The position numbers and the translations under genes were made by a program. A stretch of 64,000 bases of DNA, taken from positions 371,846-435,845 of the forward strand of contig NW_005434628.1 in assembly GCF_000315625.1 (NCBI RefSeq). Direction: 5' to 3'. This stretch comes from Guillardia theta CCMP2712. Lineage: Eukaryota; Protista; Cryptophyta. Of the stretch, positions 1 to 64,000 are shown in pieces. Under the pieces are notes generated by a model that did no database searches, was not told where the DNA came from, and worked only from the letters and a program-made list of their open reading frames with translations. Positions within the stretch are counted from its first letter, which is position 1; each line of letters starts with the position of its first letter.

Positions 1-4513
<4,513 letters not shown>

Positions 4514-5221
4514 GTGAGAAAAGAAGGTTCAGATGTGTTGGAGATGATGGTGTTTCAATGTGTTTCTCATGTTCGAGTCACTAACATCTCACTCCTTTTC
4601 GTTTTCGTCTCACGTTCTCCCCACGTATCCTGTAGAATACTTCTTTGCTGTCCTTTCCCTTTTCGCATCGCGAGATTGCCTCTGCCTTGTCCCTCCCTCT
4701 CATCAAAGTCTTGCTGGTATCGTTCCATCTCATGTCTTCAACTGTTTTCCAACACAAACTGCTCTCGCTGTCATGATCCTTCCATGTCTCTGTCCTTCGC
4801 TCCACTCTCCTCCTCCCTCCCTTCGCTCGTCCCTAGATTCCACCATTGAGTCTCACCAGCCCCCTACCTCACTACCTACCCCTTTTACCCCCTACCCACC
4901 ACCTAAAACGACAACAAATGATATGAAAGGAGGGGTACTTACATATAAGGTGTGTGGGTTGTGGGGTCGACTCTGCTACCAAACATACAATCCCTGAGAC
5001 CACCCTCATTCTCTTCACCCTACCCAGGTCTCTCCCTACCCCTTCATGGTGCAAAACAACGGGTAGTCAGACGAGCTATACGTGACTAACCCCCCGTATT
5101 TACTGTTGAAATCAGGGTATCAAGTGTGTTTTCGACACTGCCGTGGGCAGAAATGATTTGGTACCCACCTCGCAATTGACAGTACCCCCTTTTGATTTGA
5201 TTGCCTCCACTACGCCTCATG

Positions 5222-5619
5222 CTAGTACGCCTGCTCGCTGGGACGGAGGCCCGGGGCTACTGACTCGGTCACTGACTCCCGATCGGGGGCCCCAAGCCGG
5301 CCCGGGCCGATGCTAGTATGATGATCACCGTGGCACCGTGCCGTGACTGATTCCCACCGACTGAGCCCGGGCCCGGCGGCCATCTTAGGTGCGGCCCAGC
5401 GCCGCGGCTTCACCGGGGCAGTGGGCCAGTGCCGCGGCCCCCGGGATTGTGGGCCTGTACCGCCGGGCGGTCGGCGAGGCCCGCATGCTTCGCCTCCGGC
5501 CCCCGGGCCGGGGCGTCCGATCCGTGAGTCGGAGCCTTTTAACTTGTGACTCCGAGTCCGAGATCGAGTCTGCTAAAACCGGAAACAAATATCTAAACAC
5601 GGGGAACTGAGCTCACTCA

Positions 5620-5620
<1 letters not shown>
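5222..5620. promoter_or_regulatory. GC-rich CCGG/GAGTC-word intergenic island
   Basis: Dense ccgg, ggcc and tgagtc/gactc words; lies between divergently oriented betA and the repeat array. Regulatory role is inference. Confidence 0.4.
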
Positions 5621-5651
<31 letters not shown>

Positions 5652-5940
5652 GGAGGACTCCTGTATTTCCCCCACTGCCCTATGCCTCCCATCATACCAA
5701 AGTTTACTCAAAGTCACTTGGGTCGTCATGACCACAGCTATCCATCAATAATAGTTTTACAAATGCCCAATCGTCGCGTTCTAGCCTCCTTCGGCCTCCC
5801 TTCCCGAAAAGCAGCTTGATGACTCCCCTTCGCAAGAAGCTTCTAAACCCCCTCTATCTCCCTGTAAGCCCTTACCAGACCCCCGCATCGCTCCTCTACT
5901 TCATCCCTCCCCTTCCCTCCTCTCCTCCCCTACCGCAGCC

Positions 5941-6309
5941 ATGCCCCACGCCTCGCCCTCGCCCCCGACCTTCTCCATCGCCCTCGTCAGCCTCTCCCTC
6001 TCTCGCGCCTCCTCCCCCGCTGCTGCCCGCCCTCCCCGCGCCTTCAAGCTCTCCTCGTCCCAGCAAGCCTACGTCGACGCCCACAGCCCGCCGTCGGAGC
6101 CGAGACCGGAGCAGGACGAGCTGCAGGAGCTGCAGCAAGACAAGGGCCCGAGCAAGCGAGTCAGCGTCAGCTCGGCTGGGCGGGAGCTGCTCCAGGGCGT
6201 CCTCGAGGCGAGGAAGGCCCGGGCTACAGCGCGCACGTCGAAAAGGGGTAGGAGCTGGAGGGAGGAGATGGCGAGGGCAGAGCCGCTGGAGGATCTGCCT
6301 AGTGCGTGA
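5941..6309 (+). CDS. Unknown intronless small protein, SQQAYVDAH family, copy 1 (122 aa)
   Basis: ATG-started ORF; this frame is conserved in the diverged paralogs at 55563-55880 and 57128-57484. Confidence 0.7.
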   Translation: MPHASPSPPTFSIALVSLSLSRASSPAAARPPRAFKLSSSQQAYVDAHSPPSEPRPEQDELQELQQDKGPSKRVSVSSAGRELLQGVLEARKARATARTSKRGRSWREEMARAEPLEDLPSA

Positions 6310-6494
6310 TCATAGGAGTCGAGTTGTAGAGCAGCATTCTTGTACGGGACCTGTAGAGTAAATACCTTCGTGATGCTACCCATGACTTCCATACTATCAA
6401 AAGTTTCATGGCGAGACTGACGGAGGCGAGTGTATGATTACCTACATGCTGCATGAGCTGACAGAGAAGGTCAGGCGTTGATTATCTGATCATT

Positions 6495-6765
6495 CTTTAT
6501 GCTACAGCTATTTGCCCCCGGCCTTCTCAATCGTCCTCGTCAGACTCTTGCTTTCTCGGCTCCCCACGCCGTTTGGCTCTCAGAGACTCCCCATCCCAGC
6601 AAGCCTACGTCAACACCCGCCGACCTCCTTCAGAGCCTCTGCCCAAGGGGGAGGAGGTAAGGAAAGAGCAGGGGAGTCAGGGTCAGGTCTACTGGGATGG
6701 ATTCGTTGATTGCCGAGGAACGATTGTTCGGATTCGGAATCCTCCCACGCACAAGCAACGGCTTC
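6495..6765 (+). pseudogene. Degenerate partial copy of the SQQAYVDAH-family gene
   Basis: Retains ccttctcaatcgtcctcgtcag and cccagcaagcctacgtcaac (AFSIVLV and SQQAYVNT) but in different frames. Confidence 0.55.
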
Positions 6766-7356
6766 ACTAGCCTGACAACTGATGTCGGGCCGCCAGACAC
6801 TCCAGGCTCAGTGGACGGAGAAACTGACCCTGGTAGCTCATGCTGCAAGAAAGCAGGGACGTGCTTGTGTCCAAGTCAGGTCGGACAGCCCTCAAAACCG
6901 AGGAAATGACCACAGAACAAAGAGGAATAACGATCATGCGAAGAAAGATCTTGGCACCCTCCCCTCCCCCGACCTACCACCCCCCCCACCCCATTGCGTT
7001 TTCCCGGGCTCAAACCTTAGCCAGTCCGTAGTAGCCAAGAGTTCTGGTTTGAGAGCTGTCGATGGTCAGCCAGGAGGACTCAGAAAGGTTATGAATCACT
7101 TACACCGAACCAGGACATCCCCAAGTAGCGTGACGTTATGGGAGATGCCTCACAGCCATGACTAGACTGAGGAAAAAACGATCTACACTCCCCACATTCT
7201 ACACCGGGATATCAAATGTCGCAGCCCCTACCCCCCCCAGCCCCTCTGTAAAAAGCTTCTAAACCCCCTCTATCTCCCTGTAAGCCCTTACCAGACCCCC
7301 GCATCGCTCCTCTACTTCATCCCTCCCCTTCCCTCCTCTCCTCCCCTACCGCAGCC

Positions 7357-7722
7357 ATGCCCCACGCCTCGCCCTCGCCCCCGACCTTCTCCATCGCCCT
7401 CGTCAGCCTCTCCCTCTCTCGCGCCTCCTCCCCCGCTGCTGCCCGCCCTCCCCGCGCCTTCAAGCTCTCCCCGTCCCAGCAATCCTACGTCGACGCCCAC
7501 ACCCCACCGTCAGAGCAAACGCCCAGGAAGCAAGACGAGCTCCAGCAAGACAAGGGACCGAGCAAGCGAGTCAGCGTCAGCTCGGCTGGGCGGGAGCTGC
7601 TCCAGGGCGTCCTCGAGGCGAGGAAGGCCCGGGCTACAGCGCGCACGTCGAAAAGGGGTAGGAGCTGGAGGGAGGAGATGGCGAGGGCAGAGCCGCTGGA
7701 GGATCTGCCTAGCGAGATGTAA
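7357..7722 (+). CDS. Unknown small protein, SQQAYVDAH family, copy 2 (121 aa)
   Basis: Near-identical to 5941-6309; indels between copies keep the frame. Confidence 0.7.
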   Translation: MPHASPSPPTFSIALVSLSLSRASSPAAARPPRAFKLSPSQQSYVDAHTPPSEQTPRKQDELQQDKGPSKRVSVSSAGRELLQGVLEARKARATARTSKRGRSWREEMARAEPLEDLPSEM

Positions 7723-7819
7723 AGCAGCATTCTTGTACGGGACCTGTAGAGTAAATACCTTCGTGATGCTACCCAAAGTTTCATGGCGAGACTGACGGAG
7801 GCTGATCTGATCATGTCCT

Positions 7820-8085
7820 ATGCTACAGCTATTTTCCCCCGGCCTTCTCCATCGCCCTCGTCAGACTCTTCCTTTCTCGGCTCCCCACGCCGTTTGGCTT
7901 TCAGAGACTCCCCATCCCAGCAAGCCTACGTCAACACCCGCCGACCTCCTTTCAGAGCCTCTGCCCAAGGGGGAGGAGGTAAGGAAAGAGCAAGGGAGTC
8001 AGGGTCAGGTCTGCTGGGATGGATTCGTTGATTGCCGAGGAACGATTATTCGGATTCGGAATCCTCCCACGCACAAGCACCGGCT
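7820..8085 (+). pseudogene. Degenerate partial copy of the SQQAYVDAH-family gene
   Basis: Duplicate of the 6495-6765 segment. Confidence 0.5.
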
Positions 8086-8543
8086 TCAGGGAGGCTTCGT
8101 GGAGTCGCTGGAGGACGTGACGGAGATGGCGAGGGCAGAGCGGTGGGCGTAGGAGAGGAGGTAGCAGAGGAGTGTACAGTAGAGACCCCTTTCAGTCTTG
8201 GGGAGCGTGTAGAATAAAGCCAAGGCTGACGCAGCCGTCTTGTTGCTGACCGGGAGTCGATGTTGGGGTCTCGGCACCTCTCATGCCTCATACCTGCAGC
8301 TCCTCTGAGGGGTCAAGACCTGCCAGAGCGATACCGAGGCTGGCCAGAGGTACGTCGCCAGGCGTGCGATGCTGTCCCGCCTGTCAAGTCCAGACTCCTT
8401 GAAGCTCACGGACACAGAGATAGGAGGGAGGGAGATTGGGAGGGAGGTGCAGGTGTGGAAGCGAGATCGCTATGCCTAGCCGTCGGGTCGAGGCTGCCTG
8501 CATGGTTTTATTCTCAGCAGACAATCTCATCACCTCCATATCT

Positions 8544-9125
8544 CTACTGCTCGCTCGCTTCCCCCCTGCCTCGCTCTCTCGCTCCCGGTCTCTCCTCGCC
8601 CGCAGCCCTCCAGTCCTGTCCTCTCCTCGCCAGCTGCTGGAAGTACTTCTGCGCATGCGAGCGGACCTGGGCCTCGTCGCGTGTGCCTATGGCTTGGGCG
8701 ATCTTCCTCGCTGCTCCTCGTCCCAGCCCGACTCGCAGCCTCCCCCCGCTGTCCCTCACGCCCGTCTTGCCGCGACGTCGGGTGGACACGTGAGCATGGA
8801 GGGCGGTGAGGAAGCGGTCATGCTCCTCCGAGGTCCACATGCGGCGAGGGACGGGGCGGTCGTCGCTGCTGCCGCCATCAGACCTGGAGGGAGAGGAGCT
8901 CGATGATGTTGGGGCGGTCGGGTAGCAGCAGTCGAAGAGGGAGGATAGGGGCTGGCCAGTCAGAGTGGCTTTGTGTGCTGCAGAGAAAGATGAAGCGGGA
9001 GAGTAGGGGGAGGAGTCTGGGGAGGGGGAGGGGGAGGGGGGAGGGGAGGGGGAGGGGATCAGATAGGAGGGATGGACATCGTGGGGATAGAGGGCAGCAA
9101 CGGAAGCATCCACCGACATCGTCAT
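8544..9125 (-). CDS. SHAQKYF-class Myb transcription factor, copy 1
   Basis: WTSEEHDRFLTAL...IAQAIGTRDEAQVRSHAQKYF; in-frame ATG at 9125 (MTMSVDASV). The C-terminus could be extended by splicing. Confidence 0.85.
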   Translation of the reverse strand: MTMSVDASVAALYPHDVHPSYLIPSPSPPPSPSPSPDSSPYSPASSFSAAHKATLTGQPLSSLFDCCYPTAPTSSSSSPSRSDGGSSDDRPVPRRMWTSEEHDRFLTALHAHVSTRRRGKTGVRDSGGRLRVGLGRGAARKIAQAIGTRDEAQVRSHAQKYFQQLARRGQDWRAAGEERPGARERGRGEASEQ

Positions 9126-9530
9126 CGCACAACGGACGGACAAGGAGGATGGAAGTGGACTTGAGGAAAGGAGACTAGAACTTTGCAGGAGCAGGGCATG
9201 TCTCAATAGACAACGATTGGAGAGAGACGACGTGTGGCTAGCAAAAGGCAACGCATGAACGTCGCAACCCTTGGAGGAGCTGCGGTTTGAGGGATAAGTA
9301 GCGTGATATTCTGGGGATAACGATTTCGGTATCGTGACGAAACAAGGGGAGGAAGCTCAATCGTTGCGTTCTAGCCTCCTTCGGACTCCCTTCCCGAAAA
9401 GCAGCTTGATGACTCCCCTTCGCAAGAAGCTTCTAAACCCCCTCTATCTCCCTGTAAGCCCTCACCAGACCCCCGCATCGCTCCTCTACTTCATCCCTCC
9501 CCCTCCCTCCTCTCCTCCCCTACCGCAGCC

Positions 9531-9917
9531 ATGCCCCACGCTCCCCCCCCGCCCCCGACCTTCTCCATCGCCCTCGTCAGCCTCTCCCTCTCTCGCGGCT
9601 CCTCCCCCGCTGCTGCCCGCCCTCCCCGCGCCTTCAAGCTCTCCCCGTCCCAGCAAGCCTACGTCGACGCCCACAGCCCGCCGTCGGAGCAAACGCCCGA
9701 GCAGGACGAGCTGCAGGAGCTCCAGCAAGGCAAGGGCCCGAGTAAGCGAGTCAGCGTCAGCTCGGCTGGGCGGGAGCTGCTCCAGGGCGTCCTCGAGGCG
9801 AGGAAGGCCCGGGCTACAGCGCGCACGTCGTCGGGGAGGAGCTGGAGGGAGGAGGGAGGCTTCGTGGAGTCGCTGGAGGACGTGACGGAGATGGCGAGGG
9901 CAGAGCGGTGGGCGTAG
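9531..9917 (+). CDS. Unknown small protein, SQQAYVDAH family, copy 3 (128 aa)
   Basis: Same core as copies 1 and 2 with an alternative C-terminus (GGFVESLEDVTEMARAERWA). Confidence 0.7.
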   Translation: MPHAPPPPPTFSIALVSLSLSRGSSPAAARPPRAFKLSPSQQAYVDAHSPPSEQTPEQDELQELQQGKGPSKRVSVSSAGRELLQGVLEARKARATARTSSGRSWREEGGFVESLEDVTEMARAERWA

Positions 9918-10306
9918 GAGAGGAGGTAGCAGAGGAGTGTACAGTAGAGACCCCTTTCAGTCTTGGGGAGCGTGTAGAATAAAGCCAAGGCTGATGCAGC
10001 CGTCTTGTTGCTGACCGGGAGTCGATGTTGGGGTCTCGGCACCTCTCATGCCTCATACCTGCAGCTCCTCTGAGGGGTCAAGACCTGCCATGGCGATACA
10101 GACGCTGGCCAGAGGTACGTCGCCAGGCGTGCGATGCTGTCCCGCCTGTCAAGTCCAGACTCCTTGAAGCTCACGGACACAGAGATAGGAGGGAGGGAGA
10201 TTGGAAGCGAGATCGCTATGCCTAGCCGTCGGGTCGAGGCTGCCTGCATGGTTTTATTCTCAGCAGACAATCTCATCACCTCCACAATCTCATCACCTCC
10301 ATATCT

Positions 10307-10888
10307 CTACTGCTCGCTCGCTTCCCCCCTGCCTCGCTCTCTCGCTCCCGGTCTCTCCTCGCCCGCAGCCCTCCAGTCCTGTCCTCTCCTCGCCAGCTGC
10401 TGGAAGTACTTATGCGCATGCGAGCGGACCTGGGCCTCGTCGCGTGTGCCTATGGCTTGGGCGATCTTCCTCGCTGCTCCTCGTCCCAGCCCGACTCGCA
10501 GCCTCCCCCCGCTGTCCCTCACGCCCGTCTTGCCGCGACGTCGGGTGGACACGTGAGCATGGAGGGCGGTGAGGAAGCGATCATGCTCCTCCGAGGTCCA
10601 CATGCGGCGAGGGACGGGGCGGTCGTCGCTGCTGCCGCCATCAGACCTGGAGGGAGAGGAGCTCGATGATGTTGGGGCGGTCGGGTAGCAGCAGTCGAAG
10701 AGGGAGGATAGGGGCTGGCCAGTCAGAGTGGCTTTGTGTGCTGCAGAGAAAGATGAAGCGGGAGAGTAGGGGGAGGAGTCGGGGGAGGGGGAGGGGGAGG
10801 GGGGGGGGGAGGGGGAGGGGATCAGATAGGAGGGATGGACATCGTGGGGATAGAGGGCAGCAACGGAAGCATCCACCGACATCGTCAT
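10307..10888 (-). CDS. SHAQKYF-class Myb transcription factor, copy 2 (SHAHKYF variant)
   Basis: Near-identical to 8544-9125; Q>H change in the recognition helix; ATG at 10888. Confidence 0.85.
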   Translation of the reverse strand: MTMSVDASVAALYPHDVHPSYLIPSPSPPPSPSPSPDSSPYSPASSFSAAHKATLTGQPLSSLFDCCYPTAPTSSSSSPSRSDGGSSDDRPVPRRMWTSEEHDRFLTALHAHVSTRRRGKTGVRDSGGRLRVGLGRGAARKIAQAIGTRDEAQVRSHAHKYFQQLARRGQDWRAAGEERPGARERGRGEASEQ

Positions 10889-11112
10889 CGCACAACGGAC
10901 GGACAAGGAGGATGGAAGTGGACTTGAGGAAAGGAGACTAGAACTTTGCATACTAGCCTCCTTCGGACTCCCTTCCCGAAAAGCGGCTTGATGACTTCCC
11001 TTCGCAAGAAGCTTCTAAACCCCCTCTATCTCCCTGTAAGCCCTCACCAGACCCCCGCATCGCTCCTCTACTTCATCCCTCCCCCTCCCTCCTCTCCTCC
11101 CCTACCGCAGCA

Positions 11113-11505
11113 ATGCCCCACGCCCTCCCCCCGCCCCCGACCTTCTCCATCGCCCTCGTCAGCCTCTCCCTCTCTCGCGCCTCCTCCCCCGCTGCTGCCC
11201 GCCCTCCCCGCGCCTTCAAGCTCTCCCCGTCCCAGCAAGCCTACGTCGACGCCCACAGCCCGCCGTCGGAGCCCAGACCCGAGCAGAACGAGCTCCAGCA
11301 GGACGAGCTCCAGCAAGGCATTGGACCGAGCAAGCGAGTCAGCGTCAGCTCGGCTGGGCGGGAGCTGCTCCAGGGCGTCCTCGAGGCGAGGAAGGCCCGG
11401 GCTACAGCGCGCACGTCGTCGGGGAGGAGCTGGAGGGAGGAGGGAGGCTTCGTGGAGTCGCTGGAGGACGTGACGGAGATGGCGAGGGCAGAGCGGTGGG
11501 CGTAG
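11113..11505 (+). CDS. Unknown small protein, SQQAYVDAH family, copy 4 (130 aa)
   Basis: Near-identical to 9531-9917. Confidence 0.7.
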   Translation: MPHALPPPPTFSIALVSLSLSRASSPAAARPPRAFKLSPSQQAYVDAHSPPSEPRPEQNELQQDELQQGIGPSKRVSVSSAGRELLQGVLEARKARATARTSSGRSWREEGGFVESLEDVTEMARAERWA

Positions 11506-11890
11506 GAGAGGAGGTAGCAGAGGAGTGTACAGTAGAGACCCCTTTCAGTCTTGGGGAGCGTGTAGAATAAAGCCAAGGCTGACGCAGCCGTCTTGTTGCT
11601 GACCGGGAGTCGATGTTGGGGTCTCGGCACCTCTCATGCCTCATACCTGCAGCTCCTCTGAGGGGTCAAGACCTGCCAGAGCGATACCGAGGCTGGCCAG
11701 AGGTACGTCGCCAGGCGTGCGATGCTGTCCCGCCTGTCAAGTCCAGACTCCTTGAAGCTCACGGACACAGAGATAGGAGGGAGGGAGATTGGGAGGGAGG
11801 AGCAAGAGCGAGATCGCTATGCCTAGCCGTCGGGTCGAGGCTGCTCGCATGGTTTTATTCTCAGCAGACAATCTCATCACCTCCATCTCT

Positions 11891-12427
11891 CTACTGCTCG
11901 CTCGCTTCCCCCCTGCCTCGCTCTCTCGCTCCCGGTCTCTCCTCGCTCGCTTCCACTGCCGGTCTCTCCTCGCCCGCAGCCCTCCAGTCCTGTCCTCTCC
12001 TCGCCAGCTGCTGGAAGTACTTATGCGCATGCGAGCGGACCTGGGCCTCGTCGCGTGTGCCTATGGCTTGGGCGATCTTCCTCGCTGCTCCTCGTCCCAG
12101 CCCGACTCGCAGCCTCCCCCCGCTGTCCCTCACGCCCGTCTTGCCGCGACGTCGGGTGGACACGTGAGCATGGAGGGCGGTGAGGAAGCGGTCATGCTCC
12201 TCCGAGGTCCACATGCGGCGAGGGACGGGGCGGTCGTCGCTGCTGCCGCCATGAGACGTGCAGGGAGAGGAGCTCGATGATCTTGAGGTGGTCGGGTAGC
12301 AGCAGGCGAAGAGGGAGGATAGGGGCTGGCCAGTCAGAGTGGCTTTGTGTGCTGCAGAAAGCGAGGGAGCGGGAGAGTAGGGGGAGGAGGAGGGCGAGGT
12401 CGAGGGGGGCCTTTCCCCAAACAGCAA
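11891..12427 (-). CDS. SHAQKYF-class Myb, copy 3 (SHAHKYF; divergent 5' end, possibly a pseudogene)
   Basis: Myb domain intact; the nearest upstream ATG (12440) is out of frame with it. Confidence 0.6.
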   Translation of the reverse strand: MLFGERPPSTSPSSSPYSPAPSLSAAHKATLTGQPLSSLFACCYPTTSRSSSSSPCTSHGGSSDDRPVPRRMWTSEEHDRFLTALHAHVSTRRRGKTGVRDSGGRLRVGLGRGAARKIAQAIGTRDEAQVRSHAHKYFQQLARRGQDWRAAGEERPAVEASEERPGARERGRGEASEQ

Positions 12428-12599
12428 CGCGTCCAGGCATGAGATATTTGACTAGGAAACTGCAACGCTTCCGTAAGAAGATTCTCGACTCAGTGACTTG
12501 GAAAAGACAACGCATGAATGTCGCAACTTGGCAACCGTCGGGCCTTGGAGCCGGGGCAGTGGATAGATGATAGTATCCGAAGTTTGCCAAGTACACTCA

Positions 12600-13100
12600 A
12601 CAAGCCACGGTGGGCCGAGCGGCCCTCGCCAGGCCCTGAGGGCCTGGCCAGGCAGGCCCGGCCGGCAAACCGTTGGCAGTTCCCTCAGGCTCCCTGCTGC
12701 GATCCGATGATCACGTACACTGTTGAGGACCGTACCGTTCCGGCCAAGACTTGAGCCGCATATTACTAGTCCGAACATCACACATAGTCAAATTTTCAAA
12801 TTTTCATGAGTCCTGAGTAAGTTCGTGTGACACGCACGGTACTGGGCCGTGTGACTCGACTCCGGCAATAACGGTTCAAAACGCTCGCCGCGGCACTGAC
12901 AGAGAACCCGAGACAACTTGAACGAACTTCCGACGTCCGATCGCTCGGACTCCGAGCCTGCGCCGGGCGCGGCGGGCCCGCCGCCGGAGCATGCGGCAGT
13001 GCCCGGCCATCCCCGGCCGCGGACACCGTCACCGGGCCCGGCCGGGCTGTATACTATGTGATACATATCACGGTTCCGCTCGATTGCACCCCCGATCGCA
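12600..13100. promoter_or_regulatory. GC-rich CCGG-word intergenic island
   Basis: Same word bias as 5222-5620; lies between divergent Myb copy 3 and the CrtISO-like gene. Confidence 0.4.
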
Positions 13101-13110
13101 CACATAAAGG

Positions 13111-15392
13111 ATGGCAGCGGATCGGAGATGTTTGGCGACGTTGGCGCTTGCCATGGTCGCTGTGTGCAGAACTAGCGCTTATGCTCCTTCAGTGATGGTG
13201 AGAGATGGAATGTTTCCTGTCATGTTGAGTCTGATAACATCTATGTGTGTGTGTTTGGTGACTTGAAGAATTAGTTGGAATATTGTGATCATTCTTGATG
13301 TGAAGTCCAACCAGCATAAAAATTGTGTCTGCTGACAGAGACATGTGTATGGTTTCTCGTTTGAAATGGTTTTTAATCTTCAACGCTGTCTGCACACTCA
13401 CTGGTGCTGTAGCCTGGCCTCCAGCGGGTTAGAACCAAGGGAGCTGGACTTCAAGGTAGGATGCGCTTGTTCACAGGAATCCCGCATTCCAGCAGAGCAA
13501 ATCTCTCCCCGGCATTGCGAATGTCTGATGGGAAAGCGTCAACAAGCTCCGAAGTCGACTTTGTCGTCGTTGGTTCTGGTCTTGGCGGCCTCAGTGCCGG
13601 TGCGCTACTGGCAAAGTACGGGTACGACGTCACTGTCTGCGAGTCCCACTATCATCCTGGAGGGTGTGCGCATGGCTTCGAGATCAAGGACAAGAACTCG
13701 GACGACATCTTCAAGTTCGATGCTGGGCCGTCCCTGTGGGCCGGCATGTCTGAGCCTTCAACGAACCCGCTTCGGCAGGTGATGGATGCTGTTGGGGCAC
13801 AGGTAGAGTGGAAGAAGTACGACGGGTGGGGAGTGTACTTCCCCGATGGGTACTTCCGGTTCAACGTTGGGCCTTCCGATCAGGCTGGAGGCTTCGAGGA
13901 CGTGATAAGAAAGTTTGGAGGGCCCGGTGGAAGCATCCAGGAATGGAAGAAACTACAAGAGATTATCAAACCTCTGATCCTCGCTTGTACCACTTTCCCT
14001 CCGATGGCCCTCCGAGCCGACCTTGGCGTGCTCAAGACGCTGTCCAAGTACCTTCCTACATTCCTCTCCTTTGGACCAGCCGCGGCAACGATCAACGGGC
14101 CCTTCTCGGCAGTGATGAAACAGGCGGGGATTAGGGAGGGGACCTTTCTTTGGCGATGGCTGGACTACCTCTCCTTCGCTCTCAGTGGGCTCCTGGCGGA
14201 CGGGACCATCTGTGCTGCTGTCTCCTACACCCTGGGGGATCTGCACAGGAAGGGATCACTGCTGGACTATCCTGTGGGAGGAAGCGGCGCAGTTTGTGAG
14301 GCCCTTGTCCAGGCGATGGAGAGGAATGGAGGAAAGCTCCTGCTCAAGACTCCCGTGCAGGAGATCCTGATCAAGGATGGCCGAGCGGCGGGGGTGATCA
14401 CCAAGGGGGGGGACACCATCCTCGCTCGCAAGGGCGTGATCAGCAACGTGCCGGTCTGGTCGCTCCCCAAGCTGCTGCCCGACGAGTACTCGACCTTCTC
14501 CTTCGGGGGCCTGTGGCAGGAGAACCACAACACCAGGGGTCTCAAGGAGGATTTGAAGAAGACGCCGCAGACAGAGAGCTTCATGCACCTCCACCTAGGT
14601 ACTCCCGTTGCTGCCTTTCCTCTTGACCCGTCCTCCCTCCCTCCCTCCCTCTCTCCCTCCCTCCCTCTCTCCCTCCCTCCCTCTCTCCCTCCCTCCCTCC
14701 CTCCCTCCCTCCCTCTCTCCCTCCCTCCTCTCTTGGGACTGACGCGCTTCGAAGGGATCGATGGCAAGGACCTCAAGGACCTCGACATCCACTACACGGT
14801 GACTCGCTGACTCCTGGAGGAGCTGCAGCTGACGGAGGCTTTGCAGGTGATCAACGAGTGGGAGAGCGGCATCGACGCCCCCGGCAACATGATTGTTATC
14901 TCCATCCCCACCGTCCTTGATCCTTCCCTCGCCCCTCCAGGCAAGCACGTCGTCCACGCCTACACCGCCGGCAACGAGCCCTACGACCTGTTCGAGGGGA
15001 TGGACCGGAACTCGGACAAATACAAGCAGCTCAAGAAGGAGCGAGCGGAAGTCCTGTACAAGGCTGTCGAGAAGGTCATCCCAGACCTCAGGGACAGGAT
15101 CCAGGTCGAGCTCGTCGGTTCTCCCCTCACGCACGAAAGGTATCTCAGGAGGCCCCAGGGCACCTACGGCCCGGCATGGCGAGCAGGCAAGAACTTGTTC
15201 CCCGGGCCCGGGCTTGCCAAGGTACCTGGCCTCCTCTGCTGCGGCGACAGCGTGTTCCCGGGGATCGGAGTCCCTGCTGTGGCGGCGTCGGGGCTAACGG
15301 CAGCGAACAGCATGGTGTCGGTAGGGGAGCACGTGGAGCTCTTGCAGGAGATGAAGAAGGGAGGGCTGATGCCAGATCAAGTGATGGTCTGA
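13111..15392 (+). CDS. Plastid-targeted carotenoid isomerase-like (CrtISO/phytoene desaturase superfamily) FAD oxidoreductase
   Basis: Exon 1 (13111-13197, MAADRRCLATLALAMVAVCRTSAYAPSVM) splices GT..AG in frame to 13413. Motifs: DFVVVGSGLGGL (FAD), FDAGPSLWAG, YPVGGSGAVCEALV, PTVLDPSLAPPGKH, GSPLTHERYL, CGDSVFPGIGVPAVAASG. Confidence 0.85.
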
Positions 15393-15845
15393 GTCCGGGC
15401 CCGGGACCGGACTCTCAGGCTCCGATCAGGCTCGGAGGGCTTGTATCTAGCTCATGTACTTCATAAACTTAGTAAAGATGATGATCAGACCAACTTAGAC
15501 CTCAGTGCCGGCACTGCAGTGCCGCATGCGCGGCCGTACGGTACGCCGGTGGAACTGCCGCCCGTGACGAGACTCGGAGAGTCACATACTTCAACAGAGT
15601 CCGATCACAGTGACCCTCAGACTCTGGCCCAGGCTCGCGTAAGTTCTGGGATTCAAAGAACCCCCCGCCCGGCAACTAGCTCGGAGAGATCGCCAGTCAG
15701 GCTCCCCGCGTACGGTCCTGTTGGGAGTCGAGTCGTAACTCGAGGAGACACCGGGCCGACTGACAGTGAGTCGGTGAACCGGCCCGGAGTCAACTCTGCC
15801 AACCGCTGCCACTCGCGGCCTCCGAGAGTCACGCGCTAGGCCCTT
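15393..15845. promoter_or_regulatory. CCGG/GAGTC/GTACGG-word intergenic island
   Basis: Starts immediately after the CrtISO-like stop codon; same vocabulary as the other islands. Confidence 0.35.
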
Positions 15846-16859
15846 GTATGGTGAGATGCTGATCATAGTACACGATTCGTTCCAGCACCGGCAAATGCCG
15901 TGCAGTACCAGCGGGTCTTCCTGGTAGCCTGGTAGTGTGAAGTTAACAACTCTAGTACCAGGTATACGATTGAGTAAAGTTCATATTTGGTACAACTTGA
16001 CAGCTGTGGCTGGTCAAGTTAACAACGATTGGGTTCGCAAACAGCCTGAGGGGTGGGTGGTAACTCTGGTACTATTCGATGGATTCGGAGGGGTAGTGAG
16101 TTGGCACAATACGGACTAGAGTGATGACTGGGCAGCGGAATGAGGGAATGCGAGAGGGGGAGGGAAGGGAGGGAAGGGAGGGAAGGGAGGGGACGCTGAG
16201 AGAGGGAAGAGACGATGAAGATGTGATGTGAAGATGGTGGGGGAAGAAGAAAGAGAGGAGGAGAAGCGCGGTGAGATCGAGCGGAATGGAGAAGTGGAAA
16301 TAGAAATATGTTTGAGAAAATTGGATAGGGCGAGGAGAGAAAAACTGCATTGTTTTTCAAAATATTTTCAAAAGGAGACGAGCTCTGCCCAATGATACGT
16401 ACGATTGAAGACAACGAGGGCAAAGGCTGCCGTGGGAGAGAAAAGGAAGATGTTTGTACTTGTAGACAACAAGAGTGCGTTTTGTTGTTTCAGCATAATC
16501 ACGCGTTAGATGGAAATTCCTTCTAGCATCTCTGATAATCCTGATGTCTTTTTCGCTACTGGCTCATTCGCAAGTAGCTGTATGTCCGCCTTCTCACTAG
16601 TCTTGTCATGTCTTCAACCTTTCCTTGTTGACTTTCTTTACTCACTTGCCTGTGTCAACCTTTCTTTGTTCACCTCCCTTCCTCCTCTTTTGTATTTGAT
16701 CCTTTCATCCTTTTTCTGGAATTCCTCAGCTACATTTTTGTTTGGTCCTCATACCTCCTGTTGATTTCTAACCAACCATCTTCCTTTCTTCCCATGATCT
16801 TTGTTTCTCATTTTCTCTGATTGCCTTTCAAGCTCACCTTGTACAATGCATCACGGACA

Positions 16860-19094
16860 GAATCCAAAAATTCTCCACGGCATCGGGGTGAAGTTCAAGT
16901 CTCTTGCTCTTGCTGCACCTCTGATGGAAAACTTGTTGCAGTATGTCGCCAACGTACACAGCGAGTCTCTCCAGGCCTTGCTGGGGGAGGCGTTCTTCCT
17001 TCTGGGGAAGTTGTACATGCTCATGGATCGAGACCACGTCGGCCTCATCACCTTCCAGAACTTCGTCCACTTCTTGCACGAAGCAGGCATGTACGGGGAG
17101 CAGGTCAGACCAGACAGGGAGGGAGGGAGGGAGGGAGGGAGAGAGGGAGCTGACGTTGGATGGTGGCGCAGATTGGAAAGATGCAGAATATCTTTGTGGG
17201 AATGGATGTGGACAAGAACGGGACGCTCGACCTCGCCGAGTTCCTCTGCATGATGTACTCCTGGGGGAGCTCGGGCGAGAGCTTCGACAAGATGTTTGGA
17301 GGCTGCAAGGAGAACGCTGCTGTGGTCGACAATGCCTTCAGGATCATGAGCATGGCCTGGGCCAAGTACGACAGCGACCGGTCGCAGGAGCTGCAGTACT
17401 CCGAGCTGATCCACTTCCTGCAAGCTGAGCTGCCTGAGGCCTTTGCGTTCGCCTCCGCGGTCGTGGATGAGATCTACCCTGAGCAAGTCAGATCGGTACG
17501 TGATGTCGCTCCTTTCCTCCCTTCCCCCTCCTTCCCTTCCCTCTTTCCTCCCATCACTCCCATCCCTCGCTTCTCTCTCTCTCTCCCAAATCCTCCTTTT
17601 CCTCTCTCTCTCCTCGCTTCCCTTCCCTCCCAATCTGCTTCCCTGCCACCCTCATCGTTTTCCTTTGCAGGCACATCCTCTTTGTTTCCGCAGCTTCATG
17701 CACCTGTTGTGTGAGTTCAGACGAGCGTGCTGGGGGGGGGGGGGGTGACATCATGGTTTGCAGTCTTGCTCTTCCAGAGAATTCCGGGGAGCAAGCTCGT
17801 TCAGTTCGACGGGACGATCCACGAGGACAGCGACAAGGGAGGACAGGGACCAGAAAGCACAAAGTGGAAGCTGTATGCGTCTGCGTTTGCGGGCCTGGAA
17901 GGTGAAGAAGACGGGAGGAAGGAGGACGTGGAGGGGGGTGAGGGGGAAAGTGACAGGAGGATGGAGAAGAGGTAGAAGGAAGGAGGAGGGGAAAGATAGC
18001 AGAGGAGAGGAATGGTCCTAACTCTGATGATGCTGGGAAACAGTGGATTTCATCTCTTTGGACAGAACCAAGGACGGGATGATTGACATCACTGAGATCT
18101 GCCAGCTTGTCGATCTCCGCCCGACCTACGAGAAGCTTGACATCTTGACAAGATTGGAGCACAAGTTTCGCATGGTAGACATGAGACCATGTAGTGTCGG
18201 TGCATGCCTGCAAAGTGGAGGCTTGCTGTGTTGATGTTGAGATGATGATAAATGTCATAGTCCTCTCTTGATGTATGATAAGATGTACGCAGGTAGACGA
18301 GGACCGGAACAACACTCTCGACTTCTACGAGTTCGTTGCACTTGTAAGTGAAAGCTCGACATCTGACACCTTGGCTATCCCCCACCCTCTCACAATCTCA
18401 TGAAATCTCCCTTTGAGATCCTTAAACTCCTGCCGTTGGCTGGGAATGAGTGCAAGACAGGCATTTCTGATGGCTCAGGACGGAACTTACTCGGAGATGA
18501 TCCCGACATCGCAAGCTCGAGAGAAAATCTCCAGGATGTTCACAGTCATGACCGGCGACTACATTCAGCAGGTGCAGAGGAAGTGGCGATGATGATGCGA
18601 GGAGTGGAGCGACATGAGCGGGGAGAGAAGGGACGTTTCGAGAAAAGATTGTTGGCACACGAGGCGCAGATAGAAGCGTTTTCATGGTAGATACGAGTAT
18701 GACAGCAGGTACGAGTACGTCAGTAAGAGCAGCACCATGACTGGTTGTATGCTAGTAGTAGCTCTTGTAGATGGACTTCAGTGATGTTAAGAGGATGGGA
18801 TTGTTGACTAGTGGCGAGTGTTTGAGACCTCTACCATGCTGTAACGGTGTAGAATGAGAGTTCCTTTTCCTGCTCCTCGGGCATCACACCCCGAACTGAC
18901 CAGCAACCAGGACAAGAACAGGACGGGAGTCCTGACCAAAGATGGAGTCTCGGGATTCTTCAACTGCAGCTTTTCCATGGTCCCTGCCAGCCTCGACGGT
19001 GAGAAGGAGGAAGCGAAAAAGAAGGAGGGGAAGGAAGAGAGAAAGATGAGGAAGAGGAGAGAGAGAGAGGAGGAGAAGGGGAACAAGGAGGGGG

Positions 19095-19135
<41 letters not shown>

Positions 19136-20214
19136 GGAGAGGAAGGGTTTAGGTGTTTAGGTTGTGTCAGCTGCTGAGATTATTGCCAGCTCTATTTGAT
19201 GGGGCGGCTAAAGTCCACAGCCTCGATCCTTCTCAGAAGACCGTCGACATCGCTGGGCTCATCAAGATCCTTTACCACATCATCTTGCCAGGTCGATCCA
19301 TTATCAGCTGCCTCTCCTCACATCGTTCTCTCTTTCTCGTCTCATGTCCTCCTCCTCTCAATTTCTTTCTCCTCCTCTATCTCCACCATCACTCCTCCTT
19401 CTCCTACTCCTCCTCCTCCTCCTCTTCGTCGTCGTCGTCGTCGTCCTCCTCCTCCTCCTCCTCCTCCTCCTTCTCTTTTCAATTTCTCTCTTGCTACATC
19501 TCTTTCTCCTCCTCCTTTTCCTCCCGGTTTGACATGGAGGAATGTAGATGGTCAATTTGACATGGAGAAGTATCATCCCCAGCACAGCAAGATGGAGTTT
19601 GCGAGCGTTAAGCTCCCAGAGGCTACGACATCCTCAACTGAGAATGTAGCTCCTTGTTCTGGCTCTTCTTCACTGCTCTTCCCTGCTCCTCCTTGCTCCT
19701 TCTTCTTCCTCCTCCTCTCCCTCCTCCCAATCTCTTCCTCCTCCTCTCCGTACACGCAATTCATCTCCTTTACAAGCGTTGATCACAGAAGCGAGTCTCT
19801 CCAGTCATCAACAGCAAGTTTGTCAAGGGCAAGATGCTCGGGCAGGGAGGTCAGGGTGCTGTCTACCTTGGGAGCTACGAGGGAATCAAGGTAATGATGA
19901 TGATGATGATGATGATGTGGAGGAGGAGGAGGAGGAGGTGGAGGAGGAGGAGGAGGAGGAGGAGGAGGAGAGGGAGAAAGGAGAGGAGGAGGATGGAGAA
20001 AGGCGAGGGCAATGACAGAGAAGAGCAGGTCGCTGGCAAGGAAATGCTGGAAGGACCAACTCCACAAGTGTTGGAGGATCTGAAGAATGAGGTTCGTATG
20101 CTGGTCTTATGTTAGGTCTGATAGCGACCATGACATGTGTCAGTCGGGATAACGATGATCGAGTTGATGATAATCATAATCATGAGCATACTGAGCTTGA
20201 TGTCTGTGATGATG

Positions 20215-20246
<32 letters not shown>

Positions 20247-21288
20247 GATGGTGATGGTGGTGGTGGTGGTGGTGGTGATGCTATGGCATGCTTGTCATGA
20301 TGCGTTGGGAAGTGACAATCGTTGATCGAACAGGTGGATCTCCTCATGAAGCTCAACCATCCCAACTGTCACTTCCTTGTCGGAGCAAAGACTCACTCTG
20401 ATTCTGAAGGTTTTCCCCTCCTCCTGACGGAGGTAAGAGCTACAGCTGCTGTCGTCCTAGTTATGTCAATCATGTTTATCATCTTCTCCACCACTATCAC
20501 AACCATCATCATTGCTCCACATTTTCCTTCTACTTCTTCCTCTCCTTCTACCTCTTGTGCTTGTTCTCCTCTGCTACCTGGTTTTCTTCCTTTCCATCGT
20601 CTCCACTCTCCTTCTCACAACATCTCTACCAGGTTTGCGACGAAGGATCTATCTTCGATCTCTACGCAAAGAAGAAGTTGTTCTTCCCGGAGCAAGCTGC
20701 TGTAAAACTTGCCTCCTCTCCTCCCCTCCTCCTGCTCTGCTTCCTCGTCCCCCTCTCACATCAGTGCGCCAGTGGAGGTTCGGGTATGAATGCGCGGCGG
20801 GGCTGGAGCATCTCCACAGCTTCGGCTACATGCATCGCGACCTCAAGTCGCTTGTGAGTTCACTCGCAACCAACAGACATCATTGTCGAGCATCCTGTGA
20901 TCTTGTTTGACTTGTTCACCAGAACGTCTTCGTCACTTCCAACTTCGTTGCCAAGGTCGCTGACTTCGGCATGTAAGATGACATTCGTTCGGCGGTCCTG
21001 GCGCGTTTTGACGTTTTTCTTCCGTCAGGGCCACCAACGAGCCCACGGCCAGTGATCCTGCTGGGACCCCTCAGTGGATGGCCCCTGAGGTAAGAGACTT
21101 ACGACCGTGTCAAGTTGACACCCCCTTGTCAAACATGTCAACCGCTACTTGTCAAATACTCTGCCGTTCTCGCTCACGATCTGACAGGTTGCGATCAATG
21201 TCTTCGGCCAGAAGTCTGTTTACGACAAGGTGGAGAAGATGATGGTGTGCAAAGAGCGAAACTGACATCTCGTGTTTGTCTTGTTTTC

Positions 21289-21331
<43 letters not shown>

Positions 21332-21618
21332 CCTCCTGCTCCTCCTCCTCCTCCTCCTCCTCCTCCTCCTCCTCCTCCTTTTCTGCCTTTCTCTTCTTTC
21401 TACCTGCTCTACTTTCTCCGAGCAGCGATGCGACATCTACAGCTACGGTAAAACGCCTGCTTCTACTTGAACGCGACTTACGAATTTCCTCCAGGCATCA
21501 TGCTGTGGGAGTTCTACACCTGCTCCTGTCCTTATGCCGAGACTGGGATGCAGCAGATGGACATTGCCCTTGCGGTCATCTCCATCATCATCAAAAACAA
21601 CAACAACAACAACAACAA

Positions 21619-21684
<66 letters not shown>

Positions 21685-22189
21685 TGCAACCATCTTTCTC
21701 CCCTCCCCTCTTCTCTCCCCTCTTCTCTCCCCTCTTCCCTCTTCCTGATCTTTCCCCGCAGGTGATCAACCAGCAAATCAGACCCACCATGCAGATGAAT
21801 CCCAACTGGCACCTCGTTGACCCCACAGGAAATGCCAGGAAGCTCATTCAGCAATGCTGGAGCCAGTAAGACGCTCCTCTCCTCTCCTCTCTTCCCTCCT
21901 CTCCTTTCCTCTCCTCTCCTCTCCTCTCCTCTCTTCCCTCCTCTTCCCTCCTCTCCTCTCCTCTTCCCTCCTCTCCTCTCTTCCCTCTTCTCCTCTCCTC
22001 TCCTCTCCTCTCCTCTCCTCTCCTCTCCTCTCCTCTCCTCTCCCTCCTGACACCCTCCCCTTGCAGGAACCCGGCTGAGCGCCCGCCATCCTTCACCCAT
22101 ATCCTCGAGGTGTCTGCAGCACATGAAAGCAGCATGTTGATCCTGACGTCCTCTGCCAGGCTATGCGTCAGTTCGCTCCAGCTAGCTAG
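16860..22189 (+). CDS. Multi-EF-hand protein with C-terminal TKL-type protein kinase (5' end uncertain)
   Basis: EF loops DRDHVGLITFQN, DVDKNGTLDLAE, DSDRSQELQYSE, DRTKDGMIDITE, DEDRNNTLDFYE. Kinase motifs LGQGGQGAVY, VAGK, HRDLKSLN, KVADFG, GTPQWMAPE, DIYSYG, CWSQEPAERP. Stop TAG at 22187-22189. Confidence 0.8.
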
Positions 22190-22634
22190 GAGGGTCGAGA
22201 CTTGGACCTCTGCCATAGGGCAGTCTAAAGGTTTGAATGAAGGAATGAAGATCGTGTCGGATCCGCTCTTCTCATCTCCGCTCGTCTCTTCTCGTGAGCA
22301 GTCAGCGCATGCATATGCTCGATCTTGAAAGAAGAAATCATGCTTGAACGACATCGCAGCAATTGCGGAAAGGCCACGGATTGGGCGAGTGGACATGGTA
22401 TCGGGCACCTTGTAAACCTTTGTGAGAAGTTTGAGAAATCTACCGTTTTATTGTCAACACAAACTATCTTACACCATCATGATACTCCCAGCTTCCTCAA
22501 CACAACCTTTTCGAGGCCAGGAAGTAATTAAACCTGCAAAAGTTTGTTGGCGGCGAACTCAGTCGACGATCAGAGAGAGGAAGGGATGAGCAACACGACG
22601 ATCTGCAATCAAATTATAGGGAAGTCATATCGAT

Positions 22635-22893
22635 CATGAGCTTGATGCTCTCGAGCCTCTCCTTCTCCTTCCACTCTCCTCCTCTTCCTCTGCATCTGCT
22701 ACCAAGGCCATCGGAACCATTCCCATTCACCGCCTGTATGCTGTCTCTCCTCTTCTTCCACCTCCGCTTCCAGCGAGCCAGACTGGTCGCATGACGCTGC
22801 CTTTATGATGAGGAAGGGAGTTGTAACAGGCGCCATCGCTGCCAGCTTCAGCGCATGCAACACGTCTTCAGTTTCCCCCCCGTGATCCGACAT
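22635..22893 (-). CDS. Possible small acidic hypothetical protein (two exons)
   Basis: ATG-started ORF MSDHGGETEDVLHALKLAAM just downstream of a GC island; no homology recognised. Confidence 0.25.
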
Positions 22894-22929
22894 TGCGCTG
22901 AAGAATGATTCGCCATAACGGAAATAACG

Positions 22930-23620
22930 GTTTAGGCCGAGTCACTACCGCAAAACCGGCCGGGGGCCGCCGCCGGGGCCCGGACGGTGACCCGGGGCCC
23001 AACCGCGGACTGGCAGTGGGCCGGTCCCGGGGAGTTACGGTCCCGGAGGGCCGGGCGCCGGGCACCGGACTCACGGGCGACTTGTAAAACGCATCCGCGG
23101 GGCCGTCGGACTGCCGGCCCGGTGACGGCCCGGCCGTCCCGCCGCCGGGCCCAGGCGACCAGGGCCCGGCCGCAGCCGGGTGACCGTCCGATCTGTCCGA
23201 TCACTGTTGATCGGACCGCAGCGGCCTGCCCGGCCGGTACTAGGCTCAGACAGGTGATTCAGCTCCGATGATGATCCGACCATCGGATGATGGTACCGTA
23301 CGGCGAGACTGAGCCGCTGAGCGGCTGGCGGTGCTGGGGCCGGGCCGGGCTGCAGCCTGAGTGCCGGGCCCGGCCCCGGCGGCCAGTCACGACCGGGTGC
23401 CGCGTGCCGGTGTCGGACTCATGTACCGTAGTAGTGCCGCACTGCATCCCGGCGGGGTCGCCGTCAGATGGTTGCGCGCGGCCGCGCCGGCCGCCCGGCT
23501 CACTGGCCGCTTTGAGCCTGGCCTCGGAGGCCGCCGCCGCGCTCCCCGGGCCCCGGGCCCCGGCGGAGTCCCGACGCCGGTGCGGCCCGCCGCTCAGTGG
23601 CGGCTCCTCCTCAGCTCGAA
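22930..23620. promoter_or_regulatory. GC-rich CCGG-word intergenic island
   Basis: Very GC-rich; ccgg, ggcc, tgagcc and gtaccgta words; upstream of CLUAP1. Confidence 0.4.
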
Positions 23621-24325
23621 GGAACAAAACAAAAAACTAGACATATTTTTTCTTAAATTTGAATTTTGACTTTTTAAATGTACCGATTTTGAGTTAAGTA
23701 AATTAGTGTTTAGGTTCCTTTCCGCAAGCCGCGTCCTCAGGCAAACGAGGTTGGCACAAGGACAAGGGGTAGGTCTATACTTTGCCACCATGACTACGGG
23801 TAGTTACTAGTTACATTTTATACCTTTAGAGGGGTGGGGTAAGTTTCAAAATTTTAGTTTTCAGGGTGGGGTTGTAGAAGCGTTGGAGCAATGCTGCGCT
23901 TTGAAGCAGCCGATGGCAAGCGGCGGCGTGTGGAGAGAAGATGCAGGACAGGAGGGGAGAGGAGAACGTAGAAAATTATTCAGAGGAAGATTGGAAGGAG
24001 TTTGCCTTATGCAGAGGCAGAGACGGAGAGAGGAGAGGAGAGGAGAGGATAATGGAGAGGAGAAAGGAGAGGAGAAAGGAGAAGTGGGAGGGAAAGTCTT
24101 CACTGCAAAAGTGGATTGGAATGATGCACTACGATGCGAACAAACAGCAGGAATAAAATTTTTCTAGAGACAGATTTGGAACTATGGATAGCTCGAGATT
24201 GTTCACTGAGAAGCATCTACGCACTGCATTTTGGATCGGATAGGTTCCCTGTTAGAGTGATGGACTTGTGAGAGAGGTCGACCCACAGGTTGGAAGGGAA
24301 GAAGCTGTCTGACTTTGAGGAGCAG

Positions 24326-25809
24326 ATGTCGTACCGAGAGCTGAGAAACTTCACGGAGATGATGCGAGCCCTGGGGTATCACCGTCCTGTCTCTGTTGAG
24401 AACTTTCGGAACCCCAACTTCGAGTTAGTCGCCGACATCTTGCGATGGCTGGTGAAGCGGTACGAGCCGATGGCAGACATCAATGCAGAAGTTGGGAACA
24501 TGCAAGACCGCGTCGTCTTCCTGAAGCAGTGTGCACAGCTGATGCAATCTAAGGGAAGGATCAAGCTCAACACCAAGAGGCTGTACCAGGCTGACGGGTA
24601 CGCTGTGAAGGAGCTCATCAAGATAGCCAACGTGCTCTATGACGCAATCAAGTCGAACCCTGACGACGAAGACGACATCTTCGGTACTGACAACTTCTCG
24701 CTGAAGCTCAACGACCTCAAGGACATCCGCGACCTCGCCACTGAAATCACCCAGCATGGCGCCGCTCTTGCCGAGCTGCTCGGTAGGGAGGAGGCGAACA
24801 GGGAGGCGCGGCAGCGGGCAATCTCAAGGAACGCGGAGGTAGGAGACATCGAGAAGGTGATCAAGCAGCAGATCTTAGCAGCGAGAGACACGATGGCGAA
24901 CAAGGAGAAGATGATGGAGGAACTTCTGGCAGACGAGAAGTCGCTCAAGAAGAAGATCGAGAAGAAGAGTGTGGAGCTCGACAGGAACGAGAAGAGGTTT
25001 CGCTCTCTCCAGACTGTCCGCCCCGCGTTCATGGACGAATACGAGAAGCTGGAGGACCAGCTGCAGGATCTGTTCCGCGACTACTTGGAGAGGTATCGGA
25101 ACCTCGACTACATCGACAACCTGCTCGACCAGCACAACAAGGAGGAGCAGGAGAAGATTGACGAGAACGAGCGGAGGATGAAGAAGATGCAGAAGAAAAT
25201 CAAAGAGGAGGAGATGCGGGTGCTAAGAGGCGATGTGCAGCTCGACGAGAACGAGCTCGACGACTCCCTTCTGGATGACGCCTCCTCGGACGAGGAGCAG
25301 AACTTCAAGCGAGGAGGGAGTTCGGAGGGAGAACGGCCCAAGACCAAGTCTGGGCCTCGTTCCAATGTGCAAGGAACTCTGACAGGAGGGGACGAGTCGA
25401 ACTCGGCAAGCGACCAAAGCTCGTAAGATTGGTTGGGGGTTGAGGGGGGAGGAGAGGGAGAGGGAGGGGGAAGGGTGGAAAAGGATGGAAGCGGAGCGGA
25501 AGGAAGGTGAGGGGGTGGGGATGGGGGAGTAGGAGAGAGTCGAGGATTTGGAAGTCTTAGTTTGTCTTTGCAGGTCGGACGTGGACTCGGGAGAATTGCT
25601 GGATGTGGATAGTGACCAAGACAGCAACTCAGGCAATAGCGGTGCTGCCCCATCACTCCCTCCTTCCCTCCCTCTCTCACCGTCCGCCTGTCCGTCCGTC
25701 CGCCTTCTTCCTTCTCTCGCTCCCTCCCTCCAGCTGATGTTGAGCTGCAGATGTCTCCATCTCAGATGATGGATCCGTCAACTCAGGCTCATCGGGATCG
25801 ACGTCGTGA
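24326..25809 (+). CDS. CLUAP1: Intraflagellar transport protein IFT38 / clusterin-associated protein 1
   Basis: Characteristic N-terminus MSYRELRNFTEMMRALGYHRPVSVENFRNPNFELVADIL, plus KLNTKRLYQADGYAVKEL and VRPAFMDEYEKLE; acidic tail in two short 3' exons. Confidence 0.93.
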
Positions 25810-26082
25810 GGCTTCGCCCACAGGGAGGGGGGAAGAAGGGAGGCTGAGGGAGGAGTATAGATGGAGGACGAGAAGAGGGAAAGGGGGAAGGAGACAGGGA
25901 GGGAGAGGGGAGGGATGGGAGGGAGAAGGGAAGAGCAAGGAACGTGTGTAGACGTAGAGGGTTTAGGAGCGAATCCGAGGTAGAGGAAATGGAGAGGAGT
26001 ATGCAGGAGGAAGTGAAAGGAAGGATGAGAAGCGGCGGAGGTGGAATGTTAGTAAAGTTCTTTTATTGGTTACAACATGAAA

Positions 26083-29000
26083 TTATGCAGGAATAGGAGG
26101 AGGAGCTCCGTTGTCGTTGGGGTCCTGGTAAACGAATCAGTAACAAGAAGTATCATGAGATTGTCCGAGGAAGAGGAAGAGGCGCGGAAGGGGGAACGGC
26201 TGAGAGGAGGAGGAGGAGGAGGAGGAGGAGGAGGAGGTACCATACCTTCCAGCTGACGGAGAGCACGTAGGAGCACTCAGATCGTCCTTGATGTTGACAG
26301 TGAGCATGAGATTGTGAAGCAACATGGCAGGACGGGGAGAGGGAAGGTGAAGGGATACGATGGCTGAGGGTGGGAGGAGGAGCGAGGAAAATCGGGAAGA
26401 GCAGGAAGCAGGAGGACAGAGAGGGTAGGGTGGAGCTGAGGAGGCGGAAGCAGGGAGGAAGAGGAGAGGAGAGGAGGGAACAGGTCTTGGTTCCTCCCCT
26501 ACTCACCAGCGGCGTAGACACCGATGTACATCCACCCGAGGATGAAGTCCTCGTCGAAGAAGTGGATAGCGATCCTGTCGTCTCCGAACCCCGTCTTCCT
26601 CCACCTGGACCGCAACTCGTCAGCTCCCCTTGCCCTCCTGCTGCCCAGCTGCGAGCCGCCGGGCAGCCCTCAGCCGGGAGTTACGTGTAGGTCGTCTTGT
26701 CCGGGTAGGGGCAGTTGGCGTTGCCGATGAAGAGGTCGGGATCGCCTCGCTTGCTCCTTAGTTGAATCTTGACGGAGGCCCGGGGGTAGTTGACTTGCAC
26801 CTTGAAGTACTCGAACTTCCCTGCCTCTAGCGTGCCCGCGTACTGGCCGTTGCGATTGATCCTCCTTGCACCTTTGTTCTTGTCCTCCTGCTCCTTTTCC
26901 CGCTCCATCTTCTCCTGGTGCTGGTGTGAGGAAGAGCGAAGAGGGGGGTGGAGGAGGAGGGAGGAGGGAGGAGGGCAGTTGCAGAGGGAGGAGGAGGAGG
27001 ACAAGGAGATGGTCAGACCTCGATGTCTTCGTCGATGAGCCTTTGGAGTTGGGGAGGGATAGTCATCCCGGCAGCAGCGTGTGAGAGGAGGCTCCTGTGA
27101 AACGTCCCCTGGCTGCAGGGGGAGGAAGATCATGATGACGTCATCAAGGGAGGTAAGGGAACAAATCCCACCTGTTGTACTCGTCGATCATGTCCTCGAG
27201 GATGCGCTTCTCCTTCATGAGGTCCTGCCGCTCGCTCTCGCGCTCGATCTTGACCTGACAGGATGCGGTGAAAGGAGGGAGGAGGGGAGGAGGGGAGGAG
27301 GGGAGGAGGGAGGAGGGAGGAGGGGAAAATAGTGAAAGAAAGGAAGTTGAAGGAGGTGGGAGAAGGAGAAAGGAAGATAGATCAGGAAGGAGGAAGGTGG
27401 AAGGATGCAGAGAGAATCGGAACAGATTCATTGAGGCGGGAGGAAGCGCGAGGGAGGAGAGAGGAGGGGGGAGAGGATGTGCGGGGAAGGACAAGGGTTG
27501 AGGCCCTCGCATGCTCACCAGCTCTCTTCCCTTTGTCAGCATCTTGACACGGTTGTCGTCGTCCATGATCCTCTCCATAATCTTTTGCTGCTGGTACAGC
27601 AGCGCTCTCTCGCTCTGCGCCTTCTTCTGCTTCCCTATCTCGGCCTTGATCAGCAGCAGCTCCGTCTGCTCGTGCATCTTCTCCTTCCTGCGCGCCCGAC
27701 GGCTCGTCAAGTCGGGCAGGGGTGAGGGAAGGAGGAAGAAAGAGGAGAAAGAGAGGAGATAGAAAAGACGAAGTAGAAGATGATGCTGATGCTGATGATA
27801 AGAAGGAGGAGGAGGTGAAGAAAGGAAAAGGGAGTAATAAGAGTGACCTCTCGCGGAGCAGCTGCTCCAGATTCTGATCCGCCTGCTTCAGCTTGTGCTC
27901 CATCGCCTGCCGCTCCTCGTCCTGTTGGGCTCAAGCTAAGGAGAACAGCAACATGCCCAGCAGACCCCCACCAGGTGCTGCCTGTGCTGGTCGATCCTCT
28001 GCCGCAAACGTTTTGCGTGCTCGTAGCTCCTTTGCTGGAGGCGACGGTGAGTGGGAGGGGAGGAGAGGAAGAGACAAGGGGGGCAGGATGGGGTTGAGGA
28101 GGAGCAGAGGAGCAGCGAGAGGGAGGAGGCAGCAGTCGTGACTTCACCTTGCGTTCATGCGTTAGCTGGTCCTTCTTCTCCTTCATTTGCCTCGCTCGCT
28201 CCAGGTGCTTTTTGATCACCTCGAAGGTTGTCAGAGGAAGACTTGAGGATCTTGTAGCGGCACATCGTTGTCAAGGTCCTCCGCCATGTCCTTCCTCTCC
28301 AGCAAGTGCGACAGCAGCCGCTCCATCCTCTTCTTCTCCGCCTGAAGCGACGGGAAAGAGTCAAAGTGGGCAGGAGCTCGTTGGGATGGGGCAGGAAAGC
28401 AGAGAAGCAGAGGAGGATGGGAAGGTGGAGAGGAGGAGGAAGAGGGGGGGAAGAGAATGAGTGGAATGGAAAGAAAGAGAAGGAGGAGGGGGATGAAAAC
28501 CTTAAATATCTTATTGTTGAATTCTCTTCCCTTCTCTGCTTGTCGACGGAGAATGTCCTTCGTCGTCTCGAACTTGTCGCCCCAGTGACTGCGACCTCTT
28601 GCATTCAGTGGAGGATGCGAGACAAGATGAAAAGGGTGTGTGTGGGGGGGGGGGTAACGAAAATCAAGAGCAAAATAGGACAAGACAGGGCGAACAGACC
28701 ATACTGAGAAGAGAAACGGGAAGGGAAGGGAAGACAACCAAAGAGGAAGGTAAGGGTAAGAGGGAAGGGAAGGGAAGAAGGAGGGGAAGGGGAAGGGGAA
28801 GGGGAAGGGGAAGGGGAAGAAGGAGGGGAAGGGGAAGGGGAAGGGGAAGGGGAAGGGGAAGGGGAAGGGGAAGGGGAAGGGGAAGGGGAAGGGGAAGGGG
28901 AAGGGAAAGGGGAAGGGGACGGGGAGGCGGAATGAAAGAGGTTCTCGTCTCACGGGGTAGGAGGCCTGTTGCTTCCTGACTGCGACATGGTCTTGCCATT

Positions 29001-29588
29001 GGGGCTGGAGCCTCCGTCCGCCTTCACCTCCTCCTGTGCTCGCCGTTCGCTCTCGTTGGGCGAATTAGCCTGCGCGGCCTCCACAACGTGCGACTTTTCG
29101 ACTGACTGCTCAACCGAACGCTCTTGCGAGCGCTCGTGCTCTCGCCTTGACCTCTCCTCCTCTATCATCTTCATCCTCTGCCGCTGAAGCCTTTGATCCA
29201 AAGAGGGACGTCAACACAAGCTCGGAAAGCTAGGAGAACACACAATGGAAGGTACAGGAGCAACGAGTAGGGAAGAACGAAGACATGAGATGAGATTGGG
29301 AGAGGAGGAGAGGAGATGAGTAGAGAGTACGGGGCGAGTAGAGGAGAGAGTAGAGATACCTCTTGATGAGAAGTTTTCTCCTCTTCTCGTGCTCTTCAAA
29401 CCACAACTGAGAGTCTCTCAGTGAATCCCTGGTCTCGTTCTTGTCTCCCTCACCTTTGCTTTGACTTGATCCCTTGGGAACTTCTCTGAACCCCACGATT
29501 GTAAGCGAGAGAAGTAGAGAAGACAGAAATCAAGACATGGAGCAGAGAAGTAACAAGAGGGAACTTGGAGGTGAAGAGAGATAGGCGT

Positions 29589-29630
<42 letters not shown>

Positions 29631-31143
29631 GGAGGAGGAGGAGGAAGAGGAGCATGAACCTTTGAAGTGCTCCTCGGAGAAGTGGCGGATATCATTGGGC
29701 TCGACGCCTCGCTCACAGAGAATCTCGATAGATCGAGGTGAATCAATCTCCTGCAGCAGGACAAGGTCATCTTGCGTCCTCAGCCTCTTCCGATTGCGAA
29801 CCTCCGGCCGCTCCTCGATGAAATTGTTGAGGTGGATCCCCCTCCTCGGCTCCTTCACATCTCCAGCTGCTACCTTGAGGAAGCTGAACAGACGGGGGTG
29901 TCAACAACGAGGCAGTTCAGCGAAAGGAGATTTCACATGAGCTCTGTCGACGACCTCTCCAACCCTAGCGACACCTCTTCGAACACTGACTTGCGAGTCA
30001 CGTCCTGCGCCACCTCCGCCTCCAGGAGCTCCACAGTCTTGGCCGTCTTGACCGTCAGGCTCTTCGGAGGCCTCGTCCTGCACACAAGAGGGACGTTCAC
30101 CCTCTCTCACATCCTCTCCCCTCACGCGCCACCTCGACAGTCGCTCGAAGGGCTTCATGCAGGCCTTGATGCTCGGGATTGTGGCGCTCGACGTTATGGC
30201 CTCGTCCTTGGTGGGAGAAGTCGGTCCGACGCTCCTCTGATCGAAGGCAGATATCCGAGAGAAAGAAAGGTCTGCATCCTCTGCCATGACAGGAGGGGCT
30301 GACATGGCTCCGTCTCGACCTCGATCACGGGCCCTGGGAGGTTTGCTAGAGCTCAGCACACTAGCTTCGAGGTCACTCTTCTTGAGAGGGGTATGATGCT
30401 TCCCGAGGATACGCTCGCTCTCAATAACGTAGGGGCTGTCTTGTAGGCTGTCTCTTCGCCTTACCGACGCGTTTTTCCTCCCTGGCTTCGGAATCTCCTC
30501 ACCTTCAAGCTCTTTGGGATCGTTCCCTCCCGCTGAAGCCGCGGCGGCGGCGGCGGCGGCAGCAGCAGCAGCTTGGCGCTCCTCCTTCATGTGTTTCTGT
30601 CTGATTGCCTTCTCCAGGATCCGGGTTTGTGCAATTGCTTCCCTCGTGTCAGTATTGCGGAAGACCCCATGCCGTTCCGTCCTGGGTAGAAGACTACCTT
30701 TGAGCTTGATTGACCTAGAGCTACAGACCAGGTCAGTCGACGATCAGCATGATAGTATGAAGGCCTTACAAGACATTCACTTCCATGCTCTTGCTCGAAA
30801 TGGATTGGATCCTTTTTATCTCCCGCTCCAATTCAGCAACCTGATGCCGAAAGCAAATCAAATCTTCGTTAGATAGAAAATTTGAACCATCAGAAAGTTC
30901 CTGAACTCGGGCAAACCAGAAGCAGTTTCTTTTTAGCAAGAAAACACCCATCAAACTCAGTCCCACAAGCGGCTGAATTACTCACGGCATCATCAACAAG
31001 TGGAGCATAAACATAAATTCAGGTCTAGCCTGACGCAGTGATGGGTACTTGGAGGATGGTTACCTGGATCTCCTTGTATTTCTTCCTCCTCTTCACAGTC
31101 TCTAGCTTCATCTCCTCCTCCGCTGCCGCCTTCGCCGACATCA
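26083..31143 (-). CDS. Large coiled-coil protein with a C-terminal PPC-like (pre-peptidase C-terminal) beta domain
   Basis: Many E/K/R-rich exons and an IDSPRSIEILCERGVEP block. Last exons read GTLEAGKFEYFKVQV...VKIQLRSKRGDPDLFIG...PYP..TYTW...DRIAIH...WMYIGVYA..SYVLSVSW. Ends approximate; could be two genes. Confidence 0.6.
28780..28920. repeat. (GGGGAA)n intronic hexamer repeat
   Basis: Tandem ggggaa run. Confidence 0.95.
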
Positions 31144-31179
31144 TCTCCCTAACCCCGTCCAGCATCTTATTAACGCTCC

Positions 31180-31900
31180 CTTGCGGCGAGCACCCCACCC
31201 CAAGAAGGAATCCTTTCAATATTCAACCGGTACCTTTCAAGAGAAAAAAACAGGGGAAAGTAGGGGTGATCCATAGGGAAAATGTTTGCAGGGGTGGGTC
31301 CCCTTCCCTAGTCAACGGCTCTGGTCTCCCATCATTCTGGAATTTAATCTGTCCCCTGAGGGGGGCTCCTTGTTTGAGTCAGGGGTAGGGTGGTCTGATG
31401 ACACCCGTACCGGTTGAGAAATATGCCAAAAACCCGGTAGTGACACTGCATTATCATGAGACATGGTGGGGTACTGAAAATTTGCTAGCTTGGTCGTTGA
31501 GGGTAGTTGACAAATGTACGGGTGGTCTGGGACTGCTAGACAACACAGTAAGGGGTGATAATGCAGGGGGTAGAGGAGGTAGGGGTACCTCTAGACCATG
31601 AACGGGTGGTTGGTAGTCATATTGGAGGTGGGGGTAGAAATTGAAGTGGTATTGTCCCAGTCTGTTGGGGGTAGGTGTGATGGGATTAGAGGGGTCAATG
31701 GAAGTTGGGTTTCGTTTATGTTAGGGTAGGGGTACCATTTGGGGGGTAGTTGACAAATCAAGAGATAGAATACTGGAAACTTTAGGGGTACTTGGAGACA
31801 AGTGTAGGGGTACCTCAAAATGACAAAGGGTGTACTTGGTATGAGTGGGGTCCTTCTGCGTTGATTTGACTCAGGGAGATTACTGGAATTAAGAGGGGTG
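31180..31900. repeat. GGGGTA/TACCCC-word low-complexity intergenic domain
   Basis: Repeated ggggta, gggtac and ggtag words without a fixed period; lies between divergent genes. Confidence 0.5.
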
Positions 31901-31944
31901 GGTGGTAAAAGAAGTGCGAAGAGACGCGTGGAGGAGCCGCGGCA

Positions 31945-33363
31945 ATGATGGTGACGGAGAGAAGCCTGAACACGGCGTCATGCAGTCTGGCGCTCGTGAT
32001 GATGTGCATGGCTGTCTGGCACATGCAGAACCCATCTCACTTTGGAAGAAGGTCTGCTCTTGCTCAGGTAAAGACTTGTGGGGTTCAGAAGCAGGGCATG
32101 TTTTTGTTGGTTGAGACGCTATCTCGTGCTCCAAGTGCTGATGTTTTGCTCTAAGGGGTGAAATGATCTCTTTCGAAGTTTCCTCGTTCAGTGCTACCTC
32201 ACAATGTTTTGTTTTGATGTTTTCCGACTGAAACCACAAATGATGTGTCGAAACTGGTGATCATTAACAGAATCAAAATTATGGTTGAGGCATGGATAAG
32301 TTTTCCGTTTTCTCGCCCGTAGAATTGACTACTCCTCCGAAGTCTTGCAGTTCTGGGTTGTATCTTCCTTGTGTTATGCTCTATTAGATGTTTCTGCGTT
32401 TTTTATTCGTGGTGCTATGTCGCCATAAGGTCAAGAGGTTGACGGATTTTCCAGACCCCTGCTCAGCAAACCACGGAGCTTTCCTTCTTGCAAACTTCTT
32501 GTGCGTGATCATTTAGCTTTTTGACCGTTTCCTCTGACATATGCTCTCCAGCCTTCGTTGATCAGATCTACATGTATGCTGGTCTGGCCGTTGACAACAA
32601 GCATGAGACTGGTTTCATCGCCAAGGAAATCCGCAAGCATAACTACCAGACTGTAAGATGCTATTGAGTAGGGAAGCGTTGAGGTTGACCTTTTTGTCTT
32701 ACTAGATGGTGCGTCTCTTCACCTCCTTGGACGATGCTACTTTCAGGGCTGTGCTCTGGGATCAGGCTGTTCATTGCTTGGTAGAGTTGTCACTGAACGA
32801 AGGGTTGGTGATGCTGAATTTGTCTCAGGTCTGGCCTCCTTTTGTTCGCTACCCCGGCATCAGTGAGACTGCCAAGACTGATCTCCGTGCTTACACTGCT
32901 GCTGGCAACAACGTGAGATATTTACTTGCACGGGTGGAATGTAGTTTCACTGGTGATACAGGTTGTCTTCCTCGGAAACTACGTTGCTGTGCAGTTCATG
33001 AACGACGTCTACGGCTTCCAGCTCACTGATGACTATCAGAATGGCCCATACTACCGTAACGACCGCAATGTCCGCAACACTCCATTCCAGTACCTTCCAT
33101 CTCGTGTGGAGCAGGCTTCCATCGAGACCTACGCTGTGAAGAGCCGTTCCCTCCCTCCAGGTTTGAACCCCCCTTTTCACATCTTGAAAGGTTCTGACGG
33201 ATGCTGAAAAGGTGGTAAGAGCATGCTCGACACTCTCGGCGCTACTGTTGCGTTTGTGATCCGCTACGACCTTGGTACTGTTTGCTACATTGGGTACAAC
33301 TACAACACTCCCTTCCATGCGGACCAATGGACCCGGGTGTTGCACTGCGCCATCGACATGTAA
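31945..33363 (+). CDS. Orphan multi-exon protein with N-terminal hydrophobic anchor and an alpha/beta (class I glutamine amidotransferase-like?) domain
   Basis: N-terminus MMVTERSLNTASCSLALVMMCMAVWHM. Spliced body ...DLRAYTAAGNNVVFLGNY...VAFVIRYDLGTVCYIGYNY...WTRVLHCAIDM*, with strongly biased codons. Fold assignment is inference. Confidence 0.65.
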
Positions 33364-34158
33364 ATGGCCTAGTTGTCAGTCGTCGCTGGATGTTTCAGTT
33401 TTCAATGGTGCAAATGTCTACCAAAGGCGATGGCGGCACAGCTCGGATGGGCAGTGGTGGTTATGACTTATTCAACATAGTTAAGCTGTACAAAGATGTC
33501 GGCAAAGTTTGCATGAGATGCTTTGTTCGGGAACCAAGTGGAAGGTGGTATAGCCTATCATTCTTTACACGTTGGCAGGAACTTTACAATACTCTAGTGA
33601 AATCAGTAAATCAAAGACAGAGAACTGCTGCACATTTCCTCCTTGATTTACCCTCATCATGACCACCAGGAACACATTGAATTGTTGAAGTGAGAACTGA
33701 AGGGGTGGATCAATTCAACAGTTGAAATGAACTTCAATACTATTTTCAAAATGATCCTTATTTAATGCTTGAGACTCACAATTTCAAAGATCGGTCTGTA
33801 CACAAGCGCCACACCAGTCCCGTAAACCACAAAAGCGCAATCGAATAATCTCACGAGGGGGCATTCGTTGTTCTTTCATGTTTCAGGTTCGTCATGGGAA
33901 TATACACAGTAAATGTTTTATCCCGCAACTTGCATTGCCACAAGATTCTCTTTAGTAAGAATGCTGTGTGAAAGAAGTGTAATGAGGAGCATGCCCTGTC
34001 CATCACAATGTTTCTTTTGCGCGTCAGGACAAGAGGTTGATGAGTTGATCAGATGTTTCTTTACAAACAAATTCTAAAACCCATTACTATGGATTCAACA
34101 TGAAAGGCCGAACTGACCCAACACATCATCACCAAGCTCAATATGTCAGCCAAGCCAC

Positions 34159-34772
34159 TTAGTTTCCCGGGCAGTCGAAGGTCTGCTGGTGGGGATCCTG
34201 GAGGGTGAAGGTGGCAGCGGAGCCATCCTGCCAGGACTGGGGGCAGAGGTTGTCATAGAAGCCCGGGCCAGTGGCCATGGGCTGGGTATAGAAGTAAGCA
34301 GGGAAGGAGCAATCCTGCAGGAATACGTCAGGTTGTTGCGAGGATCGAGCAATAGTATCATCCTCCAATCTATCAACCCAGAGACAAAATAACTTCTTCC
34401 ACAGTTATGATCGACATCCGAACAGAAACTGCATCACCTAACCACGGACAACAACAAGACAATCTAAACTTTTGACAAACAAAATTTCATAGTTCATGAT
34501 GAAACACTGCAATCGTGAATAAGTCTTTGTTCTCTGTTCACCGTAGATCAATCTGGAAGAAAACCCCAAGCATGATCCTCCTTGCTCATCACAGTGGACA
34601 TCAACAATGACATAATCCACGTCCATGTTCACGTTATTATCACAGTATTGCACAAATTCTCTGCTTTATCATGATTGTCATGCTGGTAGCTCCTCGCAGT
34701 TCCCCCAATCCCATTATACATCTTTAATCCTTGAAGCGCATCTCCATCACTTACCAGCTTGGAGAAGAGCAT
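34159..34772 (-). CDS. Orphan 80-aa acidic peptide, three exons
   Basis: Exons 34772-34755, 34437-34424 and 34369-34159 join via GT..AG into MLFSKLVMQFLLEDDTIARSSQQPDVFLQDCSFPAYFYTQPMATGPGFYDNLCPQSWQDGSAATFTLQDPHQQTFDCPGN*. Confidence 0.65.
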
Positions 34773-34819
34773 GGCGACCGTGTCCCTTCACTCGCGCCTC
34801 TTCGAACTTATACCAGGCA

Positions 34820-35330
34820 TCCCCCACCCTACCCCAGATGGAAATTTCAATCAGGGCAACTACCGGTATCCTGACAAGATACCCCCTTCTTCCTTTTCAA
34901 AGTACCCCTTCAGATCATTTACAACACAAGTTGTCATGACCCCCACCCCCAAAAAGGCTGTAACTAACCTACCACTATGGCCACAACATTTCCTGTACCC
35001 TACCCTCCCGTACCCCCCCGTACCCTCCCAATAGCCTACCCATCTATGTGTCTACCCCTACCTACCCTTTTCTAACTTTTTAACCCCCTCGGGTCAGTCG
35101 ATGTTCAACATGGCTGCTCATCGAAAGGGAACCCTCACTCCGCATTGAATATGTCAGAGGTCATTGAGTACCCGTCCTTGATACTTCGATCACCCACCCT
35201 TCAGCCTGTAATTCCACCCAGATGGGGATGTCATAGTACCCCGACCCATGCACCGCAGTGGTTTCAGAGATCCTGAGGGGATACAGTACCGGTATGGGGT
35301 CAAATCCCAATCGAGCACGGGTAGTGGCTT
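34820..35330. repeat. TACCC-word low-complexity intergenic domain
   Basis: Repeated taccc, ctacc and gtaccc words between divergent orphan genes. Confidence 0.45.
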
Positions 35331-35581
35331 ATCCGATGCCCAAGAGGCATCCTTTTGGGAACTCTCTCCGAATAGTTCGAATGAAGTTTCACAAATCAAC
35401 AGAAGGGTTTGAAATATCTGAGATCCTGATGAAACCGAACCGGGCCGGGCCCGTCAAAGAAAATCCCGAAGATCTTCAGTAGTTTAGCAACTTTCAATGG
35501 TGAACCGTTTAGATGCAAACTTCGGCGACGGATCAGAACTTCTGAACTCCCAAACTTTCTCCTGACGGCCCTTGGCATGCC

Positions 35582-36462
35582 ATGGAAGCGTTGAGGAGTA
35601 TACTCAGCCCTCGCCATGGCGCCGTCGCTGCCTTCTTGTCCGCCCTCAGCATATCCCTTCTCCTCGTGTCCCTTTCACCGAAGGTAACTTGTCTATTCCG
35701 GCTCGTCTGCCTTGCCTTGCTTCTTACTGAAACATCTCAGGCTGCCAGGAGGGATTCGAGACTAGAGATAGCTGCTCTCAGACCAGCCGAGGTAGAAGTT
35801 GTGATATGCAGCCACAATATACATGACTTGTCTCTGTCTTTGCAGGAATTTGTTATCCTGAGACCGAGGTTTAGGAGGATTCATCCCGCTTCGCTCTTCC
35901 GCCACCCTGTCAGGACTCAGTCCCTTTATTCAGCTTCTCTGGTAAAGTCATGTTCGAGTTGTGCTGTGCGGTTGTGTCGAGCATCGTCTGTTCCATGTTG
36001 GCATGTCAACGATGTGTTGCTGTTGTTCACTGTCGTACCCATGTGCTCTCACGTGGTCACGTGTTGTCTGGCAGCCCAACGATCCTCAAGAGTACCTTCA
36101 GCCTGCTCCCCACGTCGGCAATCCTGGCCTGTTCGCCTCCGACCGCGAGCCCATGAGGGGGGAGCCTTATGGGACTCCGGAGTACAAGTAAGTTACTTGC
36201 TCTCTTCAGCTCTCTAGAAACCTCCCTTCCATGTGCAGGGGTCTCACCACCTGCTAGGTATGCAGATGAGCCCCTGCCTTGCCCCTGCACTGCCGGGATC
36301 TGTCTGGATCTGCTCATGGATGAGGAGTACGATCAGGTTGGTTTTGATTTAGCTCCTTCCTCTTGTCTCCTTTGAATTGACTTCTCCCCCTCGTGACTCG
36401 TGCCGTTCGCCCAGGGACCGACTCCGTGCACTTGTAACTGCAACCAGCCAATGGCTCCATGA
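35582..36462 (+). CDS. Orphan membrane-anchored or secreted protein with Cys-rich C-terminus
   Basis: Hydrophobic AVAAFLSALSISLLLVSL. Short exons join to ...RTQSLYSASL-PNDPQEYLQPAPHVG...PLPCPCTAGICLDLL...GPTPCTCNCNQPMAP*. Confidence 0.6.
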
Positions 36463-36646
36463 TGATAATGCGGAGAGCAGCGGCATTGTACGGACAGAAT
36501 CCGCATTTTTAACCTGTAACCATATCAGGATATTCCCTAGGATTTTTCTCTAGGAAGAAATATGCTTGAGAAGACCACACTTGTGTGATGTGCCACCAAG
36601 AATCAATTCATGAGATTTATGCATAATATGGAATTGGCATGTTCCT

Positions 36647-37652
36647 TCATGGGTCCAGCGAATGTGGGTCATATGGAAGAATAGTGCTTCCTCCAAGTTG
36701 CTTGGGCAGGAGGTCCAAATCGAAGCACTCTTGGACTGCTAGCTTCCACTTTGGTCGAAATAGTCAGCAAAACAATTTCAAGCTGCAGACTTACGTCACC
36801 TGCTCAGGGGAGCTGTACAACCCAACTTTCTGCTTTGTGACATCATCCAGCAAGGGCTTGATAAGGCTGGAACAATCAACCAATGAGTCCAACTGCAGCA
36901 ATAGAACAGGGATAAACCTCCAGCACTTGGAGAACACCGAAGGAACATTGATCAAGAAGATCTTCCCGGCTCTGAAGCGAAAGAGTTCAGAAAGGATTGG
37001 GAATTCGCAGCAAGTGGTCAACACCTCTCTGGATAGTGATTGGAATTCTTGTCAACGAACTGGCGAACGTACTGCAATCGCCGCAGTCATTGACAGCCCA
37101 ACAAAACACACACACGCAATTGAAAGTGACTCCCACCTTCATGTGCTTCATCGTTAGCTGCCCCAAGTTCCATCCGTCCAGGTCCACAATGATCACCCAT
37201 TGCCCATGAAAATTCATCTTCGCTGCCAGCCTCTCCATCATCCAGATGTTGTACCTCGCAAGGTCGTCATGGTGGAGGTTGGCGACTTTCTCCAGCTTGT
37301 CGGCGTCGAACTGACGCCCGAAGTTCTGATAGAAGATCGGTCTTCCCATCTTGCAGGTGCCCAGGTATCCATGAGGAAACATCTGATCATGGAACTGCTT
37401 GCCTGCTGGGTTCGTATCTCCACGGAGCATCTCCCGGGCCGTCTTGGACCGGATGGTCAACGAGTCCTCCTTCTCCCTCCATTCCAGGTCGTGCTTGAGC
37501 ATCTTGAAGGCATCTTTCACCTTGCCCCTCCTAGCAACAAGAAATCTTGACAGCAAGTCGTCTACAGTCTCCGCGGCCCTGTGCTTGTCCACAAGCCCCA
37601 TGAGGCCGGCGGCTTCAAGTTCATGTTGGAGTTCTTGAATCGTTCCTTTCAT
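36647..37652 (-). CDS. CRAL-TRIO/Sec14-like lipid-binding protein
   Basis: LLSRFLVARRGKV, GTCKMGRPIFYQ, VIIVDLDGW, AGKIFLINVPSVFSKCW, PLLDDVTKQKV, LLPKQLGG. Confidence 0.88.
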
Positions 37653-38436
37653 CGCTGAAATACTGATGCAATCTACCTCCTCCAGAGCTTGTTTTGTTGC
37701 AAGTAAAGTTGCAGCTAGACGGAGTCTTCTCTTTTATGCAAGGTTACGTGTTGTGCTACAATCGCCTTCGACAATCTTAGCTTACCACCTAGTAGTGAGC
37801 GCTCTCTGTTCTCCTTGAGTGGGACCTGGTGTATGGGTTGCTGTTAGCTCGTGTGTGTTCGGGTTCTGCAGTGTCTTGATATAGCTTCTCTTCTTCGTTT
37901 TATCTTGCTCCTTCCATCTTCATCCCTCCTGTTCTCTCACTTCCCATGGAGACTCCCTCCCCTCCCCGCCTTCCTTTCCCCCATACCCCCACCCCCACCC
38001 CCACCCCTGGTAACCTTCGTTAGATATAAGGCTCCACCACCCGTCACCTTCAACTGTCACTACCCCCACTTTGACCCAACCCCAGGAACCTTTGCCTTAC
38101 CCAAGACTACCCCTACACCCCCATCTCATGACAACTGCCATCAGATGGCTGCTATCGCATGACCACCACTTTGCCTCCTAAAAATTAGCTTACTTGTCAC
38201 CCCACCCATCAAATTAAGGTGAAATGTAGGGGTACACATGGACTCCACAAAGGACCCCACCCACTTTCTTGAAGTTGCATTCTTCTAGAACCACATCCCC
38301 CCTCAGCCCACATGAAACCATGACATCACAAGAGCCCCGGGCCGAGACCGACTCGGAGAGTCGAGTCGGCCGGGCCCGGAGACCAGAAGGTGAGGCGGGC
38401 TCGGAACTGGGCAACAATCGCAAGACAGGGCGCTAC

Positions 38437-40958
38437 ATGTTGGGTAGGATGCAGGACAGGCGGAAGAGGAGGGAGAGGGGAGGCGGGGGAGAGGAGCAGG
38501 TAGAACGATGCAAGTATGGGAGAGAGTGTAGATTTTGAGATCCGCCTACCATCATATCCTTCTTCTCCGAACCTCTTCCACAAACAATTACTTGTCAAAT
38601 AACTTTGCTTCATGGCAGAATCGAACTTCACCCGCAAGGCATTGAAGCAATGCGCTCAAGACAGACTGTCTACCCATCTGTGCTCCTGCTTCTACATTTG
38701 CTGTTCTTTTCGTGCTGCCTGGCATACAGAAACGTCCAGCTTCTGTCCGGCAGTCGGTTCCCTTCCCCACCGATCAGCCCGAGGGGGAGGGAGCGAGCAA
38801 CAAAGTTCTACTGTCAGGATGTGAGAAGGCCCGCGCTATGAGGCTCATGATCTGACATCGTCTCTCAGTCCCGGGATGTCTCCAAGGGTTTCAACGTGCT
38901 CGAGCTGACGGGCGGGTACAGTAGGTGGCCGTTCTTTGCTGATCCGAAGTGTGGGCAGGTGCCGTCGTGCCGCAGGGATTCCTTGTGACAGGAAAGTTCC
39001 CGGAGCTCACAATGGAGCGGCAGATGCGACTTGTGCGTTCTCATGCCATCGTGTAGGTGTGAAGTCCGGGTGGAACTTCGCGTGGAAGACTTTGATGCGG
39101 GAGCTTGCTCCTCAGGTTAGTAGGTCGTGGGGGGAGAGGGGGGGAGGGGGAGGGGGAGGGGGAGAGGGGACAGGAGGTGTGTAACTTGAGCACGAGCAGA
39201 GCAAAGACGGGTCGTATGTCAGGCCCTCCTACAACTTCAAAGGTCTCGTCGTGTCTGTCCAGTCCTTCCTGAGGCTGCTGGTGTGCTGATCCTGTGACCG
39301 TCCAGGGGTGATAGGGAAAGGGAGTTTCCCCGATGAGGTAAGCAGCGCAAGAAATGCGCTCCTCCCTTCCTGAAGGCGCGACGGCCAGAGCGGTCGATAC
39401 CACCTGTACGCGGGGAAGGCGTGTCCTTGGTGTCATCGGGTCGAGCTCGTGCGGAGCGTCCGAGGGCTGCAGGCAGGAGGAGAGCAGCAGGAGGTTGGGG
39501 TCCCTGAAGGAAACATGGCAGGACTACCTGTCCATGACGACGGTGCTGGATCGCCCGGAGGAGGCGTCACGTGGTGGATGGGTGTTTGGCTCCCATGGTG
39601 ATGTTGAGGGGGAGAGGCCCAGCTGCTGTTTGACGGCGGTGCCAGATCCTGACCCTGTCGTGCGAGCGAGGGACTTGCGGGAAGTTTACGACGCCCTAGT
39701 TCCCGGAGGCTTCCGAGGGAGATGCACTGTGTGTTGCTGGGTGTGTGTGGATGGCAGGCTGAGTGACGGGGAGGCATGTAGGCACCGCTTCTCGTCTGCA
39801 AGAGGACGAAACAAGTTGGGCTCGTTAGCACGTTCTTGCCATGCTGACGAGGATCGAACAGGTCGTCAGCAACGAGAGCGGGGATTTGATGAGGATGCTT
39901 AACAACGTTGCGCCAAAGGCATCGGACGCCCTGTCAGAGGAGCAGAGGCTCCGGCGGAGGATCGACTTGTATCCTCCTGAGCTGCAGAGGGAGATCGATG
40001 AGTTGAATCACTGGATCTACGAGGATGTGAACAACGGAGTATACAAGTGTGGGTTCGCCACCACCCAGGTGATGGAGATTTTGATGATAGAGATTGTCAA
40101 TTCATTGTGGGATGAGCTATGAGACTTTGAATGGTAGAGATTGTCAATGATGAGCAATTTGCTCATGAACACCTTTATCGCTGGGTGGTTTTAGGGTTGA
40201 TGTTGATGAAGACAATGGCTGTTTGGTGCCACCTGCTACTGATCGATTCATTCCCTCAGGCTGGTTACAACAAGGCAGAGCACGCCCTCACGCACGCCCT
40301 TGACAGGATCGAGGAGATTCTTTCCAACAAGGTCTCGGGATTGATTGAACTCGACCTTCTCTCACACAGCTGCAGCGCTTTCTCACTGGTGACAGAGTGA
40401 CCGATGCCGACATCAGGCTCTTTCCTACTATCTTCAGGTTATGTCAATGTTGCAGACATCAGCAACGTTTCTCCCTCCCGCCTCCCTCCCTCCCTGCCTG
40501 CCTGCCTCCCTCCCTCCCTCTCTTCGAACCGTTTGGCATCCATTGTTGGGCCTCATCAGCATCCAGGTACGACGCTGTGTACAACATCCTGTTTCGATGC
40601 ACTAGGAGGAGAGTGGCGGACATGCCGAACCTCAAGGCATGGCTTCAAGACATGTACCAGGTGAATGCGCACTGCCTGCCTCGGTTTTTCCTGCCGTGTG
40701 GTGTTCTTACGTTCGATGTCACAATGGGCATGCAAAACAGTCATGGCAACTGTTCTAGTCTTTTCGCTGACAGATCAACAGGTTCCAGGGGTGAAGGAGA
40801 CTTGTGACTACAACGCTATGAGAGAGTCCTACTTTCGTCAGCTCTTCCCCCTCAACCCTTCAGGCATACTTCCTGCAGAGCCTGCTGACGTCATCAGGGA
40901 AGCAAGTGGGAGGGGTGCTCACGATGTAGCAAGTCTTTTCTACATCAGAGAGGAATGA
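38437..40958 (+). CDS. Glutathionyl-hydroquinone reductase (Xi-class GST, YqjG/ECM4 family) with N-terminal extension
   Basis: RYHLYAGKACPWCHRV, VVSNESGDL, WIYEDVNNGVYKCGFATTQ, ADIRLFPTIFRYDAVY, SYFRQLFPLNPSGILP. Start approximate. Confidence 0.88.
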
Positions 40959-41050
40959 GCAATGGAGAGAGCGAGGGAGCGAGAGAGATAATACTTCCAA
41001 AAACGGATCTTTTACTGTATGAATGACCGTGCAAGCACAACTTTGATAAT

Positions 41051-42371
41051 TTACTCTTTGCCCTTGCCCTTCTTCTTCTGCATCTTCTTCTGGTAGAAGG
41101 CAAGCTCAGCTCCCTCAAGGATGTATCCTGCATGTCCAGTCAGACTTCTTTTTCATCCAAGGCAGCTAGAGGAGGCAACTCACCATCGCAGCGGCCTGAC
41201 TGACCAGGACGAGAGGCGACGCAAGCAAAGAGACGACCGGTCTTGAACTGATCCTGAACGGCAGGATCCATAGCACCTCCGGATTTTCTGTTTGCTTCTC
41301 TCTTCTTAAGAACCTTATTGCTTACCTTAGTTTCCTGCAACAGCATCGTCAATTCTGACACGCCTTCACTCGATTCTCCTTCCTCACCTGATCTGCCTTC
41401 TTGCCGAGCTCGCCACCGTAATGCTGAACATACCACTGGCGGAAGGGAGTGGCATCAATCTGGATGATGGCATTCTTCACCAGTGTCTTCGTGCGCACCA
41501 ACTCGTTGTTGGAAGCGTTGTACACAACATCAAGGACACGGCACTTGCGGCTAATGGCCTCAGATCCCCAGGAGAAGTTTCCATGCTCAAGACGGAGGGC
41601 CCTGTGCTTCTGGTGACCTCCTCTCACACGAACGAGGCGGATGCGCTTCGGGCCGATCCTGGTGCCAGCAGCAGCTCTTCCCAACTCGAATTTCCTCTTC
41701 TTGCGGTACTGGGGCTGCTTGCCTCCTGTCGCTCTGCGCTTCTTGTAGGAGTTCCTAGTGATACCTGGGAAAAAAAATATCAGGGATGTGAAGTGAGAGC
41801 AGGGAACAGTATTGGTGTTTGTGAGGTGCCTTCTCATCATCATACGATCCACAAGCATGATTATCAGCCTCCAGCCCATCACATGGAACAGAAAAGCATT
41901 TGTGGCTCAAGATCGAGCACATTAGCACACCGCTCTGTGTATAGTGTATTTGTTCGAGGACAGTGTTGGTATGAACGAATATCAGCTATCCACAGGATGT
42001 GCTCTTATCAAGCCAACAAAATGACATGAGGCGTCATCAAATTTGCAGCACACATTGGGCACGAGGGCATGATTGACAGCACATGCATGATTCCTGTTCA
42101 TGGTTCTTGCTCTTCTTATGCGCAATCAGTGTACACTCGGAATGAATGAAGAAGACAGACACAGGACGAAACATCCTTGCAAGCACAGCATGCCATGCAA
42201 CATGCCACAGCTACGAAATGCTACCAATCACATTGAAAATTGTAAGTATTCCTGTCATTCTTTGTATGTCGTATCTCTCCTCTCATCTCAGAATCATAAT
42301 CATCGTCATCTTCTGCCATCCTCCTCCTCTTCCTCATCCACATCATCGCCTCCGCCGCTTCACTCACCCAT
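41051..42371 (-). CDS. RPS8: 40S ribosomal protein S8 (eS8)
   Basis: 4-nt first exon ATGG at 42371-42368, then [15 protein letters not shown]...[54 protein letters not shown]. Confidence 0.96.
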
Positions 42372-42744
42372 TGCGCTCACGAGCCGCCTACGCGCGTGCG
42401 GTTTTTTTTTAGAGTAATAACAGTGGTGAAGTTTTAATGGCTAAAACTAGATTTAGATAATTCTACAGAGATCTGCGGGAAGGTACTATTATATATTACT
42501 TATGAAGGTTTACATTACTGTAAAATAATAAAAAATAGATATAATTTATTCTTCAGTCTTCCTCTTTGTATTGATAACATGAATAAGTAACAAATTAGTA
42601 CAAACTCAAGAAAAATGAAAGTCGATCTCCGGTACATCCAGAAATACCCAGGCTGGTAACATAATAGATTTAGGGGGCATTTACATTGAGTTTTTACTGT
42701 CGGCGGCCCGGGCTCGAGGGTCCGGTGTGCCCCGGGTTGCTCAG

Positions 42745-42930
42745 AAACTTTCTCAGACTTCGAAACTCTCAAGGTTTTGTCACTTGAAAGTTTTGAGGAC
42801 TCAAGTCTCAAAGTCTCAAAGTCTCAAAGTCTCAAAGTCTCCCCGGAAGCCTCAGAAGTTCTAAGTTTTGAAGTTTCAGCGTCTCAAAGTCTGGAGGTAT
42901 TAAAGTCTCAAAGTCTCAAAGTCTCAAAGT
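42745..42930. repeat. (AAAGTCTC)n octamer repeat between divergent RPS8 and Der genes
   Basis: Tandem aaagtctc units at about 42802-42841 and 42903-42930, with degenerate units in between. Confidence 0.8.
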
Positions 42931-42943
42931 TCGTGCGGCCAAG

Positions 42944-45900
42944 ATGCATCCCGCCAAGTTCGCTCGGCTCATGCGGGTGGCCATCATCGGCAGGCCCAAC
43001 GTGGGGAAGGTGAGGAGGAGGAGAGAGAAGAGGAGGGAAGAGAGAGAAAGGGGAGATAAGAGACTGGATGAAGAGGACGAGGGGAAGATGGAGATAGCAA
43101 GGATAGCAGGATACGCGAGTTGCTGCAAAGAGTTAGGAATAGCACGTGGGTTCTTGGGGTACTGTGAAGGAGAAGAGTAGAGAGGCAGGGCATGCTGCAT
43201 CATGACATCAAGGTCGGATCGATCAGCAGCAGGAATTTTTATCATGACGACGTTGGTTAGTGTAGAGGAAATTTACAACAACGTGACGGGAAGTCAGGGA
43301 TACGTCGTTACAAACCTCACCATGTTGTAGCGGTTGAAGCTTTCAGACATGTAGAGATGCCAGAGATGTTTTAGAGTCTGTAGTATATCCTTCATTTGGT
43401 TACAAGGTGTGTGTGAGAGAGAACGAATGGAGGCACCTGTGCTAGTCGGAGGATCGAGAGATGTTTGACATGATTATGATTCTCTTACCTTCTCGCATTG
43501 TTCCACCTTTCCTCCAAATACTCGGCTGCTATTCTGACCCCCCCCTCCCCTTCCTTCCCCGCCTTCTCCTCTCCTCTGCTCCGCTTTCCTGCTCTTTCCG
43601 CTCCGCTCCTTCCTTTCTTTCTCTTTTCATTTGCTTATTGCAGTCCTCGCTGTTCAACCGTCTCATCGGAAGGCAACATGCGCTTGTTTACAACAAGCCG
43701 GGAGTGACGAGAGACTGTCTGTTTGAGAAGGCGGAGTATGGGGGTTTCACCTTCGAGGTAATTGAGATGACGAGATGAGTGTCGGGAATGGAGGTTGTTG
43801 TAGCACTGGACAATGTTGTGCTGTGATTGTTTTGTGGAGAAGATGATGCTGGTCGTGGTGGTGATGGTGATGATGGTGATGGTGATGGTGATGGTGATGG
43901 TGATGGTGATGATGATGATGATGATGATGATGATTACTTTTGATACAGGTGGTTGATACGGCGGGGCTGGATGATGGGGTTGACATGCAGGTGCTGACGA
44001 CAACAAACCTTGAGATATTATGATCCTGTGCATGTTACAGGAGGACGAGGCGGAGATGAGAAAAGCGGGTCCTCAGATGAAGGCGAGGTAGGAGGAGGGT
44101 GCTACTATGTGTGAGAGGGAGACCGATCGAGATGAGATGAGAGGCGAAAGGTTGGAAGAGACTGTGAGAGAGAAGATGTGGTAATGGGGGACTGGATAAC
44201 CTCAAGGGGAAGCAGAAGCTGAGTGGATATGGAGGGGAAGAGAGATGCAAGAGAGGATCTGCGATGGAAGGGAGGAAAGAAGGAGGAGTGAGAAAGAAGA
44301 GGAGGATGAGGAGGACGGAGGGGGCGAGGGGGAGGAGACAAAGAAAATAAAGCATCCTGAGCTCTGGTTTTGTTAGTGGGATTGGACGATGGCCAGCCCA
44401 CTTGCTGACGGAGGCGCTCGAGAATACATCGCTCGTGGTGAAGAGCTCGGTGAGAGTTGTGACTGAGCAAGGAGGAGAAAGAAGCAGAGTAAGAGAGGGG
44501 AAACAGACGGAGACGGAGACAGAGACAGAGAGAGAAGAAGGGACGAGCAAATAGAGAGGAGGGGAAGAGGGCGGAGGAGTAAGAGAGGACGTGTGCAGGA
44601 AGAGGATAAGGAGTGTGACATGCCATGTAGGATCTTGTTCTCTTCATGGTGGATCAGCGTGTCGGTCTCACTCCTCTTGACTGGCAATTCGCGCGATGGC
44701 TGGCGATGAAGAACAAGCCGACGCTTCTGATCTCGAACAAGGCAGATGGGAATGTCAGCCCGTTGGATGAGGTTTGTGATTTAGATTTTTTGATGATGGT
44801 GCTGTAGAACTTGGCGAATATCAGCGTGACTGGAATGGTTTTTAATCCTGTGATTGTGCTGTCGTTGTGTTGTTGGCACTGGGATTTGATTTGAAGTCTG
44901 TGAGATTGTGGTATGGCAAGAGTATCGATGTTGGCAAGAGAACGGTGCTGAATGCTGTCAGATCGAATGAAGTGTTTGCTTGCAGAAAGATGTCAAGAAA
45001 TTGGGGTTGGGGGAGCCGTTGCATATCTCAGCAACACAGAACGAGGGGATGAGCGAGGTGAGAAGAGGCAGTTTGGTCAAAGTGTCTCCCAGATATTGAC
45101 AAGGGATGATACGAAAATCTTCTACCCCTGTGAAACACTTGCGACTAGACTTGACTGCTCTTGCAGCTGATCATGCACATGGCTCCGATCATCATGGGTG
45201 TTGACCGAAAGAATCGACAAATCTCGACAGAATGGAAGAGTGAAGAAGAAAGGTACGCTGACGCTGATATGAAGAATGGTCAGACATATTGTTTCAAGAT
45301 GGGGAGATGTGCTGTATACTGTTTGCATTGGATGGCTGGAGTATCCAATCTTCGATTGAATTGATCTGTGTTGTGTTGTGCCGCCTTATCTACAACTCGC
45401 CTTTCCTAACGGTCGATAACTTCATTCTCTTGCCGTGGCTCAGACGGTTGAGACTTCTCATTCTGGGGAGGCCGAACGTTGGAAAGAGCACGCTGGTCAA
45501 CGCGCTAGTTGAAACGCAGGCTGACGAGAAAAAGGAAGATTTTGTTCCCCTCCTAGTGGGGCCCGAGCCCGGTACTACAACCGGGGCCCGGGGATGTTTG
45601 ACCTGACTAGAGCACGGCAGGAATCACTAGGGACCCTGTTTCTGTTATCTTCGAGCATCAGTATGAGTGTGAGAACGCTGGATATGGTTGCTGATCCGTG
45701 TCCTCTTACAGGGGGCAGCAAATTGAAGTGATCGACACGGCCGGTCTGCGAAAAAAGGGCAAAACCATGCAACATGGCGACGCGATCGACATCAAGACTT
45801 CATATGTGAGTAAGGAGGAGAGGAGTTGCAGATGGAGAAGGGGAGATGAAGAGAGACATTGGGAAGTGAGGGAGGAAAGAAGCGGACAAGGAAGTCAGGG

Positions 45901-47618
45901 GTCGAGCAGAAAGGAGGAGGCAATACAAAGTTGAGTGTGGAGCAAAGAAGATGTGAAGGGCAAGGCAGAGGGATAAAGAGAGGAGCAGGAGCAGGAGGAG
46001 CAGGAGCAGGAGAGGAGCAGGAGCAGGAGCAGGAGGAGCAGGAGAGCAGGAGGAGCAGGAGGAGCAGGAGAGCAGGAGGAGCAGGAGGAGCAGGAGAGCA
46101 GGAGGAGCAGGAGAGCAGGAGGAGCAGGAGAGCAGGAGGAGCAGGAGGAGGAGCAGGAGGAGCAGGAGGAGAATAGAAGAGCCTTGACTTGTTCTCCTTG
46201 CATGTCAGGCTTCTCTCAAGAGGGTCCCACGCGCCGATCTGGTACTGACCTGGCTGTGCTTGTTGGAATGAGCTGAAAACGACGGCAGGTCATCCTGCTC
46301 CTTGAAATAAACAAGCAGACGGGCCTCCTGACAGAGCAAGACATCACTCTTGCGACAGAGGTTATAAAGGAAGGTATCCCGACATGCTTGTTGTGTCCTC
46401 CTCCTCTCTCACTCTCTGACTTCCCTTGCCATTCTTCCCACAGGGAAAGCGATTCTGGTTGCGGTCAACAAGTGCGATACCCTCTCGAAAGAAGAACTTG
46501 CTAATGTCAAGAAGAGCAGGTCGGCTACAGTAACCTGGCTGCTGCCCCCAACCCCCCTCATCCCCACTCTCCCTTTCATTTCATCCCACCCACTCCCTCG
46601 CCTTCTCTGTCACCCTTCCCCCCTTTTTGCCTTAACTTCTCCCCATTCTTCTGTTCTTTTTAAACTCTTTTCGCCTCGGTGAATGACTCTGTTGATCTCA
46701 GCCCAAGGATCTTGAACATGTGCTTCAATCAACTGGGAGAAGTTCCCACAGTAAGAAGAACCTGCTCACCTGTGTACTCATTGCACTGGATCTCAAACTC
46801 CCTCGTCCCTCTTGCAACTTCTATCCCCCTTCTAGCTTGCTCTGCCCGTCCCCTTCCGTCCCCTCCCCTCCCGTTCGCATCCGTCCTGTCCTCTTCTTCT
46901 TCCTCTCCCACTTTCGTCCTTCCATCATTTCGCATTCTTCTGAACTCGTTTGCTCCTCGACTCCCGCAGGTCTTCATTTCAAGTCAAAATCGTCTAGGAC
47001 TGAAGCAGCTGATGACTGAAGCGATCAGTCTCCATGAGAAGTCGAGGACGAAGCTATCAACCGCTGGTAATATTGACATCCCACTTTCGCTCTCGTTGCC
47101 TCACTCCCTTCTTCTACGCTCTTCTCGTTGTCGTCGTCCAGATCTGCAGCGATGGGTCCATGACATCAAGAGGATAGGGAAGATGAGCCCTCCCACCTTT
47201 CCGAACCTCAAGTTTGCCAGGTGAGGCGATCCAGACAGAGAGATCCAGTGACTTGCAGGAGGAGGAGGAGGAGGAGGAGGAGGAGGAGGAGGAGAAAGTA
47301 AGAGGCTGCTGATCGTGGTTACCAACAGACAAGTCGACACCAAACCTCCTACCATTGTCTTGACATGCTCGAGGTCCGTCAGGAGTACGACAGCGTACAT
47401 GGCGTACTTGACGTGAGTTGCTTGCCGAGTCTTGAAAGATGAATTTGATTGAAACTGACTGTACCTGCTCACCAGGAACGATTTTCGTAGGACATTTGGT
47501 CTGGACGGGGTTCCGGTGACAGTCATCTTTGTTTGATCGATACTGCGTTTGCTCACACTGCCTGTGGCAGCTCCGAATCTTACTCAGAGAAGAGCTTTCG
47601 CAAGCAAAGAAACAATAG
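42944..47618 (+). CDS. der: Der/EngA double-GTPase (organellar ribosome assembly)
   Basis: Two GTPase domains: GRPNVGKSSLFN/PGVTRD/DTAG/NKAD and GRPNVGKSTLVN/ITRD/DTAG/NKCD; KH-like C-terminus (QVDTKPPTIVL, FRRTFGLDGVP). Confidence 0.88.
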
Positions 47619-47754
47619 CAGCGCTTTTATGAGTGCTCCCGACTCTACCGTCCGTCGCTCTGAGTAAACTTTTCACTGAGTTTTGATTCCGACGAGTGGG
47701 GCCTAATAGTAGCCCAGCTGCGGCGGCTCTACTAGGCTAATTGAGAGTCTACCC

Positions 47755-48060
47755 AGTGCCGGTCACCGGGTGGCGTGACGATGGCTCACTGACTCAGTGA
47801 GTCAGTACATGGAAGCGCCTGAATGACCCGGTGGGCCACTGGCCGGGGCCACAGGCGGCTCCCGCGATGGCCGTCGGGGCCAGGCCCGCGCCCCCGGGCC
47901 CCGGCCCGGGAGAAGTTTACCGTGGCAGCCCTTCGTTGTGACGGCCCCGGCCCGGTTGTTGTGACCGTCCGGATACGGTCGGACCCAGGGCCCGCCGCCC
48001 CGGCCCGCCCGCTGCGGGCCAGCACGTACGGTGTAAGGCCTACCGTACCGTATGATCCTC
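47755..48060. promoter_or_regulatory. GC-rich CCGG/TGAGTCA-word intergenic island
   Basis: Contains actgactcagtgagtcagt and a dense ccgg/gtacgg vocabulary. Confidence 0.35.
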
Positions 48061-49395
48061 CAGGCTTGGTATGATCTTGTGACAGAACCATCTTCAATTC
48101 ATATCGACTTTTAGTGGAGTATAGGTGCAAAATTGGTCTTAGTTCGCATTGTTTCGGCGGGCGGATACCTCATGACGCAACGATTCAGTGGGGCAACTTC
48201 TTTCTTCCTGGCCAATCGATGCAAGTTGAGTAGTCGCTGCTGACCCCTGCCGGCCTCTTCAAGCCACATCCCGAGAGGCGGCGACTGCGGGCCACAACCG
48301 GAAGATGCCGACGAACAAACAGAATCTAATGCAGGAGACCAAGAGCGATACCGATAGGATCCATGGCCCCAGCTTCCTCCAGCCCTCCAAACTCCTGCGC
48401 AGCCAGCAGGTCCCCCCCTCCCGATCCTCCATCTGCCAGGATGGAAGCTTTGTCACTAGCAGCGCCCAATCCATCCTAAAGAAGACGATCTGGACAGGGT
48501 CCCCCAGACTCAAGTCGATCGATCGGAATGGGAACTTTCACTGCAGCATCAAATAGCACCAGTGCAATCATGGGACTCCTTCCAGGGTATGGGGGGCTGA
48601 CCATGTTATTGTAAATTAGTTTCCACGTTGTTCACTATTCACACCAGAACGTATTATTCGCCAAAGAATAAAAACAACTTGAGCCTTCTTGAGATGACTT
48701 ATACTTTCTTTTGTTTTTCTCGCATCAACCTAATTGTCAGGCAGACAAGAAGGAGATTGGACGATCAGTGTGGGAAACAGCATCAGGAAAGAATAGAGGG
48801 GGAGGGGGAGGAATACAAGGGAGGAAAGGGAGGAATAGGAATAGGAATAGGAATAGGAAGGGGAATAGGAAGAGGAAGAGGAAGAGGAAGATGAATAATA
48901 GAAACGGAGTGCCAGAAGAGAGGGAGATGGTGAACATGCTGATAAAAACATTAATTGTGAGGGATATTGGATGGAAAGACTATTCTGAGAGCGGTGGTCA
49001 AGAATGGAGAAAAACATTAATTTGCCGTCACGACTCTGAAAGAGGAATGAAGCAGGAGAGTCGGGAGACAGAAACGTCAAAGGAGGGAAAGGGCAAAGCA
49101 GAGGGTTTGGAAGAGGGGGAGAGAGGTTCAGGAGAGGGGAAATGGTAGGTTTAATAGTTGCAGCTGAGATCTAATCTTGAAGCCTATTAAGGCTGCTGAC
49201 TCTGATTCTAAGGACGCTTGCCGGTGATTAGAGCCCTCGCTAATCAGAGAAGGAAAAACATTTCGTATCTCTGCTGTTGCCAACCATTCTCACAACCATT
49301 CGGAGGGGAGAGAAGGGACTTGCTGTAGTTCACGGTGTGTAGGAGGAGGGGCCGGGTCCGTTGGAGGCGGGTCAAGAGACGTCAGCACGCCATGG

Positions 49396-50484
49396 TTAGA
49401 ACCCTCCCCCGTCCAACCACTCCTGCAAGCTGATCACAGTATCGTTGTTCATGTCGTACAGCCTCAGAAGCTTGAGCGACGCCGCACGGAGCTCCTGATC
49501 CGAAGGCCTGACGTAGTCCTCAATCCCCCCAACGACCTCGGGCTCATCGTGGCTCTTCTTGAAGAGGAGGAACAGCTCTTCCTCGCTCATGGACTTGTCC
49601 TTGTCAGCGTCCGCATCCTCGAACCTCTTCTTCAACCTTGCAATCTCCTGCGGGCTCACGTCGCTATCCAGGATGCCCGAGGGGTCGAAGATCTCTGCCC
49701 CGTCCTTGAACTCGGGGATCTGCGGCCGGCTGTGAAACATCATCGCCCTCCACTCGTTCCAGGTCACGAAGCCGTCCTCGTCGGTGTCGTACTCCTTGTA
49801 TGCCTCTTCGGCCTTCTCCTGGGGAACAGTTGCCGTCCAGTCCTTCCCGTACATGTATGCCTTCTTGTCGGGAAGAATCTGCTTCCGCTCCGAGATGTTC
49901 CACGTCTCCCATCCCCCCCAGCTGTTCTCGGCGTTCCAGACCTCGAAGTTGGCGTCTCTCAGCTCTCGGATGAACTCTTGCCTGCTCAGCTTGCCGTCGC
50001 CATCGAAGTCTCTCGCCAAGAAGTACGCCCTGCACACCCACAGCGAGCCGTCAGAGGAAGAGGGCAGCGAAAGGACGCATGCGCATGGAAGGAGACGAAG
50101 GAAACAATGAAGCATCGGGTAGAAGGCAAACAGGTTCGATGTGCTTCACCTTTCCACGTCAAGGAGCGACTGCACGGTACCGTCCTCAGACTGCCCCTCT
50201 TTCTCATCATCAAATGAGTCTGAACCTCGACTGCTCGCATCTCGTCCATTCTCATAATCCTCGTCCAACCCACTCAGAGCAGCGTCAAGGATCTTAGATC
50301 CGTCCTCGTCCTCGGACTCCTGTCCTGACCGAACAGAGGGCGGGGCCTGGTGCCTGTTTGTGCCTGGTGCCCTGGCCTCACTAGGCTGTGGCGGGATGTC
50401 AGAGGACGAGGACAGCAGCAGGAAGCATGGCTGCATCAGGAGAATGGCGCATGCTACTGTTGCTGCCCTCCACCTCCCTGCCAT
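49396..50484 (-). CDS. Secreted or lumenal multi-EF-hand calcium-binding protein
   Basis: Signal-like MAGRWRAATVACAILLMQPCFLLLSSS; EF loops DFDGDGKLSRQE, DTDEDGFVTWNE, DADKDKSMSEEE, DMNNDTVISLQE. Confidence 0.8.
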
Positions 50485-50707
50485 AGCCACGTAGCTCCTC
50501 CACCACGATTTGTAACAGATATGATACGTGGTGGCGAGGGGTACTGCGTAACATACCTGTAACGGACTTTGCTCAATCACTGAGAGTCATTGCCGGCCAT
50601 ACGGCCCGGGGCCGCGGCCGCGGCAGTGCCGAAGTGGATGAGGCGGTTACTGCTGAATGACCTTTTTTTAGGCGTTTGAAAGGGCACAAGAAGTCAGAAT
50701 GGGAAGT

Positions 50708-50995
50708 ATGAAGGATGAAGCATGAAGCATGAAGTATGAAGGATGAAGCATGAAGCATGAAGCATGAACTAATGAACGAAGACTTTCATGAAGTGGGAGA
50801 GAAAACATAATATGGCGGGGGCAAAGAGAATGTGCCACAGAACAAGTGTAGAGTCCAAATTGAGGGGCTGGCGATCAAATGCGATTTGTGCTAGGCTTTC
50901 AAAGGTACGATCATAACAGTCACTGTTAGTCAGTCAGTCAGTCAGTCAGTCAGTCAGTCAGTCAGTCAGTCGGTCCCAGTCAGTCGGTCAGCCAG
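50708..50995. repeat. (ATGAAGN)n heptamer and (AGTC)n tetramer repeats upstream of the channel gene
   Basis: atgaagc/g/t run at about 50708-50769; agtc run at about 50928-50995. Confidence 0.85.
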
Positions 50996-51069
50996 TCCAT
51001 CTGTCCGTCACCAACGAGTCTTCCATTATGCCTTGTTGATCTACGATGTTGCTGAGCTGCTGATCTCAG

Positions 51070-52843
51070 ATGGTCATTCGTGGATCAGCGCTGATGCTGA
51101 AACGAAGATCGTCGTTCGAGCATGCAGCCGACAAAACGATCGCTGACAAGTTCCTTGTGTCTGGGAAAGTTACAGCGCAGCTCCCGCCGGAGAACAAGAG
51201 GATCAAGGTCGGGGTCCTGGAGAAGGTGAGCAAGGTTGTTTGCATGCTCTTCATGACCTTGCTGGTGCGATGGTCAGTTCGCAACGTCTACCTCCAAGTG
51301 GCAGCAGCGACAGGCGAGCTGGGATGCTTGTCTGCTGACGTGTGGCTGATGTAGAGGGTCTCAGGTTGTGGTGACCAAGAAGCAGATCATAGTGTCCAAG
51401 TTGAACTCGGACGTCGTTCACGAGGTCATCCCGCTGCATGAGATCGAGAGCATCAACATCGTCAACAACACTCGAGACATACAGAGACGGTCTGCTGCTC
51501 GATAACTGCTGGAAGTCGACAGCTGACTTGTCCTCGTCGACAGGTCTTCCGTGTTCCACACTGCCACCCCGCACAGTAACTGAACCTCTGGCAAGCAACT
51601 GGACCCTGAGCATGCTCGCAGGTCACAAGGACGAGACGCACGAAGTCAACGTCAACGTCGAGACGTTTGCGTTCGAGATCATGACGTCTCAGGACGGATA
51701 CAACGCCGGACGCAGCTACTGCTTCCGCACCGACAGCTCTGAAGAGGAGCGTGACCTGTGGGTAGAGTTTCTAAGGAAGGCTTGCAAGATCGCTGTCGAC
51801 ATGGAGCGGAGGACCGACCCGAACCTCTCCAAGATCGTGTGGCTGCAGCTGATCCTGCGCGATATTCTCCAGTCCAAGGGTTCGCAGGCTCTTGTGTCCG
51901 CTGTCATCCTCACAAACTTCGTGATCAACATCTTGGCGGCAGAGTACCTGCCGGAGGACGGGACATACATGCTGAGCGTCTTCAAGAAGCTTGATATCTT
52001 CTTCACAGTGCTCTACACCTTCGAGTTCATCCTCCTCCTCTTTGCGTTCGGGAAATCTTTCTGGATGGACGGCTGGAGGATCTTCGACTTTCTGGTACCT
52101 GCCCTACCTCGCCCCTGCTGCGTTCCTCACCCTCACATCCCTTAGATCGTCGTCGTGAGCATCGCCGGCCTGACTATCGCGGAGAACGTTCCCAACCTTT
52201 GCTGTGCTCTGCCTTGCCGGCTGACTGTCCTCCCTAGAGCAAGTTCCAAGTCGTCCGCCTCATTCGAGTCTTTCGAGCCGTCAAAGCCCTTCAGATCTTC
52301 AGCTCTTTCCGGCAAATCATCAACGCCCTCACGTGCGTCCCTGCCGCGCCCCTCCTGCCACTCGCTCACCCTTCTCCTTTGCAGGAACTCCATCCTTCCC
52401 GTCTTCAGCTCCTTCATCGTCCTCGTCCTCGTCACCTGCATCTACGCCGTGATCGCAGTCAACCTGTTCAGCAGCAAGAACTTCATCTATTTCGGTAACT
52501 TCAAGAGAGCGCTCTTCACCATGTTCACGGTTCTGCCCTCTCCGTCTCCTCCCTCCGTCTCCTCAACTCCTCGCAGGTCTGTACGGGGGACGGATGGGCA
52601 GAGCTGACCCGGTCGCTGACTAACCCCGGGGAGTTTGACGGCTGGATTGCTTTCTTCTTCACCTCATACGTGATCATAGGTCCCTCTTCCCCACTCTCCT
52701 CGCTCCTCCTCCGTACTCTCCTTCCCTCCCCTTCCTCTCTCCTCCCTCTCTGGCTTCCTGCTTCTTCCTTCTCTCATTCTCCCTTACTACTCCCTTCTCT
52801 GTCTCTCTCGCTGCCCTCCTTACATCCATTTCTTCGTTTCACT

Positions 52844-52888
<45 letters not shown>

Positions 52889-53649
52889 CTTCTCTCCCTC
52901 TTTCCCTCTCTCTCTCCTTCTCTCCTACTCTCCCCACTCCTTCCCTCCCGCTGTTCTCTTCCCTTGCCACTTGCTACCTCCTCTCTCTCCCTCAATCTCT
53001 CACTGCTTCCCTCTTCACCCCTTCCTTCTTTTCTCCCTCCTCTGAGTCTTCCCGCAGGAGGCATCGTGCTTGTCAACGTAGTAGTCGCCGTCCTCCTCGG
53101 TACAGCTGAGCATCTGACTGCTCGACGCGGCTGAGCATGCTGGCAGATGAGTTCGTGGAGTCAGTGACGATGGAGAAGGAGCAAATGAAGAAGGCGGGAG
53201 TGAAGGAGCTCTCGTACATGGAGAGCTTTCACGTCGGGCCCCTCGACCCTCTCCTCGCCTCCCTCGTCCACTACAACACCAACGACGATCTCAGCGAGAG
53301 GATCGCGAAGCTCTTCGACTACCTCGACAAGGACGACAGCGGCTTCCTCTCCTTCAAGGAGCTCTCCACCGGCCTCCGGCACCTGGACAAGGATCATGCC
53401 ATGCACTTCTCCTACGAGGACTTCGATGAGATCACCGAACACTTCCTCTTCTGCAACGAGGAGGAGGAAATCTCTGCCGACAACTTTGAGCTTATCGTCC
53501 GCGCGCAGCTCAAAAGGTACGTTCAGCGACGGATGGCTGCTACCATGGTAGAGGCAGACTTGGACTCGTCCAAGGCCAGCCCCGTCCTCTTCGTCTTGAA
53601 GCAGCTCACCCTCAACATCGAGGAGGTGAAGTAGCAGCTGAACGCCTAA

Positions 53650-53694
<45 letters not shown>

Positions 53695-55395
53695 CTACAT
53701 CTGGCTCCTCTTTATCCTACTCCCTCCTCCGTCCTCCCTTATCCTCTTCCTCCTCTTCCTCCTCACTGCTCTTCCTTCAGATCAGCGACCACCAGAAGAA
53801 GATCGACAAGGAGCAGCAAAAGCTCAAAGAGTCGGTAAGACTGACCAGCTGCTGCACAACCGAGGATACCACCTTCCTCCCTCCTTCCCTCCATCACTCC
53901 CTCCCTCCCTCCCTCCCTCCCTCCCTCCCTCCCTCCCCTGTGACTCTGGGGCGTCAGGTCGCCAACATCAAGGATCAATTCCTCGTGAGGGGAGGGGTCA
54001 ACCACCTCGAAGTCCTCCAGAGGAACGTGTCTGACTGCGACAGGAAGCTTAACGCTGTTCTCAAGCTCCTCCTCTCTTCCTCCGACAAGTCGGCAGTGGG
54101 GGAGGAGGTTCTGAAGAAATTTTCCCTCGACAGCCTCCTCAGCCTCGTTCCTCAGCCTCCGACGCACGAGGAGAGCAGGAAACAAGTTCCCATCACCACC
54201 CTCCTTCCCGTCCAGTCCTCCGGCCTCTCCCCTCTCCGCAAGGAGCGAAAGGTTCGAAGCCAGCGCACGCCCAGCTCAGAGAAGAGTTTGCAGTCCCTGG
54301 AGGCGAGAAAGGAGGCGATGTCCAGCATCAGCATCTCCAGCGACTTCGTGCATCTGCTGCAGAACGAGGAGGAGGAGGAGGAGGGGAGGAGAAGGTCGAG
54401 GGAGATGCATGACGAGGAGGAAGGGGGACGGCAACAGTTTGTGACCCATCTGGACTCTTGCGGCCTCACCATGATCAAAGTTCCGCGCAACCTGATCAAC
54501 ACAAGACTACTGGGCGCCCCTGCAGACAGCAACGAGGTCTCTCCTCCTTCCTGCAACCTGCCTATTTCTTCCTCCTCCTTCTCTTGTCTCCTNNNNNNNN
54601 NNNNNNNNNNNNNNNNNNNNNNNNNNNNNNNNNNNNNNNNNNNNNNNNNNNNNNNNNNNNNNNNNNNNNNNNNNNNNNNNNNNNNNNNNNNNTTCTCCTC
54701 TCCTCTCCTTCTCCTTCTCCCTCCTCCTCCTCCTCCTCCTCCTCCTCCTCCTCCTCCTCCTCCTCCTCCTCCTCCTCCTCCTCCTCCTCCTCCTCCTCCT
54801 CCTCCTTTCCTCACGTATCCATTCCCAAGGAACCTGGTCATGAACGAGGCTGCTGCCTTCCTTCCCTCAACCGTCAAGGTCTTAGAATGAGCCCTTTGTC
54901 CCCCTGCCTCACTTTCTTACCAGTTGGATCCAGCAACGATCAGGATTCTTGATAAGGTGCCGCTACTGTTGCTTCCCCTCTTCCCGTTATGCTTCATCCC
55001 CCTCCCCTTCAACTCCTCTGCCTTTCCTTGTTCTTCTCTCTTCCTCGCTCGTCCACCTCCCCCCCCCACAAAAAAAACTCGAGCTCCCTTCCTCTTCTCC
55101 ACTGCTTCTTCCTTGTTTCTCCTCCTCTGCCTCCTCTTTTGTCTCCTCGGAGCTTCAACTCCTCCATCCCCTCACGACCTGCCTTCACCTCGCATGTCCT
55201 TCTAAATGCGTTTACCGTCCTTGCTCATGCTTCAACAGTCTGTCCTCTTCCCATCTCTTACCCTCCTTTCCTCCAATTTTCCTCACGCTCTCGTTCTGCT
55301 CTTTAGTTTCAGCAGCTGGACTAGGCTTGGAATCAAAGCACAATTCAAGGAAAAGCATATCAGGTGTCTCTTTTGCCCGAACACATCTCCGATGA
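51070..55395 (+). CDS. Single-domain (6TM) voltage-gated cation channel with N-terminal PH-like domain and C-terminal EF-hand (EukCat-like)
   Basis: PH-like FEIMT..GYNAGRSYCFRT...RDLWVEFL; S1-S3 including WRIFDFL; S4 RLIRVFRAVK; pore ALFTMFTVCTGDGWAE; S6 GIVLVNVVVAVLLDEF; EF loop DKDDSGFLSFKE; coiled tail. 3' end uncertain because of an assembly gap. Confidence 0.85.
54593..54692. other. Assembly gap (100 N)
   Basis: Run of n. Confidence 1.
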
Positions 55396-55562
55396 TAGTC
55401 ATACAAGAGATGGTTGAGTGTGCGTATTCAGCTAGAGGTAACATCCCCGTATTTTACTCACTCTATGTAAACAAAGGAAGCATACATGCCTTCATGTCGA
55501 TCGTATTACTCCCCTACATGCTCGTATCGCCGTCTATGGTACATTCAACCCTCCACTCGCAC

Positions 55563-55880
55563 TCATTCCCCCAGACGCTTCTCCCTCACCCCAGCGCTGA
55601 TCTCCGCCTCCCGCTGATGGCTCTCCTTGATATGCTTGGTCCGTCTGGGGCTGCTGGCTCTGACTCTGGTCAGCTCCTGCATCAGCTGCCACCCGTCCGA
55701 CCTCACTCTGATGGCCTTGCCCGCGCTCGCTGCCTCCTCCTCCAGCGTGCAGACGGGAGTATGGGCGTCAACGTAGGCTTGCTGGGATGGGGAGAGCTTG
55801 AGAGAGCGGGCAGCAGGGAGGGAGAGGGAGAGGTCAAGGAGGGAGATAGAGAAGGAGGGAGGAGGAGAGGAGCGTGTCAT
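55563..55880 (-). CDS. Unknown small protein, SQQAYVDAH family, diverged copy 5 (105 aa)
   Basis: PPSFSISLLDLSLS, LKLSPSQQAYVDAHTP and KAIRVRSDGWQLMQ align with the array copies. Confidence 0.7.
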   Translation of the reverse strand: MTRSSPPPSFSISLLDLSLSLPAARSLKLSPSQQAYVDAHTPVCTLEEEAASAGKAIRVRSDGWQLMQELTRVRASSPRRTKHIKESHQREAEISAGVREKRLGE

Positions 55881-56210
55881 TGCTGTGCAGGGTGTGCGTG
55901 GGAGGGAGGAGGGAGGGGAGGTTGAGCTGGTAGCGTGTCAGATGTTTATCAGGTGCCAAGTTGATCCCTCCAAGATACCGGGAGACGTATGTGGCTAGAT
56001 ACCGCAACGGTTCGTCGAAGTCCGAGAAACGAAACGTTGCGATCTGCCAATGTAGCTCTTTTATTACGACCTTTTAGACGAAACGGTGCTTGTTCACCAC
56101 CCAGACTCTTTGCTCCTTGCGCTAGCGGGCCTGTAAGCTCGAGCGAGGGGTCCGTGACCGTCTGACCGGCTAGACGCGACAGCAGTAAAGAATCTACCTG
56201 AAGGTGACTT

Positions 56211-56650
56211 ATCAGCTACTTTTACTCAAAGTTGAGTTAAAGTTCAGTACCAATTATTCCTCTACTCTCCTGCTTGTCCGCACACTGACTTTTAACTTAA
56301 CTCTGTTGAGTAAACGACTGATGTACCAGTCACATGGCTGTGAGCGACAGCCAGTAACTGACTCACTGATCTTTACTCAAAGTTAAGTGAAAAATCAGTA
56401 CGAGGACAATCAGGAGAGTCGAGGAGGCTTGACCCTGACACTGTCGCACAGGCCAAACGTCGCACAGGCCAAACGGCGAGAAGAGAAAAGACAGCGAGAA
56501 CCAAACACTAGTCAGTCTCGTTTAACTTTACTCAAAGTTAAGTTATACATCAGTACGAGGACAGCAGGAGAGCAGAGGAGGACTTGACCCTGACCGTCCC
56601 TGTCCGATCGCACAGGCAATACGGTGAGCAGAGAAAAGACAGCGAGACTG
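56211..56650. repeat. ~150-bp imperfect tandem repeat (TTTACTCAAAGT core) with an embedded inverted repeat
   Basis: Core at 56221, 56372 and 56527; inverted arms at 56211-56248 and 56284-56322. Confidence 0.8.
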
Positions 56651-57127
56651 TCTTCAACACGAATCTCATTTACAAGCCTCTTGTTGAGGGCGTCCTCCTC
56701 GCATCCTCCATCCCTTTCACGCTGAGTCTTCATCTGCTCTCCTGTTTCAGCAGCTGCAGTAGATTTGCAATCAAACACGCACATACATCGGACCACTCAG
56801 TACATGTACAGCCCAATCACTGCAGGGCCGACGACGACAAGATCGGGACAAAGAGAGCTCGACGCCAACCATCAGGCTGGAGCATGGCATGAGCCCTCTC
56901 TGCTCGACCCTTGAGCACTGAACATTCCCTCGCACTTCCCGTCATCAGCTCAACTATGTCTGGGGTGATACAAGAGATGGTTGTGTGCGTATTCAGCTAG
57001 AGGTAACATCCCCGTATTTTACTCACTCTATGTAAACAAAGGAAGCAGACATGCCTTCATGTCGATCGCATTACTCCCCTACATGCTCGTATCGCCGTCT
57101 ATGGTACATTCAACCCTCCACTCGCAC

Positions 57128-57484
57128 TCATTCCCCCAGACGCTTCTCCCTCACCCCAGCGCTGATCTCCGCCTCCCGCTGATGGCTCTCCTTGATATGC
57201 TTGGTCCGCCTGGGGCTGCTGGCTCTGACTCTGGTCAGCTCCTGCATCAGCTGCCACCCGTCCGACCTCACTCTGATGGCCTTGCCCGCGCTCGCTGCCT
57301 CCTCCTTCAGCCCGCGGACTGGACCCGCGCTCGCTGCCTCCTCCTCCAGCCTGCAGACGGGAGTATGGGCGTCAACGTAGGCCTGCTGGGATGGGGAGAG
57401 CTTAAGAGAGCGGGCAGCAGGGAGGGAGAGGGAGAGGTCAAGGAGGGAGATAGAGAAGGAGGGAGGAGGAGAGGAGCGTGTCAT
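57128..57484 (-). CDS. Unknown small protein, SQQAYVDAH family, diverged copy 6 (118 aa)
   Basis: Duplicate of 55563-55880 with a 13-aa internal repeat. Confidence 0.7.
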   Translation of the reverse strand: MTRSSPPPSFSISLLDLSLSLPAARSLKLSPSQQAYVDAHTPVCRLEEEAASAGPVRGLKEEAASAGKAIRVRSDGWQLMQELTRVRASSPRRTKHIKESHQREAEISAGVREKRLGE

Positions 57485-57789
57485 TGCTGTGCAGGAGGGA
57501 GGGTCGAAGGTGGCGCTGCTGTATAAAGAGCAAACAGGTCGGAACGGAACGCTGTGCTACGTCTCTGGCTCTTTATGACTCAACGAAACGGTGCATGTTG
57601 TGTAGTCACCAGTTTGCTCCTGACCCTCAGCCTGTAAGCTTCCATTCGATGGCCACGTGACAGCACCGGGGTGCTTTTGCCAAAGGTCGTGTCCTCGCAT
57701 CTTTTTGCGTAAAAGTCGGATATCACGGTCCGGGGGCCTGGTCATTTGTAGGGCCTGTGCGATTCATTGAATCTTATCCGAACAGCTGA

Positions 57790-58750
57790 GTGTTGTCGGA
57801 CGTCCGGGCCGGCGACGGTAAGTAGCACCCGGAGCTTCCGGCGACCGCCGCACGTCGGACCGTACTCTCCGAGTGACCCGGGCCGTCTGCCAACGTGTCA
57901 CGGACAGTCGGACCGTACTGAGTGACTCCGAGTGACGGACTGGCGGCGCGGCGCCCCTGCGGCTGAGGCGGTTAAACTTTGGCGGTAAAAAAAAGGGTCC
58001 GACACTGACTCGGTTACGGGCCCGGCGGCCTCCGAGTGGCCGCGTGACGGCCGGGCCGGGCGGCGCCGGACCGAGGTTGGCCGGATCCGATCATCCTGCC
58101 CGGTTCGGCCGGGCCCGGCGTCGCCGGAGTCGCCGTACGGTATGAAGGCAGGCAGTATCAGGTTCACGGGTGGCAGGAGCGGTCAGTACCGTACCGTACC
58201 GCACGCCGCCGTACGGTACGCCCGGCTGGGATGATTCAGTCTACACGGTCAACACCCGGGGGCCTGGCAGCCGGCCGCTCCCTTGGCCGGGGCCCGCCGG
58301 GGCCGGCCGCCCGCCCGGCGGTGCCCGCTCGCCCCCGGGCCGCCGCCCGACCCACTNNNNNNNNNNNNNNNNNNNNNNNNNNNNNNNNNNNNNNNNNNNN
58401 NNNNNNNNNNNNNNNNNNNNNNNNNNNNNNNNNNNNNNNNNNNNNNNNNNNNNNNNCGGCGCGGTAGGACGCCTTGGGGTGCAGGGCTGGTCGCCTAGGT
58501 AAGAGGTGTGGAGTTGGCAGCGTGGAGTGCGCGAGGGCGGGGTGGCTCTTCCCTGCTCCGCGTCCGAAAGGGAGCGTGGTCTCTGTCGAGAGCGCACGGC
58601 CCTAGGCCGTGTCTCGCTGGGCTGGCTCGGTCTGGCGGAAGGGGGGGGGGCCGCCGGCGCGGCGGGGGCCGGGGCCCGCACGCCCGCCGGCCCGCCGGCC
58701 CGGACTCACTGAGTGAGTCAGGGCCTCGCCGCAACTTGCCTGGCTGACGG
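57790..58750. promoter_or_regulatory. Large GC-rich CCGG/GTACGG/TGAGTC-word island (contains a 100-N gap at 58357-58456)
   Basis: Same vocabulary as the other islands; directly abuts the retrotransposon LTR. Confidence 0.4.
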
Positions 58751-58756
58751 ATCACA

Positions 58757-59145
58757 TGGATCTTATATAGAGCCCAGACTTGCCGAGCCCAAAAACTCAG
58801 AAATTGTAACTGTTCTGGAACGGTACGGTACTCCATTCCGACTATTCGATGGAATGACCAGAGGAAGCATCCTCGGGGCGGACAATACCCCTGGTTATCT
58901 GTATATAAGCATGGGGTCCTGTCTCCTTCTCTCTCTCTCTCTCTCTCTTTTTCCTTCTCTTCTCCCTCTTTCTTTTCTCCTCATTCTCTCTCTCTTCTCT
59001 CTTCCTTTCTCACCCTCTCTTAATCTTTTTCTTTCTCCTATCCTTTCAGTCTCTGTTATCTTCCTATCCTTGCTCTGCTTATAAATACTCTTATCTCAGA
59101 AGTCAATTACCTACCTGCTCTAACTTCGCTACTGCATACAATCCA
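58757..59145 (+). repeat. Putative 5' LTR
   Basis: Termini TGGAT...ATCCA, TATATAA near 58902, ends 2 nt before the PBS. Left boundary inferred; the 3' LTR is not in the window. Confidence 0.55.
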
Positions 59146-59483
59146 TCGGTTATGAGCCTCGATCTCTACTACGCCAGGGCTGACTTCCTTCTCCAATACA
59201 GCCGCACTCAGTCTTGGAATTCTTGTGCTTTGGTTCACTTACTGCACTTTTCGACTCATCTGTTCAATCTACACAACATTGTCTGACTGGAAAGGCCGAA
59301 TCTACAACATTGTATGCTTTCCATCACTACTGAACCTGTTCAACAGAAACAAACTGGCAAACCAAATCCCCCAATGTTGCTCCTAACATTCTGTTTGCAC
59401 ATGATACCCCAACAACTTCTGGGGCCGCCAAATATTCTTCGAAGGTTCTTCGACGAACAACACCAGTCTATCGTCCGAACCCA

Positions 59484-60226
59484 ATGAGTGTGACAACTGT
59501 GAACTCTCCCACCAGTACCCCGGCACAAGTTACGATTATTTCCTCGCCATCCAGCATAGAGTTTCCACCGCTTCCACGTAGCACTGACTATGACGCACTG
59601 GACAGTTGGAAACAAGGGGTAGAGAGAATCTTCCGACGTCATTCCATCCCGATGTCCGACTGGCTTCCCATCCTAGCGGACGATCCTCGCACTGATGAGC
59701 GACTGGTAAGTATCATTCGCAATGTGCAATTTGACGTAGGACCTGGAGCTTCACCCTCACAGTACTGGGAAGGTGTCATCTCTAGAGTTTTTCGTTGCAC
59801 TAAATGCCCACGACCATGGGACCGGCCCGGAGTTCTCAACACTACAGAAGACCCTTATTACGCTGAAACAGAGCAGCTCTCTTGAGCTATACCTACTTGA
59901 GTTTGAGAATCGCTGGCGAGAACTCGCAGTATGGGCATGTGACTTTAATCTAGAAGATGGACTACCAACCCAGGATAACTTGATTACTCTACTCATTCAA
60001 GGACTGGACTCGAGGTGTAGTTCAGCAGTGGCTGGCAGAACTGATGAGATTGTGAATGCCGAGACACTCACTGATGGCAATGGATTTGATTGCAGACATC
60101 TGTTCTGAATACAAGGTGGCTGGACTTGATGAGGAATCGTTCGCTCGGCTGAATAATCGTACCAAACGGACATACGGTCAGGGACTCAGGAGTGACACTC
60201 GCTTCGGGTCGAGACACCAACCGTAA
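59484..60226 (+). pseudogene. gag: Frameshifted gag (capsid-like)
   Basis: LITLKQSSSLELYLLEFENRWREL...LLIQGLD resembles the retrotransposon gag core; split across overlapping ORFs 59484-59885 and 59773-60108. Confidence 0.6.
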
Positions 60227-63200
60227 GAACACCCAGCTGCATTCCCCAATCTCTCGCTTGTTACTCACGGCTCACAAAACTGTCTGCAGATACTCGAAGA
60301 CTAAGTCACCACTCGCCTCAAGGGTCATGGAAGTCGAGGATCGGAATACTTCCTCTGCCACCGAACTACAGGAAACTACGTTCGCAGTATTTTCCCCTAC
60401 AAAATTTATCGTATCATCGTGCTAATAATACAACGACCCTAGCGTCTTCACGACTCGGATTGAAATCATGGCGAATTACTCAGAGGAACTCGATTGCCCT
60501 GAAAACTACTGTCAGCCCCCTCAAAGACAAGGAACATCATCCTCTTTCAAGGCAGACGGCTACACCTCTCACTCCAACCACTGGGCAACTTCCAGCGGAG
60601 ACTGTGATGAACCTGACAGAACACTGTGTCAGTCCACCCAGTTCTTCAGATGTAACCCCTGAGCAACCAGGAATTCAAATTGTGTTGGATACGGGAGCCT
60701 CCGATCATTTCTTCAACTCTGACATTCTTAATTTCATCACTGAACTTAATTCTGAACCTCTGGAGTTGCAAGTTAATACCATTCTTGGCAGTACACAAAA
60801 CCAGACTGTGCTCCCAACTCATAGACAGAGAGCTGACATATTCTCTGTGACAGCAAGGCTTCCTTTTCTTCCTGAGTTAGATCTATCAGGATTTTTCTCG
60901 CCAGACTTCATGGTGAATCTACTTTCAGCCGCCCGACTAGTGGAAAGTGGTTACTTTGTTATTCTCTGTAAAAACCATTCGGTCGTGTGCTGTCCTATAG
61001 AAAGTACCGGATCAGATGGTTCTATCCTGGTAATTCCTCTTCTCCGTTCTGGCAATACCTGGATCTTCAACTCTAGTCACCAGACAAGGTACTTAATTCG
61101 TACATCCTTGCTAAACAAATTCTTGCTGTGGCTGTTGAATCCAGATACCTCAGAAGTGTCAGACATCGCCGAGGCAGCCTATGTGGACTCAAATAAGAAT
61201 AAGAATGTGACAGATCAATTGTATCCTCCATTTGCACAGTTCTGCTGCAGCACGCCTACGCTCAACAGAGAATACAAGGAAACTGAAAGATCTGCGACCA
61301 GCTCAGCTCCTGAGGGATTGCCTACTGCTTCCCCTGCCGTAACGATTGGCAACACTGACACAGCGAGTAACCATCACAGTACTGAACAATCTCTGTCTCA
61401 AAAGGCACAGTTTCTGCAGAAATTACATCTTAAACTGGGACATGCGAACATGGTTGCCCTCAACAAACTGCACTACAGCACGGCTGAAGTTCCGGAGGTA
61501 CCGCGGAAGTATCTCTGCCTGGATGAAAAATGCTTGTGCTGCCTTAGAATGAAGAGCAAACAGATCCTGGCAAGTAAGCACAACGGTGAAATAACCAAAT
61601 TGTGTGCGACACAGAGGAACTTTCAACCACTTGAGAAGCTACACGCTGACCTAGCAGGTCCACTGAACATTCGGACTCACAAAGGAGCAAGGCACTTTCT
61701 CGTAATCACTGACCAGGCGACACGATTCCGATGGGTTCTACTAGTTCCCAAAAAGGATGATGTACCTGAACTCCTTCAAAGCTTCTTTCGAGACCTGCTT
61801 GCAGAATTTGGCACTAACGTAAAAATACTGATCCTACAAACCGACTGTGGCAGCGAATTTAAAAATCAGAAACTCGTCACCATTCTGCAAAATGCTGGAA
61901 TCAGACCTGAATACTCTTGTCCTTACACTCCAAGTCAGAATGGTATTGCAGAATCTTCGGTCAAGAGAATCAAAGAGATCACTCGAGCATTTATGGACAC
62001 ATCCAATTTACCCCAGAGCCTCTGGGGGTTTGCAGCGGTACACGCCGCACGTGTTGCAAATCTCATTCCTCATCGGTTACTAAACTATCAGACTCCGTTT
62101 CAATTACTGTACGGATATTACCCATCACTCAACAAGCTTCCGGTGTTCGGATGCTATGCTTGTGTTCACAGGAGAAATAATAAAGGGTCACTGGTTGGAA
62201 GCACTGTTGAAGGAATCTATCTCGGAGATGCTGATCCACTGTTTAATACAAAGGGTTATCTCGTGTATGGACCAAAGTCAAAACGATTCTTCATCTCCAC
62301 GTCTGTGGCGTTTGATGAAAGCTTATTCCCTTGCAGGCCAAAGAGCTCACGAAGGTTGACAGATCTCAAGGACATAAGTACACTACTTACCGACAATGAA
62401 CTTGAGTACCCTGACTACTCCAGCTCTGATCTATCAGAACACCACCAAGTCATGAGCTGTGAGCAACAATCTGGCAGTACTGATTGCTGTACAGATCTGA
62501 TGAATCACGAATCTCCGAAATCTGTTCCCGGCAATGTGGATAAAGCAAAAGATACAGAACCACTGATCAAACAACGACATAGTTTGAAAACTCTGAGCAG
62601 AAAACAACTGGTCAATGCACTTGTCAGAAATAAGGTTCAACTCGAATTACCATCATACTTCTATCCGGATGAGACACCTGGAACATGGACAGTCATGAGC
62701 TACAGAAGGGAACAAAGGAATAAGCAGACCTACCTTCTCACCAAAGTAGTGGACTGTCCTGTACCAGATGACATTGGAAAGATAATTCCACTGAAAACTG
62801 ACAATTCTGAGTTCTCCCTACAGAAAGTGTTGGACCTTCAATTTAACGTTCCTCAGTATCTAGATGACATACTCTCTGTACAGCAAGGGCGTACAAGTCC
62901 AGGAGAATCAGTGAACCCCACATCTACTGCCTACTTCACCTCATCAACTCTCACTTACTGGCAGCAGATCAAGGAACCCAAAAGCATAAAGGAAGCATAT
63001 GAAAGCGAACATAGAGACAAATGGATGAGAGCACTCCAAGATGAAATGACTAGCCTTGAACAAAAATTGGTGTATACTACTGAGTCACAGGTACCTCCAG
63101 GAACAAAAACTATTCCTTGCAAACCAGTTTTCAAGGTAAAAACAAATTCAGATGGAACCCTAGACAAATTCAAGGCTCGTATAGTAGCGTTGGGATATCG

Positions 63201-64000
63201 TCAAGTGAAGGGTATTGACTATGAAGAGACATTTGCACCATTTGTAGACCTGAGCACTATTCGATTGCTATTTGCATTGGCTGTAGAATACACCTATCAC
63301 ATTCACCATGTCGACGTAAAAACTGCCTTCCTAAATGCAAACATAGACAAGGAAATTTATACCAGACCTCCCAAGGACTTATTGAAGTACTTACGTGCAT
63401 GGCTCACAGGAAGTGCCCCAATAGACCTACCAGAGGACGACAGAGTATTCTGGAAACTGCAGCGAGCACTATATGGTACCAAACAAGCCCCTAACTTGTG
63501 GAGTGTAACCTTGCGAAAATACTTGTTACAATTAGGATTTCGTGACGTCGGATTTGAAAAATCTGTATACATTCGCAGAAAACCAGATGGGGGTGTTCTA
63601 ATCGTACTTGTCTGGGTGGACGATGTGTTACTGTTTGGAGACACCTTGGAACCTATCAATGAATTCAAGACAGAATTGAATAACAGGTTCCCAATCACCG
63701 ATAAGGGAGAAGTGGAATACTTTTTAGGGGTAGAGATCAAACGAGATCTTGAAACAGGAAGCATCACACTTTCTCAAGAAAAATTCATCAACGAAATATT
63801 GACAGAATTCGAGATAGATGAGAAAATGAAAGCCTGGACTCCTGGAACTACAACCAAACAAAAACTTAGTGATGATGGAGATTATCTTCACAAAGGAGAC
63901 CAGACGAGATATCAACAACTGATAGGCAAACTCAATTACCTCTCGGTGTTTACAAGACCTGACTTGGCCTACACAATCTCAAGACTCTCACAACATCTGA
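60196..64000 (+). CDS. pol: Copia pol polyprotein (protease, integrase, reverse transcriptase), open to the window end
   Basis: One reading frame: IVLDTGASDHF (PR); LHLKLGH...C..C; LHADLAGP, QTDCGSEF, PSQNGIAE (IN); KFKARIVALGY, DVKTAFLN, LYGTKQAP, WVDD (RT). Absent from the ORF track because it has no stop codon in the window. Confidence 0.93.

Follow-up and report, generated by a model that had tools for sequence, protein, structure and literature searches.

The first part of a 64,000-nucleotide stretch of the Guillardia theta CCMP2712 genome (contig NW_005434628.1, positions 371,846 to 435,845; hereafter the window) is occupied by tandem repeats in which a gene for a small protein and a gene for a Myb protein lie side by side. 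Such a locus raises the question of whether the two genes were multiplied as a functional pair or as neighbors that happened to share a duplicated segment. The first-pass annotation favored either a regulator with its partner or target, under selection for dosage, or the cargo of a non-autonomous mobile element. Our analysis points instead to an ordinary tandemly arrayed nuclear gene cluster, to which we assign a probability of about 0.75.

Organization of the Array

Four direct units are arranged head to tail within 6.6 kb, together containing four copies of the small gene and three of the Myb (table 1). The alignments between units retrieved by self-BLAST are 0.5–1.5 kb long with E = 0, far above chance. 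These gene-bearing direct repeats, bordered by flanks that are unique in the genome, are those of a tandemly arrayed gene cluster. The initial description of plus-strand ORFs of about 120–130 aa (121–130 aa in our analysis), convergent in the last three units with a minus-strand Myb, was accurate; the stop codons of the two genes lie ~390 bp apart. Myb copies 1 and 2 had also been described as divergent from the next small ORF, and each complete Myb does lie head to head with the small ORF that follows, with 405 and 224 bp, respectively, between the start codons, a spacing that would be compatible with a shared promoter.

Table 1. Features of the Tandem Array and of Two Unlinked Small-Family Paralogues (Window Positions)
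Feature	Position	Strand	Evidence or remarks
Whole tandem array	5765..12408	.	Four direct units, 1.4–2.2 kb each; self-BLAST and repeat search
Segment A (small ORF), units 1–4	5765–6267, 7241–7677, 9355–9854, 10946–11442		
Segment C (Myb), units 2–4	8088–9187, 9853–10950, 11441–12408		
Small-family gene, unit 1, 122 aa	5941..6309	+	Motifs 1–3; C-terminal motif diverged
Segment B, unit 1, degenerate second small-family fragment	6268..6766	+	Profile match, E 3.5e-6; translation
Unique spacer in unit 1, 474 bp, at the expected place of the Myb	6767..7240	.	Occurs once in the genome
Small-family gene, unit 2, 121 aa	7357..7722	+	C-terminus diverged
Segment B, unit 2, and following tail, frameshifted small-family fragment	7678..8152	+	Profile search; translation
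Myb copy 1, 193 aa from MTMSVDASVAALYP, intact, SHAQKYF	8544..9125	-	Pfam PF00249, 25.8 bits (cut-off 24.4)
Small-family gene, unit 3, 128 aa	9531..9917	+	Four of four family motifs
Myb copy 2, 193 aa, intact, SHAHKYF	10307..10888	-	Pfam PF00249; AlphaFold2 domain, pLDDT 76–91
Small-family gene, unit 4, 130 aa (P0002)	11113..11505	+	Four of four motifs
Myb copy 3, 5'-truncated at array edge, SHAHKYF	11891..12427	-	Homology stops at 12408
Small-family paralogue, 105 aa, unlinked to array	55563..55880	-	First of a two-copy tandem pair; no Myb nearby
Small-family paralogue, 118 aa, unlinked to array	57128..57484	-	Second of the same pair; no Myb nearby

In units 2–4, homology detected by self-BLAST runs unbroken through both genes (92–96% identity), and the pair was therefore duplicated as one block. 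As a description, the amplified two-gene cassette of the first-pass annotation holds. The copies, which had been considered nearly identical, are in fact more diverged, since the units share 86–96% identity and show dS values of 0.02–0.16.

The units also differ in structure. Unit 1 had been said to carry the small ORF only; it is indeed devoid of a Myb, having unique DNA in its place, but it contains in addition a fragment that we named segment B. This extra piece of 411–500 bp, found only in units 1 and 2 (in the latter at 7678–8088, with 79% identity between the two), derives from a second gene of the small family, of which it preserves a degenerate, frameshifted part. In unit 1, SPSQQAYV is the one motif still in frame (open frame 6462–6767), and in unit 2 the conserved C-terminal motif (FVESLEDVTEMARAERWA) is out of frame with SPSQQAYV. 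The C-termini of the small ORFs of units 1 and 2 are diverged and different from those of the other units. Further differences are an extra 168 bp at 9188–9354 and the last Myb, which has neither the conserved N-terminal motif nor a native ATG.

Both genes were correctly described as intronless: each is a single uninterrupted ORF, colinear with Hanusia phi proteins from EukProt, a set that we take to be transcriptome-derived. We rejected the idea that segment B is an intron interrupting the small gene, given that its junctions correspond to homologous diverged coding sequence and not to splice sites, and that it holds a degenerate small-family copy itself.

A Family of Small Proteins Confined to Guillardia and Hanusia

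The small ORFs, whose annotation goes no further than "hypothetical protein," make up a genuine family found in Guillardia and Hanusia alone. ORF lengths and four short motifs are conserved, and the Hanusia phi proteins are colinear with those of G. theta. Exact matches to the proteins of units 1 (P0003) and 3 (P0001) are present in NCBI, UniRef, and EukProt. A profile search of 1.84 billion representative proteins recovered 13 proteins, three of them from ENA contigs for which no source organism is given and the others from G. theta or Hanusia phi, and no relative from outside Guillardia and Hanusia; a metagenome scan returned none either. The description of the protein as an orphan is therefore right as to its lack of relatives beyond these two genera, but the gene is not a singleton, as six-frame searches gave ~25 genomic matches (contigs C10, C151, C30, C86, and C96, and the window itself at 55.5–57.5 kb).

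A core of 110–160 bp from segment A is dispersed in the genome, and we considered it as a non-coding repeat or RNA. No RNA family was matched in an Rfam search of this core, and the ATG and the reading frame are kept across copies, so that the core corresponds to the conserved N-terminus of the protein family.

The small protein is mostly disordered. Its AlphaFold2 model has a pTM of 0.23 and contains short helices only, and the ESM Atlas gave scores of at most 0.81, which is chance level. Its motifs are a strand-like LVDLSLS at the N-terminus, two sites with conserved serines (L-S-P-x-Q, which is invariant, and R-V-x-S-x-G), and an amphipathic helix. It would be through such short linear motifs that the protein acts, and the two serine-bearing sites could be targets of phosphorylation. 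A signal or targeting peptide is unlikely because most paralogues have an aspartate in the middle of the N-terminal hydrophobic stretch.

An Atypical SHAQKYF Myb Family

The Myb belongs to a family with 102 genomic matches in G. theta, most of them in local tandem clusters. All 18 aligned members match the Pfam Myb_DNA-binding family (PF00249; best E 1.2e-7), and all three array copies exceed its cut-off with 24.8–25.8 bits. AlphaFold2 confidently predicts a three-helix Myb/SANT fold (helices at residues 99–112, 138–146, and 151–168). Its top matches in Foldseek, the DNA-binding domain of ARR1, RAD, and PHR2, reach a probability of 0.98 at most, with all E-values above 0.1. The SHAQKYF motif lies in helix 3, and its Q is nearly invariant in the family.

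The array Mybs do not have the compact repeat of ~50 residues with regular tryptophans or other aromatics. An insert of 22 residues between helices 1 and 2, conserved in the family, splits the Pfam match in two, and the position of the second tryptophan is occupied by alanine (GRGAARKIA), features that make the array Myb an atypical member of the SHAQKYF class. The first-pass annotation of an atypical SHAQKYF Myb thus holds for the type, although copies 2 and 3 read SHAHKYF, with a Q-to-H change at a nearly invariant position of the recognition helix, and copy 3 is truncated. We rejected the insert as an in-frame intron: it offers no frame-keeping GT...AG pair of sensible length, and it is kept in the Hanusia EukProt proteins and in MMETSP-supported G. 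theta models. As in other SHAQKYF Mybs, DNA would be bound via helix 3, here accompanied by an extended helix 1–2 loop.

Myb copy 1 could be aligned with paralogues from Hanusia and G. theta. The public protein set seems to lack the Mybs of the array. In the literature searched, we found no description of a Myb family whose domain has both a SHAQKYF helix 3 and a long, TEA-like loop. This looped family could bear on the relation between TEA and Myb domains and on the diversification of cryptophyte transcription factors.

Origin of the Array

In the scenario that we favor, unequal crossing-over would have duplicated two adjacent single-exon genes, whose copies have since been diverging and decaying. 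The likely ancestral order is [small-a][small-b][Myb]. The small gene of units 3 and 4 seems to be an a/b recombinant, segment B having been lost. Unit 1 would have lost its Myb, and the Myb of unit 4 is cut by the array boundary. Signs of decay include this truncated Myb, the Q-to-H change in two copies, and the frameshifted B fragments, and copies would still be gained and lost at present.

An array may also be created, or reduced, by the assembler, and it could be that one or a few units were wrongly expanded or that the true array is larger. Further pieces of the unit, with 92–100% identity, lie on C660 and C665, two unplaced scaffolds that contain gaps, which makes the assembled copy number uncertain, and an ENA protein (P0006) that is 88–91% identical to the window Mybs is absent from this assembly. 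Nevertheless, the assembled units differ from each other by 4–14% and also in structure (segment B, the unit 1 spacer, the additional 168 bp, and the truncated end), which indicates distinct sequences rather than one unit counted repeatedly. No run of Ns interrupts the array, and we regard an artefact as unlikely.

That the Myb has the small protein as its partner, co-regulator, or target, and that both were co-amplified for dosage balance, is in our opinion quite improbable. The block duplication would suit such a module, as would the head-to-head spacing, which could hold a shared promoter, the restriction of full-length relatives of both families to Guillardia and Hanusia, and the disorder and conserved short motifs of the small protein, features that are frequent in binding partners. 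Nonetheless, linkage at other loci, named beforehand as a test of the idea, is absent: using profile HMMs on six-frame translations, we searched nine other Myb loci for small-family ORFs and eight other small-family loci for Mybs, and the two families did not co-occur at any of these 17 G. theta loci. Among 80 environmental Myb contigs, a profile HMM likewise found none with a small-family ORF. In the genome-wide view, the sole contig common to both families outside the array is C96, where they are 71 kb apart. Moreover, each family forms arrays of its own without the other, as illustrated by a cluster on contig C21 with three Myb copies (99% identity, 1990 bp period) and no small-family gene. 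Within the array itself, the ratio of small gene to Myb is not kept, given that unit 1 has no Myb and that of unit 4 is truncated.

The absence of linkage elsewhere leaves the functional inference of a regulator and its partner or target unsupported, and selection for dosage is hard to square with the decay described above and with the dN/dS of 0.5–0.9 among the small ORFs of the array. The two intact Mybs, by comparison, differ by four substitutions, three of which are synonymous (dN/dS 0.12); at least these are still constrained and could function together with their neighbors. A more specific proposal, in which the disordered protein is a dedicated co-factor of the looped Myb next to it (such as an adaptor or repressor controlled by phosphorylation and acting by way of its LVDLSLS and L-S-P-x-Q motifs) and the two form a newly born module amplified from a shared divergent promoter, seems to us very doubtful.

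A non-autonomous mobile element or its cargo, amplified in a transposition-like manner and comparable to the Myb-like gene and second ORF of PIF/Harbinger, is largely refuted, for even though both families are present in many copies and on many small unplaced scaffolds, we found no terminal inverted or long terminal repeats (just polypurine low-complexity matches), the full unit is confined to the array and, in pieces, to the two gapped scaffolds, neither the flanks nor the unit 1 spacer recurs elsewhere in the genome, none of 20 small-family members matches any Pfam family, transposases included, and the units are strictly head to tail, as expected from unequal crossing-over.

We infer that the adjacency of the small gene and the Myb in this tandem cluster is incidental. 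Since local duplication seems to have produced the pairing as a by-product, the array matters little as a two-gene system.

Comparison with Known Systems

The array Myb resembles the SHAQKYF MYB-related proteins (CCA1/LHY/RVE, DIV/RAD, and EhMybS3, the latter being its best PDB sequence match: 6nvz, E 2e-12) in its single repeat, W-x2-E-E-H-x2-F-L helix 1, SHAQKYF helix 3, and three-helix fold. It differs from them in the conserved 22-residue loop, in the replacement of the second tryptophan by alanine, and in the possession of its own N-terminal motif, SVDDAVAALYP.DVHPS. The family also stands apart in the very short length of its proteins (~170–190 aa) and in having more than 100 matches in G. 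theta. The long helix 1–2 loop is similar in length to that of TEA/ATTS domains (TEF-1/TEAD; PDB 2hzd and 5gzb) and has G(K/R)-hydrophobic and GR features in common with it, and the family profile aligns with these domains without interruption (E 8e-4 to 2e-3 against PDB TEAD). The match to Pfam TEA (PF01285), given by 6 of the 18 members (best E 0.0016), nonetheless does not reach the threshold and is absent from the window copies; furthermore, helix 3 carries SHAQKYF instead of the TEA signature, and there is no YAP-binding domain.

With PIF/Harbinger elements, the array shares a Myb-type gene and another ORF in a repeated unit, but the DDE transposase domain, the terminal inverted repeats, and the dispersal of the unit are missing. 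The idea of a partner recalls the RAD-DIV-DRIF modules of plants, in which small SHAQKYF-type or related Mybs work via small interacting proteins. Those partners are not known to be genomically linked or co-amplified, and the small protein has no homology to them.

The closest parallel is provided by tandem genes evolving by birth and death, with which the array has in common the head-to-tail organization, graded divergence, a truncated copy at the edge, recombinant or broken copies inside, and unique flanks. The earlier statement that no described system is like it went too far, since it is common for lineage-specific genes to form tandem arrays. What sets this array apart from the usual tandem genes is that the repeated block happens to contain members of two unrelated lineage-specific families in convergent orientation.

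Organization of the array

The tandem gene array at positions 5765-12408 of the window is real but ordinary, and the pairing of a small gene with a Myb gene within it is most likely incidental. The window corresponds to C46:371846-435845 of the assembly, and paralogues of both genes bear GUITHDRAFT names of Guillardia theta CCMP2712 at NCBI, which identifies the organism as this cryptophyte. Four direct units were resolved by self-BLAST and a repeat search, in the order A-B-X, A-B-C, A-C and A-C-truncated, with A carrying the small ORF, C the Myb, B an extra segment and X a spacer (see table). The first-pass annotation had unit 1 without a Myb, and this is borne out, single-copy DNA standing in its place. 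Upstream of the Myb, unit 2 is 168 bp longer than unit 3, and the right flank repeats a 41 bp patch of this extra stretch. Repeat homology stops within the N-terminal coding region of Myb copy 3, which lacks the N-terminal motif of the family and its ATG. Both flanks are ordinary single-copy DNA carrying oxidoreductase genes. The gene models used here involve neither splicing nor stop codon read-through. The 449 aa ORF of the neighbouring FAD-dependent oxidoreductase gene reads a (CCTC)n microsatellite as LPPSLPPS; an intron or low-complexity insert probably lies here.

Features of the window and related loci (G. theta contigs, C; extracted loci, L)
Feature	Location	Description
Segment A (small ORF)	5765-6267, 7241-7677, 9355-9854, 10946-11442	plus strand; copies 91-95% identical
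Segment B (extra, units 1 and 2)	6268-6766, 7678-8088	79% identity between the two
Spacer replacing Myb in unit 1	6767-7240	474 bp, single-copy in genome
Segment C (Myb)	8088-9187, 9853-10950, 11441-12408	Myb on minus strand; 91-96% identity
Extra stretch of unit 2	9188-9354	168 bp
GGGGAG-type hexamer microsatellites	9005-9057, 10760-10820	inside Myb N-terminal coding region
FAD-dependent oxidoreductase gene	13461-14810	
(CCTC)n microsatellite	14632-14733	~100 bp
100-N assembly gaps	54593-54692, 58357-58456	
Small-family pair in window	55563-55880, 57128-57484	ATG-ORFs
Duplication holding this pair	55418-57495	two-copy tandem, period 1565-1604 bp, 98-99% identity
Small-family ATG-ORFs elsewhere	C10, C151, C30, C86, C96	C10 seven (direct and inverted), C151 six, C30 inverted pair
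C10 small-family loci	L020 C10:233000-242999; L028 C10:243000-252000	
Myb local clusters	C21, C31, C49, C61, C74, C80, C91, C132, C204, C365 and others	e.g. C21:110903-115421, C61:238324-244264, C132:43567-50517
Looped-Myb environmental loci	L038:450-2255, L039:1565-2569, L040:714-1733, L041:203-1264	metagenome contigs Ga0105051, Ga0315899

No N runs occur inside the array, and the idea that one unit was counted several times was rejected, since the assembled units are too different in sequence and structure. Two unplaced contigs, C660 (3029 bp) and C665 (1082 bp), are mostly N, and their ends are 92-100% identical to the array unit. This part of the assembly is probably incompletely resolved. 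A complete 191 aa Myb from a 1991 nt ENA contig (P0006) is 88-91% identical to the window copies and nearest to the truncated copy 3; this assembly lacks it, and its origin could be a copy left unassembled or a different strain. The array may in truth have more units than were assembled, or there may be allelic or strain variants. Of the two 100-N gaps elsewhere in the window, one adjoins a long homopolymer tract coding poly-proline/poly-glycine.

Linkage of the two families

The first-pass annotation had proposed that the two genes form a co-amplified regulator/partner module. This proposal finds no support. The annotation itself had listed missing linkage elsewhere as a refutation, and the families are indeed unlinked at the other G. 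theta loci examined, each multiplying independently. Profile HMMs run on six-frame translations of nine Myb loci detected no small-family ORF, and those of eight small-family loci contained no Myb. The Myb array of contig C21 (three copies, 99% identity, 1990 bp period) is free of small-family genes, and the small family builds arrays of its own without Mybs. In genome-wide comparisons covering the 87.1 Mb assembly (669 contigs), the hit lists of both families overlap only at this array, at its unplaced fragment C665 and on C96, with 71 kb between the two hits on the latter. Likewise, no small-family ORF turned up in 80 environmental contigs (371 kb) encoding related Mybs. As for a mobile cargo unit, also suggested earlier, the array unit showed no terminal repeats, no transposase domain among its genes (Pfam) and no Rfam match, its flanks, like the unit 1 spacer, are single-copy in the genome, and the unit is not dispersed.

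The small-protein family

The small ORF belongs to a real gene family, and a chance ORF in GC-rich DNA is ruled out. The core of segment A (110-160 bp) is found repeatedly across the genome with its ATG and reading frame kept, and a six-frame protein search gave 25 matches in G. theta. The ATG-ORFs of the family outside the array, the pair in the window included, are 105-155 aa long. Its members share four conserved motifs: SFSISLVDLSLS at the N-terminus; RP.P.FKLSPSQQAYVDA, in which L, S, P, Q, A and D are invariant or almost so; (A/V)VRV.S.G.EL(M/L)..V(M/L)EARK; and W...F.ES(F/W)EDVT at the C-terminus. Hanusia phi EukProt proteins (P0004, P0005, P0013, P0019) have them in common with G. theta. 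Paralogues have dN/dS values of 0.3-0.8, a sign of weak constraint outside the motifs. AlphaFold2 models the protein as mostly disordered, its short helices covering motifs 2, 3 and 4 (pTM 0.23). When 1.84 billion representative proteins were searched with the family profile, 13 came back: hypothetical proteins of G. theta, proteins of Hanusia phi and three unnamed proteins from ENA contigs. Nothing was found in Pfam, ESM Atlas or a metagenome scan. For units 1 and 3, the small ORF is identical to an existing public gene model.

At the C-terminus of the ORFs of units 1-2, motif 4 has diverged. Segment B is a broken second small-gene copy: it keeps motif 2 in frame, has motif 1 out of frame and lacks motif 3. 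By sequence, the small genes of units 3-4 look like recombinants, the first copy joined to the tail of the second.

The duplicated small-family pair of the window is 44 kb away from the array and has no Myb in its vicinity. Unlike the head-to-tail array of the window, the seven C10 genes form nested repeats in both inverted and direct orientation, 96-99% identical and with arms of as much as 430 nt.

The Myb family and its relatives

The Myb genes were aligned with Hanusia phi P0007, annotated G. theta P0008 and P0009, and 11 more genomic paralogues. This alignment gives a single ORF of ~170-190 aa, with its true start at MTMSVDASVAALYPHDVHPSYL, and the architecture runs from the N-terminal motif S(V/I)DDAVAALYP.DVHPS through a Ser/Pro-rich linker and the Myb domain to a short GRDWR tail. 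Pfam PF00249 is passed by all three copies, the match being broken into two stretches. Helices 1 and 2 are separated by 22 residues, HVSTRRRGKTGVRDSGGRLRVGLGRG, conserved family-wide and in the Hanusia protein; reading this coding stretch as an intron was rejected for that reason. In the AlphaFold2 model the domain has pLDDT 76-91, with helices at 99-112, 138-146 and 151-168 and a loop between. The top Foldseek matches are the ARR1 DNA-binding domain, RADIALIS and PHR2, and the closest PDB entry by sequence is EhMybS3, a SHAQKYF Myb. In this motif copy 1 has SHAQKYF and copies 2 and 3 SHAHKYF, the change falling on a residue almost invariant across the family. Four substitutions, of which three are synonymous, separate copies 1 and 2. 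The GGGGAG-type microsatellites encode, on the minus strand, a PSPSPPPSPSPSP tract of varying length between copies.

The array Mybs seem unannotated, since a collection of 15 billion proteins has no exact match to the 193 aa protein of copy 1 (8544-9125), and a word search with the longer 214 aa ORF of copy 2 retrieved no G. theta model identical or nearly identical to it. The proteins of the array copies have no MMETSP source; the C21 paralogue P0009 has one.

A six-frame search gave 102 genomic Myb matches in G. theta, the majority in local clusters. These are tandem or inverted, many on small unplaced scaffolds. Judging from encoded proteins with the same loop, found in four Mybs among the environmental contigs, the looped subfamily extends beyond Guillardia and Hanusia. 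Those four proteins are longer (335-600 aa), with a domain G.RV.VGLGPGVAEVIAVVVGTR..SQVRSHAQKYF, and one of them (L038) also carries the N-terminal motif, as SVDDAIASLFP. Literature searches turned up no account of the looped Myb family, its G. theta expansion or the small family; both families are modest, annotation-level novelties.

The Myb family profile aligns contiguously with TEA/ATTS domains (TEF-1 2hzd, TEAD4 5gzb; E 8e-4 to 2e-3), scoring below threshold for Pfam TEA. This contiguous alignment is enabled by the conserved 22-residue loop (residues 113-137 of the Myb at 10307-10888, alignment A4), whereas a classic SHAQKYF Myb aligns in two pieces only. The looped Myb may be an intermediate of the TEA and Myb domain types, or a case of convergence.
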